Part shown: positions 1-64,000 of the stretch, in pieces
Numbering within the stretch: position 1 is the stretch's first letter
Layout of the letters: every line of letters starts with the position of its first letter
Source: Dicyema japonicum
Lineage: Eukaryota; Animalia; Dicyemida
Length of the DNA: 64,000 bases
Direction: 5' to 3'
Assembly: GCA_011109175.1 (NCBI GenBank)
Contig: RDEW01000003.1
Location: forward strand, 1,689,546 to 1,753,545
The notes under the pieces: model-generated
Told to the model about the DNA's origin: nothing
The model's input: the letters and a program-made list of their open reading frames with translations, nothing else
The model's database searches: none
Position numbers and translations under genes: made by a program

Positions 1-573
1 TATTTCCATAACACTTGTAAATACCCAGTCCAACCGTCATGGGAGCGTTGATCTTTCCGGATCCGAATCCCAAAGTCAAGGTTATCACTGGAAACATATT
101 ATTGCCTTTGGAATTTATCAATTTTATGGCAAATGGACTGTTTTGGTCCTCATTATATGGAAATTCGACTTCGAACCTTAAAGGTAATCCTGGGCATCAA
201 ACTGGAAGTAAAGATGATTTTTGAACAGAAAATCACTTTTCATTGCACGTGTTATTTGCTGCTTCTGAGAAAATGGCTTAATTTACATAAAATTAAGACT
301 TTGACTGTGAGAGCTACATTTTCATCTGTTTTTTCGATCAAAAACACTAAAATAATTAAAATAAAACGATCAGATTTTTTGTAGGACTTGTAATGTTTCC
401 AGCTAGGCATGAAAGATGACTTATACCTGGAAGAAGCCAAATCTGAGTAACTAAATGACTCCGCCAGATAGTAGCGTCCGTATCCCTGAGGTTCCCATTG
501 CTATTTTCAGGGTCATAATGTTTACAGAATTTATCAAAAAAGCGTTGATAGTTACTAATAATAGCCAAGCCAT
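1..573 (-). CDS. Divergent calnexin/calreticulin-like secreted protein, 5' part (runs off the left edge)
   Basis: Removing 21-26 nt GT-AG introns gives MAWLLLVTINAFLINSQWEPQGYGRYYLAESFSYSDLASSSWKHYKS...TRAMKSDFLFKNHLYFQFEVEFPYNEDQNSPFAIKLINS...ITLTLGFG. This is a signal-peptide-like N-terminus plus motifs resembling calnexin YFADSF, PFLF..LIVQYEVNF and YVKLL. Confidence 0.55.
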
Positions 574-944
574 TAACGAATTTCTATAGTTTGATCAGAT
601 AATTTAAATTTCTAATAAAATAAATAAATTCAATTATTTAAAGTAACTTTAAATATATAGTTAATTTTTAAGTCATATCTGAAATCATTTTATTTAAAAA
701 TTTGGGACCGACTCGTATTGGGTGGACAAATTTTTTGAATTAAAGATATTAAAGCAAGTCATCCGGAAAAAATAGAAGAGGTTAGCAACTTGATAAACTT
801 TCACGCTTTTGGAAGCCACAGGAATTTCTCAAGACCTCATTTGTATTGTCTACCAAATATCAAGTCTGAACGTGTAACTCAGATTTTGATGGGGGTCTTG
901 AATTTTGTTAAACACTGCTGTCACCTCAAATGAAAAACCATATA

Positions 945-1114
945 CAGTTCGACCCGAATTGGGCAGACCCCAGGGGTGGGGCACCTCGGATTTTGGGGCA
1001 TTTTTTGGCCAACATTTTGGCAGAGTAAAATGGAAAATCGATAAAAATATGGAAATTTTGGGGCACTATAAAATTGTGGGAATGAAATTGGTGCCCCAAT
1101 TAGGGGTCGGACTG
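945..1114. mobile_element. Tigger/pogo-derived MITE
   Basis: Imperfect TIRs CAGTTCGACCCGAATTGGGC / GCCCCAATTAGGGGTCGGACTG flanked by TA. It shares the GGGGTGGGGCA subterminal motif with the Tigger at 5276-7175. Confidence 0.8.
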
Positions 1115-1841
1115 TATACCAGTCTTAATGGAGTACCAAAGACTCCTATTTCCTCATGTCGTCCAATATCTACGAGTCTTATCGAGGTTCATGGACCATT
1201 TACTCTATAACACCTCTTTGACCCGCTTCATACAAGACAATGTCACTTTGTTCGACAAAGTTATTCGACTCATTGTCTGTTAATCACTAAGTGTAGTCAT
1301 TTATTCATATATTCAACTCTATTCCTTCCACTCAGATCCTATACCCCTAACCAGGCATGCTAACTCAAAAGGCTCCATGGGTCGCATAAGATAATTTGAG
1401 TATACAAGCGGGCCATACTAACAAATCTGAAAAACACGTAATCTTATTGAAGTACATTTCAAAAATATCAATCACTTTTTAGTATTTGTTTATATTGAAT
1501 GCTCTTTTTCATGACAATTTTTCGAATATTGAAATGTAATAGTGACTTGGTCAAGTTTATAGTTTTCAGTAACAGAATGAAACGTTACAAGACATACCTG
1601 AAGAAGAATGAATTATTGTTCCTAATTGACGAGGGAGCTGCTAAAATAGAAAAAAGCTACGAACGCTCTGTTTCTGCCCTAAAAATTAAAGCTCGAGCCG
1701 GGATTTTGTTTATGTCTTCAACTCGCAATACTTCTGGAATGTCATACAATTTAAAGATGGTACAATAAAAAAGGAAAGACTTATTCTAGAAATTAAAAAC
1801 GCGTAATTTTGCTCAATGCTTGCTTACGTGATAATCTCGTA

Positions 1842-3791
1842 AGTAAACTCTCTTAAATTTGCAGATTCTCAAATTTGCTATTTTTAAAGAAAAATCCCAA
1901 TTTTAGTGGAAATTTTCAGAATTTTTAAAGTTTTTTTTTTAACAAAATTTTTTTAACAATTAAACAAATGTCAGTTGAGGAAGCTGCTGCGTGGATTGCG
2001 AACGAGTTCCCTCGGAGTATGGTATTCGATCTTTTGTCTTAGCCATAACCCTTCTCGTTGATCCCTTTTCTTTCTGGCAAGATCCTCCGAGTTTTGCAAA
2101 AATTAAGCGTCATTGGACCAACAGCTCCCGATGATTCGGTCGCAACAGGAGTAATCGGTAGCGATCCGAGGCAGAATATTTCTTGGATTTTTTGGTTTCC
2201 GCGGTCGAAGCAGCTGCTACAGGTGTCGAACTGATTTATAAAGATTCGTGCTTGAGAATGTGTAGCACAAGTTGCGTCCCAGACAAGAGATCATCCGGAT
2301 GTGAAGGGGAAAAGGGTCATCCCGTAGGTCTCTTATCCTCTGATCAACCACTGGTTCAAGATGTGCTGGAAGCCTGAAGCTTCAGAGCTCTGACGATCAC
2401 ATCATTCAGAGCGGCATGACGTGGTCCCTTCCGGCGCTTCTTCTGCAGGACAGCGGGTGCAATCCTTTCGCATCGACTGTTTCCGCATCGGCAAAGTTTT
2501 AAAAAATTATGAATTAAACAATAAATTTTATTCAAGTAGCAAGCCTCATTTGTGATTCACAAACTCACTATCGAACAAAATTCAAATGTTGTGTTATATG
2601 GACGACAACAACTTATTATCATGCCAAAGAATTGCCGATAATTTTTTTTTTTAAGTGAACATCTGCCGAAGGACAGTTAACGCTATCTTAGAGTCATGAG
2701 TCAAGTTTGGGACAAATCAAAACTAAAATTCATCAACAAAAATAGTCAAAGTTTAAGTTCCCGCAACTTGATGAAAACTTATTGAGTGAATGGATTCGAT
2801 GGAAGTAAAAGGTATTCTTAATGTTTTTAAATTTTTTAATTTTATTGATTGGAAAATCAAAAATGCCAAGATGTTTCAAAATATGATTATCGGTGTTCTG
2901 TTACGTATTACAGTTCCAAAGAGAATGACCTTTTGAGGGCAGAAAAGAAGTCAATGTTGTATCTTGTAGATATTTTCATTTTCATTGCTTGCCATCGAAT
3001 TTGGAAAATATTAAAAATTGTTCTTTCCTAAAAATGCTACAGGAATAATTCAATGGATTAGGGAATAGACACAAATTTGACTATTTTACTGGATTATTGA
3101 AAAAGAAAATGTTAGTTCATATAAAAATTTGAACCTTAAAGACACTTTTCTATTTATAAAAATGGCCTGGAAAGATGTACACCCTAAAACAATCAAAAAT
3201 TGTTTTCAAATTCTACAAAAATCTGGTCCTAGGACACCATAGTAAATGTGAGCATAGAAATATTATCTAATACGGATATTCACGATCCGATTGAAATCAA
3301 AGAATTTATGAAATTATTCTGAAAAAATGCAATAGATAAAGAAATAACATCATTAATTGATGATAATGAGATACTCATCCATAAAGAAACTACTGAATTG
3401 AAACCCCTAAACAAGAATGAAATAACATTAAGTTAAGCGAAATTGAAAAAAATTTCATTGAGAACGTTGAAAACAAAGAGGATCTCGTCTTTATTACATC
3501 TATTAGTAGATTTAATGCAATTTTTAGAAATATAAAAAAGAAGCAAATGGGAATTCTATAAAATTTAATACTTTATTTTTAAATAAATTTTGTTTTCGTA
3601 ATAAAATCAAATTTAGTTATTTTCATCAATGAGAAGTTTACCAATAACTATTTTAAAATTATTGATTAAATTCTGAAAAAAATTATTGATTAAATTTTTA
3701 AAATTATTGATTAAATTCTGAAATTTGCCAATTCCCAAATTTGCCGCAAAAAATGCTGAACCAAAAATGGCAAATTTGAAAGAGTTTACTG
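1842..3791 (+). mobile_element. Degenerate Tigger/pogo DNA transposon
   Basis: TIRs AGTAAACTCTCTTAAATTTGC / GCAAATTTGAAAGAGTTTACTG-TA. Decayed DDE-domain remnants lie inside (IFIACHRI, AWKDVHPKTIKNCF). Confidence 0.7.
1975..2495 (-). mobile_element. CRE-like (RLE-type) non-LTR retrotransposon 3' fragment nested in the Tigger
   Basis: Minus-strand RHAALNDVIVRAL...GMTLFPFTSG..LVWDATC matches the restriction-like endonuclease motif also seen at 20781-21323 and 48605-49036. Confidence 0.8.
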
Positions 3792-4546
3792 TATTATTAA
3801 CCCAAGAACACCAATAGTTAATTTAATTACTAAATTAATTAAGTGATCTAGAAGACCTCAATCAGATTTCTCATCTTTTCCTTGTGCGCCCTAACACATC
3901 TTTTCTGTGGGCTGGGTGGTTTTGGGAATAGGAATTGGGGAGGGGTGATGCATACCCTTCTCATAAGACACGTCGTTATCCAGTATCTTTCCTGTTTCAT
4001 CTTAGCCTTGTATCTGATCTCTCTCCAAGGCTCGGATCTTCGCCCTGGTTTCCCAAGACTGTTTCTGTAGGCTTTTTAGGCAATTTCTTTCCTTCGTGAG
4101 TGAATCGGGTGCGCGGGAAGGCTTCTTCGTGAAATGGACTGTCTTTCTTTTGATAAAAGTCCTCATACCCTCACGGAGTACACCAGTGAAGTAGAGTAAA
4201 GCGTTATTGAAAGATTTAAAGCTGTTAGGGTCCAAACTATGAAAGTTATAGTGACGAACTGTGAGAACAAACTCCAGTTGACATTTATGTAGTCTGGCCG
4301 TAACATTGTATTCCTTTCAATCAACAATTTTCCTTTAAACGTGATAATAGGGGTTATGGTCACTGGTAGTGTCGTATGATACTGACCAATTGATTAGGGC
4401 GGCAATTTTTGAGGAAGCAAGTGTCAGGGGAGGAAGGTTGATAAATATATCCACTGTCATTTGTCCAAGTCGTTTGTCTGAGGTAAATAAGGACGAAGAA
4501 GATTTTTCAGTAGATATATCAAGCCGGTTATAATTTGGTCAAATTT

Positions 4547-4688
4547 AATTAAATTAACACAGCCAACCATCCAAAGTGGACCCCATCGACATTATCGACG
4601 TTGAGTTGCCTCTCACGATTGCAGCAGAGATCAACTGGAGAAGCCACCGGGTCTCATGTGCGTCGTGGCTTGTTAGTGTAGCTTAGCT
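4547..4688 (-). mobile_element. Short GC-rich multi-hairpin insertion (SINE-like or LINE 3' end)
   Basis: Flanked by the direct repeat AAATTT (4541-4546 and 4689-4694), with an AT-rich tail. The host LINE sequence joins up when it is removed. Confidence 0.5.
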
Positions 4689-5275
4689 AAATTTGAATCT
4701 TGTGACGATATCCTTGTAGTCATTCTGATTTCTTTAGGATATACGATTAATAGGTCATCAGCATATGATAGGAGGAAATCGTCTTTATCATCGGATTGTA
4801 ATAAATCGGACATAAGGCGGGTGATAAATGGGAATCTTGTGGGACAGTGATTTTGAAACTGGTTTGATCCCATCCATGTATACCCGGGCCCTTCTTCCAT
4901 TGATGAAGTTAGCAAGCCAAAGATTTATATTGGGGTTGACGGGGAGGGCAAACAATTTCCGGGTTAAAATTTTCCTTGAGACAGAGTCGAAGGCCTTTTG
5001 TAAATCGATCAAACGACTGTTTTGAAGTGACGAGGATTTGTGTTAAAGCCTTCAATGATAAATTGGTTTAGGGAAGTTAGGTGGGTAGAAGTTGAATAGC
5101 CCCTTCTGAATCCATGCTGTGAGGACGAATAAGGAAGGGACGGGTTTATTAAATTAAGAATCAATTTTTCAATAATTTTGAGTGCATAGTAAAGAGATTA
5201 GTCGAAATGATGCAGGATTGTCCTTAGGTTTCCCAGGCTTAAGGATTGGGCGTATATAGGACAGTTTTCCAGATA

Positions 5276-7175
5276 CAGTCGAACCCCGGGGTGGGGCATC
5301 AAAGTGCCCCAAAAAGCGGGGGTGCCCTCCAAAACCGGGGTTTGGTTCAAACTATTGATTTATGGTTGATTTAACTTAAATTTTTGTTTACTTTGCGAAA
5401 AAGGAACTTCTTCACCTCTTCCAAAGTGTTTATAAAATAAGTTGTGATTTTTTGCTCTATAGTTTGATAGATTTTATTCTATGTTTTTTATTCGATTTTT
5501 ATTAATTAATAAATCATTATTTTTAAAACATTTTTTTGAAATTATCAGTCAATTTCAAATTTTTCTTATTTCTTAAATCTTTTTTAAGTTGAAATCTAAA
5601 CTCATAATATTTTTGGAATGTCTCAAAAGATGTATTTTGAGCTACATTTTCTAACTTATCCATCATTTCATACGTTTCTGATATCGTTGTTTTGTCCTCT
5701 GTGTCAATTCCATTATAAAACTCGCGACTCTTGACTAGATCTTCGTTTTCTTCAGATATTACTTCAGTTATTATTTCTTCCAGGACTTCTTCCCCACAAT
5801 TTTTATCTTCAACTGATTCTTCTCTATTTTCCTCAATTATCTTCCAACAATTAATTATTGTTGTTTCTTTAACTTCCATCCACGCTTTTTTAACAAGTAC
5901 CATAATCTGTCGCATATCTATATTTTTCAAAGATTTAATTATTGTATCTTTTTCCAAATTGAGCATAAAATCCATTAGGAAGTTTATGTACTTTAAAATA
6001 CTTTATTATACCCATGTCTAAAGGTTGAATCAAAGATGTTGTGATTTTCGGAAGAAAAAACAATTTAACATTTGAGTATTCCAATAAATAATGGCATGCA
6101 GCATTATCTATTATTAAAAGTATTTTTCTATCTTGTGAGAGAAAGTCGTCGTTAATCTTTGAGACCCACATTTTGAAAATTTCTCTGTTCATCCAGAAAT
6201 TTATTAACGCTGCATATAAAATACTGAATTTTTCACAATCAAAATCTATGTTAAAATATAATTAAGCCGACTTTTCATACAACGAGGTGATTTGTATTTT
6301 CCAATAACAAGGGGTCTTAATTTTTTTCCTGCTGCATTACTGCAAAGGAGAACTGTTACTCTTTCTTTACTGAATTTTGTACCATGACATGTTTCTATAG
6401 ATTCGACATAAGATCTTGAAGAAAATTTTTCAACATACAAAGATGTTTCATCATAGTTAAAAATATTTTCATGACCATAAGTTTTCAACAAATTATCGAA
6501 TTGAAAAAAAAATTTGTCAAATTACTTTTATCTGCTGATTTTTTTTCACCACAAATGGCCTTAAAAACCAGATCATGTCTCTTCTTAAATCTGTCTAACC
6601 AACCGTTTGAGGTTTTAAAAGATGTTGAATAATTCAATTTTGTCGATATTTTTTTCGCGATGGCTTTGATTAAAGTACCCGAAATAGGAAAGGAATCATC
6701 CCTCAAACGACGAAAAGCATTAAAAGTTAATTCGTCAAGTTTTTCAAATTGATTGACTTTATTAGAAACTGGTTCAACTTCATCTATTTGAACTAATCTT
6801 GAAGTGACTGATCCGGTATTAATGAAAGAAGAAATGTTTTTTTTGATTCGGGAAATAGTGCCTTTGCTTATCTTGAATTTTTTTGCAACTTCTCTTTCAG
6901 AAGATGTTTGTAGACACTTTGCAATTTTAATTTTTGTTTCAATAGAAATTTTGGAAGGCATTACACAAAGACAATTATCACGTGTTCAAAAATAATATTA
7001 TTCAAAATAATAATATGTAATAAAATATTAAAATAAATTATTAAAGTGCCCCATACTAGGGTTTTGATAATTTCCAAATTTGTAAATATTTGATGGAAAA
7101 TGTACTAAAAATAAAATCGCCCCAAAAAGCGAGGGTGCCCCAAGGCGGGGGTTTTATTGGGGCGGGGTTCGACTT
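5276..7175 (-). mobile_element. Tigger/pogo transposon with frameshifted CENP-B-HTH + DDE transposase
   Basis: TIRs CAGTCGAACCCCG / CGGGGTTCGACT with TA TSD (5274-75, 7176-77). ORFs 6485-6961 (HTH, SNGWLDRFKKRH), 6246-6491 (FNYDETS) and 5935-6192 (IDNAACH, QPLDMGII). Confidence 0.95.
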
Positions 7176-8366
7176 TAGTTGGAATTGTATTCATGTTTAT
7201 TGAATAGTTGAAAATCACTGTGATTGCATCAATCGCTATAGGTCCAAGGTGTTATAATAAGATAACAGGGATAGAATCAGGCCCACGAGAGAAGGAAGAA
7301 TTCATCCTCTTCAAATCTTCACTGACATCTGAATGTGAGATAAAGTTAATCGGTTAGGTTTGGTCTCATTGAGGATAAATAAGGACCATCCAAATTTCCT
7401 GAAAATTTTGTAGTCTATACTGGCGTAATATTTCATAAGTTTGTTAAGACTGTGCTGATTCGTCTTTTGTCTGTTAGCATTTCCTTTTAAGCAAATTGGT
7501 AATTTTTCTCCATATCGTCTGAGTGTATTTCTAAAATGGAAGGGAAGGATGATATAGTTTGTCCCATTTGTTGACTTCATCTCTTCTAATCCTTTTTGAT
7601 ATTTTGTCATTGAAAGTTTTTGTTCGATTTTTTTGTCCGGGAAAAAAATACATGTCTTTTCAGACGATTCCTCTTTTTAATAAATTGGTGTTATGATCGA
7701 TTTTTCATTGTAGAATTTAAATCATCCGGGTGGAGTGAATATTCTCCGCACCATGAGAATTGTTTTGTTCACTTTTTTGATTCGAATAATGATTGGATTG
7801 TGATCGGAAAGTAATCCATAATGCACCGTCCATGATGTGTCCGGTGCAAGGTTTGGGGAACAGAAGGTAATGTCCGGGGATGTTGATGCATAGTTTTCCA
7901 TGTAAGGAGTCCTATTGTGCTTCCTGGAGTTATTAAAGATAGTCAGAGAGGTGAGTTGGTTTAGGATAATCCTCTTGAGTCTGCTGGCTGTGATTTTAAC
8001 CAGGCTGGATGTTTAGCATTAAAATCTCCACACAATATCAGGTTTCCAAACTTGTTTAACTTGGTTAGGTTTAGTGAGAATCCTTTTGGGCAAGAAGATG
8101 GAGGGGGGAAGTGGATGTTTGTAATGTTAAAAGTCCCGAATCGACTTGTAATTGATATTCCAGATATTTCTGTAATGATGAAAAGACCCCCACCACGACG
8201 GTTTAATGAAAAACGGTAGTTAGAGAATTTTGCTTTTGATTTCGTTGATGTTTATCTGCAGAATTGAGAGTGGGGGCCTGGATTAAGTTCAATGTCATCG
8301 GTGAGAATTATCAGAAACCTATTCAGCCGAAGGGGATTAAGAAAAAAAAAAGGCCGTTGTCCAAAG

Positions 8367-8450
8367 AGTCTTTCTTCGGATGGGAAGTAGTTAATGGTGG
8401 ACCCTGAGCACCTCCAGAACTTTCATAACAGGTAGACTACATAACGTCAA
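8367..8450 (-). ncRNA. Degenerate HDV-like 5' fold of LINE
   Basis: UUGACGUU-AUG-UAGUCU-ACC...GGU-GCUCA...CGAAGAA-AGACU, the same layout as four other LINE 5' ends. P2 (AGUCU/AGACU) covaries with them. Confidence 0.45.
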
Positions 8451-8459
8451 GTTTTCTTA

Positions 8460-8900
8460 TTTTTATTTATTTTTATTCATTTAACTCCAAGACCACCAAG
8501 AAAGATAGGTCAAAACTAACTAATTAGGTGATCCCAGCCTCCAATAACATCCAAACTCTCTTCATCTAGTCTTTTGATGACCCAACCGCATTCTGGAAGC
8601 GCCTTCTCTCTTCCTCTGCAAAGGAATTCAATCGGCGTGCACTTTTTTTATAACCGACCAAAATTCCTCTGCATTTTTCCTTGAATGGGTGTCCCAGTTC
8701 CTTCCAGAAACGTAGGAAACCCTGGCCATTCTTCAACCTCGCCTCATCAGAAACGAGGCCGCCAATGGGGATGTCCTTGTGGTGCATAATTTTCCGCCTG
8801 AGGGAGTTCAAATGATCCACTATCGAAGAGGGAATCGCAAATCTCCAGGCGAAGCAGGCATATTCAATGGTAGGAACGATGACTTGCTGACGCAAGCAGC
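8460..8900 (-). mobile_element. 5'-truncated Ingi/Vingi-like LINE 3' fragment
   Basis: ORF 8566-8895 (PTIEYACFAWRFAIPS) resembles 59280-59564 and ends in the GGGATCACCTAA module with an A-rich tail. Confidence 0.8.
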
Positions 8901-9093
8901 AGGGGGGAAAGGGCTATTCTTTATGATCGCTATTTAAAAACAATTTATTTAAGATCCAAAAGATCGTAGACAATTGTCTTTAGTTTATTAATAATCTAAA
9001 TTTATTTTATTAATAATATTTTTTAAAATTTATTTATTTTCTTCATCTACTCTTGTTGGTTTGTTCATAAATGTAATTTAGGTGAAGTATAGC

Positions 9094-11247
9094 ATGTATC
9101 AGAATGTATTTCATCAAGATCAAGAAGGAACCATAACTGAAGATCCCGTAATTTGATATTTAAGTATATTTAGTCATATGCGACTGCAATGTACCAAACA
9201 AAGCTTCCACAGGCACTAGAACGTGTTCTGCTTAATAAAGAGCGAAGATCTGAACAGGATTTGTACACGAAGGATCAAATAAGTTAGTCAAATCAATGTA
9301 TTTAGCCTTGACTGAAGAAAATGTCACTGATAATCTCAGTGATGATGAGATTGTAAGACAAGTAAAGCAAAAGAAACAAAATCCGCGGAAAAGAAAGAAG
9401 AAAAAATTTAAATCTTGTAAAATCTCAACTTCTTCAGTCGAAATTGATAAACCAAGGCCTGACCCTTTGTCTGAGAATGTGGTCATCGAGTATATAGTGG
9501 AACATGAATTCTAGATATTTGGAGGAGGAATTAAAACTTGATGTAAATGACCCCAATTATATGGACTACAAGAGAATTTTTGATTCCTTCAAAATAGCAG
9601 AAGAGCGTTCTAAATCTAACAGAATCGTGGTTAGAAACGACAGCAATGCCGTGAAGGATGAAGCGATGAATATTGTTCCTCTGAAGGCACGTGGGGCGTA
9701 TGCTCAACTTGAAGTCGAAAAAGAAGCTGCTGAAAATATGGAAAAACCTAAACTTTCCAAGAAGCAGTGGAAAAAACTAAATCGCCACACTGTCGCTGAG
9801 CTAAAACAAGTAAGTTAAAGTCAAATTTCAGTTGGTGGACAGACCTGATTTGGTGGAAATGCAGGATGTCACTGCGAATGACCCCAAACTCCTGATATTT
9901 CTCAAATCGTACAGAAATACAGTGAAAGTGCCCCGTCATTGGTGTTTCAAAAGGAAGTATTTACAGGGAAAACGAGGATTTGAAAAGACTCCATATGTGT
10001 TACCTGATTATATTAGAGCAACGGGAGTTACAGAACTGAGAGGGGTAACTCAGGATAAGGTTATATTGTTATTGATAGTCTAGGATGCTCACAAGTGCTT
10101 AAAATCGAAAATGAGGGAGAAGATCAGACCCAAGCTGGGTAAACTGGACATTGACTATGGGAAACTACATGATGCGTTTTTCAAATGGCAGACACAAAGC
10201 CCTCCCGTATGACGGGGCATGGGGACATTTACTATGAAAGCAAGGAGTTCGAAACCAAGTTAATGGAAAAAAAGCCTGGAAATTTGTCTGAGGAACTGAG
10301 AATGGCTCTTGGAATGCCACTAGGCCCGGTTTATTTGCTATTTATATTTTAAGGAATCTCACAAGTTTCCTCCACCATGGCTGATCGCAATGCAGAGATA
10401 TGGCCCGCCTCCTTCGTATCCGAACATGCGTATTCCTGGGTTGAATGCACCAATTCCTGAAGTATTTAGTGACTCTGTATTGTAGGGGTGTTCATTTGGG
10501 TATCATGCAGGAGGATGGGGGAAGCCTCCTGTTGACGCATTGGGGAAACCATTGTATGGGGATGTTTTTGCCGTTTACCAAATTCACGTCCCGGTCGTCT
10601 AAATTTGATTTATTAGAGGAAGCTGAAATTGAAACAGTTGATAGAAGTCATTGGGGGCAAATTCAGATGGGGTCTGATTCTGATGATGATATTTCTGAGA
10701 ATGAGTTTGAGAACGATAATGAGTTAACTAAGGAAAACTTCCCGGAGACTGGAATCGAGACTCCTATGGAAGGGTACTTTTTATATTTCAATAGATTTAT
10801 CACTCCAAGTGGTACATCGACATACCCTGTTGGTTTTGAGACTCCGGAGACGATCGAATTGAGCAAGAAAAAGATAGAAGATTATATGGATTCTTCTGAG
10901 ACTCCAACTCTCTACCACGTTCTTCCTGAAAAGAAATCATCAATTGGATCAGCTATCATGGGTTCTACTCATGTTTATGATACTTCGGTATTTACTTTAT
11001 ATTATTTAGATGATTGGATCCAAACAAACATTGGACAGCAATCCCGAATCCTCTGGTTCATCCCCTTCAAACACCAATCTTCAAGAAAATGATAGACATG
11101 GGGACCCCCTTTTTCCTGTTGTTTCGTCGAATGATAATGAAAAAGTTTTATTTTTTGGATATTATTTAGAATAAAGCCCAGGAATCTTCTAGCAGTAAAC
11201 CTAAGGGATCAAATAACTCAAAGAAACATAAAGATTTTAAATTTTGA
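9094..11247 (+). CDS. SF3B2: Splicing factor 3B subunit 2 (SAP145/Cus1), about 11 tiny introns
   Basis: Spliced translation contains LPQALERVL, TVAELKQLVDRPDLVEMQDVTANDPKLL, VPRHWCFKRKYLQGKRG, PPPWLIAMQRYGPPPSYP and FGYHAGGWGKPPVD, and ends KHKDFKF*. One apparent frameshift near 10195. Confidence 0.95.
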
Positions 11248-12814
11248 TTGTCTAATTTTTGATTTGTCTTATTTTTTGATTTATATTTTTCCGTTAGGCC
11301 TCAGAAGGAGTATATTTGAAAAATTTTAAGTGCTTTCACTTCCAAGGGACAGTCTAGTAAAGAGACCTCGGAAGATCCAACGATCAGACTACCGGGAAAA
11401 TAGTATTATATGGTCTCTTGAGTAACGTTGACCATTTCTGTCCTGTGTAACACGTGGAGATGAATTCCTGTGAATTTTAGTTTCAAACCAATCACCTTGT
11501 AGTCAAGGTACAAGAGTTTATGGAGGCATTCTAAAAACTCAGGGTTGCGGCTAAGCCTTTTTCTTGTACGCTCCATTGGAATACATCAGGATACTGGAAG
11601 AGACCGAGTAGGAATAGTCAAACGACTTGGACTGGAAGTTTTCATCGAACATCGGAACTGTTGATAATAAAGATTATTCCTTTTCTCATAAGATTGAAGT
11701 GCGGGGATACTTCCTTGCCATAATATGTTGATCTCCATTGTCAAGAAAGATATAAGACAGGCTTCATTTGTCTACCTGAACCTGTTAATCGGGACAGATG
11801 ACATGTAATTTTACTACAATACCACGGAGCAAAGGGAAGGAAGTACCTTAGATTATAAAGCAAAGATACCTTCTCGAATGCAAATTTACACAAAGCCTCA
11901 ACGCTACATAGGCATCCTTGGTCGATGATACTAAGTGAAGAAATACCAGTGGTTGACTAACGAATTATACTTTTAGCCGATTTCTATTGATACGTCTGAG
12001 GCACTCGGTTCTAGCACAACGGACTTGTCGAAACCAGTGACCGCCTTTTCTAAATAAATGAATCTGAACGACGTGAATCCTCGAAGCTTAACAGAATCCT
12101 TTTCCGCCTGAACACGTGTATAAAGATTTACACATAAATACCGAGAAAATGAATTCAGACCCCACTGCTATGACTAACTGCAAAGTCTATCATACTCTTC
12201 TCGAACTGCCAGCACACTTTAGCTAAGGATCAGGAATTTCCCTAACCACTTTGTGTGTAGATAAAGTGACCAAAGTAAAGACTTTATGATCAAATAACTG
12301 GGAGACATTTTTGGGATTCGGCTTCCATTAGAGTCGAAAGCTTTATGGTTATCCAAGTTTCAACTGTCCTTCATCTATTTTTGCTTGTATGAATATGCCA
12401 CATCAGAAAGACGGGTTTTTGTTGGTGTTCTACAAGGAATTATACTTGAAAATATTCCTTATTCATGGAAGAAGTCGATTGTCAGAGTGTTTTAAAGCAT
12501 CAATTTCTACTTTTTTCATAAAATTCGAATGCCCAGGATTACCATTAAGGTTTCTACCGTATTTCATTCCCAACAAAAGTTTTCACAACTTTATTTATTT
12601 CCGATAGAAGATTAACAAGCGCTGCACCGACTAATACTCAATAATGTATCCATCCTCACCTCTAATTGTGTAAAGATTTTAGGGGTCATGTTCACTCACT
12701 CGTGACATTTAGCAAACACCTCAGCAACATCACATCTTCCTCCAAAAAAACTGAATTCCTAGATCAATATGGAAGTTGCTTCTATTCATCAATAAAATCA
12801 CTCTACACCCAATG

Positions 12815-15792
12815 GGCTGCGTTTTACAAGAACATCGTACTCTGCCGGTCCCGAAAACCTTCCAGTAGTGTTATTGAAGAACCTTAGAGATATGGGAGTC
12901 GGTTTTCTAACGTCGGTTTTCAACTATTCAATTAATTGTAATGCAATTTTGAATATTTAAATTGTAGCGTGGCTTTATGTGGTCCACCAATTCAAACAAT
13001 TCAAAAGGATTTGGTAACGCCCAGAGGGCTTCTAATACCCTCTCGAAAAGGACCATTAGACCCCTTCCTCCCCGGGTCATTATCGACCTCCGGCGATATG
13101 TTTCAAGAAAGTCCAAACATTCCCTGCGAAAACCCTCAGCCCACTGTGGAGATAAGAAATTTACTGCTCTCCAATAAACATCAACGGAATTAAAGGAAAG
13201 GTCAGGGAACTCCGTCAATCCTGGCAAATCAGAAGATCGCCGTGGCCATGATTCAAGAAACTAAACTCCGCATGCATGATTCCACTCCTTTATTCCCTGG
13301 ATACGAAGCCATCAGGATGGAATGTAAAAAGAGAAGAGAGGGTGGACTACTTACTCTATTCAAAAAGAACCTGAAATGCAGAGATATTACTTCGGAAGTG
13401 AGGAAACTTGTAGGAAATTACGAGGTTACTGAGACAATTGAAATCTCGCTTGGGACAACGAAAGGAAGTCTGTGCCTCGTGAATATCTACCTTTTTTTGG
13501 CTCCTGCCCAAAGGACTATGTTATTCCAAACCTATCAAGATTGCCTATCTACGATGAGATAATCATATGTGGAGATTTAAATGCAAAGCACCCATTATGG
13601 TTGTCAACCCAACAGGCCGACACGAGAGGGAAGCTATTGTTATTGAAATCGGACTCCCTAACGATACTGAACGATCCAGCGAAAAATACAAGGACCCCAC
13701 TAAGAGAGATGGATCAGCCTACCTTACCGGATGTAACACTCTGCTCATCGTCGCTTTCATCAAAAATTGATTGGTCAGTCTTCTACGAAACAAGAAGCGA
13801 CCATAATCCAATTGTGAAAGGTCATGAGAAAAGTCATAGTGAGGAGAACACCTGCTAGTCAAAACTACAAAGCTACTAATTGGGAATTGTATCGCGCAAT
13901 CTCTGATGATAGACTGAAGAATTGTTACTTTGTCAGCTTCAAATCGCTAGAAAAAGTGATCAAATACTTTACTTGCACAATCCTAGAAGCAAGATCATTG
14001 GCAATTCCCAAGCATCGTCTAAACTCCTCTAATGGTGGAGGGAAGTCGGCATTGATCAAAGAAGGAAATCACCTCAAAAAATCTAATTGGATCACATTAA
14101 AAACGAAACTCCGGATCAGAGCTCTAAACAACGAAATAAAGGCCAGAGAGTTCAAGGCACTGAAATTGAAGTGGAATAGGATTCTTACAAAAGTAAATCG
14201 CAACCGTAGTACTGGAGAAGTGTGGAAAGCAAACTTCCCCCGAGGATGACTATACTCAACGAGACGTTAACAATTTGATAAAATTCTACACAAAAATTTC
14301 GTACAAGGAACACAGGAAGTCGGAAGTGCTTCTCTCTTCACGGAGAAAACTGAAGAAGGATTCTAACCCAGTTTACTTCTCGGATGAAGACGTGAAGAAT
14401 GCGCTGCGTTTTACAAGAACAACGTACTCTGCCGGTCCCGACAACATTCCAGTAGTGTTATTGAAGAACCTTGGAGATATGGGAGTCGGTTTTCTAACGT
14501 CGATTTTCAACTATTCAATTAATTGTAATGTAATACCGTTGTTATGGAAGCAAGCCAATATCCGACCTATACTGAAACCTGGAAAACCTAAGGAAGATCC
14601 GGCATCATTTAGACCTGTGTCATTGTTATGTTCCGCATCGAAAATCCTGGAGAGGCTTGTGCTTGGGAGAATCAAGGCTTTCTTCTCAGAAAAGGATTTT
14701 TAACACGGATTCAAGAGCGATTGTTCTACATCAACGTACCTACAGAAATTAACCAACTTCATTAGAGATGGATTTTCAAACAAACCAAGGCATTTGAAAA
14801 CAGTCTTATGTTCCATTGATATTAACAAGGCCTTTGATTCTATTTCGAGAAAATATTATCGAAGAAAATTTTCCAGTCGAGATCCCGGGAAGCTTAAACT
14901 TTGGATAACAAATTTCTTAAGTGGACGAAGGGGACGTGTATGCCTCAGAGGACTGAAATCAGTCTCACGTCTTCTCCCAAACAGTGTCCCCCAAGGATCT
15001 CCTTTATCCCCCGCCTTATTCAATTTATACCTGGCCGACCTCCCGACACCGGAATCCAATAACGATGTTCTACTCACATATGCGGACGACATTGTTTTGG
15101 CCTCGCGTGATCGGGATATCCAAAATGCTACAGAAAGATTACAAATTAACCTGGACCGACTCAACGCCTGGGTAATGAAGAACCGACTCACGATAAATTC
15201 CAGAAAGTCGGTCACGTCTATGTTTACTTCGGACAAAAGGTTGAGGAAGATGACTGCCAAGTTAAAATTGGACAACATTGAAATCCCTTCAGCAAATGTC
15301 AAAGATCCTGGGCGTGACACTGGATACACACTTATGTTTGTCACCACACGTGGCAAACATTGTTCTGAAGTGCGAGAAGAAGGATCAATGTATTAAAATG
15401 TTTATCTGGAATATGGAAGAGGTACCCACCCGGTCTTGATGAATTTACAAGCAATACATCGAACCATGCTTCTCGCACGCGTGTGCTTCGTGGGACCTTC
15501 ATTATCATGGACGAATACTAAAAAATCGAGGACGTACAAAAGAAGGCTTTCAGAGTCACGGAGCGGTGGACTTATGGGAGACACAGAACCGTACCGACTA
15601 CTCTGGAGGCCCTGATCAAACTAAACTCCGGCATGCATGAAGGTGGCCCTGCAAATACAGTCAGCCGCCCTGTACGAGCTTGTGTGGGTACGAGGGAGGA
15701 GCACCGGGAAAGAATGAGGATTTTGGCGGAGCGCATCGGGATCACGTGATAGTTAGTTTTGGTTTTACCGTGGTCTTGGGTGTTAAATAAAT
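12815..15792 (+). mobile_element. Full-length Ingi/Vingi-like LINE (single ORF APE+RT, no ORF1 or RNase H seen), frameshifted
   Basis: 5' fold with ATG 12977; APE motifs MIQETKL, CGDLNAKHP, RSDHNPI; RT motifs FRPVSLL, IDINKAFDS, PQGSPLSP, YADD; 3' GGGATCACGTGA module. Confidence 0.92.
12969..13055 (+). ncRNA. HDV-like 5' fold with an expanded, non-canonical L3
   Basis: P1 GGCUUU/AACGCC (one mismatch), AUG, P2 UGGUCC/GGACCA, extended P3 ACCAA...UUGGU, P4 AGAGGG/CCCUCU, J4/2 CGAAAA. Confidence 0.6.
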
Positions 15793-16145
15793 AATGCATA
15801 AAACCAAAGATCAGCTATAGATGCGTTGCATGGAGTATGGCCTTTCTAAAACAAGCCTAAATAAGATCGCCGACTTCCAAAATGCAGTTACAGAACCTTC
15901 CAATTTTCTCTACTACCCTGTTACGACCGACACCAATTAAGACCCTTCTGAAGAGAACGGACGCTCAAATGATACTCTCGAACCACCGGTGTGTTCCTAG
16001 AGTTTATAGAAAGTGTGTTGGATCGCGAGAGGAACATCGAAAAAAGTTGAGAAGGCTATTAAAAGAAGTTAGAATCACCTAATGGGTTGTTTCCTTCCTA
16101 ACCCAATGGTGATTTTTGGTTTTTAAATAATGAAATAAATAAATG

Positions 16146-16264
16146 ATGCTATAAAATCATCTCCCAATGACCGCCAAATTCTTAAAATTAGATATTTATC
16201 AGGGTGATATAAAATCATCCCAATGACCGCCAAATTCTTAAAATTAGATATTTATCAGGTGATC
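16146..16264. repeat. Tandem duplication, about 57 bp x2
   Basis: TATAAAATCATC(TC)CCAATGACCGCCAAATTCTTAAAATTAGATATTTATCAGG occurs twice in tandem. Confidence 0.9.
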
Positions 16265-16474
16265 CACCAGTTCAAAGAGACGCCCACCATGGCCGCACAC
16301 AAAAGAATCTCGCTCTTCTCTACTATGAAAAATTCCAAAGACCACGGTAACACCAAGCTAACCATTCACGGAATTCCGAGACCTCAACTTGACCCAATTC
16401 TATCCACGTAACGATTAAGTACAGTTATGAACAAAATCATAAACAAATAAAATCGAATTAAAATGAAAAATTAA

Positions 16475-19133
<2,659 letters not shown>

Positions 19134-19299
19134 AATAAATTGTTGACTGCGCTTCGAAGATCTGTGACTCTAAAAGTATCTTAAATGTACAACACATACC
19201 ATGATGTTTATTTAAATTTTTATTGTAAAAAATTAATATATATTTACTATAATCTTATAAAGTGTTATAAATAAAATTTACAATAAATATAAGGTAAAA

Positions 19300-21430
19300 T
19301 TTACACCTCCCTGCGTTCATTTCGTCCTAGTAGTGGAGGTGGTATGATGGCTTGAGACCCGGTCACCTACGTGATCTCACAGCTCCAATGATGGGATCTG
19401 TCGGAAAGGATCTTTCGAATGTTATTTGCGAACTGATCAACAAAATTCTTTCTGGATGTTTGTCTCCTTTCGGTCGAGATATGTTATTTTCTGCTAATCT
19501 TGTTGCTCTCCGAAAGCCTGACGGCGGTGTCAGACCGATTGCTATTGGAAACGTGTTCAGGAGACTTGCAGCTAAAGTCGCTTGCTTTTCTGGGGTTCAA
19601 AGATTACTTCCTATTTTCAGTCCTATACAGATGGGCGTTGGAGTTCGTGGCGGTGCAGAGGCTTGTGTCCACGCAGTGAGGAGTTTTTTCACGTCGTCGT
19701 CCGAATGCAAAGAGGACGTTGTTGTCTGCAAAGTAGATCTTAAGAACGCATTTAATTCCATAAGGAGAGATCATTTATTGGAGTTATGCCAAAAAAATTT
19801 ACCACATATTTGGGAGATTGTTCGCCTTTCATATTCTAATCCATCATCATTGGTTTTCCACGATGCCATCATTAAATCACGAACTGGTGTTCAACAAGGC
19901 GACCCACTTGGACCTCTTCTCTTTGCTTTGGGGATCCAGGAGTAGCCGCATGCTTAAAATCACCTTTAAATTTATGGTATTTGGATGACGGAATCATTGG
20001 TGGACATCCAGATACAGTTTTGGAGGACGTGCGTCGTTTGATATCTGAATTCGAAGCGATTGGCCTTTCTGTCAACAAGGCCAAATGTGAATTAATCAAG
20101 ATCAATTTGAGTCCCGATCTGACTACTTTCTACAATGACCAGTTTAAATACACTCTCGAAAATTATGCATCGGTTCCAGTTGGGGAGTCTCTGTTCCTGG
20201 TTCTCCTATATTCGAAGACCAAATTGTGGACGTGTTTAAAGAAAGGACAATAGAGCTCGGTACTTTTGAGACCCGTTTGCGGCATGTTGACAACCATATT
20301 GCCCTCTTCCTATTGAGAAACTGCTTGTCCATTCCAAGATTAAACTATTTACTAAGGACTGCACCATGTTATAAGTGTGATTCCCTTTTAATGGAATACT
20401 CTGATTGCCTCAAAAGATGTACTGAATTCGTACTTAACGTTTCTCTTGATACCCCTGGATGGATACAGACTCAATTACCGATATCATTGGGTGGAATCGG
20501 TCTTACTACTCCCTGCCAAATTGCTGGCCCGGCGTATTTTGCCTCAAAACTTTCATGCAAAAACCAAGTGGACTCAATTCTTTCAAAGCTTCCATCTCGG
20601 AAACTGTCCAATGACTTGGTTGAATACATGGACGTGTGGCGAGTGAAGGGCTTAGCGAGCCGCGTAATCCAGACCAACAATCGTCTTGGATGATCCATAG
20701 ATGGAATGCTCTGGCATCCAACCTAGTCAGCCGGCTCTCTGGACATCGCCTGGACTGTTTCCAAAATTCGAGGGAGACGGTTGATGGATCTTGGCTTGGG
20801 GTTTACCCATGTCAAGAAGTTGGTGGATTGTTGGATGATGACTCTTCGTACAACTGTATGTCTACACCTCGGATTGCCTGTTTGCACCAAATCGAAGTGC
20901 AAATGTGGCTGTCTATCGGACGAACTGGGTCTCCACCTCCTCTCATGCCGGAGCGGAATTGGCAGATCTTCTCGACATTCGGCAATGAACGGCATCATTA
21001 AGAGGGCATTAGAATCGGCTGGATTCCGTTGCCGGATCGAACCGACTGGTCTATTTGACAACGGAAGACGCCCTGACGGCATGACCTCCTTTCCTTTTGA
21101 GCGAGGGCGAAACCTTGTATGGGATGTGACCTGTGTCTGCTCTTTCGCCCCAAGCAAAAAAAATAATTCACCGGGCAGACCTTCTTCTCAAGCAGAGGAA
21201 GTAAAAAATGCTAAATATTCGGATATCAGCGACAGGTACATTTTCGCACCTGTCGCGATTGAAACTTCGGGGAACTTTGGCCCTAAAACGCTGAAGTTCC
21301 TGAACCATTTGGAAAACTACTAACTGACAAAACTGGTGATCTTCGTGAGACGAGATGGCTCAAGGAGAGGCTCTCGTTGGCTGTTGTCCGTGGGAATAGC
21401 TTGTGCATCTCCCAACAGCTGAATTAAAAT
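19300..21430 (+). mobile_element. CRE-like non-LTR retrotransposon (RT + RLE), 5'-truncated and frameshifted
   Basis: LRKPDGGVRPIAIGNVFRRLAAK, GVQQGDPLGPLLF, WYLDDG, CKCG..H..C, RRPDGMT, LVWDVTC, PVAIETSG. Confidence 0.92.
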
Positions 21431-21859
21431 TAACTATTCTTTTTCCTTTTCCTTATAAAATATTTTAAATTTCAAATATAAGGTTGGTTGAGCAGATTGT
21501 GTTTTGTTGATGCTATCGTTCGTGTCGATTCGCACATAGCTACTTACTTGGTCGAAAGATTCCTTTTCTTAATTTTGCCTTCTTTAATTCTTGGTTGAAT
21601 GATCTTTGTTTTGCTAGTTTCTTTTTGTCAATTCTCGATTAGTTCAGTTTCGTGTGATCCATCAGTCTTAGTAGGTGTCGGGATGGCATCAAAAAGAGTA
21701 TTTTCTCTCCCCTGCTTCATGGAATATTCCTTAGAAGGCTTCTCATAACTGTAGTATGCATGGACTCGTGTGGTTGGAAGGTCTTTCTGTGACCATGGGA
21801 ACTGGATATGCTCAATTAATTAAATTATTTTTTATGTATTCGGGTTTAATAAACCAAAA

Positions 21860-22330
21860 AATATGATATCAACGTGGGGTGTCTAAGTCTCGATTCACTA
21901 GTATAACTTTCCTGCGAGTCCAGAACTCTTTCTGTGGTCACTGATCAGTCGGGCCGATATCTAAATTGCAATCAAAAAGTCAAACCGTAAAACAATTAAC
22001 CTCTAAGTGTGGGAGTATGATTCACCAACCTACGTGTGGAGGCATGATGAGGTAATACGGTATATCTACCAATACACATCAGAAAGTTGGGGTTGAAACT
22101 CGTTCGAATAATCAGCGGCGCTCATCGTAAACACCAAATCGTGATTGCTAAGTCGACCCAGGAATTCCATATATAAATTACTTAGTGTTGAAGATGCAAA
22201 TATTTGATTAAATGGGGTGCAGCAATCAAGATTTCAGTTGTCGTATAGTACAATAAGCCTGATATTGTGCTTTATGATAAGCTGTGAGTGTAACTACAAC
22301 ATAGGAGTTGTATTACTCACCTAGAGCATT
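21860..22330 (+). mobile_element. Degenerate R4/Dong-like RLE remnant
   Basis: Motifs WRHDEVIRYIY (about 22036) and NKPDIVLYDK (about 22252). Confidence 0.5.
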
Positions 22331-22589
22331 TGCAAAACGTGAAGAAAACCAAGTACCCTCTTTCACAAATGAATTGGAAATAATGGGATAACATTGTAGC
22401 CATGTCCCACGTGGGGTTACTTGTGACAGTTGTAAGTGCAAATAAATATCCACTGATATAGGAAAGTAATTGTGCTCGAGAAACGATCAAATGTGAGCTC
22501 TTCAAATCCACTTGTGCAAAAGGATGATATTGAGCGTTGATCAAAATCTTCCTTAAAACGGAAGCGAATCACGTGCGATAATTATTAAT

Positions 22590-22870
22590 GGACTTTCGCC
22601 GTGTCATGGTCATGGCAAAGTATGTGCAACCCAAGCAAGCTCACGGAGTCCATCTGAGACATCTCCTTCTCTGAGACGTCTCCCAATCTTTTGGAGGTCA
22701 TAATCGGTGGGGAAATCATTAATTGTCCAAAAAATCTGAGACTCTCGAAAGTGAAGTCCTCCATGGTCACGGTAGCTGGGGCTTCCTATCCACTCTCAAT
22801 ATATGTCCAAATAGGCCTCCATCAAGCTTCCATGATTTCAATCGAGATTGACAAGCACCTCATCCTCTCC
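22590..22870 (-). mobile_element. RTE-like LINE 3' remnant
   Basis: Degenerate WRP(L)FGHILR..EAPA motif, similar to 44575-44787 (RWRLFDRIMRMEIDTPAN). Confidence 0.45.
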
Positions 22871-22874
22871 ACAT

Positions 22875-23445
22875 TTTTTATTTATTTAACCCAAGACCAC
22901 GGTAAAAACCAAACTAATTATCACGTGATCCTGATGCATTCTAACAGAGACCTCATCTTTGGCCGGTGTTCTTCCTTCGTGCCTGTGCATGAACGTACAG
23001 GACGGCTGCCTGAATTTTCCAACGCTCCGTTACTCTGTAAGCCTTCGTTTGCATTTGTTCAATTTTCCTCATATTTGTCCAAGATATGGACGGTCCCTAC
23101 GAGGCGCATGCATATGAGAAACATGGGTCGATGTACTGTTTGTACACGTTCATCAAGACTGAGTGAGTACCACTCTTCCATATTCCAGATAAACTTTTCA
23201 ATACGTTCAGTTTCTTCTCGCATTTCAATAGAATGTAATCTACGTGTGGTGTCAGACAGATGCATATCAATTGTCACACCCAAGATCTTTTGACATCTGT
23301 TGAAAGGGATGCCGACCTTTTTTAACTTCATGGTGACTGTTTTCCTTCCCAATTTTTTGTCAGAGGTAAATAGTGACGTAGACGACTTCTCTGCATTCAT
23401 CACGAGCCGGTTTTCCATTATCCAGGCATTAAGCCTGTCCAGGTT
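22875..23445 (-). mobile_element. Ingi/Vingi-like LINE 3' fragment
   Basis: ORF 23059-23418 (KSSTSLFTSDKK...QKILGVT) is homologous to 15170-15400, with a GGATCACGTGA 3' module. Confidence 0.85.
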
Positions 23446-23454
23446 AATTTTTAT

Positions 23455-25625
23455 TAATTTATTATTTTTGTCCCAGGATCACCGGATTAAAAGAATAAAG
23501 AAAGTTCATAACTAACTAAGTGATCCCAGACCGACAACTTGGGATTTGGGTCCGCCGGGGACGGGCGTCCAGAATTGCCCTTCTAAAAGGGCAGGGCTTC
23601 GACTCATATCTCCTGTTCATCTGGAGATATGAGATGAGTAGCTCATGCGGAGGATGATCTGGTATCCTTGATCCTTTAATGAGAATTCTTTGTTTTTAGA
23701 TAGAAAGATCTTCTGTAGATATAGGGGAGATTGTTGGGTCGACAATAGTCTTTGCGGCCTTTTGAATAATAGATGGTCGATGTTTTTGAAACAAACATAG
23801 ACCAAGCCTCACTTGCATAGATCAACGTCGGCTGGACAAACCGTTTGTATATCATCTGAAGGCATCCAGCGTCATTTCTGAGAGCCTTGGTAACGACTTT
23901 TAATATCGTCATTCTTTTCAGTGCGGCTGTTACCCGGTTATCCACATGCTTTGTGAAAGAGAGTCCCTGGTCGAGTGTCACTCAAAGTATATTTGGTGTG
24001 TAATTGGTGGGATTTACTGTGTTATTGAGAGAAATGTTAGTGTTTCTTGCATGTGTAAATAGGGTAGTATAGGATTTTGAAGGGGAATCACTTGTCCACA
24101 TTTTTCACTTAAGAAGTTGGCAATCCATAGTTTTATGTTTGGGTGGATGCATTTTTTTCAGTTACGAGTTTTCTTGAGACTGTGTCGAAAGCCTTTGTTA
24201 TATTAACAGAAACCAAGACTGTTCGTTGATGTGGTTTAGTATTTGAATCCCTCCGCAATGAACTGGCACAAGGACGTTAGGTATGTTGCTGTAGAGTGTT
24301 TAGTCCTGAATCTGTTTTGGAAAAGAACGATCGGGATGTAGTCTTTGATATTTTCATGAACTATTCTCTTGATAATTTGGGAAAGTGAACATAAAATTGA
24401 AATTGGTCTGTAAGAATAGGAGTCATTTTCGGATTTTCCTGACTTCTAGATCCGTTTGATGTATGTTCTTTTCTAAACATTTGGAACAGTGTTTATATTC
24501 ATTCATTTTGTGAATATGTAAGCAATTAAATCTAAATCAAAAGGTCCTATATGCTTTAGTTCTGTTGTAGAAATAATGTCTGGTCCTCGGACTTTGATAT
24601 TTCCCACTTGAGTCCTCGCCGTTAATATGGTTCACACGTATGATCTTTTCGGTTTTATTCTGTTTAAGAGTACTTGGTGTTCTTTTTTGGAGTTTTTATG
24701 TGCTATGGAAGCATAGTATTTCATTAAGGTGTTTGGTTGTAATGATATCCCATTTTGCGGTTCTCCCTTTTGGTAGATTTGATTTTGTTCCAGACCTTCT
24801 GTACTGACGGATTTTCTGTTAGAACTTTTTATAGTTCTGTCCTGCGTTTCTCGTTTGTTTTACTGATATATTTGTTAATCTCCTTGTTTAGTGTACGAAT
24901 TCTTATTATATCCTCCTTCGACGGTATTTCTTTTTCTTTAAATAGTTTCTTTGACTAAATGTTTGGCTGTTGAATTGAATCGCCTGTTTGTCGGTTGTCT
25001 TCCCAATGGAATATATAATTTTCTAGTTTCTTGAATGAACAAAGAGAATTGCTTTATACTGTTGTTTAGTGATGAGGCTGCATGTAGTTTTGATAACTTG
25101 ATCTGCATGTCAATATAGCAAATCTTGGCCAGTCATCTAAGTTATAATTTATCAAAGTAGGAGTGACTCCATAATTTGATCTTGTTTTTATTTGTAAAAT
25201 GATGGATTATGATTATTCATAGTTTTGTATTTCACGCTCAATGAAATTAAAGAAGCCACAAGGGGAGACGCGATTTAGACGTCAGGGGATGACGGTTTAT
25301 ATTTTGTCTTGAGGGGTTCTTGTGTGAAAGTTAGGGTCGTTTAGGATGCAAAAGGTTCCCAAGTCTTCGATTAGCATATCTCCCGCCTGTTTGACGTCTG
25401 ACCTCTCAGCCAGAGCGGATATTTTGTATTTAGGTCACCGCAAATAAGAACACTCTTTAGTGAGTTGATGACGAAAGTTTTGGACAAGTGGCTGATGATG
25501 TAGGAGGTAGATATGAATTGATCAGATAAGACGTAATCTTGGGATTTGGATTTTTGTGGCCAGAATTTCGATACTTTCATGGTTTTGGAGACAGTTGTAG
25601 ACGTATTTGGTGATATCTTCATAAA
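23455..25625 (-). mobile_element. Degenerate Ingi/Vingi-like LINE (APE to 3' end)
   Basis: GGLLTIIRKG, ICGDLNTKYP, INITKAFDTV-like motif, YKRFVQPTLIYASEAW, and a GGGATCACTTAG 3' module. Confidence 0.8.
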
Positions 25626-25649
25626 GGATCCCTTTTCGTATGATAGTTA

Positions 25650-26545
25650 GTAAACCTCCCCAAGTTTCAGGGGGCAGCTCGAGGAGTCGAAGTAGGGCCG
25701 ATTTGTCTTCTGACACAAAGTCGACGTCGTCCGCATAGGCAATTTCAACGATGTTGCCATCATAGAACTTCCAAAGATATCGTAATGCCGCCTCCAGATA
25801 TATGACAAATAGCAGAGGGGGAGGGAATCTCCCTGGGGAGTACTAACATTGCACGTAAATTTACGGGATAACGTCTTACCGATCCGCACTCTGTGCTTCG
25901 TGTTAGATAGCAACACTCTGATCATATTGACAGAATCTGGGTCCAAGAATTATTTCAGTATCTTGAGAAGTAGACCACGATGGACCGTGTCAAAGGCCCT
26001 AGAAGGTTCATTCCCAGGACTGTTGTTGCACGTTTAAATCTCTGGTTGATAGCGCAGCGCCACTTGTGGCTCCATACTACATCTGCAGTGGATCTTCCTG
26101 TCCTGAATCCACTGTGACTAGGAGATAGATAGTTGTCCACTTGTTCTCTGATTCGGTTCAGCGTAACTAATGCCAGAAGTTTCCGTAAGGTGTTTAGCAG
26201 GATTATTGGACGTAGGTTTTCAACAGGCCCAGCATGCTTGTTAGGTTTTTGTATTGGTATTAATAGTCCGGATCCAAGAGCTGGGTATTTTTTTAATAAA
26301 CATAGAGTTGAGTAGTTTTGCCAACTTGTCTGTTAGTGCAGGTATGACAAGTTCTGAATTGATTCCATCCGGTCCAGGGGAGCGACCATTCTTAAGTGTG
26401 ACCATTGCATTTGAGATTTCGCGAGGTGTGATAGCTTTATCAAGTTGGGTGGCGTATCCACAAGTATGATCAGATATTTCTCTACGGACAGTTAATATAT
26501 CCTCGACATACGACGCAATATATTTAGCCTGATCTTCTAATTGAT
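25650..26545 (-). mobile_element. RTE-like LINE RT fragment
   Basis: LRPIILLNTLRK, SGFRTGRSTADVVWSHKW, STPQGDSL, YADDVDF. Confidence 0.8.
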
Positions 26546-26797
26546 TGTGAAGGGAATGGATTAGTTAATAATGTAAAATATTTTTTGATAATAAAAGAAA
26601 ATTACTACACAATTAGGACATATTATATTAAAAATATAGTAAAATTAAATTAAAAAAAATATTAATATTTTGGCAAACCAAAATATTAATAGACGCTCTG
26701 AGGTTTATCGGTAAAACCATTTGTATTGTTTGTCGTCAATGTATAAATCTTAATTTAAAACTACATTCTCAGAGTATGGTTTTTGTTCTATTTGTAG

Positions 26798-27563
26798 ATG
26801 TTTTTGCACAAATTTACCAAAATAAAAACAAATTTTCTTTCTTTTCTTACGGACGCTTTATTCATGGAAAAAAATTTGCCAAATTTATCTGCCAATTTTT
26901 ACAGGAAGAAATTAAATTCAGAACTTTGTGACGGTTCCAAGTACTTTGAACCTTTTGCAAATCTAATTGATTGTGAATCAGTTCACTACGCCTATGGCTC
27001 ACCATGCTATCCCCCATACTATCAATACGATGAAACACAAAATTTTTATCAGCCGATCATTCATGACTGTGGTTTTCCGTCCCCGCCTATTTATTTCGAC
27101 GATTTCAACAGTCACCTCCACGTTTATGATGGAACCGATTCGCCCAGCTTAAATTCGTTCTGCTCAGTTTCCGAGAAGTTGCCCTATCCCAACAATGAAT
27201 CCAACGACTGTCACATCGGGGAGTCGGCCGAATCCTCTGTGAATCTAAATTGTACCCAATTTGTAAAATTTAGATTTTGTTAGTTCTGAAATCCCAAACA
27301 AGGAGTGTTACTATCAGAATTACGTAAAACGCTTGATTCAGAACCGAGAAGCCTCGCATCGATATAGAATGCGGAGAAAAGACCAAAGGACCGGTCAGTA
27401 TCAACGTCTTTATGAAATGAAGGCTAAAATAGTCGAGATTAACAGAGAAAGTGAAGCTGTGAACGGGGAAATAGCTTATTTTGAATCCCAAATTAAAAAT
27501 TTTCTTAATACAACAAACGATAACATATTTAACCCATTTAACAAGACTAGTTTTTTTCGATAA
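26798..27563 (+). CDS. bZIP transcription factor (ATF/CREB-like)
   Basis: A 22-nt intron (about 27252-27273) joins ORF 26798 to KRLIQNREASHRYRMRRK followed by a heptad zipper. The start codon could be 26798 or 26863. Confidence 0.8.
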
Positions 27564-28204
27564 TTTTAATTTAATTTAAAATCAATTAAAAGGAAATTAA
27601 GAGTTAATAAATTAATAAATGTGGAAGCTTGTCTGCATGGCTAGTTTTTACAAAAATTCGCTGAATAGCCAGCGGCGCTCGCAGAAAACAGCAAAGCGTG
27701 ATTGCTAAGTTGACCCAGGAATTCAGTACATTAATGAGTTTCACATTTTCAAAACGTGATATGCGGTTAGTAAATTATATTCTTTCATCAAAATTTTCGG
27801 TTTTGTAAATTCCATTTTTGTCCAAGTCGTTATCCTTTTCAGCAACTGTGGGATTTAATTATTTTATCCACCCACCTACGATGTGGTTGGAGGATAAGGA
27901 TGCCTTTGCACTAGATCACTAGGACTCGATGTGGGGACCTCTTTGCTTGCTTTGAATCACTATAGTGAAGACCTCTGCAGTGAATTACAAATAATCACCA
28001 AGTATCACTTTGCTTGTCCTCGAATACCGGGGGAAGACACTTTGACTATACGAAAGGATCAAGTTCTACAAAATGCCAGCGATTGAATATACGTTGTTGC
28101 ACTGATATTTGATGACTCACATGCGTTTTCCAGTTAGTACTAATTTAATATTATCCGGCCACAATTATTGCTTTGTGGTGAAAATCGACTTAATCTAATT
28201 TACC

Positions 28205-30320
28205 TTAGTTATTTAAGTTATCCCGGCCTCACTAACTTGTAGGAAGCCAGCAGCTATTAAATAGGACGCAGCAAATGGCGGTCGCTCACATAGATCGGTC
28301 AGTCCTGGCATTGTAGACGAACGGTATGCTAATTCATGGCATTCAAATACAGTAAACCCTCATTAATCCTAACTTCAATAATCCGATTTTTTTCGATGAG
28401 TCAGCAAAATTTTAAGAAGTTTCCATATAAACAGGCTTCAATAAACCGAAACTTCCGCAATCCAAAAGACATTTATTAAAAATTTCGGATTAATTTATTT
28501 TTTTATTTAAAATGTAAATTCAATTTGAATTTAAAGTTTTACAGTGCCACGTGGTTAGAAAGAGGACCCAAATTTATATTGAACGGAAAAGAAAAATTTC
28601 AAAAATGATTATAATAATTTATTTTTAATTTTCCGAGAAAATAATTATCCCATATCTGTGAAATAATAAATTAAACTTTATTTGGGAATTTCGAAACTCA
28701 ATAATTCTTCAAAACAGTGACTGGAAAATTGTAAACTTGATAATTCGCTTGTTGAATAGATTTCAAGGATGAATGAAATCAATGGTGTTATTACTGAAGA
28801 TATCATCATTTCAAAAGCTAAGGTATTTGGTAAAAGGTAGAATCAATGATCTGGAATTTAGTAAAGGCTACACTGATTCAAAGGAAGATTTGATCTTAAA
28901 CTAAAAGTTTTTTCACGGAGGAGCCAAAAAGCTTAACACAAGATGAAATTAATTTGAATAGAAAAATATGATTGATAAGTTAAAAGAAGTTGACCCTGAC
29001 GTATTGTTAAATATGGATGAAACTGGAATCTTTTTTTCAATCTTTCCCTTCCAGAACAATTTCATATAAAAAAGAATGGATATAAATCAATCAAAAGTGA
29101 GAATCACTATAGCCAATGCGACTAGAACAATAAAAATTAAATTTTTTGTTATTTGGAAAGTCAAAGATATAAAAGGTTTTGACTTATAAAATTATTTACT
29201 ATGCAAATAAAAGCTTTTTAATGTTTTCATCTTAGCGATGAATTAAAATATTAAGGAAAAAAGTTCTTTTAAAAAGTTATTTTTACTCCAAGCCACTTTT
29301 TAACGAAATTTTTTGAAAATTAAAATTTTAAGAAATTTTGTGAATTTACGGAAGGCCATAATTATGAAATCTCACGCATGAAGTAAAAAAGACACAAAAA
29401 AAATTGTTTCAAAAGGATATGGGCAATTAAATGTCTTGATTAATTTGTTAATGAAGATATCATGAAAGATCCTGTTTTGCATGAGTACAAAAAAGAACTG
29501 TAAGAACTTGCTAATGAAATAAAATAACTCAAACAGAAACGCTTGACGAGAACGAATAATGTCGACGAGGAAATTATTAGTGCTGAAAATGGAGAGATTG
29601 TATTATATTTTAAAAAATAAATATTAATTACAATGAAATTAGTATTTTTATTTCCTTCACAATCAGAAAGGCATCCAATTTATTTTTGTTTGGATTAATG
29701 AGGGTTTACTGCATGTGATTTGTTGTCAACACGTAAAGGTTGCATAAAAGACAGAGGACATCGTACGTCAGTAGAAGGGGTGGTGCCCACATCGTGGACG
29801 TCCTTCGGAAAAGAGGATTCTGATTGGTCTATTGGAGATGGGGGGCCTGTGTAGTATTTTATTATCATTGAGTCTTCGGATGCTTCTCATAGAAACAAAA
29901 TCGTGTATCTGTTTCAGACGACTTCGGTCATTGGGGCTGGAAGAGATGGATGATAGCATTTGAAACAGGTCACTGGTTGTCATAATAATTTTTCTTTTGT
30001 TTTGGGGTTTGCATAGAAAGTGACAGGTTAAGGCTTGGGAGAGAAACTGCAGAGCTTTCATTTCCAAATGGTCTCCAATTGGAAGGATATTTGATTCACA
30101 ATCAGGTCATCCGTATATGATAGAAGTTTTTTAGAATTGGTTGGACTATTGCTTAGGTGCAAATAGAATAAGGTAGGAGACAAAATTCAGCCTTGGGGAA
30201 CTCAATTAGAAAGGTATCAATAGTGAGATAGACAAAACATAATTTCAACCCGACTAATTCTTCAAGAGAGGAAATTTGTTAGCCAATTCTGAAGACGTGG
30301 AGGTGATTATGAAGACCAGA
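28205..30320 (-). mobile_element. Vingi-like LINE 3' part (family with C-terminal Zn-knuckle region), split by a Tigger
   Basis: Homologous to 47640-50760: RCGHHP motif and 3' end GCGTCCTATTTAATAGCTGC...GAGGCCGGGATAACTTAAATAACTAA. Confidence 0.85.
28350..29711 (+). mobile_element. Degenerate Tigger/pogo element
   Basis: TIRs CAGTAAACCCTCATTAATCC / GGATTAATGAGGGTTTACTG, with an LNMDETG remnant. Confidence 0.85.
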
Positions 30321-31121
30321 TCTATGGGAACGACCGGCATTTGCTGCGTCCTATTTAATAGCTGCAGGCCTCTTACAAGTTTGTGAGGCCGGGGTTACTT
30401 AACTAACTAATGATTACGCAACCTTGACACACCTTAGAGGAACCTCGAATGTTTTCTTAAGAGAACCCCCTATAGAGTAACCCATGAGTCACCTTAGAGG
30501 AACATAAAATCTCTGCTTAAGAGAACGACTGATTGCCTGTCACTTGGAAAATTCAGATATGCAGACTACTGTGCAAGAGCAGAATGATCTAACAAGGATC
30601 TTCTTCATGAGCGGAAACAAAAACATTTAAAAAGAAATTTTGATTTTCTGTAATAATTTAAGTATAATTTTTAATGATTGTATGAGAAATTACATCCAAC
30701 GCTTCCTTTGATAGTTACTTCTGGTTTTCGAGTCCCCTGAATCTGTCATCTCATCCATGCTCTCGAGAAAGAAGACAAGGTCTATGCTGAGATTGTTCGA
30801 ATACATAAAGTTTATCACGTTAATCGGGCGACTTTCAGGACTAGACACGTTATTATCTTAACCACCGGACCAATCTTTGATTACAAGAAACAGAAAATAT
30901 ATTTTTGTAGATCGGAAATGAAGACCATGAGAAACTATTAAGACAAGTGAGGGTAACTGCCTTCCGTCTGAAAGACTCTGATCTGACCTTATACGTCATT
31001 ATTGGTTAGTAATGACTTGGTGAAGAAGGACCCTACGGAGAAGTCCAGACCCTTAGAAAGGACCCATGGTATTTAAACTCCGCATCACGTTTAACCTTAC
31101 TTAATTTCTGTTAACAAAAAT

Positions 31122-31707
31122 TCATCCACTAAATCTATTTTTTAGTTTCCTCTCGTAATAAATATCATCCCCCGTCTTAAATTCAAGTCTAAAAACGTAA
31201 AACAAGAATTGACTCTTTGATAGTAGAATTGTCACTCTTCAGCCGCGTACCGTTGTGAACTAACCAATATGTCCTCCAAATGTGCTTCCTGCAATGACAG
31301 TGTATTAAAACCAGCTAATCTTCTCATTTATGGATCTTTTAGAAAGATACTTCTCAGTGTTGACCCTCAAAATGCTCTTCAACTGTTTCACCGTTGCATT
31401 TGAAGGTACGGTTATATCTGTGTTATATCAAATGAGACCTATTTTCCTATTATCTGCTCGATTCACATGCAGCAATAAAGAGTCGGAATATTCCACAGAG
31501 ATAACATTTTTTAAATCCCTAAAATGTGCATTTTTAGGGATTTTATGGAGTATTGGGTCATCCTTTAAATCAATAAAATATAATACTTTAATGATATCAC
31601 TTATCTTGTCATACGCCCATTTTACAAACGAATCAATTGGTTCTGAAATGTATAACTTAATTATATTATAGAAAAGAGTATTAAAAATCACAACAACCTT
31701 CACCCAT
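31122..31707 (-). CDS. SNRNP25: U11/U12 snRNP 25 kDa protein (minor spliceosome)
   Basis: Spliced translation: ...IIKDDPILHKIPKNAHFRDLKNVISVEYSDSLLLHVNRADNRKIDITVPSNATVKQLKSIL...ISWKHIWRTYWLVHNGTRLKSDNSTIKELEFKTGDDIYYERKLK. This parallels DPLL..LP, ALEYG, ATVLDLK and ISWSYVWRTYHL of SNRNP25. The first exon is tentative. Confidence 0.85.
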
Positions 31708-31799
31708 TTATACAAAATAACCACCAACACTAAACTGTTTATCTTTTATTTTAATTAATATTTAATAAGTTCACTTAATCAATAAAAATATAAGAATTA

Positions 31800-33160
31800 A
31801 TCATCCGGACTAACAAAAAGTTAATAAAGTTCAACAATAACCCCGAAAAGGAACACCAAAAAAGAAGGAGTAAACCAACTAATTAAGTGATCCCGGTACG
31901 CCTCAACAGAATCGAGAGGTTTCGATTATGCTAGATCTCCAATATCTTCACTTTCTTATCTCAAATTATTATACAAACAGTATATTCTACCGACAATGGA
32001 ACATGCATGTATGGCGTACACCCTTGTCAATATCCACGCAGAACAAATTAGAGGTCATACAAAACCAATGCTTCCGGATCCTTCTTAAATGTGACAGAAT
32101 GACACCTACGTCAGAAATGAGGAACACATTAGATCTCAAAAAAGTTATGGAACATCTCGGTGACGAACAACAAAAAATCTTGAAAATGGTGCGATCTTCT
32201 GGTGACCTCCCTGAAGAAGAGTTTCCTGCCTACCAGAACTATGCTCGCAAATTTGAGATCAAACCTTCCCCCTTTTGGACGATCATAAAAAAATTGCAAA
32301 GTCGAAACAAAGGAGGACGCACTGACACCGGGATCACTTAATTAGACGATAACTTTTTCCTCTTTCCTGTATTCTCAGGGTTATAATAATAATAAAGTTC
32401 AACAACACCACATGGATCGACTACTCGAATGGTTTAATAAAAATCGGATGTCAATCAATACAGAAAAATCTGTTACAACTCTCTATACTTAGGACAAAAT
32501 ATTGTCGAACATGACAATAGAATTTACACCTGAGGGAAGAGCATTGCCGTTCAGCAAATGGCAAAAAATAATGAGTCTGACTTTCGATACACACATGAAC
32601 TTTTCGAGACACGTAACTAACGTGCTGAACAAATGTGAGAAGAAAATCAACCTTCCGAAATGCCTAACAGGTCTATGGAAAAATGTACATCACCCTATAC
32701 TTAAAACGCTCTACTCACAGTACATCGAACCATGCATTTCATATGCGTGTACTTCATGGGAACCAATGGCTTCTTATACGAAAAAAAATCTCTGCAACCC
32801 TGAAAAATGCCTTCAAACTAACTGAGAGATGGTATACAGGGGAAAACATTAAATAACCGACGCCCATGGAGAAACTAATCAGAAAAAACAAAAATGGACA
32901 CAAATGCCGAAAAGGAATTGCTCGCCCGCAACGAACTTGTGTAGTCTCAAGGTATCAATATCGAGCAAAAATGAGACCCTTGATCCAATTCGTCGGGATC
33001 ACTCAGTTAGTTTTTATCGGTTTAACAGTGGTCTTTGGAATTAATTTTAATTTAAAATTTAAGAGATAGTTACAGTTTACCTGGTCTTTTCTGGAGCGTG
33101 TTGGGATCACGTGAATTGTTAGTTTAATATTACCATGGTCTTTGGAATTTTTTATTTCAT
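31800..33160 (+). mobile_element. Cluster of LINE 3' fragments: a host RT fragment interrupted by a composite insert (31838-32389), plus an extra 3' end
   Basis: The host reads VNKVQQ|HHMDRLLEWFNKNRMSIN across a 16-bp direct repeat. GGGATCAC modules occur at about 31890 (-), 32330, 32996 and 33103. Confidence 0.8.
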
Positions 33161-33770
33161 TTCAGATCATGCAGCCAACTCTTAACTAACGTTACATGGG
33201 TAATAGTTCTCTCTTTTACCTCTCTACACGAGTTGTCCTCCTTTCAAGAAGCTGCCAATAATCATTGGAGCATTCAAATCCAGCCACTCAAAGCACATCT
33301 CGTAGTACGACAGCGTAATTCGCCATACTAAGCAGTCCTATAATCAAAATCCTGTTCAAATACGTTGAAACCCATATACGGGGTGTACCATGTCTAATGA
33401 AAGGGGAAATACAAGATGCTGTCCCCGACGACTTCGTTTTCTTCCATGTCGGTCCGAGATCATTTAGTAGGTTAGTTATATTATTTTGCGAGCTGTAAGA
33501 TTCTGACGATGCTGGTCAAAGGATTCCTTTCTGCTCTGTGCTTTCTTCACACGTCCAGTTACTAACCAACAGATTTAATGAGACTTAACCTTAACTCAAC
33601 CTTTTCCTTAATATCCGCGGTTATTGATAAATTCTGAGTTTGTCGTTTACTTATTAGGATGTCATACGACAACAGTACTCCTTGGGACCTGATTTTTGAA
33701 AAAAGGCACTTACAAATAATAATTCAATAGAAGAGAAAGGGCAGCTGCTATATAACCGTTTAACCTATAT
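33160..33770 (-). pseudogene. Possible intron-containing gene remnant, product unknown
   Basis: Several 19-28 nt GT...AG candidates (e.g. GTAAGTGCCTTTTTTCAAAAATCAG) separate open stretches, but in-frame stops remain. Confidence 0.3.
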
Positions 33771-33922
33771 AACCATTTACTCTCTTTTCTTTCCTTAATA
33801 AAAATATTATATAAAAAAAGAAGAGAAATATAAGTTATCTGTCATGGATTTGCAAAATAACGAATATATCGGATACGGTAGAATGCGTAATGTGCAATCA
33901 GATAATGCCGAATACCTCTCTT

Positions 33923-35161
33923 GGTGTCCAGACATTTGGCCGACAGATATTAGGCAGACAGGACATTTAGCCTACATGAAATTCTGGTTTTAAAATTCAG
34001 AGATAAAATTCAAGATAAAAACATTTACTTAAAGGTTATGGGAAAGCGCAGTCAAAAATTCTAATAAAGTGTATTCATCAAATTTTTCAATAATACTGTT
34101 TATCCTTTTGTTCACATCCTGGTACTTCTTCATTACTTGTCTTATTGTTATTGCGGCCATCACTTGTTCTACTGTGAGCTCCCACTCTGACTGTTCTTTT
34201 CGTATTTTTGCAACAAACCGACAAACGGTTGGATGTTTTATAGACACTCTGTGAAAAAGATCTTTCAAGTGAATTCGTAGTTTTTGAGAGGCTTTCTGCC
34301 TGTCTGTCGTGTACATTCCACATTTCCAAACTAAACAATGGTCTTCTTCTCCTTCCACGTTGCAAGGCTCCGATCCATGTTGTTTCAAAATAGTTCAGAA
34401 AATCTCCCAACACGTCATCAGTCTCGTCATCTATAGTTTCAAGGAGCGCTCGGAAACTCTTAATGACTTGAGGTACAGGAACAAATGCCAGTGCTTGAAT
34501 ACTTTTAATTAAGTTTTCATTTGCGGGGTCATTATACCATGGTTGCAGTCCTAGATTTTGTATTTTTTGTATTTTTCGCCAATTTGAGAATTGGCCAATT
34601 AGAGAGACTTTACTGTATAAGCAATTCATCACTATCGTGTAGCACAAAATCATCTCCTCTGAGAGTACTTTTAAGTTCATCAGTTAGAACATTACTGTCT
34701 TGTATTTGATCTGTACGCTGTCGTCGAACAGTACGTGCAATGGTTTCTTTTTTGGGTAGCGCACAAGCAGCATCAATAGGGTATGGGCTTAAACAATTTT
34801 TAATAACTGTGGATGTAGTTTCTTCAGAATCTTTCGCTCTCTTCTTTATCGTATTGACGGTTTTCAGCGCATGTAAACGTCCTGCATTTGGTGGATGTTC
34901 GTGTGGTGTCATAGTTCCATTAAGTTCTTAGTTAACAGTTCTTACTCTGCCTTTGCATTTTCCTTTCAGCTCACATCTTTAATATATGACATTGTCTCTG
35001 TCTAATGTACGCATAGCCATCATGCAGAAGTTTTCTCTTTCCACGAGTGGTTTGTGAAAATTCCAGTTTTTACCGTTATTAAAATACATAGTGTATTTAT
35101 TGATTATTTATGCTTAATTGATTTGTCGGCTAAACGTCTGTCGGCCAAATGTCCTAGTACC
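33923..35161 (-). mobile_element. MULE (FLYWCH-type) transposon, internally deleted
   Basis: TIRs GGTGTCCAGACATTTGGCCGACAGA / TCTGTCGGCCAAATGTCCTAGTACC with TSD CCTCTCTT. Protein motifs CELKGKCKGRV..HEHPP, ALAFVPV, YFETTWIG and WNVH...TTNSLE. Confidence 0.9.
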
Positions 35162-35289
35162 CCTCTCTTGCTCCTGCGAAGCTTTCCAGACATTTGTCAA
35201 TGAAACACAAATCTTTTCATTCCATAGTAAATTCGCTCTCAATCACGAGAGCTGCTTACTAATTTATTTTTTAATTTAACCACAAAAAA

Positions 35290-36530
35290 TTAACTAATCC
35301 CGATATTCTTTAGGACGGATGCAATGAACTTCCGGTTTTCGGATACAAAGCTTCATTAATTTATTCAGATTGAGCTGGCATTTTTTGTTATCTTCGTATT
35401 CCGAGTTTTTCAGACGCCACAACATCTTCCACATGTTAGGAATTGAGGTCTGATTATTCATGCCGACATTCGCATGAGTTTCTTCTTTTGGATGTTGTGT
35501 TTTTCGTGACCAGAATGTTTAGTGCCCTGATTCGGTTAATGACGTCTCGTGATCGATGTGTCATTCTCTTAAGGATGTTTCCATAATTATTTTCTTTGTT
35601 TTTGAGTCGTATTTTAATTTTTCGTTATTAGTAAACATATCAAACTTTATTTAACCAACATAAATTTATTTCGTTTTTATATATGCTTTTCTGATAAAAA
35701 TATCTCCCGTTAATGATTGTTTTGTTGAAATAGTATACAGCTTTGTCTATGGAGGAGAAATTTTCAGGGTGGAAATTTTGCAATTTGAATCAACAAAATT
35801 TGTAAAGCCAGTCCAATTTGCATTTTTGTAATCATAGAAATGAATAGGTTTCGGTACAAAACATGGTTCGTAATCAGCTACATAATTATTGAATGGTGGT
35901 CACTCCAGAGGTTATAACGGACCGTCCAATTAATGATCGGGGAAAGACGAGGCGAGCAGATTGATAAGTCAGAAGATGTAATACATCCTTCGTGTTGTTT
36001 TAGTGCTCTTTTTCGAATTGTTGATGATTATTAAGTTTTGCATTTAGGATAATAGCAGGTTTCCTGTTATCAGCGAACTGGTCGCGGAACCAAGAGGGGT
36101 GCTTCGCATTCAGGTCTCCACATAAAAGCAAGTTCTCCAGTTTGTCCAAGGTAGATAGGTCAAAGGAGAAATTTTTCTTGCAGGAGCCAGGAGGAGGAAC
36201 ATAAACATTCGCAATTTCAATTTTTCCAATGGAAGTTATAATAGAGATTCCAATTATCTCCGTGTTCGAGTCTTCTATTAAGGTTTTGTAAAGAGAAAGG
36301 TTCTTGAAGTATTTATTCCTTTTCTCACAAGAGTCAGTAGACCCCCTCCTTGGCCAGATGGGCGGTAGGATCTTACTGTGGTGTATCCGTTAAAGAGAGG
36401 AGTAGGAATGTTATTTGAAAGCTTCGTTTCTTAGAGAAAGCAGATATCTACTTTGTTCCTCTCCAAGAATAAGAAAAGTTCGGCAATCTTTCCTCTGATT
36501 CTGTTTATGTATACGCTCATGATTGTTAAC
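35290..36530 (-). mobile_element. Fragment of the same LINE family as 52845-55970 (APE and linker)
   Basis: Near-identical in reverse complement to about 53340-54520. Confidence 0.9.
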
Positions 36531-36848
36531 GTCTTCTACCGTGGATAGCCACCGAGTCCTCAGTCGACAAGGTCTTTCTTCTCTTCCCAGTAATATTGCT
36601 CAGAATAATGGTTCATTCCAGGAAATCAGAGCGGACAACGTGCCCCAAATAACGCCAATCTGTGTTTTACGATTCTTCCTTTAGCGAATGACGCACGTTA
36701 AAAAAATTATTATTTATTTAATAACCCCGAAAAGGGAACACCACGTTAAAAAAATAATAGAATTAGTAAAATTCCTGGTTATTAATGCAAATTAAATATA
36801 TTTACTAAGAACAAATTAACAATAAAAGAAAGAAAAATTAATTATTTT

Positions 36849-38200
36849 CTAGATAATTTATAATTACGTGAATGTTTTTGACTGTTGGAAACATTTTCAG
36901 TGAAAAAAGTCTCATCACTCAAAATCCTTAGCACATAGTCCGTAGGAAAAGGAGGGATCTTCGCTTTTTCGAACGACGAAACAACTAATATTAGTCCACC
37001 CAATTAAACCTTCATGGACATCTTCATCATGAATAGCCTTTTCTTCCAAAACTTCATCCTTAGCTAAGTGAGAAAACGCCTCAGTCTAAAAATAAATATC
37101 ACTCATACACTAGAGTTCTTTAACGCAGAGATTTGTACGTTATTCTCAGAGGTAACCGGAGGATTCTTTATTTGTCGGTTAGTATTCTTAGTCTGATTCT
37201 TCCTTGCTAAAATATAGACATTAACTTTACTACCATTCGAATTTGAAGAACTAAAATACAAAATAAAACAAAACCGATATTTCTTTGAATTATTTAAACT
37301 TAACGTGGTCTTCGCCCCATCAATATTAAACGAAATTTCCTCAAAAGAAGAATCCGACAGGAATCCAAAGTCAAAGTGCATGTTGTGTACTGAAGCCTTG
37401 TTAAAACTTCAATAAACCAAATTTAAACTTTTTTCTCTCTCTAGTGCCTCGGAAGCCATCTTCTTTCTTTGATTTCTGCAGGAATGACATTGCTTAATAT
37501 TACCTGAGTAGCACGAGATTTACTATTGGCGTGAGAGTCATTCTACAAATCGGTTAATAACAAACGTTTCTGTTGTTCTCCGACTTTTGTTCATTGAATT
37601 CTCCAAGCTTGAAAGAATCAGCAACGTGATTTACACTACACCTAACAATTATTTCAACCTCGTATCAGCTTCTTTGATACAAACATCCCCAGATTTATTA
37701 CATTTAATCTGATCAGCATAGTCGACAGCAGGGGTGGGATTGTCTATAATTTACTAGAAAAGGGGACCAGGTTTTGTAGGAGAATTTTCAACGGAAATGT
37801 TATCAATATAATCGTCTCCATAATTGGGATTCCTAAACATAAGCGGAAAAGACCAATACGATAAGTAGTAGTCGGCATTAGTAATATAGTTGCTTTCATT
37901 CTGAGTAACAGAGTTGTTTTTAGGTTGGGTCTCCGTTTTGGAAGAATCCCACGCATTTTGAGAATAAGGATTCACCGTAATGTAACGATTGTCTAAGAAA
38001 CTTAAATTCAAAATTATGCCTCTCTGGTCTGGAGATTAATTAATCTTGCTTGAAGAAGATCTTGTATTCTCGGGAAAAGAAGAGGCTTCGGCAAGCGTCT
38101 TGAATCTAGGGACGAGTATTAAGGCGATTGTTTCGCATAGAAAAATTGCTTTTCCCTTCTATAATTAAAAAAAACTATAACCGTTGTTTTTTGAGTTGAA
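36849..38200 (-). CDS. Orphan multi-exon protein (5' end uncertain)
   Basis: Several 22-28 nt GT-AG introns link ORFs 37754-38011 and 37103-37381 into one frame ending ...DETFFTENVSNSQKHSRNYKII*. No family recognised. Confidence 0.55.
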
Positions 38201-39129
38201 TTTATTTCATTATTATAATTTTCATTCTAAAACTAAAAATCATTCAATATAATTAAAATAATTAAGAAAAAAGATGGAATAAATTGAAGCCACATACAAA
38301 GTCACGATAACCAACAAACCTTTAAAATGTATTCAAATTTATTATTAAAATTAATATTATTTAATTAATAAATAAAAATAAACATTTCAAAGAGGAGAAC
38401 CACGAATAATATCGACTAATATGTCTACCAAGCATTTTAAAGTTTTGTTACTCATATTTTTTTATTCGAGATTGGCTCTTGGAATACACCGAAGTTAGTG
38501 AAAAGATCGGTTTTATGCAAATATGTCTCAACAGCTATTTTCTCTAAAAATTACGCAAGTATTGCAAATTCACGTGAAACTGCTTAAAAATAGGCAACAT
38601 TAACAGTTAGTCTCCTGGGTGATCTTGTTGAAAGATCGTCATTTAATTTCTCCCAATTGTTAAAGCGAGACCCAAGCTAATTGAATCCTAGTCGACTTAG
38701 ACTTACTACTGACTAGCTTGTGCTCTTGAGAGCAAATCCTAATGAACTTTGTCCCGACTATCCCAACGTGATTTTTATAAGATTGCCAGTAACTTTTGTA
38801 CACATGCCAACCTCATCTCAATCAAAGATCAATCACTCATGTTCGATCTTAAATTCTTCAATAAATGGAAAAAACTGGGCTATTGCATACTAAGAGGATC
38901 ATAATAAAAATACCAATTTTTAGAGAAAATTTACGTTAAAGTAGTGAATTTCTTCACTTGCACCTTTCATGTTTTCTATATGCACCAGATCGAATTTCTA
39001 TATGCACCATAGATTTCCATTAGGGCTGATGGTTATTTGAGCGAATCTCGCAATCCTAAAGAGGCGGCCCTGACTGTTTCTTAATGTAATAAATAATAGT
39101 GTATATTCAACAGTTTAGCTTTAATAGAT

Positions 39130-39563
39130 TTCATAACAACACATTTTTATACGGCGCAGAATCATGGATACTGAAAAAGGCGGATAAACTAAAAATTGAT
39201 GCTTTTGAACTTTGGTGCTGGAGGAGCTACTAAGAATCTTTTGGACTTCAAAATAACAAACACCGATGTATTCAAACAAGTGGAGACGGACATTTCGCTA
39301 GAATCGTAAAACACAGATTGGCGTTCTTTGAGCATGTTCTCCGCTCTAATGCCCTGGAAAGAATTATTATGCTGAGCAATATTACTGGGAAGAGAAGACC
39401 TGGTCAACCGAGGACTCGGTGGCTATCCACCGTAGAAGACTTCACAGGAATGCTTATATCAAGTCTAATCCGAATTGCGACGGATCGGGGAGAGTGGAGA
39501 ATATTGGCTCATGAGATCTCCAAGGGTCGGACACGACTTAATTTGGATAACATAAAGAATTGA
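39130..39563 (+). mobile_element. RTE LINE 3' remnant
   Basis: FELWCWRS and FFEHVLRSNALERIIML..ITGKRRPGQPRTRWL are typical of the RTE C-terminus. Confidence 0.8.
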
Positions 39564-39574
39564 CTTGATCAGTC

Positions 39575-41187
39575 TACCTCACCGGATGTAACACTCTGCT
39601 CATCGTCGCTTTCATCAAAAATTGATTGGTCAGTCCTCTACGAAACAAGAAGCGACCATAATCCAATTGTGAAGGTCATGAGAGAAGTCAGAGTGAGGAG
39701 AACACCTGCTAGTCATAACTACAAAGCTGCTAATTGGGAATTGTATCGCGCAATCTCTGATGATAGACTGAAGAATTGTTACTTGGTCAGCTTCAAATCG
39801 CTAGAAAAAGCGATCAAATACTTTACTTGCACAATCCTAGAAGCAAATTCCCAAGCATCGTCTAAATTCCTCTAATGGTCGAGGGAAGTCGGCATTGATC
39901 AAAGTAAGAAATCACCTCAAATAATCTAATTGGATCACATTAAAAACGAAACTCCGGATCAGAGCTCTAAACAACGAAATAAAGTCCAGAAAGTTCAAGG
40001 CCCAGAAATTGAAGTTGAATCGGATTTTTACAAGGTAAATCGCAACCGTAGTACCGGAGAAGTGTGGAAAGCCATCCGAAATGTTGCAAAGGACGAAGAA
40101 ACTTCCCCGAGGATGACTATACTTAACGAGACGTTAACAATTTGATAAAATTCTACACAAAAAGTTCGTACAAAGAACACAGGGAATCGGAAGTGCTTCT
40201 CACTTCACGCAAAAAAAAACTGAAAAAGGATTCTAACCCAGTTCACTTCTCGGACGAAGACGTGAAGAATGCGCTGCATTTTACAAGAACAACGTACTCT
40301 GCCGGTCCTGACAACATTCCAGTAGTGTTATTGAAGAACCTTGGAGATATGGGAGTCGGTATTCTAACGTCGATTTTCAACTATTCAATTAATTGTAATG
40401 TAATACCGTTGTCATGGAAGCAAGCCAATATCCGACCTATACTGAAACTTGGAAAACCTAAGGGAGATCCGGCATCATTTAGACCAGTGTCATTGTTATG
40501 TTCCGTATCGAAAATCCTGGAGAGGCTTGTGCTTGGGAGAATTAAGGCTTTCTTACCAGAAAAGGATTTTCAACACGGATTCAAGAGCGATTGTCTACAT
40601 CAACGTACCTACAGAAATTAACCAACTTCATTAGAGATGGATTTTCAAACAAACTAAGGTATTTGAAGACAGTCTTATGTTCCATTGATATTAACAAGGC
40701 TCTTGATTCTAGTTCGAGAAAAATATTATCAAAGAAAATTTTCCAGTCGGAGATCCCGGGGAAGCTTAAACTTTGGATAACAAATTTCTTAAGGGACGTG
40801 TATGTCCCGGAGGACTGAAATCAGTATCGCGTTTTCTTTCAAACGCTGTCCCCAAGGATCTCTTTATCCCCCGCTTTATTCAATTTATACCTGGTCGACC
40901 TCCCGACACCGGAATCCAACAACGATGTTCTACTCACATATGCGGACAAGTTAAAATTGGACAACATTGAAATCCCCTTCACCAAATGTCAGAAGATCCT
41001 GGGCGTGACACTGGATACACACTTATGTTTGTCACCACACGTGGCAAACATTGTTCTGAAGTGCGAGAGGAGGATCAATGTATTTAAATGCTTATCTGGA
41101 ATATACCCACCCGGTCTTGATGAACATTTACATCACGTGATAGTTAGTTTTGGTTTTACCGTAGTCATGGGTGTTAAATAAATAAAT
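39575..41187 (+). mobile_element. 5'-truncated, internally deleted second copy of the 12815-15792 LINE family
   Basis: Long near-identical stretches to 13715-15795, with several internal deletions. Confidence 0.95.
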
Positions 41188-41189
41188 CC

Positions 41190-43440
41190 CACTTTATTTA
41201 ACAAACAATAAAAAAGTTAATATATTTAATCAACAACCTTCCTCGCCTGCCTGTTCGCCAGCCTCCTCAGGCAGGTTCGATTCTGGTTGCTGAAACAACT
41301 CCGAGAGCGCCTTGTCGAATTGAACCCTCTGCCCATATGGCATCTCAAGGCTCTGCCTCCTATACTCCAGTGTCAGGCTCTCTAGGGTCCGCTTTAACAC
41401 AGTGGACTGTAGATAGGCCTGGAGCTTCCTATCTACCCCCAACTGCTTCAGATAACCCTTGTGGTACTTTGTTGCAATTCCTTCCCACGTCATTACTATA
41501 GGAATAACGATGACCTTGCAACCAAGCATCTGCCCCATTGCGTGTTAGTCGCAGACTTTGAATAATTCAAATCTAGTCCTATACTCTCAAAGAATTCCCT
41601 GGCACAGACCTCCATGGAGTAGAGCTCCTCGGCTGTTCGAGCATACATCTTCAGGTCATCGATAAAAATAAGGTGATTTGTACTGAAACAAACCCTTTCA
41701 CAATGAACTGGTATTTGCTCAAACCGGTCATTGAGGCGGCGACTCAATGGCTCCAAACAGAGAACAAAGAGTAGGGAGACATGCTATCTCCCTGAAGGAT
41801 CCCCCTCTTGAGTTTTACCTTGCCTATCCGGTGCCTATTATAGTTCAGATGAATACTCCACCTATTCATCACAGCCACTACAAAGCTGATGAACCACACA
41901 GGCATACACAGACTGTGTAGGCACTCGACAAGGTAAGAATGATCAACTGAACCGTAAGCCTTCTTCACATCCACCCACATAGACAAAAGTGAGTTTCCGT
42001 GAGACACAGAAAGGCATTTGTTGATCAAAGCCTGCTCTTTTGCCCCCTGACAATTTCGCACAGTACCCAACTGATTCTCGGAGAGAATCCCATTTGCTTC
42101 TACAAAGCTCCTGACCTCATTAGCCACCAATTTGGTCATCAGTTTATACAAGGTTGGGCATGCAATCTGCAGCAGACTGGAGGTTGTCCAGCTTTGGGAT
42201 CAAATAAGTTGTCTCTGTGCATGCCCAATCAGGAATCGTTTCCGGGTTAGTGATGCTTTTCTGTAATACACGACACATAGACTCGTGTAATGAAGTGCAT
42301 CTTTTGATAAAGAAATTATAAACTTTATCGAACACGGTCGTTTTCCAATCAAGAAGATGTCTCACTACCGCCTCAAATTTCTTGCGAAAATCAAAAATTC
42401 CGCCAAGAAAGGAGCGGCGTTGTACGGCACATTCCACGCATTTCCTCTGCGTGGTTTAGCCTCCCACATACTACCCCATGTGGAAAGCATTTCCGCGTCC
42501 TGCTGGGAACATACACTATGGCCATTTTCGAGTAGGCGACGGTAAAACAATCTGCGATTAAACTCAAACAGATTATTTTCTCTCCTTCTCTTACACCGAC
42601 TTTCATGTGTATAGAGTTTCCTCTTATACACTCTAACTCCACCTTTGCCCTCCTCAACTCTTTGAGGTCCCATTTGGGAACACAGGGAGTTTACTAATTA
42701 GCCCCTTTACTATAGCGGTGCTTTTCCTCTAACCCCTCTCGCCACACTACTTATGTGCCCCTCCAGTGCTTCCAGCTCAGTCTGTCCAAGCAATCTTGGC
42801 ACAGATCTGCTCCCTCCATTTACTGGGTGGTCTGGGCTTGTAAGTCAACTTTTCATTGGTGATCTGTGCTGCAAACAGCACTAGGGAGATGTCACCCAGT
42901 GACCCTACTGGCTTAGCCTCACCGCATAAGCCACAGCCTTATTGATACAGGTTAACACTCCGTTAACCTTACAATGAGGATCTTGCGGGTAAATCTACGG
43001 TCCTCAAGTGGGACATCTGCCGCTGCAGCGAGATTCCGGACGAAGTCTCATAAACATGCTTGAGCTGCAACGTATCACAGCTCTGGTGCTCGTCTCTTTG
43101 ACTTGTGGTCACCTGGTCCCCGCCCCTTTAGACCAGTACTCTTTGCCTACAGCCATCTTCTTGAGTTCACTCACAGATATAGCAGTACTGAATCTGCCAC
43201 TGCAGAGCTCCGCCAAGTATGGCAAACCATTCCAGGGCATTCGAGTAGCCTGCTACGTACCTGCAGGACTACCTGCCTCGCCCATTCTTTTGGGTCATCT
43301 GTCACAACGCTCTCGGATATGGCAAAATTACATTCATACCATCAGGTAACGCAAGTGACCCTTCTCCTTTTTTCCTTTCAACATTTTTGCCAACTCGAGA
43401 GAGTTTTAACGCCACCGAATCGAAAGCACGTTGCATGTTT
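41190..43440 (-). mobile_element. R4/Dong-like RLE non-LTR retrotransposon, internally deleted
   Basis: NQLGTVRNCQGAKEQALIN, WVDVKKAYGSV, GILQGDSMSP, HLIFIDDLKMYA, then directly the C-terminal IPIVMTWEG. Confidence 0.85.
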
Positions 43441-43525
43441 TTGGTGTTAAATAAATAATAATAAATATTTAAATTAAAGTTTTAAAAATAATTTAAAAAT
43501 TAATACAATAGTTAATTTGCGCGGT

Positions 43526-43914
43526 ATGTATAGTTATTCTGCTGAGCTTGACTTGTCTGATTATTTAACGTCAAAATTAAGAAAAAAACTCCCTAATTTG
43601 AGTCCTCTAACGACCATAACTGTATTGACCGACTTTAAAACTGTATTTGTCTATTTTGTATTGCAGAAACTATATAACCATGCGAAAGAATGGGTTGAGA
43701 AGCAGTCGGAAGAAGATGATGAGGGTATATCATAACATTACACGTTTGTATAGGTGAATGCAATTTAAATCAAATGATGTCTGTTTTATCAAAATGGAGT
43801 GATTCACACAAAACTCTAATTGACATTTCTACGGAAAAAACACCGAAAATCATGAAAATATACAATATGAAGCTAGACGAACAATTTGATAATATTTTCT
43901 CCAATTTTCATTAA
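43526..43914 (+). CDS. Small orphan protein (about 110 aa, 2 introns)
   Basis: Removing 24-nt and 29-nt GT-AG introns gives an open frame MYSYSAELDLSDYLTSKLRKK...LDEQFDNIFSNFH*. Confidence 0.55.
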
Positions 43915-44349
43915 TTTAATTAATCTGGTGCCAAATATATGTTAATTTCATTCATTTTTAGCTTCGAACACACATTTTCAAGGGAATTATTGATATTGAG
44001 AAATTTCCAATTCACTTATTCCTCCCACAGCACTCGTCCGAGTTTCTCCAAATTGGCTCTAACTCTGATTTTGATACATCAAATTTCCTGTTCCTGATGT
44101 CTCTTATCCCATTACGAAGGGGATTGTATTTACCTTGAAGAGATGAAGACACTAACTCATAGTGCAGAGAGCAACGTCACCAACTCAAGGGTTTAAGTTG
44201 TCTGTCTACTTATCTATAAGTTTATTTCCCCCTTTTTAATATTAATTTCACGAGTGAGGGGAAGGATGATTGTATTATATATTTTAATATGACCTATGCG
44301 AAATCTTTCAGACATAATCTGGTTGATTCATTGGTTAATCAATCAAGTC

Positions 44350-46830
44350 TTATAATTATGTCTATCCAATGCAAAGGTCAACCAACTCTGCAATAGGAAA
44401 ATTATCTGACTAAATTCTTATTATCTTAAAGACTCCCAATAAGTAATTGTGCCATGTTCATAACAATTTCGTTGATTATTCTTTTCAAGTCGACTTTTTT
44501 TCTTGCTTTCTCTCTTAAGTTGTCAAAGTCTTCTGTTTTTCCAAGTTTCTATCCGATATATTTCAGTTCCTATTTCAAAAATCGATGGTTGTGTAGCTCT
44601 TAGCCTTCCACGGAATGCTCCTCCGCATTGTGTGAAGTATGTCAATATTTGCAGGAGTATCTATTTCCATTCGCATTATACGGTCAAAAAGCCTCCATCT
44701 TGATTTCAAGATATCCATCGATAGTTCTGGAGATTTGCTACGGTTGTATAGATCCGAGTTCAAGATCTTTACTAAATATCGCCCCACGGAGCTGTAATCT
44801 ATGGAAGCTGTTTAGGTTCTGAGTTTCCTGTTTTGAGCCCGACTTTCCATGTCTTCTCCATAATTCGTCAGACCATTTCTCAGCACGGATAAAAGTTGAT
44901 AGTGAGAAGTGTGTCCATTCAAAACGGCCTCCAATTAATTTTTTCAGGTTTTGGATAAGTTCATCAATAAACATCACGAGATTTTAGCGAAACGACATCT
45001 TTAGGTAAAAAAGTCATTTTTTTTAACTCTTATAAAAATTGATTTTAAGGGGTTTTATGCGTAAGTGGAACATTTTATCAAGGTCCTCGACATTTTTAGG
45101 TAAAAAAGTCATCTTTTTTAAATCTTATAAAAATTGATTTTAACGGGTTTTATGGGTAAGTGGAACATTTTACCAAGGTCCTCCAAACCCTATGATTTTT
45201 AGATACTAAGTGACTCCAGAATAAAAATTAATTATATTTATTATAACTAAATTTAATGAGTTATTATCTCTTTTAATTTCTTTTATAATAAAACTTTTGA
45301 ATAATTTAATTAATCAATTGATTCACTATTGCATGCCGTTTCTCGTTAACCAAACATTTGGACACTAAACAAGACTCCAAGAAATTTTGTAAAGAAATTA
45401 ATAAAAGAAGAAGGCATAATGATAAAATTCTTAAGATTACAAAATGGAGAAAAAATTCTTAGAAAAACTAAATATATCGCTGTATCTGAAAATATCTTGA
45501 GAATTGTTTAAGAACAAATGTTACTTAAAATGGATCCGATATAAAATATATTCAAGTTAGTAGAATATGCATTCTACTAGCATTTATAATTTTCTTTTTT
45601 TCCTTTTGAAAAAAAATCTTTCATTTTAAAGTTAAATAAATATATTAAAAAAGATGACTTTTTTACCTAAAGATGTCGAGGACCTTGGTAAAATGTTCCA
45701 CATACCCATAGGACCCCTTAAAATCAATTTTTGTAAGATTTAAAAAAGATGACTTTTCACTTAAAAATGTCGAAGACCTTAGCAAAATGTACCACTTACC
45801 CATAGGACCCCTTAAAATCAATTTTTATAAGATTTAAAAAAGATGATTTTTTTACTTAAAGATGTCGAGGACCTTGCTAAAATATCTCGTGATGTTTATT
45901 GATGAACTTATCCAAAACCTGAGAAAATTAATTGGAGGCCATTTTGAAAGAGGCCATTTTGAATGGGAACCGTGAGAAGCCATATTCGGAATACTTTTGG
46001 AAACACGTTGTGAATATAGTTCAATGTATCGACTGTCAGTTACAAAGTCTAAATCATCGGCGTAAATTATCACGTAGTAATTATCTTCAAAGCAACAAAT
46101 AGAATTGGAGATAAAGAATCTCCTAGGGGTACCCTATGTAAAGTGTTAAAGAATTTTTTTGTTGATTTTCCAACTCTTACTGATAATGTTGTAATTTTTA
46201 GAAGCTGGTAAATAATCTTTATGTCGTACTGATGAGAGAAACTATTTGAAAAATTTAAAAGCATTTCTTTTTAGAGTGGATCAAAGACTCGTGACACATT
46301 CCAATGACTTGTATTGATCTTTTGTATTTCTGGTATAATGCATGGACCATCGATGTGGCCATGTTACATCTTCAGCCGACCTTCCTTCCCTGAACCCACT
46401 TTGACCAGGAAAAAGAAATCAATTCACTTTGTCTTTTATCAATTCAATTATGGATAAACTTTTTTGTAGAGTCGTTAGTAAAATTATAGGTCTCAGATAG
46501 CATAAAGTCCCTCTGGGCTTACCAGGTTTATGTAGTGGAATCAAATATCCTTTACCACTGTCAAGTGAATTGCCCTACTCAAATGAACGATTAATTATTT
46601 CAGCTAACTTTATTGGACCTAACTCAGTACTTCTGCGGAGATGTTGACAGGTACAGCGGATCGTTCGGAATTCAACTTTTTTTCTCAATTTCTGCACTTT
46701 TTTCACATCTTTTACAATCACGTGTTTTTGTAGTTTTTTTGTTAATTTTTGTAAACTTTATTTTTTTAAATCAATCAACAATGATCCCCGTCGGCATAAT
46801 CGAAGTTGCGTTGCCTTTCACGATTGCCAC
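44350..46830 (-). mobile_element. Degenerate RTE-like LINE split by a foldback element
   Basis: LRPIILLTTLQK, SGFREGRS, VPLGDSLSPILF, IYADDLDF, RWRLF. Confidence 0.75.
44910..45971. mobile_element. Foldback/MULE-like non-autonomous element with long inverted arms built from about 98-bp tandem units
   Basis: TSD GTGAGAAG (44902-44909, 45972-45979). Region 44910-45182 is the approximate reverse complement of 45645-45971. Confidence 0.85.
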
Positions 46831-46868
46831 ATGAAACTTAATAATCCGCAATCCGAAAGACATTTATT

Positions 46869-47094
46869 TATTTTTATTAACCTCGAAATCACGAGAAAGT
46901 GGATAAAAGTTATCGTCTAATTAAGTGATCCCCGTGTCCAAACCAGTCCTTTCCTGCAGATAGTTTTAAAGTCCTGAATTAATCTCCACAATGGGGAAGG
47001 TTTCTTCTCATGGGGATTGTAGGTCATTGAGAAACATGTTGGAGAGCATTGGTGATAACGGTGATCCTTGTGGAACTCCATTTGGAAGATATCG
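46869..47094 (-). mobile_element. Mini-LINE (short RT piece fused to a 3' end) inserted in a Tigger end fragment
   Basis: TSD CATTTATT. PNGVPQGSPLSP is joined to GGGATCACTTAATTAGACGATAACTT, the same 3' end as at 32330. Confidence 0.7.
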
Positions 47095-48397
47095 CATTTA
47101 TTAAAAATTTCGGATTCATTTAGTCGGTTTTTATTCTACATTTAAATTAATTTACATTTTAAATTTAAAATATACAGTGTCACGTGGTTAGAATCAGTAC
47201 GAATGATGTTGAAAATCTTATCAAAAGGGCTTGATGGAATCTGCATTTAAAGCACCTGGGAATACAAGGACTCAAAACAATCAACAAATTCTGTGTCCAT
47301 CAACAACTGTCGAATTCTTGCACTATGGAAAAAATCCAAAATAATCCCAATCCTGAAGCCTAAGAAATCCGGGATCTTTCAGATCAATTTCACTACTATC
47401 TGTAGTATCGAAAATTATTGAACGTTTTGTATTGAAACTAATATCAGAGTATCTTCCCTGATTTCTAACATGGTTTTTGTAATGCTCAACATCAACACAT
47501 ATCTCTACCCTAACTCAATATATCCCTGATGGTTTCAACAATTATAATCCTCCCAAATGGACTACCCTTGCATCGATTGACCTAACCAAGGCGTTTGATC
47601 GAACATCAAGGATGGTCCTAAGTAACAAAATTCTCGCATCTCAAATTCATCCACGTCTTCAGAATTGGCTAGCAAATTTCCTCTCTGTAAGTATTAGTCG
47701 AGCTGAAATTATGTCATGTCTATCTCATTACCGATTCCCTTCCAAATGGAGTTACCCAAGGCTCCGTTTTTGTCACCTACCTTATTCAACTTGCACCTAA
47801 GCGACATTAGAACCAATTCCTGATATTGTCTTTAAAGACAGACGTTAATGAAGCAACTAAGGATGTTCAGAACCACTTGAACACGTTTGAAGAGTGGCTT
47901 GGAGGCAAACCACCTATCCCCCTCTCCATCGAAATCCACCGTCACTTTATTCACTTCCAACCGCCTCCAACTAAATTTTCAACCAATTTTAACAATTCAT
48001 GAACAAACACTCCACGTTACGAAACATCCCAAAATACTTGGAGTTATTTATGACCAATACTAATCTTTCTCTAAACATGTGGAGAAACAATGTACAAAGG
48101 CCTATCGCAGGTCAACATACTTAAAGGTGTATCAGACCATTACTTCGGCCAAAGATTATATATAAACAATTCATTCTAACCACAATTAACTATGCAAGTC
48201 CTTACTGTTCAACCTCTACCTCCCTCACATCTATTGACAAACTACAAAAAATCCTAAACATCGCGCTCAGAATAATTACTGGATGTCTCAAATAAACCCC
48301 TTTTGATCATCTACATTGGGAATCAAAGATCCTTCCAATTGGAGACCATCTAAAAATTAGAGCCCTGCAGTTCCTCTCCTAAGCCTACAGTCTAGAC

Positions 48398-50301
48398 CAG
48401 AGGTTTCAAACACGCTGGCCACACGAGGCCTAAAAATAATCTCAAAAAAATAAATCTGCGGCCCAAAAATAGATTATGGTATTTATTTTGAATTAAAATA
48501 ATTTTGAGAGTCATGCTTTTTAGTTTGTTTTTTTTGTTCTGGAAAAATGTATGTACCTCAAAAAAGCATTTTTATTTTGGCTTTATAAATTTAAACAATA
48601 GAAGTCAGGTAGTTGCCGCCCTCACCGCGTGGCTGTTCCCTCTCAAAATTGCGAGCGAAATTCGCTCAAATAGCCAGCGGCGTTCGCGGAGATCTCCAGT
48701 GCATGAGGTGATCCGGTTTCCAAGACGTCCGAAAAACTCGAGTGTAGAGGGGAAGTAGGATCCGGAAGTCTCCATAGCAAGGGTAACAAATTTGACATCA
48801 TCGGGAAGGTCGACGTATTTAACGAGTTTGGCCTTCTCCGCCTTTACGGATGCTGAACAGGCCCTTGTTGCACTCTCGTGAAGATTTTTCTGGGCGAACG
48901 TGTCTGTACATGTCACATCCCAAACCAGTGGTCTCCCGGCCTCAAATGGAAATATGGTCATCCCGTCCGGTCGTTTCCCGTCACTTCTGCATAACCCGAC
49001 CGGTTCAAGAATGGCCGAGTATCCAGCAGCATCCATAGCTCGCCTGACAATTTCATTCAGAGCCTTGTGCCTTGGGGATCTGCCAGCGCTCTTCCTGCAG
49101 GAGAGAGGGTGCAGGCCATAGCAGTCTATCAGGATGCCACATCGGCACGGGTGAGGTACTCATACTTTTAGTCCCAGCCGCAGAGAGATACCAGTTCTAA
49201 CGCAGTCATCATCCAGAAAAGTGCCCAAAGCTCCATTGGGGATGGCGTTTAGCCAAGCTCCGCTCTCAGGAGAAGCCCCGAAAGCAAACAAGCGCGTCGG
49301 TGCTGATTGGCAGATTCTAGTAGGAGTCCAAATGATTTCCAGCATAATGAGTTGTCCAGGTTTCGCTGGCGATCTTGGGAAGGAGGCAGGGGGAGGTTGG
49401 TGGCATTCCAGGCTTCTCGTAAAGTAGAACTAGAAAACCGAACTTTTCAAGAAAATTGAAGTATTTATATTTTGTTAGAGTTTCAAAAAAAAGTTCAATG
49501 CACATCTGTAGATACAAGCGGAGTACGAAAAAAGCATAATATAAGAAGGCACTAGAATCATGTTCCTGAGCTCTCTGAACCAACTTTTATAACAAATCTA
49601 AAATTACTCACAGATCACTTAATGCCAGTTTTCATGGTCCGAAACAGATTATTACGGTGATGTATGAATCCTTATATCCTTCAAATGCAAACTTTCATTA
49701 TGTACAAAGCAGTTTGCCAATGATAATAGTGCGCACTTTCCAACGCGGCAGTCTTTAGGAAATAAGCAGAGCTTAAAAAATTATACAGATTGGAGTAATA
49801 TAAAAAATTTTGACGAACGTTTTCGATTTTTTGATATTACATTTTTTACGACTCCAATGTCAATGTTGAACTCATTGTTAAAGAATTTCAAATGGAGATA
49901 GTGGAACTTCAAAATGACACCCCATTAAAAGTAAAACACGAAGTTGGAATTGTAGAATTATATAAAATTTTCCATGTAAAAGATTTCCTCAACTACTCTT
50001 TACGAATCTATGCAATGTTTGGCAGTACTTACGTATGCGAACAATTTTTTCAATAATGAAAAAAATCCTCTTTCAGATCAAGACTAACGGATTAACATTT
50101 ACAGTCTGTATTAAGGCTGAACACTTTAAAAGGACATAATCTGTAGACAGACATTGAATCATTGCCTTCCAAGAGGCGTTGTCAAAAATCGTGGAATATT
50201 AATCTTTTGTAAATTTAAAAGTTAAAACATTATTAATCTCAAAAAATGGCTCAAAAAATTACGGATAATCAAATAGCCCATGCATTGATTTGAGATCCCT
50301 G
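48398..50301 (+). mobile_element. hAT (Charlie/SPIN/GTF2IRD2-like) transposon remnant
   Basis: TIRs CAGAGGTTTCAAA / TTTGAGATCCCTG; 8-bp TSD GTCTAGAC/GCCTAGAC with central TA; motifs QMEIVELQ, MFGSTYVCEQFF and RSRLTD. Confidence 0.88.
48604..49420 (-). mobile_element. CRE-like RLE retrotransposon 3' fragment nested in the hAT
   Basis: SGAWLNAIP, DGKRPDGMTIFPF, LVWDVTCTDT, LAMETSG, LAILRGN. Confidence 0.9.
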
Positions 50302-50779
50302 GCCTAGACCAACCCTGCCACTCTACGCAAATCCCAAAACAAAAAAAATATTATGACAACCAGTGACCTGTTCCCATTGCTATCATCCATTCTTTCCATC
50401 CCCAATGACAGGAGTCGTCTGAAACAGATACACGATTTTGTTTCTACAAAAAACATCCGAGGAATCGAAGATAATAAAATACTATACCGGCCTCCTCCTC
50501 CAATAGACCAATCAGAATCCTCTTTTCCGAGGGACGTCCGTGTATACCTGGCTCGTCTACGATGTGGGCACCATCCTCTCTACATGACGTACGATGTCCT
50601 CTTTTTTTTGTAACCTCTACATGTTAACAACAAATCAAATATTTGAATGCCATGAATTAGCATACCGTTCGTCTACAATGCAGGGACTGACCGACATCTG
50701 TTGCGTCCTATTTGATAGCTGCTACAAGCTAGTGAGGCCGAGATTGCTTAACTAACTAACATGGTTAGAGAGAGGATGA

Positions 50780-51280
50780 ATCAAGAATGCCACTGTACCA
50801 TAATGATGGTCTTCCGTAAATTCAAAAAATTCATTTTCCAAATCTATGTCTTCCATATAATCCAAAATAGCCTCTTTCTATAATAATGCTTAAAGTTATG
50901 ATTATGCCTGAATCCATTCGTTGATGATAAGCAGTTGTGTTGTTCGAAGGAATAAATTTTCAAATTTCAAAAAATTTAATTAAAACGTGGAGAATTTTCA
51001 ACCATTAAAGAACTTTTTCCATAACATTCTAATTCATCACTAAGATGATGAAAACATTAAAAAGTTCCCTTTTTATTTTCACTGTGCAATATTTTAAAAA
51101 ATCATAATCTTTCAAACATCTTGGTTATTTACTCTTCCCAATAACAAATGGTTTAATTTTTATTGTTCCAGTGCATTAACACAAAGAGCTATAGTGAAGA
51201 GTTCCATCAAAACCAGGGAATTACTAGTTGACTATTTTAAGAATGCCCCCTAAGCAATCTCTAAAATCACTCAACCGTGT
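50780..51280 (-). mobile_element. Tigger DDE remnant
   Basis: KPFVIGKS..PRCLK and a FIPS..TT...MDSGII-like motif. Confidence 0.6.
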
Positions 51281-51351
51281 CCAGTATGAGCAAAAAATAC
51301 AAAAATTATTATTCACTTTAAAAAATAATTAAAGTGAGAACAGGAGACATT

Positions 51352-52712
51352 TTATGGTTGAAAAAGGACCTCATCATTAGTCTCCCCTAAAATAGAATTG
51401 TAAGAACATGCTAAATGAGGCTACAACATTATACAATTATTCTTGACGAAATGTCCCGGGAGAACAACACAACTCAATATACGGGAATCATCAGCAATAA
51501 TAGCTCCCTCAGAAACAATACTGTTTTCAATTCGACAACTCAACTAAGTCACATATATACTTTGATCCAAAACGGACTCCACCACCAATGATGCTATCAT
51601 TCACAACATTATTATCTTCAAGGACACAATCATCGCTCATTACAGTGTTACTGATCTCTTTAATCACCGAGCAATTCTCACCAACAATATAATTTCTACA
51701 ACATTCAGCTAACATTATACCTTGACGACTTCCTAAGAGCATATCTATGGGCTTCAATATAATTATACACATTTGAGACTCGCATGCACACAGGCGTGTC
51801 GAGAGTCAGGACACGTACCATATTAGCCACGTTAGAGATGCTACTTTTTTCAAACTCTTCTCCCGTAAAATAATCGAGAGCCTGTGGTATCAAGTCTGTC
51901 TTAATGTCGAATAAATTGCTGTTATAAAGGGAAACAAAAACCTGAACTTTCGAGTTAGATCAAAAAATGGGACCGAGAATATGTAGACTTCAGGGTCAAT
52001 ATGGGAACACGAAGTGACAAAATTCTGAAACCTGGGGATCACATGATATGGGCACACCTGGTGAACTGATGATGTTTAAGCTCAGTCTTGTCTTCGATAG
52101 CCTGCTTCAGAGAACAGGTCATAATCAACTTTTCATAGTCAAATAAATCGAAACAGAACACCTCCACGTCCGGTTTTTTGAAAGCATGGGAAGCAGGTAT
52201 CACTGTTTTGTCATAATCAACTCTCTGGACTCTGACCATTGTAATCAAGGGGTTATGTATCGAATGATCCATAACCACATCAGCGATCCTTATGTCGCCA
52301 AACAAGTCGCAGGGGATAACCATGATTTGATAGGAAGAAAAAAGAGAGTGAAGCGTGAGTAGTACATTCACTGAAAAATCTTCACCACTAGGAACGGAAA
52401 TAAATTCAAATATAGTGCTCGAAAAATTGGAGTTCAAATGATCAGATAACCTCTGCTTCTCAGTCTCAAAGCAGGCTATAAAAATTTCTAGGCATTGAAA
52501 TCAACGTGAAACTTTTGAATTTTGCATCAATAAGGGCTTTAACTGGGTAGTGAATTATTGGCTGGTTTACAACTTTTAAAAGGGCGTGGGGGTTCTTATT
52601 ATTTATAGACGTTAACTCATTTTCCGTTGAAAGAGCCAAAATCACAGGTTTTATCTGTTTAAACGAAACTTAAATTAGTGAAATAACAACATTGAGAATT
52701 CACATGAAGCAT
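51352..52712 (-). CDS. EIF2B3: Translation initiation factor eIF2B gamma subunit
   Basis: Spliced N-terminus IKPVILALS...PHALLKVVNQPIIHYPVKAL (nucleotidyl-transferase-like), VIPCDLF, DPEVYIF, IKTDLIP, CMRVSNVYNYIEAHR, and C-terminal hexapeptide repeats. Introns are 22-25 nt. Confidence 0.8.
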
Positions 52713-52844
52713 GTGCAATTAATTTATTTTTATTAAAATATATTAATTGATTTTTTAATAAAAATGGTTTAACGCAAAAACTATTAATTACCTCACAAGT
52801 ACATAAATTTCATTATATGGCACCTTTTAATTTTTAATGCCAAC

Positions 52845-55800
52845 TTAGCGTGCGTCATGTGGTTCACCGTTTCTGGTGGCGTCGGATAATAATAATAATA
52901 AAAGCCTTTTCACGAGAGCCATAGTATTTTATAGCTCCGCATAGGCAGGACACACACTTTATTTAAGTAAAGAACAGTTAATTTTAACTAATCGTAGAAC
53001 CAAGGAATGATCTTCACTTTTTTTTTCTTCTTCTTGTGTGAGTGTCCTTTCTAGACAATCCAGTTCCGCAGTGAGTATCCACTGATGACGGCGTCACTCG
53101 TCAAACCCTTTCTGCATCGTAAATGCGTGGAACCTTCCACCAGGTGAACAGCAGCGAGATTCGAACCCGTAGCTATGCCACCTGGTGGCGTCGGATATAG
53201 TCCTAAACTATATCTAAAAAGAACCATTTGCTCTCTACCAACCAGAGGATTTCCCACTGGACGGCATTCTCTCACTGTTGGAACATTCTATCGATTGAGA
53301 CTGTTGACCTCAGGAGACGTGAAACAAAATCCAGGCCCAAAGAAGTTAACAATCCAAAGCTTAAACATAAACGGGATCAGAGGAAAGATTGCCGAACTTT
53401 CCTTATTTTTGGAGAGGAACAAAGTGGACATCTGCCTTCTCCAGGTAACGAAGCTTTCAAATAACATTCCTACTCCTCTCTTTAACGGATACAACACAGT
53501 AAGATCCGACCGCCCATCTGGCCAAGGAGGGGGTCTACTGACTCTTGTGAGAAAAGGAATAAAATACTTCAAGAACCTTTCTCTTTACAAAACCTTAATA
53601 GAAGACTCGAACACGGAGATAATTGGAATCTCTATTATAACTTCCATTGGAAAAATTGAAATTGCGAATGTTTATGTTCCTCTTCCTGGCTCCTGCAAGA
53701 AAAATTTCTCCTTTGACCTATCTACCTTGGACAAACTGGAGAACTTGCTTTTATGTGGAGACCTGAATGCGAAGCACTCTTCTTGGTTCCGCTACCAATC
53801 GCTACGAAACCTGCTATTATCCCAAATGCAAAACTTAATAATCATCAACAACCCGAAAAAGAACACTAGGACACTATACAACACGAAGGACATGGTGACA
53901 TCTCCGGACTTATCAATCTGCTCGCCTCGTCTTTCCCGATCATTAATTGGACGGTCCGTTATGACCTCCGGAGTGACCACCATTCAATGATAATGAAGCT
54001 GAACTGCGAACCACGTTTTGTACCGAAGCCTATTCATTTCTATGATTACTAAAATGCAAATTGGACTGACTTTACAAATTTCGTTGATTCAAAACTGCAA
54101 TATTTCCACCCTGAAAATTTCTCCTCCATAGACAAAGCTGTATACTATTTCAACAAAAAATCATTGACGGAGAAAATTTTTATCAGAAAAGCATATATAA
54201 AAAACGAAAAATTGAAATACAACTCAAAAACAAAGAAAATAATTATGGAAAGAAACAACCTTAAGAGAATGATACATCGTTCACGAGAGGTTATTAATCG
54301 AATCAGGTCACTAAACATTCTTATCACGAAAAGCACAAACAACACCCAAAGGAAGAAACTCATTCGAATCTCTGCTGCCATGAATAATCAGACCTCAATT
54401 TCCAACATGTGGAAGATGTTGAGGCGTCTGAAAAACCCAGAATACGAAGATAACAAAGAACAATGCCAGCTCAATCTGAATAAATTTATGAAACATTGTA
54501 TTCGAATCAGTCACATTCCTTATAAAAAGATTAACACACAAACGAAAATAAAGAGAAAGTTATCCAAAATGGCCCCGCTGACTTATTTTCTCCTAAAGAT
54601 GTATCCAAAGCAATATCAAATCAGAAAAAAACAAACTCATGTGGCCCAGACGGAATTCCTCTTATTCTGCTGAAACACTTGGGCCCAGCATCAATAAATG
54701 CATTGACAATCATCTACAACACATCGCTAAACATAAATACCATACCGACTTTATGGAAACTATCAAAAATTCGTCCAATATTGAAACCGGGAAGACCGAA
54801 GAACGATCCCGGCTCTTACAGACCAGTTTCCCTTATATGTGTTTTGTGGAGGATCCTGGAGAAACTGGTCCTGAAACTTATTCGCCCTTCTCTCCCACAA
54901 CCTACATTCCAACATGGCTTCAAGGAAGGATTACCAACAACCTCCTTCCTAACAACATTAATGAAGTTTATAACTGAAGGACACAAGAACAAGCCAAAAC
55001 AGGAAAAATCGGTCATATGTACGAACATTCAAAAAGTATTAGACTCTGTCCCAAGAATGATCCTCATACAAAAATTGATGCACCACTAAAGTTATGGATA
55101 GCAAATTTCTTAAGTGGACACCGAGGGAAAATGTCATCGGAAACAAGAGTTCCAGATCGGGATTATTACCCAATGGTGTACCTCAGGGATCTCCTTTGTC
55201 ACCAATCTTCTTTAATTTGTTTTTGAATGATCTCTCCCGTACCCATGAATAATAATGACATGCTACTTTCCTATGCCGATGACATAGTTGTCGCATCTAA
55301 GACGTAAATGTCATGCTAAAGAAAGACTACAAGGAATACTAAATAACATATATTGGATGGTTGTGCGAAATCGATTAAATGCATATTCCCAAAAGTCAGC
55401 AGTCACTCTATTTACTAAGAATAGAAAGATGGGAACGCAAACAATTGATGGCACTTTAAATGGAGTACCTATACCACAAAAGACATCGCAGAAGATATTG
55501 GGAGTAACTTTTGATAATTTCCTCTGCTTCTCAGCCCATGTGGAATCTATCATATCAACCTGTGCAAAGAAGATCAATTTTGTCATAGCCTTCCTTTGGA
55601 ATAGTGGAGGAATTTATCCGTCAGGTATCGGGACCCTTACAAGCAGTATGTCGAGCCAACAATAGGCTATGCATGTGCTGCATGGGGATCTAACCTGTCG
55701 GAAACGAACCTAACAAAAATTTAAGAGATCCAGTTAAGAGCAAAAAATTACTGGAAAAATACAGATAAAGAAATTGCCCCAAACTCGAGTCTATCATAGA

Positions 55801-55970
55801 GGCAACTGGAGGCAATTTCAAAGAGGAGGAAAAATACCCCCGTCCGTATAGAAAATGTGTGGGATCATGGTCAGAGCATCGAGAAAAAATGGCCCGATTA
55901 TTGAAAGATGGCGGGATCACCTGAATATTAGTTAGTGGTTAAGACGGTGTTTCTTTGGCTTAAATAATTT
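52845..55970 (+). mobile_element. Full-length Ingi/Vingi-like LINE: 5' fold, leader, 2A, APE, RT, GIT* 3' module
   Basis: ATG 52857; SGDVKQNPGP at 53310-53339; SLNINGIRGK, CGDLNAKH, YRPVSL, YADD; ends GGGATCACCTGA. Confidence 0.92.
52889..53181 (-). mobile_element. tRNA-derived SINE-like insertion inside the LINE 5' fold
   Basis: 16-bp TSD CTGGTGGCGTCGGATA (52873-52888, 53182-53197); B-box GGTTCGAATC; internal A-rich tract; (TTA)n tail. Confidence 0.75.
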
Positions 55971-56542
55971 AATATTACGCCTTTAATTTCTGTCCAAAAC
56001 CAGACATACTTGACGGATCTCTGCAAACGTCAGATTTTGATAGTAACTTTTTGTTTTCTTCACTTGGACAGAGTGGGGGTAAATAATAATCTGCTTATAG
56101 ACAGAGTGGGGTAGATAAATCATCTGCTGCTTTGAGCGAATGTCGTTCACCATCCTGAGAAGGAATAGCCGCGCAGTCAGGGTGGCGGCTGTAAGACCAT
56201 TTGTTCACCTTTTTCATTAATAAATATTTTATTTAAAAATAATAATCAATATATTGACGCACAAAGTGACAGAACAGCAGGTCATTAGAAGGGAACAAAT
56301 CCAACAAGTTTCAATTTGTCTAAATTCAGATTGCGTGCTACACTCGATCGGGTTTAGGAAGGCAAATTTCATTATGAAAACGAATGACTCACTGTGGTCC
56401 CCCTCTTAATGTATTTCAGTTTCCACGACCTGAGTGAAACTAATCCTTTCAATCCCATATTCGCCGTTGTGAGAACCTGTCCACTGAAGTAAAAAAGAAA
56501 GGGATGTCGTTCAGAAATAAAACGTTTGTAAATGTTACTGTC

Positions 56543-56616
56543 AATTTTCGATGTGGTTCACCTTCACGTGGAGAAAATTGGATACCAGTTTCAATCTGGC
56601 AACTAAAAGAACCACA
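56543..56616 (+). ncRNA. HDV-like self-cleaving ribozyme (near canonical) at a LINE 5' end
   Basis: P1 AAUUUUC/GAAAAUU; P2 UGUGGUUC/GAACCACA; P3 ACC/GGA (one mismatch); L3 UUCACGU; GG for P1.1; P4 CCAG/CUGG; J4/2 ACUAA with the catalytic-position C at 56603. Confidence 0.8.
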
Positions 56617-57250
56617 ATTATTCCCCTGTCAATTTTTTCAACGACCTCTGGGAAGTCGGACTAAATGATGGCGGCTATTGAGCGGGCATGTAGCTTTCGC
56701 TCCCAAAGATCGGATTGGCTAACAGAACCCCGGGCCACATAAGAACGGCAATTTCCTCAATATCATGCAATTCTACATAAAAGGCCTCACACAAATCAAC
56801 TTTTTGCATTTCAAACTTCCCGCAAAATTGATATTGCCATGCTACAAGAAACGAAACTATCAAGAAATTCAGTGCTTCTACACTACAAAGACTACTCAAT
56901 TGTTAGCCGTGATCGATAGAATTCAAACAGAGGAGGCGGTGTTCTCATACACAAATCCATTCCATTCTCCGATACTTCCGCTCAGACACAAGCTCTGGTG
57001 AAGATGACGATCACATCGAACTTCTTCCGTCTTGGTGAAAATAAACCACACAAGGTGTACATTTGTAAATATTTACATCCCGCCACCAAGTCCCAGTATG
57101 AAACATTACTCCCCAAAATAACCGAATTGCAATAGATCGAAAATGTGATAATCTACGGAGACCTAAATGCAAAAGATCCGCTCTGGCTAATCGGCCAAAA
57201 GAGTAATGAGAGTTCCCACGGTTGCAGAACCGGAGATCTTCCAATATTAC
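56543..57250 (+). mobile_element. 5' part of an Ingi/Vingi-like LINE (ribozyme, interrupted 2A, APE)
   Basis: LLSGHV[27-nt insert]EQNPGP, then NIMQFYIKGL, MLQETKL and IYGDLNAKDP. Confidence 0.85.
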
Positions 57251-57681
57251 ACGCAAATCCATCCATAAAAGCGAAAAGAAAAGAAACACGTGAGCATTAT
57301 TTGAGACGCGAGATCTTAACCACTAAACTACCTAGTCTCCTTGGTAACACAATTATAACTTTGCATTTGTTTTAGTCGTCTAACCAGGCTTTGACGACAA
57401 AGTTCGCATTCTTCGAGCAATTCCAGAGGCTGTCAACTTAGTCACGTCCGAAAACAATGACTGAGTTTCTACTAACGCCACCAAAAACCTTGACGTCAAC
57501 AAGTCTTCAGTCAAAGTTCCCCTACCTCCAAGAACTTCGTGTCTACTTTATGGGCCTCCGCTCTGGAAGTTTTTGATAGTTACTTTCCTGTTAACCCCCG
57601 ATTTATTACTATTATTAACCACGGATGCATCGAGAAAGAAGTAACAGTCAACAAGTAATAAAGTGTATCCAATTCCCACTG

Positions 57682-59033
57682 TCACTGATAGAGTCCTTCC
57701 AATATCATACAAGTCCATCCAGAACCAGCATTAAAAATAGAAGAACTATCACATAACGCCACTTTGTTAGAAAAGGGAAGAGGAGGAACAGAAGAAATAA
57801 ATTGAAATCTTAAATCAAATAGCCCCATGGCACCGACTAACTTTGGAACTACCGCCGGTTTCATTTACTAGAAGGGACTGTAAATAATAAAAAATTGTCA
57901 ACTGTAATAATAATGAAGATGTTACTTATTTGAAGGAATTAACTAAAATAGAATCAGTTAATTCGTCTCCTTTTTAAACCAGACCCAAACACACTTGCAA
58001 GCTCTCGTAGTAAATAGTTTGGATCATATGGTTAATGCGACTGGAGCAATTTTCGGGCTGAGGATTAGTGCGAGTGAACCCTGTCCTTACCTTGGATGTG
58101 CTGGAACACAGTCTGAACACTAGCAAAAAATGCGAACAAATCACCTGAATTTTTTCGTTTTGGTTATGACGGTGTTTTCTGATTCATTAAATTTAATCCC
58201 GAGTTGAGTTTTATAATTCCTGTATTAAAATTACGAGTAAAGGAATCCTCAAGTTTTATTTTTGCAAAATGATTTATCGATTTTTCCACGTGGATTTCTA
58301 ATCGTGAATTGATACAAAAATCCACGTTTTTCCTACATTGTGATCTCTTTTAAAACTAAATTCGACCTTTTCCCGCTTTAATTACCTTTCTTAGCGAAAG
58401 TTGTGTAAATATTACTAAAAAGCTTGACACTGTCAGAAGCATCATGATTTGTATTACTAACCATCATCAGCCTCCCTTCTTTATCACTCTGAAATTCAGA
58501 AGAATGGATCCAATTTACTCCATCAGTGACAGAGGCCGCAAACGATGTCCCAGGCTACTATAAATTCTTCGGGACAAAGATTTCTTTTAATTCGATTCAC
58601 TTCACCCTCATTCTAGTAGAGTGGGATCAGGTCATCAACTCGCCCCAGGTGACATCCGATGGCAGGCTGGCATGTAAGTTATCCCTACTCTATTGGATCA
58701 TTCCACGGAGGAAGGGTACTACAATTGGGGGATTCTTTCCCTTCCTCTAGTTCGAGAAGAGCATGTGGTCAGACAATCTTACATAACCTTAAATAATTCA
58801 AATAAGAGTTAAATAAATGAAAATAATAATTGTCATATGATTACGCATCCCTTAGACCTATAGGGGTTAACAGAATCTTTAAATCCGTCAATGAGATGGT
58901 CATTCTTTCGATTATTGAGACAGTATTCCTTCAAATCATTCAAAGTTTTTGAGGTTGGCTGTCTTTGTAATTCATCCTCAGCTTTTAACCAGGTCATAGG
59001 ATCAATTGGTTGAAAATTCGACGTTTCGTCCAT
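57682..59033 (-). CDS. Probable orphan multi-exon gene, structure unresolved
   Basis: ATG exon 58833-59033 follows an AT-rich promoter-like region, with several short GT-AG intron candidates downstream. I could not assemble one clean frame. Confidence 0.35.
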
Positions 59034-60240
59034 CTAAATTTAAAATATAATAAAAAAGCAGTTATTATAGTTAAATATTGTGACTATAAGAGAAAATAAG
59101 CTTAAAGAGAAAAAACAAAGGTACAACAAAAAGCTAATTAAATTAAATAAGCATAATTTATTTAATTTTTAATATATTTATTCATTTCAAATTATAAACA
59201 TAGATTTATTTAATTATAATGTTTCTTCTGTATACTGCAAATAGTGACTTTAAATGATGTTAAGTCACTTATTAAATCCTCATGGGTTTCCTAGTTCCTT
59301 GCAGAAACGTCGGAAACCCTGGCCATTCTTCAACGTCGCCTCTCCTGAAAGCAGACTGGGGACAGATGTGGAGTCTGATTGTACGTGCCTAATGATCTTC
59401 CGTCTGAGAGAATTCACACGCTCCACCCTCGTAGAAGGAATGGCGAATCTCCAGGCAGAACAGGCATATTCAATCGTCGGCGCAATAACTTGGAGATATA
59501 CTTTGCTGATACAAGCAGTAGGAGGGAAGGGGTCTTCTTTACGATGGCTTTTAGGATGTTCCATTTTCGAAGACCCTTGGTGAACACCTACTCCGTCATC
59601 AGAGATTCAAAAGTTACTCCAAGCATCTTCTGGATTTGTGTATAAGGGATGGGAATGTTTCCGAGGAATATCTCAAGTCCACTTTTAAATTGTGTGAACT
59701 GAGACTTAAATGCAGACAGCAAATTCATGGATAGCCAGTCACACACCTGGTTGAGGCGTGACTGAACCACCGCCACAGCCCTGGAGGGAGATTTGTCTCT
59801 TGCAGCGATAATCAAGTCGTCTGCATAAGATAAAAACATGGTGTCCTGATCATTAGTAGTAGGTAAATCGTGTAGAAATCTTGATTTTGAAGTGGTTTTG
59901 TCAATCCGGACCCTTCCGCGTCGCCCAGTTAAACAATTTTTCAGCCATAGCTTGATGTTCAAATGTAAGTCGGAATTAAAAATCTTTTGCGTCAAGAGTT
60001 TCCTCGGAACAGAATCAAAGGCCTTCTGTAAGTGTATTCTCATGTTGAAGCCGTCAGTAATAAACTGGGAGATAGAACCCAAATGAGTCGTTGTAGAACG
60101 GTCTGCCCTGAAACCATGTTGGGACTCTGGTAGATGTAGAACAGGAGAGATGCGCATTAACACAAGCTTATCCTTAGAATTGCCGTAATTAGGGAGTTTT
60201 TCCATATATTAGGTAGCGTATGGTAGTTGATAAAGTCGTT

Positions 60241-63145
60241 TTATTTATTTATTTTAATAACCCCAGGAACACAGAGAAAGAAAGACAAAAGAGTCAACAG
60301 TTAGGTGATCCCAGTCCTCGCAATCACTTGTGCCATTCGACGTCTGTGATCTCCATCGTCCCCACTACTTTCCGGAAGAGCCTTCTCTCGGTCTTGCAGA
60401 GGAATCCGATCGGGGAGGGGAATTTCTTATCCAATCGGTTTTCTCTTGCCATGGGAAGGATCAGGCGAAGCGGATTTCCATCTTCCTCACAGACGCGAAG
60501 AAATCCGGAGCCACGACTACGGATCTTAGCTTCCATGAGTAGTGGGTCGACTGTTGATCCATTACGTGGGCAAAGCATACTGACTGTTTTCCGGTATATC
60601 GAGTTGATTCTTTGGACCATAGACTCCGATAGACCGAAACTCCATGCAATGGAGGCATACTCAATGGCAGGCGAGATTGTTTGTTGGTAGAGGGTAGAAA
60701 CGGAAAAGTCCATGTTCCTCGTGGTCCTCCGAACAAGGGCGGCCCCTGGTGATCATGTCTGTTGCGTGGGAGTTGAATTTGAGAAGGCTGTCGTACTTGA
60801 CTCCAAGGACAGTGGGGGACCTTGTCACTGGAATCCTAGTGGGACCAATGAAAAGACTCGGTTCATCCTTGGAACGACGGTCCGACGTGAATGTGGAACA
60901 GATAGACTTGGTTGCAGAAATCGTTAGTCGATTGCCACAATCCAATCGTGGAGAATGTTCAATTTTGTCTGAGTTTTAAGGGATGCGACTTGAGTCGAGC
61001 GGTTCCGTATTGCAATGACTACGTCGTCTGCGTAGGATAATAACAGGGAATCTTCGTCTCCATCATTAGGTAGGTCGTGTAGGAAAAGGTTGAATAGAAT
61101 TGGTGAAAGTGGAGACCCCTGGGGTACCCCGTTCGGTAGTAATCGTGATCTAGATCTGAGATCACCACTGACTACTCTTCCACGTCTTCCAGACAAAAAG
61201 TTGGCCAGCCATAATTTCACATTCGGACGAATATTAGTAGAAAAATTTTTCCAACCAAGATTTTCCTCGAAACAGTGTCAAAGGCTTTGTTGATGTCAAT
61301 AGAAACCAAGATTGTGCGTTTGTGAGGCGGAGGATGGGTGTTAAAACCGTCGGCAATGAACTGCGATAAAGTTGCCAAGTATGTAGCGGTGGACCTACCG
61401 CGGAGGAAACCATGTTGAAATATAGGACGCGGAAGATACGGAATAATGACTGATAATACAAGTTTCTCCATAATTTTTGACAGTGTGCTGGTAACGGAAA
61501 TAGGCCTGTAGGATGCAGGTTCTGTCTCTGGTTTCCCAGCCTTCAATATCGGTCTGATGATAGAATTCTTCCAAATCTTAGGAATAATATTATAGTTAAT
61601 GGACAGATTGTATATATGCGTGAGGTAGCCAATTGCGTAGTGGCTTAGGTGTTTTAGGTGAATAGAAGATACTTTGTCAGGCCCGCACGCCCGTGAGCTC
61701 TTTAATCTGGTGATCACATCCAAGACTTGGTCATCTGTGAATAGTTCGTGATAAGGTTCCTTCTTCGGTTTATGGGCACGCACCTTAATGTCCAGGTGTT
61801 TCGAGAATGGTTTGAAGCTAATTCCAGCGTAATGTTTCATAAGGATGTTAGGATGTAGGTGGCATAAGTGTTCAGGAAAGACTTTCCGGTTCCGTCTGCA
61901 TCATCCAGCTCCGACTTGACTTGTTTAAGAGTTTTCCAGAAATGTCGGGATGTACCCTGTCGAGGTGGTTAACTAGATGCTGCCATCTTGTCCTTGTGTT
62001 CTTTTATGCTCTGACAGATCCTTTTATTCAGTTGTCTGAGGGCTGTCAAAGACTTCATGTCCAACAGATGGCATCTCTTCAGCCGGTCTCTTTGTTTTAT
62101 AAGACTTATTGTATAAGAGCTGAGGGTAGGAATAAACTTCTTGTATGACGATATAGGAATAAAAATATGGTCAGCTTTCTGAATGGCAGCGCTGATAATT
62201 TCTGCGGCCTCATCAATAGAGCGTATTGGGGAGGATAATCTCCGAGCCAAGAATTTATCCACAAGGTTACTGAAACCAGACAAGTCAACCTTCGTATAAT
62301 CCTTGAATCTTTTTGATTCCGCCGGTCGTCTCCTGTATCGTCGAAGACCTCTCAGTTTTAGAAGGATTGGATTGTGGTCACTGGAGAAGCCGTAAAAGAC
62401 GTTCCAGGAAATGAGTCCAGCCAGAAAAGGTGAGCATAGTGTTAAGTCGGGGGATGTGCAGCTATCAGTCATCCTTAATGGGGTCCTCGTATGTGAGTTA
62501 GGGTTGTTCAGTATAATCAGGTCAGGAAGATAATTTGCAATGAGTTCTCCTCGGTTATCGGAGGATTGGGAAGTGAGCCAAACTGGATGTCGTGCATTAA
62601 GATCCCCACATAACAGTAGGTTTTTTAATGTTGAAAAATCAGGGGTGTAAGATGACGGACACGATCCTTGTGGAGGAATATATAAATTAGCCAAATGGAT
62701 CCAAAAGGACGGGAATAACTCGATTTTGACAGTAATCTGTTCCAAAGTCTTGTCGGAGCCAAGAAGCTCTGAGGTTTGTTGAGTTGTATCCATAAAAGGA
62801 ATATCGTTCTTTATAATAGTAAGTAGTCCTTCTCCGCGTCCTCCCTGACGATCTTTACGGATCACTGTGTATCCGGGAAAACTTCCTGATCCCATTCGTA
62901 TTCAGTTGTATAATTGTAAAACCTCTTCATGGACCAGGATTGGTTTCGACGTCCCCACATTGAAGAATCAAAAGTCTGGATAAATGGGGACACCAGACAG
63001 GGTCGAAGACACAGAAGATGAGAGGACCACCGGACGGTGGTGAGAAGCTGTTGGCTCTTTTCGTTTCATTTTGGAATGGGTGACACCGTTTCTGGTGAGC
63101 CACATGACACCAAGCTAACATTATTTAGAAGCCTCTGAATTAACC
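60241..63145 (-). mobile_element. Full-length 2.9-kb Ingi/Vingi-like LINE with 6-bp TSD
   Basis: TSD GTCGTT (60235-60240, 63146-63151); 5' fold; 2A QCGDVETNPGP (core 62930-62953); APE 61969-62895; RT 60924-61840; GGGATCACCTAA 3' module and (TAAA)n tail. Confidence 0.93.
63052..63113 (-). ncRNA. HDV-like 5' fold with non-canonical L3
   Basis: P1 GGUGUC/GUCACC (one mismatch), AUG, P2 UGGCUC/GAGCCA, P3 ACC-AGAAAC-GGU, P4 CAUU/AAUG, J4/2 ACGAAAA. Confidence 0.6.
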
Positions 63146-64000
63146 GTCGTTGTACAGTCTTGATAGTGTAGCCCGTGCCTGAGGTCCAAGGTGTTTGAAG
63201 TGAATAATGCAAATACCGTCGGGACAAAAAGCACGAGTGGGATGTAGCAATTTAATAGCTTTGTCAACATCATGGGGGGTGAAGAAGGTGGAATACGGTT
63301 CTTGTTACGGTCGGCGCCGTTCAACAAGTGAGAACGAGAAAAATCTATATGGCTGATAGTACTTTATAATTTTGTTTGCAAGTTTGCGTGCGGGTTCCGA
63401 AGCGTTGCGGGTGACGGCCTCAGTTCCGCGGTTCTCCATTGATAAGGTTATCGATCCTTCTTAGCGTTTTCCAAAATGTGGCACAAGAGTTTTTGTGACA
63501 TAGTCGTCCAACTAGGCGGCTCCGTTTGAGTTTGTTGTTAGTTCGGATAAGCTCAGATAATTTGGTATTCAGTGAACGTATGGAGTAGAATGAGTTATGT
63601 GTTCTTTTCCTCTTCAGCGCATCTCGTTTCTTGATTACACAATTTGAGATGATAATCTTGGATTGAACTTCTTGTAAGAGGCGACAGGTATAAATAGTTT
63701 ATCAGCTTTCAAAATGATAGCAGACAGAATTTTGGCCGTCTTCTCTACTGTACAATTAACCATAGTAAGGTCAAGGAGACTATTGTCCACATACGTCCTG
63801 AAACCTTGTCAGTCAGTTTTCAAGTAATTTTTGAACTTTGTAGAACATCACTGTGAACAAATAGAATACATCCAGCCATAGAAGGAGAGCATAGGGACAG
63901 GTCAGAGGATGTTGGACCGTCCCTTCTGAGGGACGGGGTCCTTGTGTGAGCGTCCGGGTCATTGAGGATAGTCAGATCGTTAAGTAAGGAAAGGGTATAC

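Follow-up and report, generated by a model that had tools for sequence, protein, structure and literature searches.

A predicted double-pseudoknot RNA fold inside the open reading frame of 2A-bearing LINEs from Dicyema japonicum

LINE 5′ ends in the window

There are five divergent LINE 5′ ends in the window, which is the whole 64,000-nucleotide stretch of Dicyema japonicum contig RDEW01000003.1 that was analysed. Judged from their sequences, these elements are compact single-ORF APE-type LINEs. APE and RT are encoded in one ORF, and there are hundreds of dispersed copies with unrelated flanks and an (AAT)n tail. An intact copy is about 2.9 kb long and consists of a leader of about 10-13 nucleotides, a 935-amino acid ORF, a short 3′ UTR and the tail. 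The 5′ boundaries of the elements were placed at the points beyond which flanking sequence no longer matches between copies. No convincing target-site duplication was found among five copies of family s1 that were examined.

The most informative of the five is copy A, a member of family s1 on the forward strand. The 5′ part of its fold (positions 52,845-52,888) begins with the inherited leader UUAGCGU and P1, which are followed by an AUG in J1/2 (52,857-52,859), the P2 5′ strand UGGUUC and the P3 strand ACC, and then by L3 and P3′/P1′ as far as the site of a repeat insertion. This insertion is a 293-bp dispersed, SINE-like repeat on the reverse strand (52,889-53,181), and it is flanked by a 16-bp target duplication, CTGGTGGCGTCGGATA, at 52,873-52,888 and 53,182-53,197. 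There are 2338 candidate copies of the repeat with 96-98% identity. Its classification as a tRNA-derived SINE is not established, and ARAGORN finds no tRNA within it.

Downstream of the insertion, the 3′ part of the fold (53,198-53,226, forward strand) comprises the P4 hairpin, the J4/2 sequence CUAAAAA and the P2′ strand GAACCA (53,221-53,226). Positions 53,227-53,339 encode what remains of the leader peptide, followed by the 2A element LLTSGDVKQNPGP, whose NPGP codons are located at 53,328-53,339. The AP endonuclease section of the LINE ORF follows at once (53,340-54,150) and begins with KKLTIQSLNINGIRGK. When the repeat is excised in silico, the frame that opens at 52,857 runs without interruption through LLTSGDVKQNPGP and about 270 amino acids of APE, as the first-pass annotation had proposed, and the ORF decays at this point. 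A sister of copy A (L097) carries an intact 935-amino acid ORF that opens at the fold AUG and has no second Met among the first 120 amino acids inspected. Its Pfam matches are Exo_endo_phos (65-278) and RVT_1 (549-795), with Exo_endo_phos_2 also matched and no RNase H domain found by Pfam.

The start codons listed in the first-pass annotation are all present (52,857, 12,977 and 56,551 on the forward strand; 63,105 and 8,442 on the reverse strand), and a UGGNNC-ACC motif follows each of them. A common layout, P1-AUG-P2-ACC-loop-GG-P1′-hairpin-J4/2-P2′, is found in copies A to D, but the fold of copy E has decayed by deletion. Copy B (12,963-13,048, forward strand) belongs to a family with a long L3. 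It has a leader, a P1 stem GGCUUU/AACGCC with one mismatch, its AUG at 12,977, a P2 stem UGGUCC/GGACCA and a decayed 2A. The frame from its AUG does extend to the first APE residues (KKFTALQ), as had been reported, and then meets a stop codon.

Copy C (56,543-56,614, forward strand) represents family s2. Its P1 of 7-8 bp, CAAUUUUC/GAAAAUUG, starts right at the 5′ terminus of the element and is followed by J1/2 GAUG (AUG at 56,551), L3 UUCACGU, P4, J4/2 CAACUAAAA and P2′. The NPGP codons at 56,726-56,737 are out of frame in this copy because of a private deletion; the majority-column length for s2 is 201 nucleotides, which is in frame.

Copy D (63,050-63,121, reverse strand) represents family s3 and has a P2 stem UGGCUC/GAGCCA and NPGP codons at 62,941-62,930. 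An AUG in its leader (63,121-63,119) is in frame with 2A, whereas the J1/2 AUG (63,105-63,103) is out of frame by +2. The frame shift described earlier for this copy is real, but it is the modal state of family s3 and not a defect of one copy, with an offset of 164 in 7 of 12 copies and a +2 frame in 8 of 12. Each frame-0 copy has a different private indel. In this family, a leader AUG located 16-19 nucleotides upstream restores the frame.

Copy E (8,360-8,456, reverse strand) has AUG-UAG at 8,442 and, owing to an internal deletion of about 22 nucleotides, lacks J4/2, most of P2′ and the 3′ half of P4. The AGUCU/AGACU pairing of this copy, which had been counted as a fourth case of P2 covariation, is an artefact of the deletion. 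A sister copy (L103) retains GGACCA and also has the downstream AGACT.

Covariation evidence for the fold

There are 232 matches in the genome to the pattern ATGTGGNNCACC...AAAGNNCCA and none in the reversed control. An alignment of 78 genome copies provides covariation in favour of the P1/P2/P3 double pseudoknot that was first drawn from the window alone. P2 is paired in 98.9% of cases and includes two covarying pairs, one with 57 UA, 13 CG and 2 UG combinations and the other with 61 UA, 9 UG and 5 CG. Both sides vary in five of the six P1 pairs. Overall, 87% of the cells expected to pair do so, compared with 35-47% in controls wherein the partners were slid. Additional compensatory changes in P2 occur in families F10 and F12 (CGGUUC/GAACCG and UGACUC/GAGUCG).

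The arrangement of the helices is that of a nested double pseudoknot with the topology known from HDV-like ribozymes, wherein P1 crosses P2, and P3 and usually P4 are nested within P2. Minimum free energy folds recover P2, P3 and P4, and an unbiased scan for the longest helix recovers P1 in s2, s4, F5, F6, F11 and copy L084. The nested part of the fold yields weak thermodynamic z-scores (-0.5 to -2.4), and the support for the fold is thus covariation and not energy. The double pseudoknot is predicted to form the first 55-75 nucleotides of the RNA and to lie within the ORF and not in a 5′ UTR.

These data also bear on whether the helices might be incidental to a module that acts mainly as an internal promoter at the DNA level, or that encodes a conserved N-terminal peptide. 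The Pr77 element of L1Tc is both promoter and ribozyme (PMC3383444), and the type I leader UUAGCGU has, from its sequence alone, the look of an initiator-like start site. However, G.U pairs are frequent among the compensatory changes of P1 and P2, and such pairs are workable only in sense-strand RNA. In addition, families with a common RNA motif encode completely different peptides. Translation of UGGYUCRCC gives W-F/L/S-T, G-S-P or V-A-H depending on the family, and this use of all three frames argues that the RNA and not the peptide is conserved. We therefore find a promoter or peptide module highly improbable, and regard the leader peptide as an apparent by-product of the RNA structure.

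Reading frame and 2A motif across LINE families

There are 319 exact genome matches to the 2A motif GD(V/I)ExNPGP, compared with none in the reversed control, and they are always located immediately upstream of the APE start. A hydrophobic tract precedes the motif. In 11 families, the leader, 2A and APE follow one another in a single ORF.

The 5′-most AUG opens a stop-free frame in 12 families, reaching 2A in 11 of them and passing directly into APE in the remaining one (3 of 4 copies), although these calls rest on modal states because most copies are decayed, and kinship among the families makes the 12 cases only partly independent. The distance from AUG to 2A is 162 nucleotides in s1 (10 of 13 copies), 165 in s4 (5/6), 201 in s2 (by majority columns), 177 in F7 (4/6), 180 in F8 (3/5), 159 in F9 (its 1 copy), 153 in F10 (2/4), 117 in F5 (4/7), 183 in F6 (8/8) and 135 in F11 (4/5). 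Family s3 is in frame through its leader AUG, with a length of 180 or 183 nucleotides. Thus, leader lengths differ among all the families, and yet the phase with the first AUG is kept and no stop codons intervene. The UAA and UGA triplets of J4/2 always fall outside the used frame.

These findings alter the initial proposal in two respects. It had the frame open at the AUG of J1/2. Phasing with 2A or APE is found in 12 families, but it belongs to the 5′-most AUG, which is not always that of J1/2. In s3 the AUG at -16/-19 in the leader takes this place, and in three families the element itself opens with the AUG, which lies within P1, such that J1/2 does not provide a universal start. The second component of the proposal, a translated fold followed by a 2A that abuts the APE N-terminus, is supported in silico and across a wider range than was claimed, but 2A is not obligatory, given that one family fuses its leader to APE.

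Another possibility is that translation truly starts downstream of the fold, at a non-AUG codon or at a Met within the ORF. The open frame would then be a tolerated accident and the fold an untranslated 5′ element, which is how the L1Tc ribozyme is described (PMC3185411, PMC3383444). Some families do offer candidates for such a start. Conserved in-frame Met codons are found nearer to 2A in s2 and F6 (MAAIERARSFRSQ), where a Met about 25 codons before NPGP is also shared with copy L127, and s2 has another Met just past 2A. Any of these could be the real start in its family. In contrast, the 5′-most in-frame AUG is the only one that precedes the essential APE N-terminus in s1, s3, F5, F7 and F11. 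The shared phase of leaders that vary in length, the absence of stops and the placement of the J4/2 UAA and UGA triplets also speak against an accident. Moreover, where the J1/2 AUG has lost its phase (s3 and F5), an in-frame AUG exists farther 5′. For these reasons, we judge a downstream start to be quite unlikely as a general account, and initiation at the 5′-most AUG to be the better reading.

A search for the leader in other organisms with residues 1-160 as the query returned two distant LINE proteins that have an N-terminal 2A and no MW.T-type leader, in a procedure that detects only proteins of similar length sharing exact words and that therefore says little.

Catalytic features of the fold

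The designation of this fold as a ribozyme is not established, and self-cleavage appears doubtful in most families. No hit to the Rfam HDV families is obtained at the gathering threshold in the whole 64,000-nucleotide window, and none at E<=10 for copy C and nine family representatives. The families s1, s1b, s3, s4, s5 and F7-F10 have an inherited leader of 3-13 nucleotides (more than 40 in s1b) located 5′ of a P1 stem of 5-7 bp, and therefore the templates that were retrotransposed in these families were not cut at P1.

The nucleotides expected near a catalytic centre are present in some families and absent from others. A C residue is located in J4/2 some 5-7 nucleotides before P2′ in s1, s1b, s2, s3, s4 and most of s5. 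There is no such residue in F5, F7, F11 and F12, and the sole invariant feature of J4/2 is a run of A residues. Families s1, s3 and s4 have the 3-bp P3 ACC/GGU, whereas that of s2 and s5 is a 2-bp CC/GG. From sequences read by eye, s1, s1b, s2 and s4 allow a 2-bp P1.1 between L3 and the bases that follow P1′, whereas s3 and several s5 copies do not.

Even so, certain families have features that would be compatible with an active HDV-like ribozyme. Cleavage at the base of P1 would produce uncapped RNA with an AUG only a few nucleotides from the 5′-OH, and initiation would then be cap-independent and ribozyme-assisted. In family s2, the copies start precisely with a P1 of 7-8 bp, L3 has 7 nucleotides (UUCACGU), GG follows P1′ and J4/2 contains the C. 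Copies of F5, F6 and F11 likewise start at the first base of P1, and the s4-type P1 can be drawn as 7 bp opening with a G.U pair. There is precedent for translation from such RNAs, since LINE ribozymes of the HDV-like type reportedly promote it, as summarized in PMC6765202 with reference to Ruminski 2011, and a fusarivirus hammerhead that cuts 7 nucleotides upstream of the start codon leads to cap-independent translation (PMC13725137). The retained leaders, the four families that lack the J4/2 C, the 2-bp P3 of several families and the lack of an Rfam match all weigh on the other side, and in s3 cleavage would delete the only in-frame AUG. As an explanation for the whole set of families, an active ribozyme thus seems unlikely to us. 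The fold could serve in self-cleavage in some families, in protection of the 5′ end, in recruitment of the ribosome or the RT, or as a promoter.

Proposed route of translation

The observed anatomy, covariation and conservation of frame across families point to a route wherein the fold itself is translated. Translation would start at the 5′-most AUG of the element, which is located in J1/2 in most families, in the first triplet inside P1 in three and in a short leader in one. The ribosome would then traverse the fold and a linker, a total of 39-67 codons, and the leader peptide would be released at the 2A motif GD(V/I)ExNPG|P. Synthesis of APE-RT would resume with a near-native N-terminus, wherein the proline is located 5-14 residues ahead of the conserved (L/I)N(I/V/T)NG strand. 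We infer the use of the 5′-most AUG, the skipping at 2A and the lack of function of the leader peptide as a by-product. The account as a whole is probable in our estimation, though held with some reserve.

An AUG that is 0-16 nucleotides from the 5′ end is poorly suited to cap-dependent scanning, and initiation would therefore need either an unconventional mechanism or upstream sequence that is co-transcribed. One tentative extension of the account is that the double pseudoknot is an initiation module that contains the start codon and descends from an HDV-like ribozyme, now mostly non-cleaving, and that it allows translation with almost no 5′ UTR or with none at all. Because such a module must be read by the ribosome, 2A would be retained as a pseudo-start that discards the leader. 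This extension is possible, but we consider it more apt to be wrong than right.

Comparison with known systems

The closest resemblance is to the L1Tc/ingi elements of trypanosomes, which are also single-ORF APE-RT LINEs with an HDV-type fold (Pr77, or L1TcRz) at the extreme 5′ end, followed by a short peptide and an active-type 2A immediately before APE (PMC3185411, PMC3708506). However, the L1Tc ribozyme is described as belonging to a 5′ UTR that exceeds 150 nucleotides (PMC3185411, PMC3383444), whereas the Dicyema fold is predicted to be translated, with the start codon inside it and essentially no 5′ UTR. Likewise, in vitro cleavage at +1 has been demonstrated for L1Tc, whereas it is doubtful for most Dicyema families. 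The lack of an RNase H domain among the Pfam matches of L097 is a further difference. The Dicyema layout is a new form of this known ribozyme-plus-2A arrangement.

Double pseudoknots at LINE 5′ ends, with a proposed IRES-like role on uncapped RNA, are also described for R2, R4, R6, RTE, Baggins and SART (PMC6765202). These differ from the Dicyema elements in that, as far as the descriptions in the citing papers go, the ribozymes form a 5′ UTR upstream of the ORF and are not accompanied by 2A.

An N-terminal 2A is known from single-ORF APE-type LINEs of the Rex1, L2, CR1, Crack and Ingi clades, where it has been proposed to down-regulate ORF2 or to separate an N-terminal function (Odon et al. 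2013, Luke et al. 2013). The likeness extends to GD(V/I)ExNPGP in the N-terminal region of ORF2p and to the correlation of 2A with the absence of ORF1. The word 'ribozyme' does not occur in either of these two papers, nor do they refer to RNA folds. In contrast to these clades, in Dicyema a conserved RNA structure specifies the peptide ahead of 2A, in a frame that varies by family.

Finally, RNA viruses in which cap-independent translation depends on a ribozyme (Lopez-Galiano et al. 2026, PMC13725137) likewise have a start codon a few nucleotides from a 5′ end that the ribozyme defines. The fusarivirus hammerhead lies upstream of the cleavage site and is discarded, whereas an HDV topology stays on the mRNA and must be translated.

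Implications

The fold and 2A are coupled physically in about a dozen families of Dicyema LINEs, and the ORF begins within the fold or just 5′ of it. To our knowledge, the HDV-like folds with which LINEs begin have been regarded as untranslated, and no function for the N-terminal 2A of single-ORF LINEs has been agreed upon since 2006-2013. The coupling offers a concrete reason for 2A, and of the 12 families whose 5′ AUG is in frame, 11 have 2A at the position expected for a normal APE N-terminus. An HDV-type topology also persists in families where the catalytic hallmarks appear to be lost. With leaders of only 0-16 nucleotides, the Dicyema LINEs constitute a natural set of RNAs for the study of unconventional eukaryotic initiation. 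If the fold does act as an initiation module, this would explain the presence of an N-terminal 2A in the single-ORF LINEs of both animals and trypanosomes.

A conserved RNA fold at LINE 5′ ends

There are 232 genome matches to the pattern ATGTGGNNCACC-N25-55-AAAGNNCCA, which describes the HDV-like double pseudoknot at the 5′ ends of LINEs, versus 0 in a reversed control. Approximately 90 of these copies were fetched and sorted into families s1, s1b, s2, s3 and s4 and a heterogeneous group with long L3 loops (s5), and 78 distinct copies were aligned to assess covariation. P2 is 98.9% paired in this alignment. Because the search pattern itself specified the AUG and the outer P2 pairs, only the free P2 positions and P1 count as evidence. 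The two free positions of P2 are occupied by UA (57), CG (13) or UG (2) and by UA (61), UG (9) or CG (5), and both strands change in five of the six P1 pairs. The paired fraction is 87% of cells across the entire structure but drops to 35-47% if the 3′ partners are shifted by 1-3 columns, and none of 500 shuffles reached the observed covariation score.

Compensatory P2 stems are also present in families found independently via their 2A sequences (CGGUUC/GAACCG in F10, UGACUC/GAGUCG in F12), as are compensatory P1 stems in F5 (AUGUCA/UGGCAU), F6 (AUGAC/GUCAU), F11 (AUGCC/GGUGU) and s2 (AAUUUUC/GAAAAUU). The many G·U pairs in the helices point to sense-strand RNA, not DNA, as the conserved level. 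The conserved 5′ fold is real, and P2 covariation, noted in the first-pass annotation, extends well beyond the window.

Family s1b (L012, L015, L016, L019 and others; for example, L012:1440-1800) is a non-autonomous element of ~280 bp that lacks both a 2A and a long ORF. Its fold is internal, located between a conserved head of >40 nt (..CCAGGGAGCTTGAATTGTTAGCG) and a linker of ~100 nt that leads to a LINE-like 3′ end (GGGATCACCTGA...AATAAATTTAA). Several s2 copies (L010, L018, L028, L046, L076, L083) retain only the first 150-190 nt, comprising the fold and linker, and then continue as unrelated sequence at differing breakpoints. Retention of only the 5′ part is the opposite of what LINEs usually show, namely 5′ truncation.

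Predicted translation from within the fold

The first-pass annotation proposed that translation starts at an AUG in J1/2 and proceeds through the fold, and that a 2A (StopGo) sequence then discards the encoded leader ahead of the APE domain. For every usable copy, the number of nucleotides separating the fold AUG from the NPGP Asn codon was determined, and modal values were taken. These are 162 nt in s1 (10 of 13 copies), 165 nt in s4 (5 of 6), 177 nt in F7 (4 of 6), 180 nt in F8 (3 of 5), 159 nt in F9 (one copy) and 153 nt in F10 (2 of 4). The majority columns of s2 give 201 nt, and every deviant copy carries its own private indel. All of these distances are multiples of three and stop-free.

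Because sampling by the fold motif could bias ascertainment, a second sampling used the 2A motif alone. There are 319 matches to GGNGAYRTNGARNNNAAYCCNGGNCC in the whole genome, versus 0 in the control, and they represent at least 15 LINE families. In F5, F6 and F11 there is no leader, and the first triplet of the element is an in-frame AUG located inside P1. The corresponding distances are 117 nt in F5 (4 of 7 copies, plus one at 114), 183 nt in F6 (all eight copies, whose J1/2 reads UUG) and 135 nt in F11 (four of five copies, the other having 129). The F12 case is ambiguous. In a LINE family without a 2A (L024, L052, L054, L081), the fold AUG reads directly into APE in 3 of 4 copies. This family has the same fold and J1/2 AUG, and the start of APE continues in frame from a leader of ~57 aa (…SRIRDLHKSKDRISVTQLNVNGIKGK). 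The 319 exact GD(V/I)ExNPGP coding sites in 67.5 Mb indicate an unusually 2A-rich LINE population.

The J1/2 AUG of s3 lies at an offset of 164 in 7 of 12 copies and in frame +2 in 8 of 12, and each of the three frame-0 copies results from a different private indel. The window copy of this family (ATG 63105, minus strand) is therefore typical and not damaged. It had been described as one nucleotide out of frame, which is correct for its J1/2 AUG but not as a defect of the copy. The inherited s3 leader, AAUGUU(GUU)AGCGU, carries an AUG 16 or 19 nt upstream (63121-63119 in the window copy) that is in frame with 2A, and its frame is open through the fold.

Overall, the 5′-most AUG of the element is the in-frame AUG in 12 families. 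This is very unlikely on a naive expectation of 1/3, which treats as independent cases that share ancestry. Leader lengths differ among the 12 families, and thus phase has been kept through many indels. Translation of the fold followed by 2A is strongly supported in silico, and in more families than originally claimed. The J1/2 AUG is in frame in most families, but as a universal start it is wrong in four.

An interrupted copy and its intact relative

The s1 copy in the window, which belongs to an assembly of 67.5 Mb in 377 contigs, has its LINE 5′ end at 52845-53339. It is interrupted by a dispersed repeat of 293 bp (52889-53181) flanked by a 16-bp duplication, CTGGTGGCGTCGGATA (52873-52888 and 53182-53197). 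A first look gave 2338 candidate genome copies of this repeat, with full-length matches 96-98% identical, and 40 scored copies show 95-98% identity across the full length. The repeat family is young and abundant, and ARAGORN detected no tRNA in it.

With the insert and one duplicate excised, the ATG at 52857 opens MWFTVSGGVGYSPKLYLKRT...LLTSGDVKQNPGP-KKLTIQSLNINGIRGK and the frame remains open for ~270 aa into the endonuclease. In a sister copy, L097:2574-5381(-), the ORF that begins at the equivalent AUG is intact (935 aa) and contains the Pfam domains Exo_endo_phos (65-278) and RVT_1 (549-795). A 3′ UTR of ~50 nt and an (AAT)n tail follow. The element is ~2.9 kb in size, with no ORF1 and practically no 5′ UTR.

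Is the fold a ribozyme?

The topology of the fold matches that of HDV-like ribozymes, and s2, including the window copy at 56543-56614, is close to canonical. Its P1 of 7-8 bp is located at the exact 5′ end of the copies, L3 has 7 nt (UUCACGU), GG follows P1′ and J4/2 carries a C. For the other families, three observations argue against efficient cleavage. First, a leader of 3-13 nt with conserved sequence is retained 5′ of P1 in s1, s3, s4, s5 and F7-F10, and >40 nt are retained in the non-autonomous s1b. Since these leaders are inherited, the copied RNAs would have been uncut at P1. Second, a cut in s3 would remove the in-frame AUG. Third, F5, F7, F11 and F12 lack a cytosine in J4/2. No match to an Rfam HDV model was found even at E<=10, a weak result given how narrow the Rfam models for such ribozymes are. 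An active ribozyme is doubtful.

An inherited type I leader, (U)UUUAG|CGUG, is present in s1, s3 and s5 (window 52845-52856 and L089:55-75 are examples). It is similar to either a 3′ splice acceptor or an initiator-like start site.

Relation to known elements

In L1Tc, the first 77 nt contain an HDV-like ribozyme that is assigned to the 5′ UTR; 'a short peptide', 2A and APE come next (PMC3185411; PMC3383444). Both L1Tc and most of the present LINEs begin with a ribozyme-type fold and a 2A, whereas here the ORF is predicted to start inside or just 5′ of the fold. N-terminal 2A sequences of single-ORF LINEs are reported from six clades, with proposed roles in down-regulating ORF2 or separating an N-terminal function (PMC3708506; PMC3894237), and neither paper mentions ribozymes. 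HDV-like ribozymes have been proposed to be IRES-like for uncapped LINE RNA (PMC6765202), and in a fusarivirus a hammerhead cut 7 nt before the AUG drives cap-independent translation (PMC13725137). No account of a LINE ORF starting inside such a fold was found in the literature, with Ruminski et al. 2011 outside this comparison. The initial observation is partly confirmed and proves broader than reported, and its interpretation is partly supported.

The leader peptide and the role of 2A

The conserved RNA motif UGGYUCRCC, which forms the 5′ strand of P2 together with P3, is read in three different ways: as W-F/L/S-T in s1, s2, s4, F6 and F7-F10, as G-S-P in F5, F11 and F12 (MSCGSPTTWW, MPRGSPVWW) and as V-A-H in s3. 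The UAA and UGA triplets of J4/2 are always outside the frame that is used. The leader peptide is probably a by-product of the RNA.

Two other features of the leader region are worth recording. A conserved in-frame stretch, M-A-(A/T)-I-E-R-A-(R/Q)-S-(F/R)-R-S, is common to s2, F6 and L127 (seen in L093, L144 and L127) ~25 codons before NPGP, and either extends the 2A context or provides an alternative start. Immediately 3′ of P2′, (A)CUUUCCCUAUC is found in F5, F6, F11, F12 and loosely in s2 (L137, L120, L157, L144, L093). Since the frames in which it is read differ (TFPY in F5, ISLS in F6), this motif may represent an additional RNA-level element.

In every family with a 2A, the 2A proline is located 5-14 residues before the conserved APE strand (L/I)N(I/V/T)NG, and therefore the predicted 2A release would give a near-native N-terminus of the enzyme. 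This position fits the proposal that 2A may serve to shed a leader imposed by the RNA structure. The family without a 2A suggests that the leader is also tolerable as an N-terminal extension.
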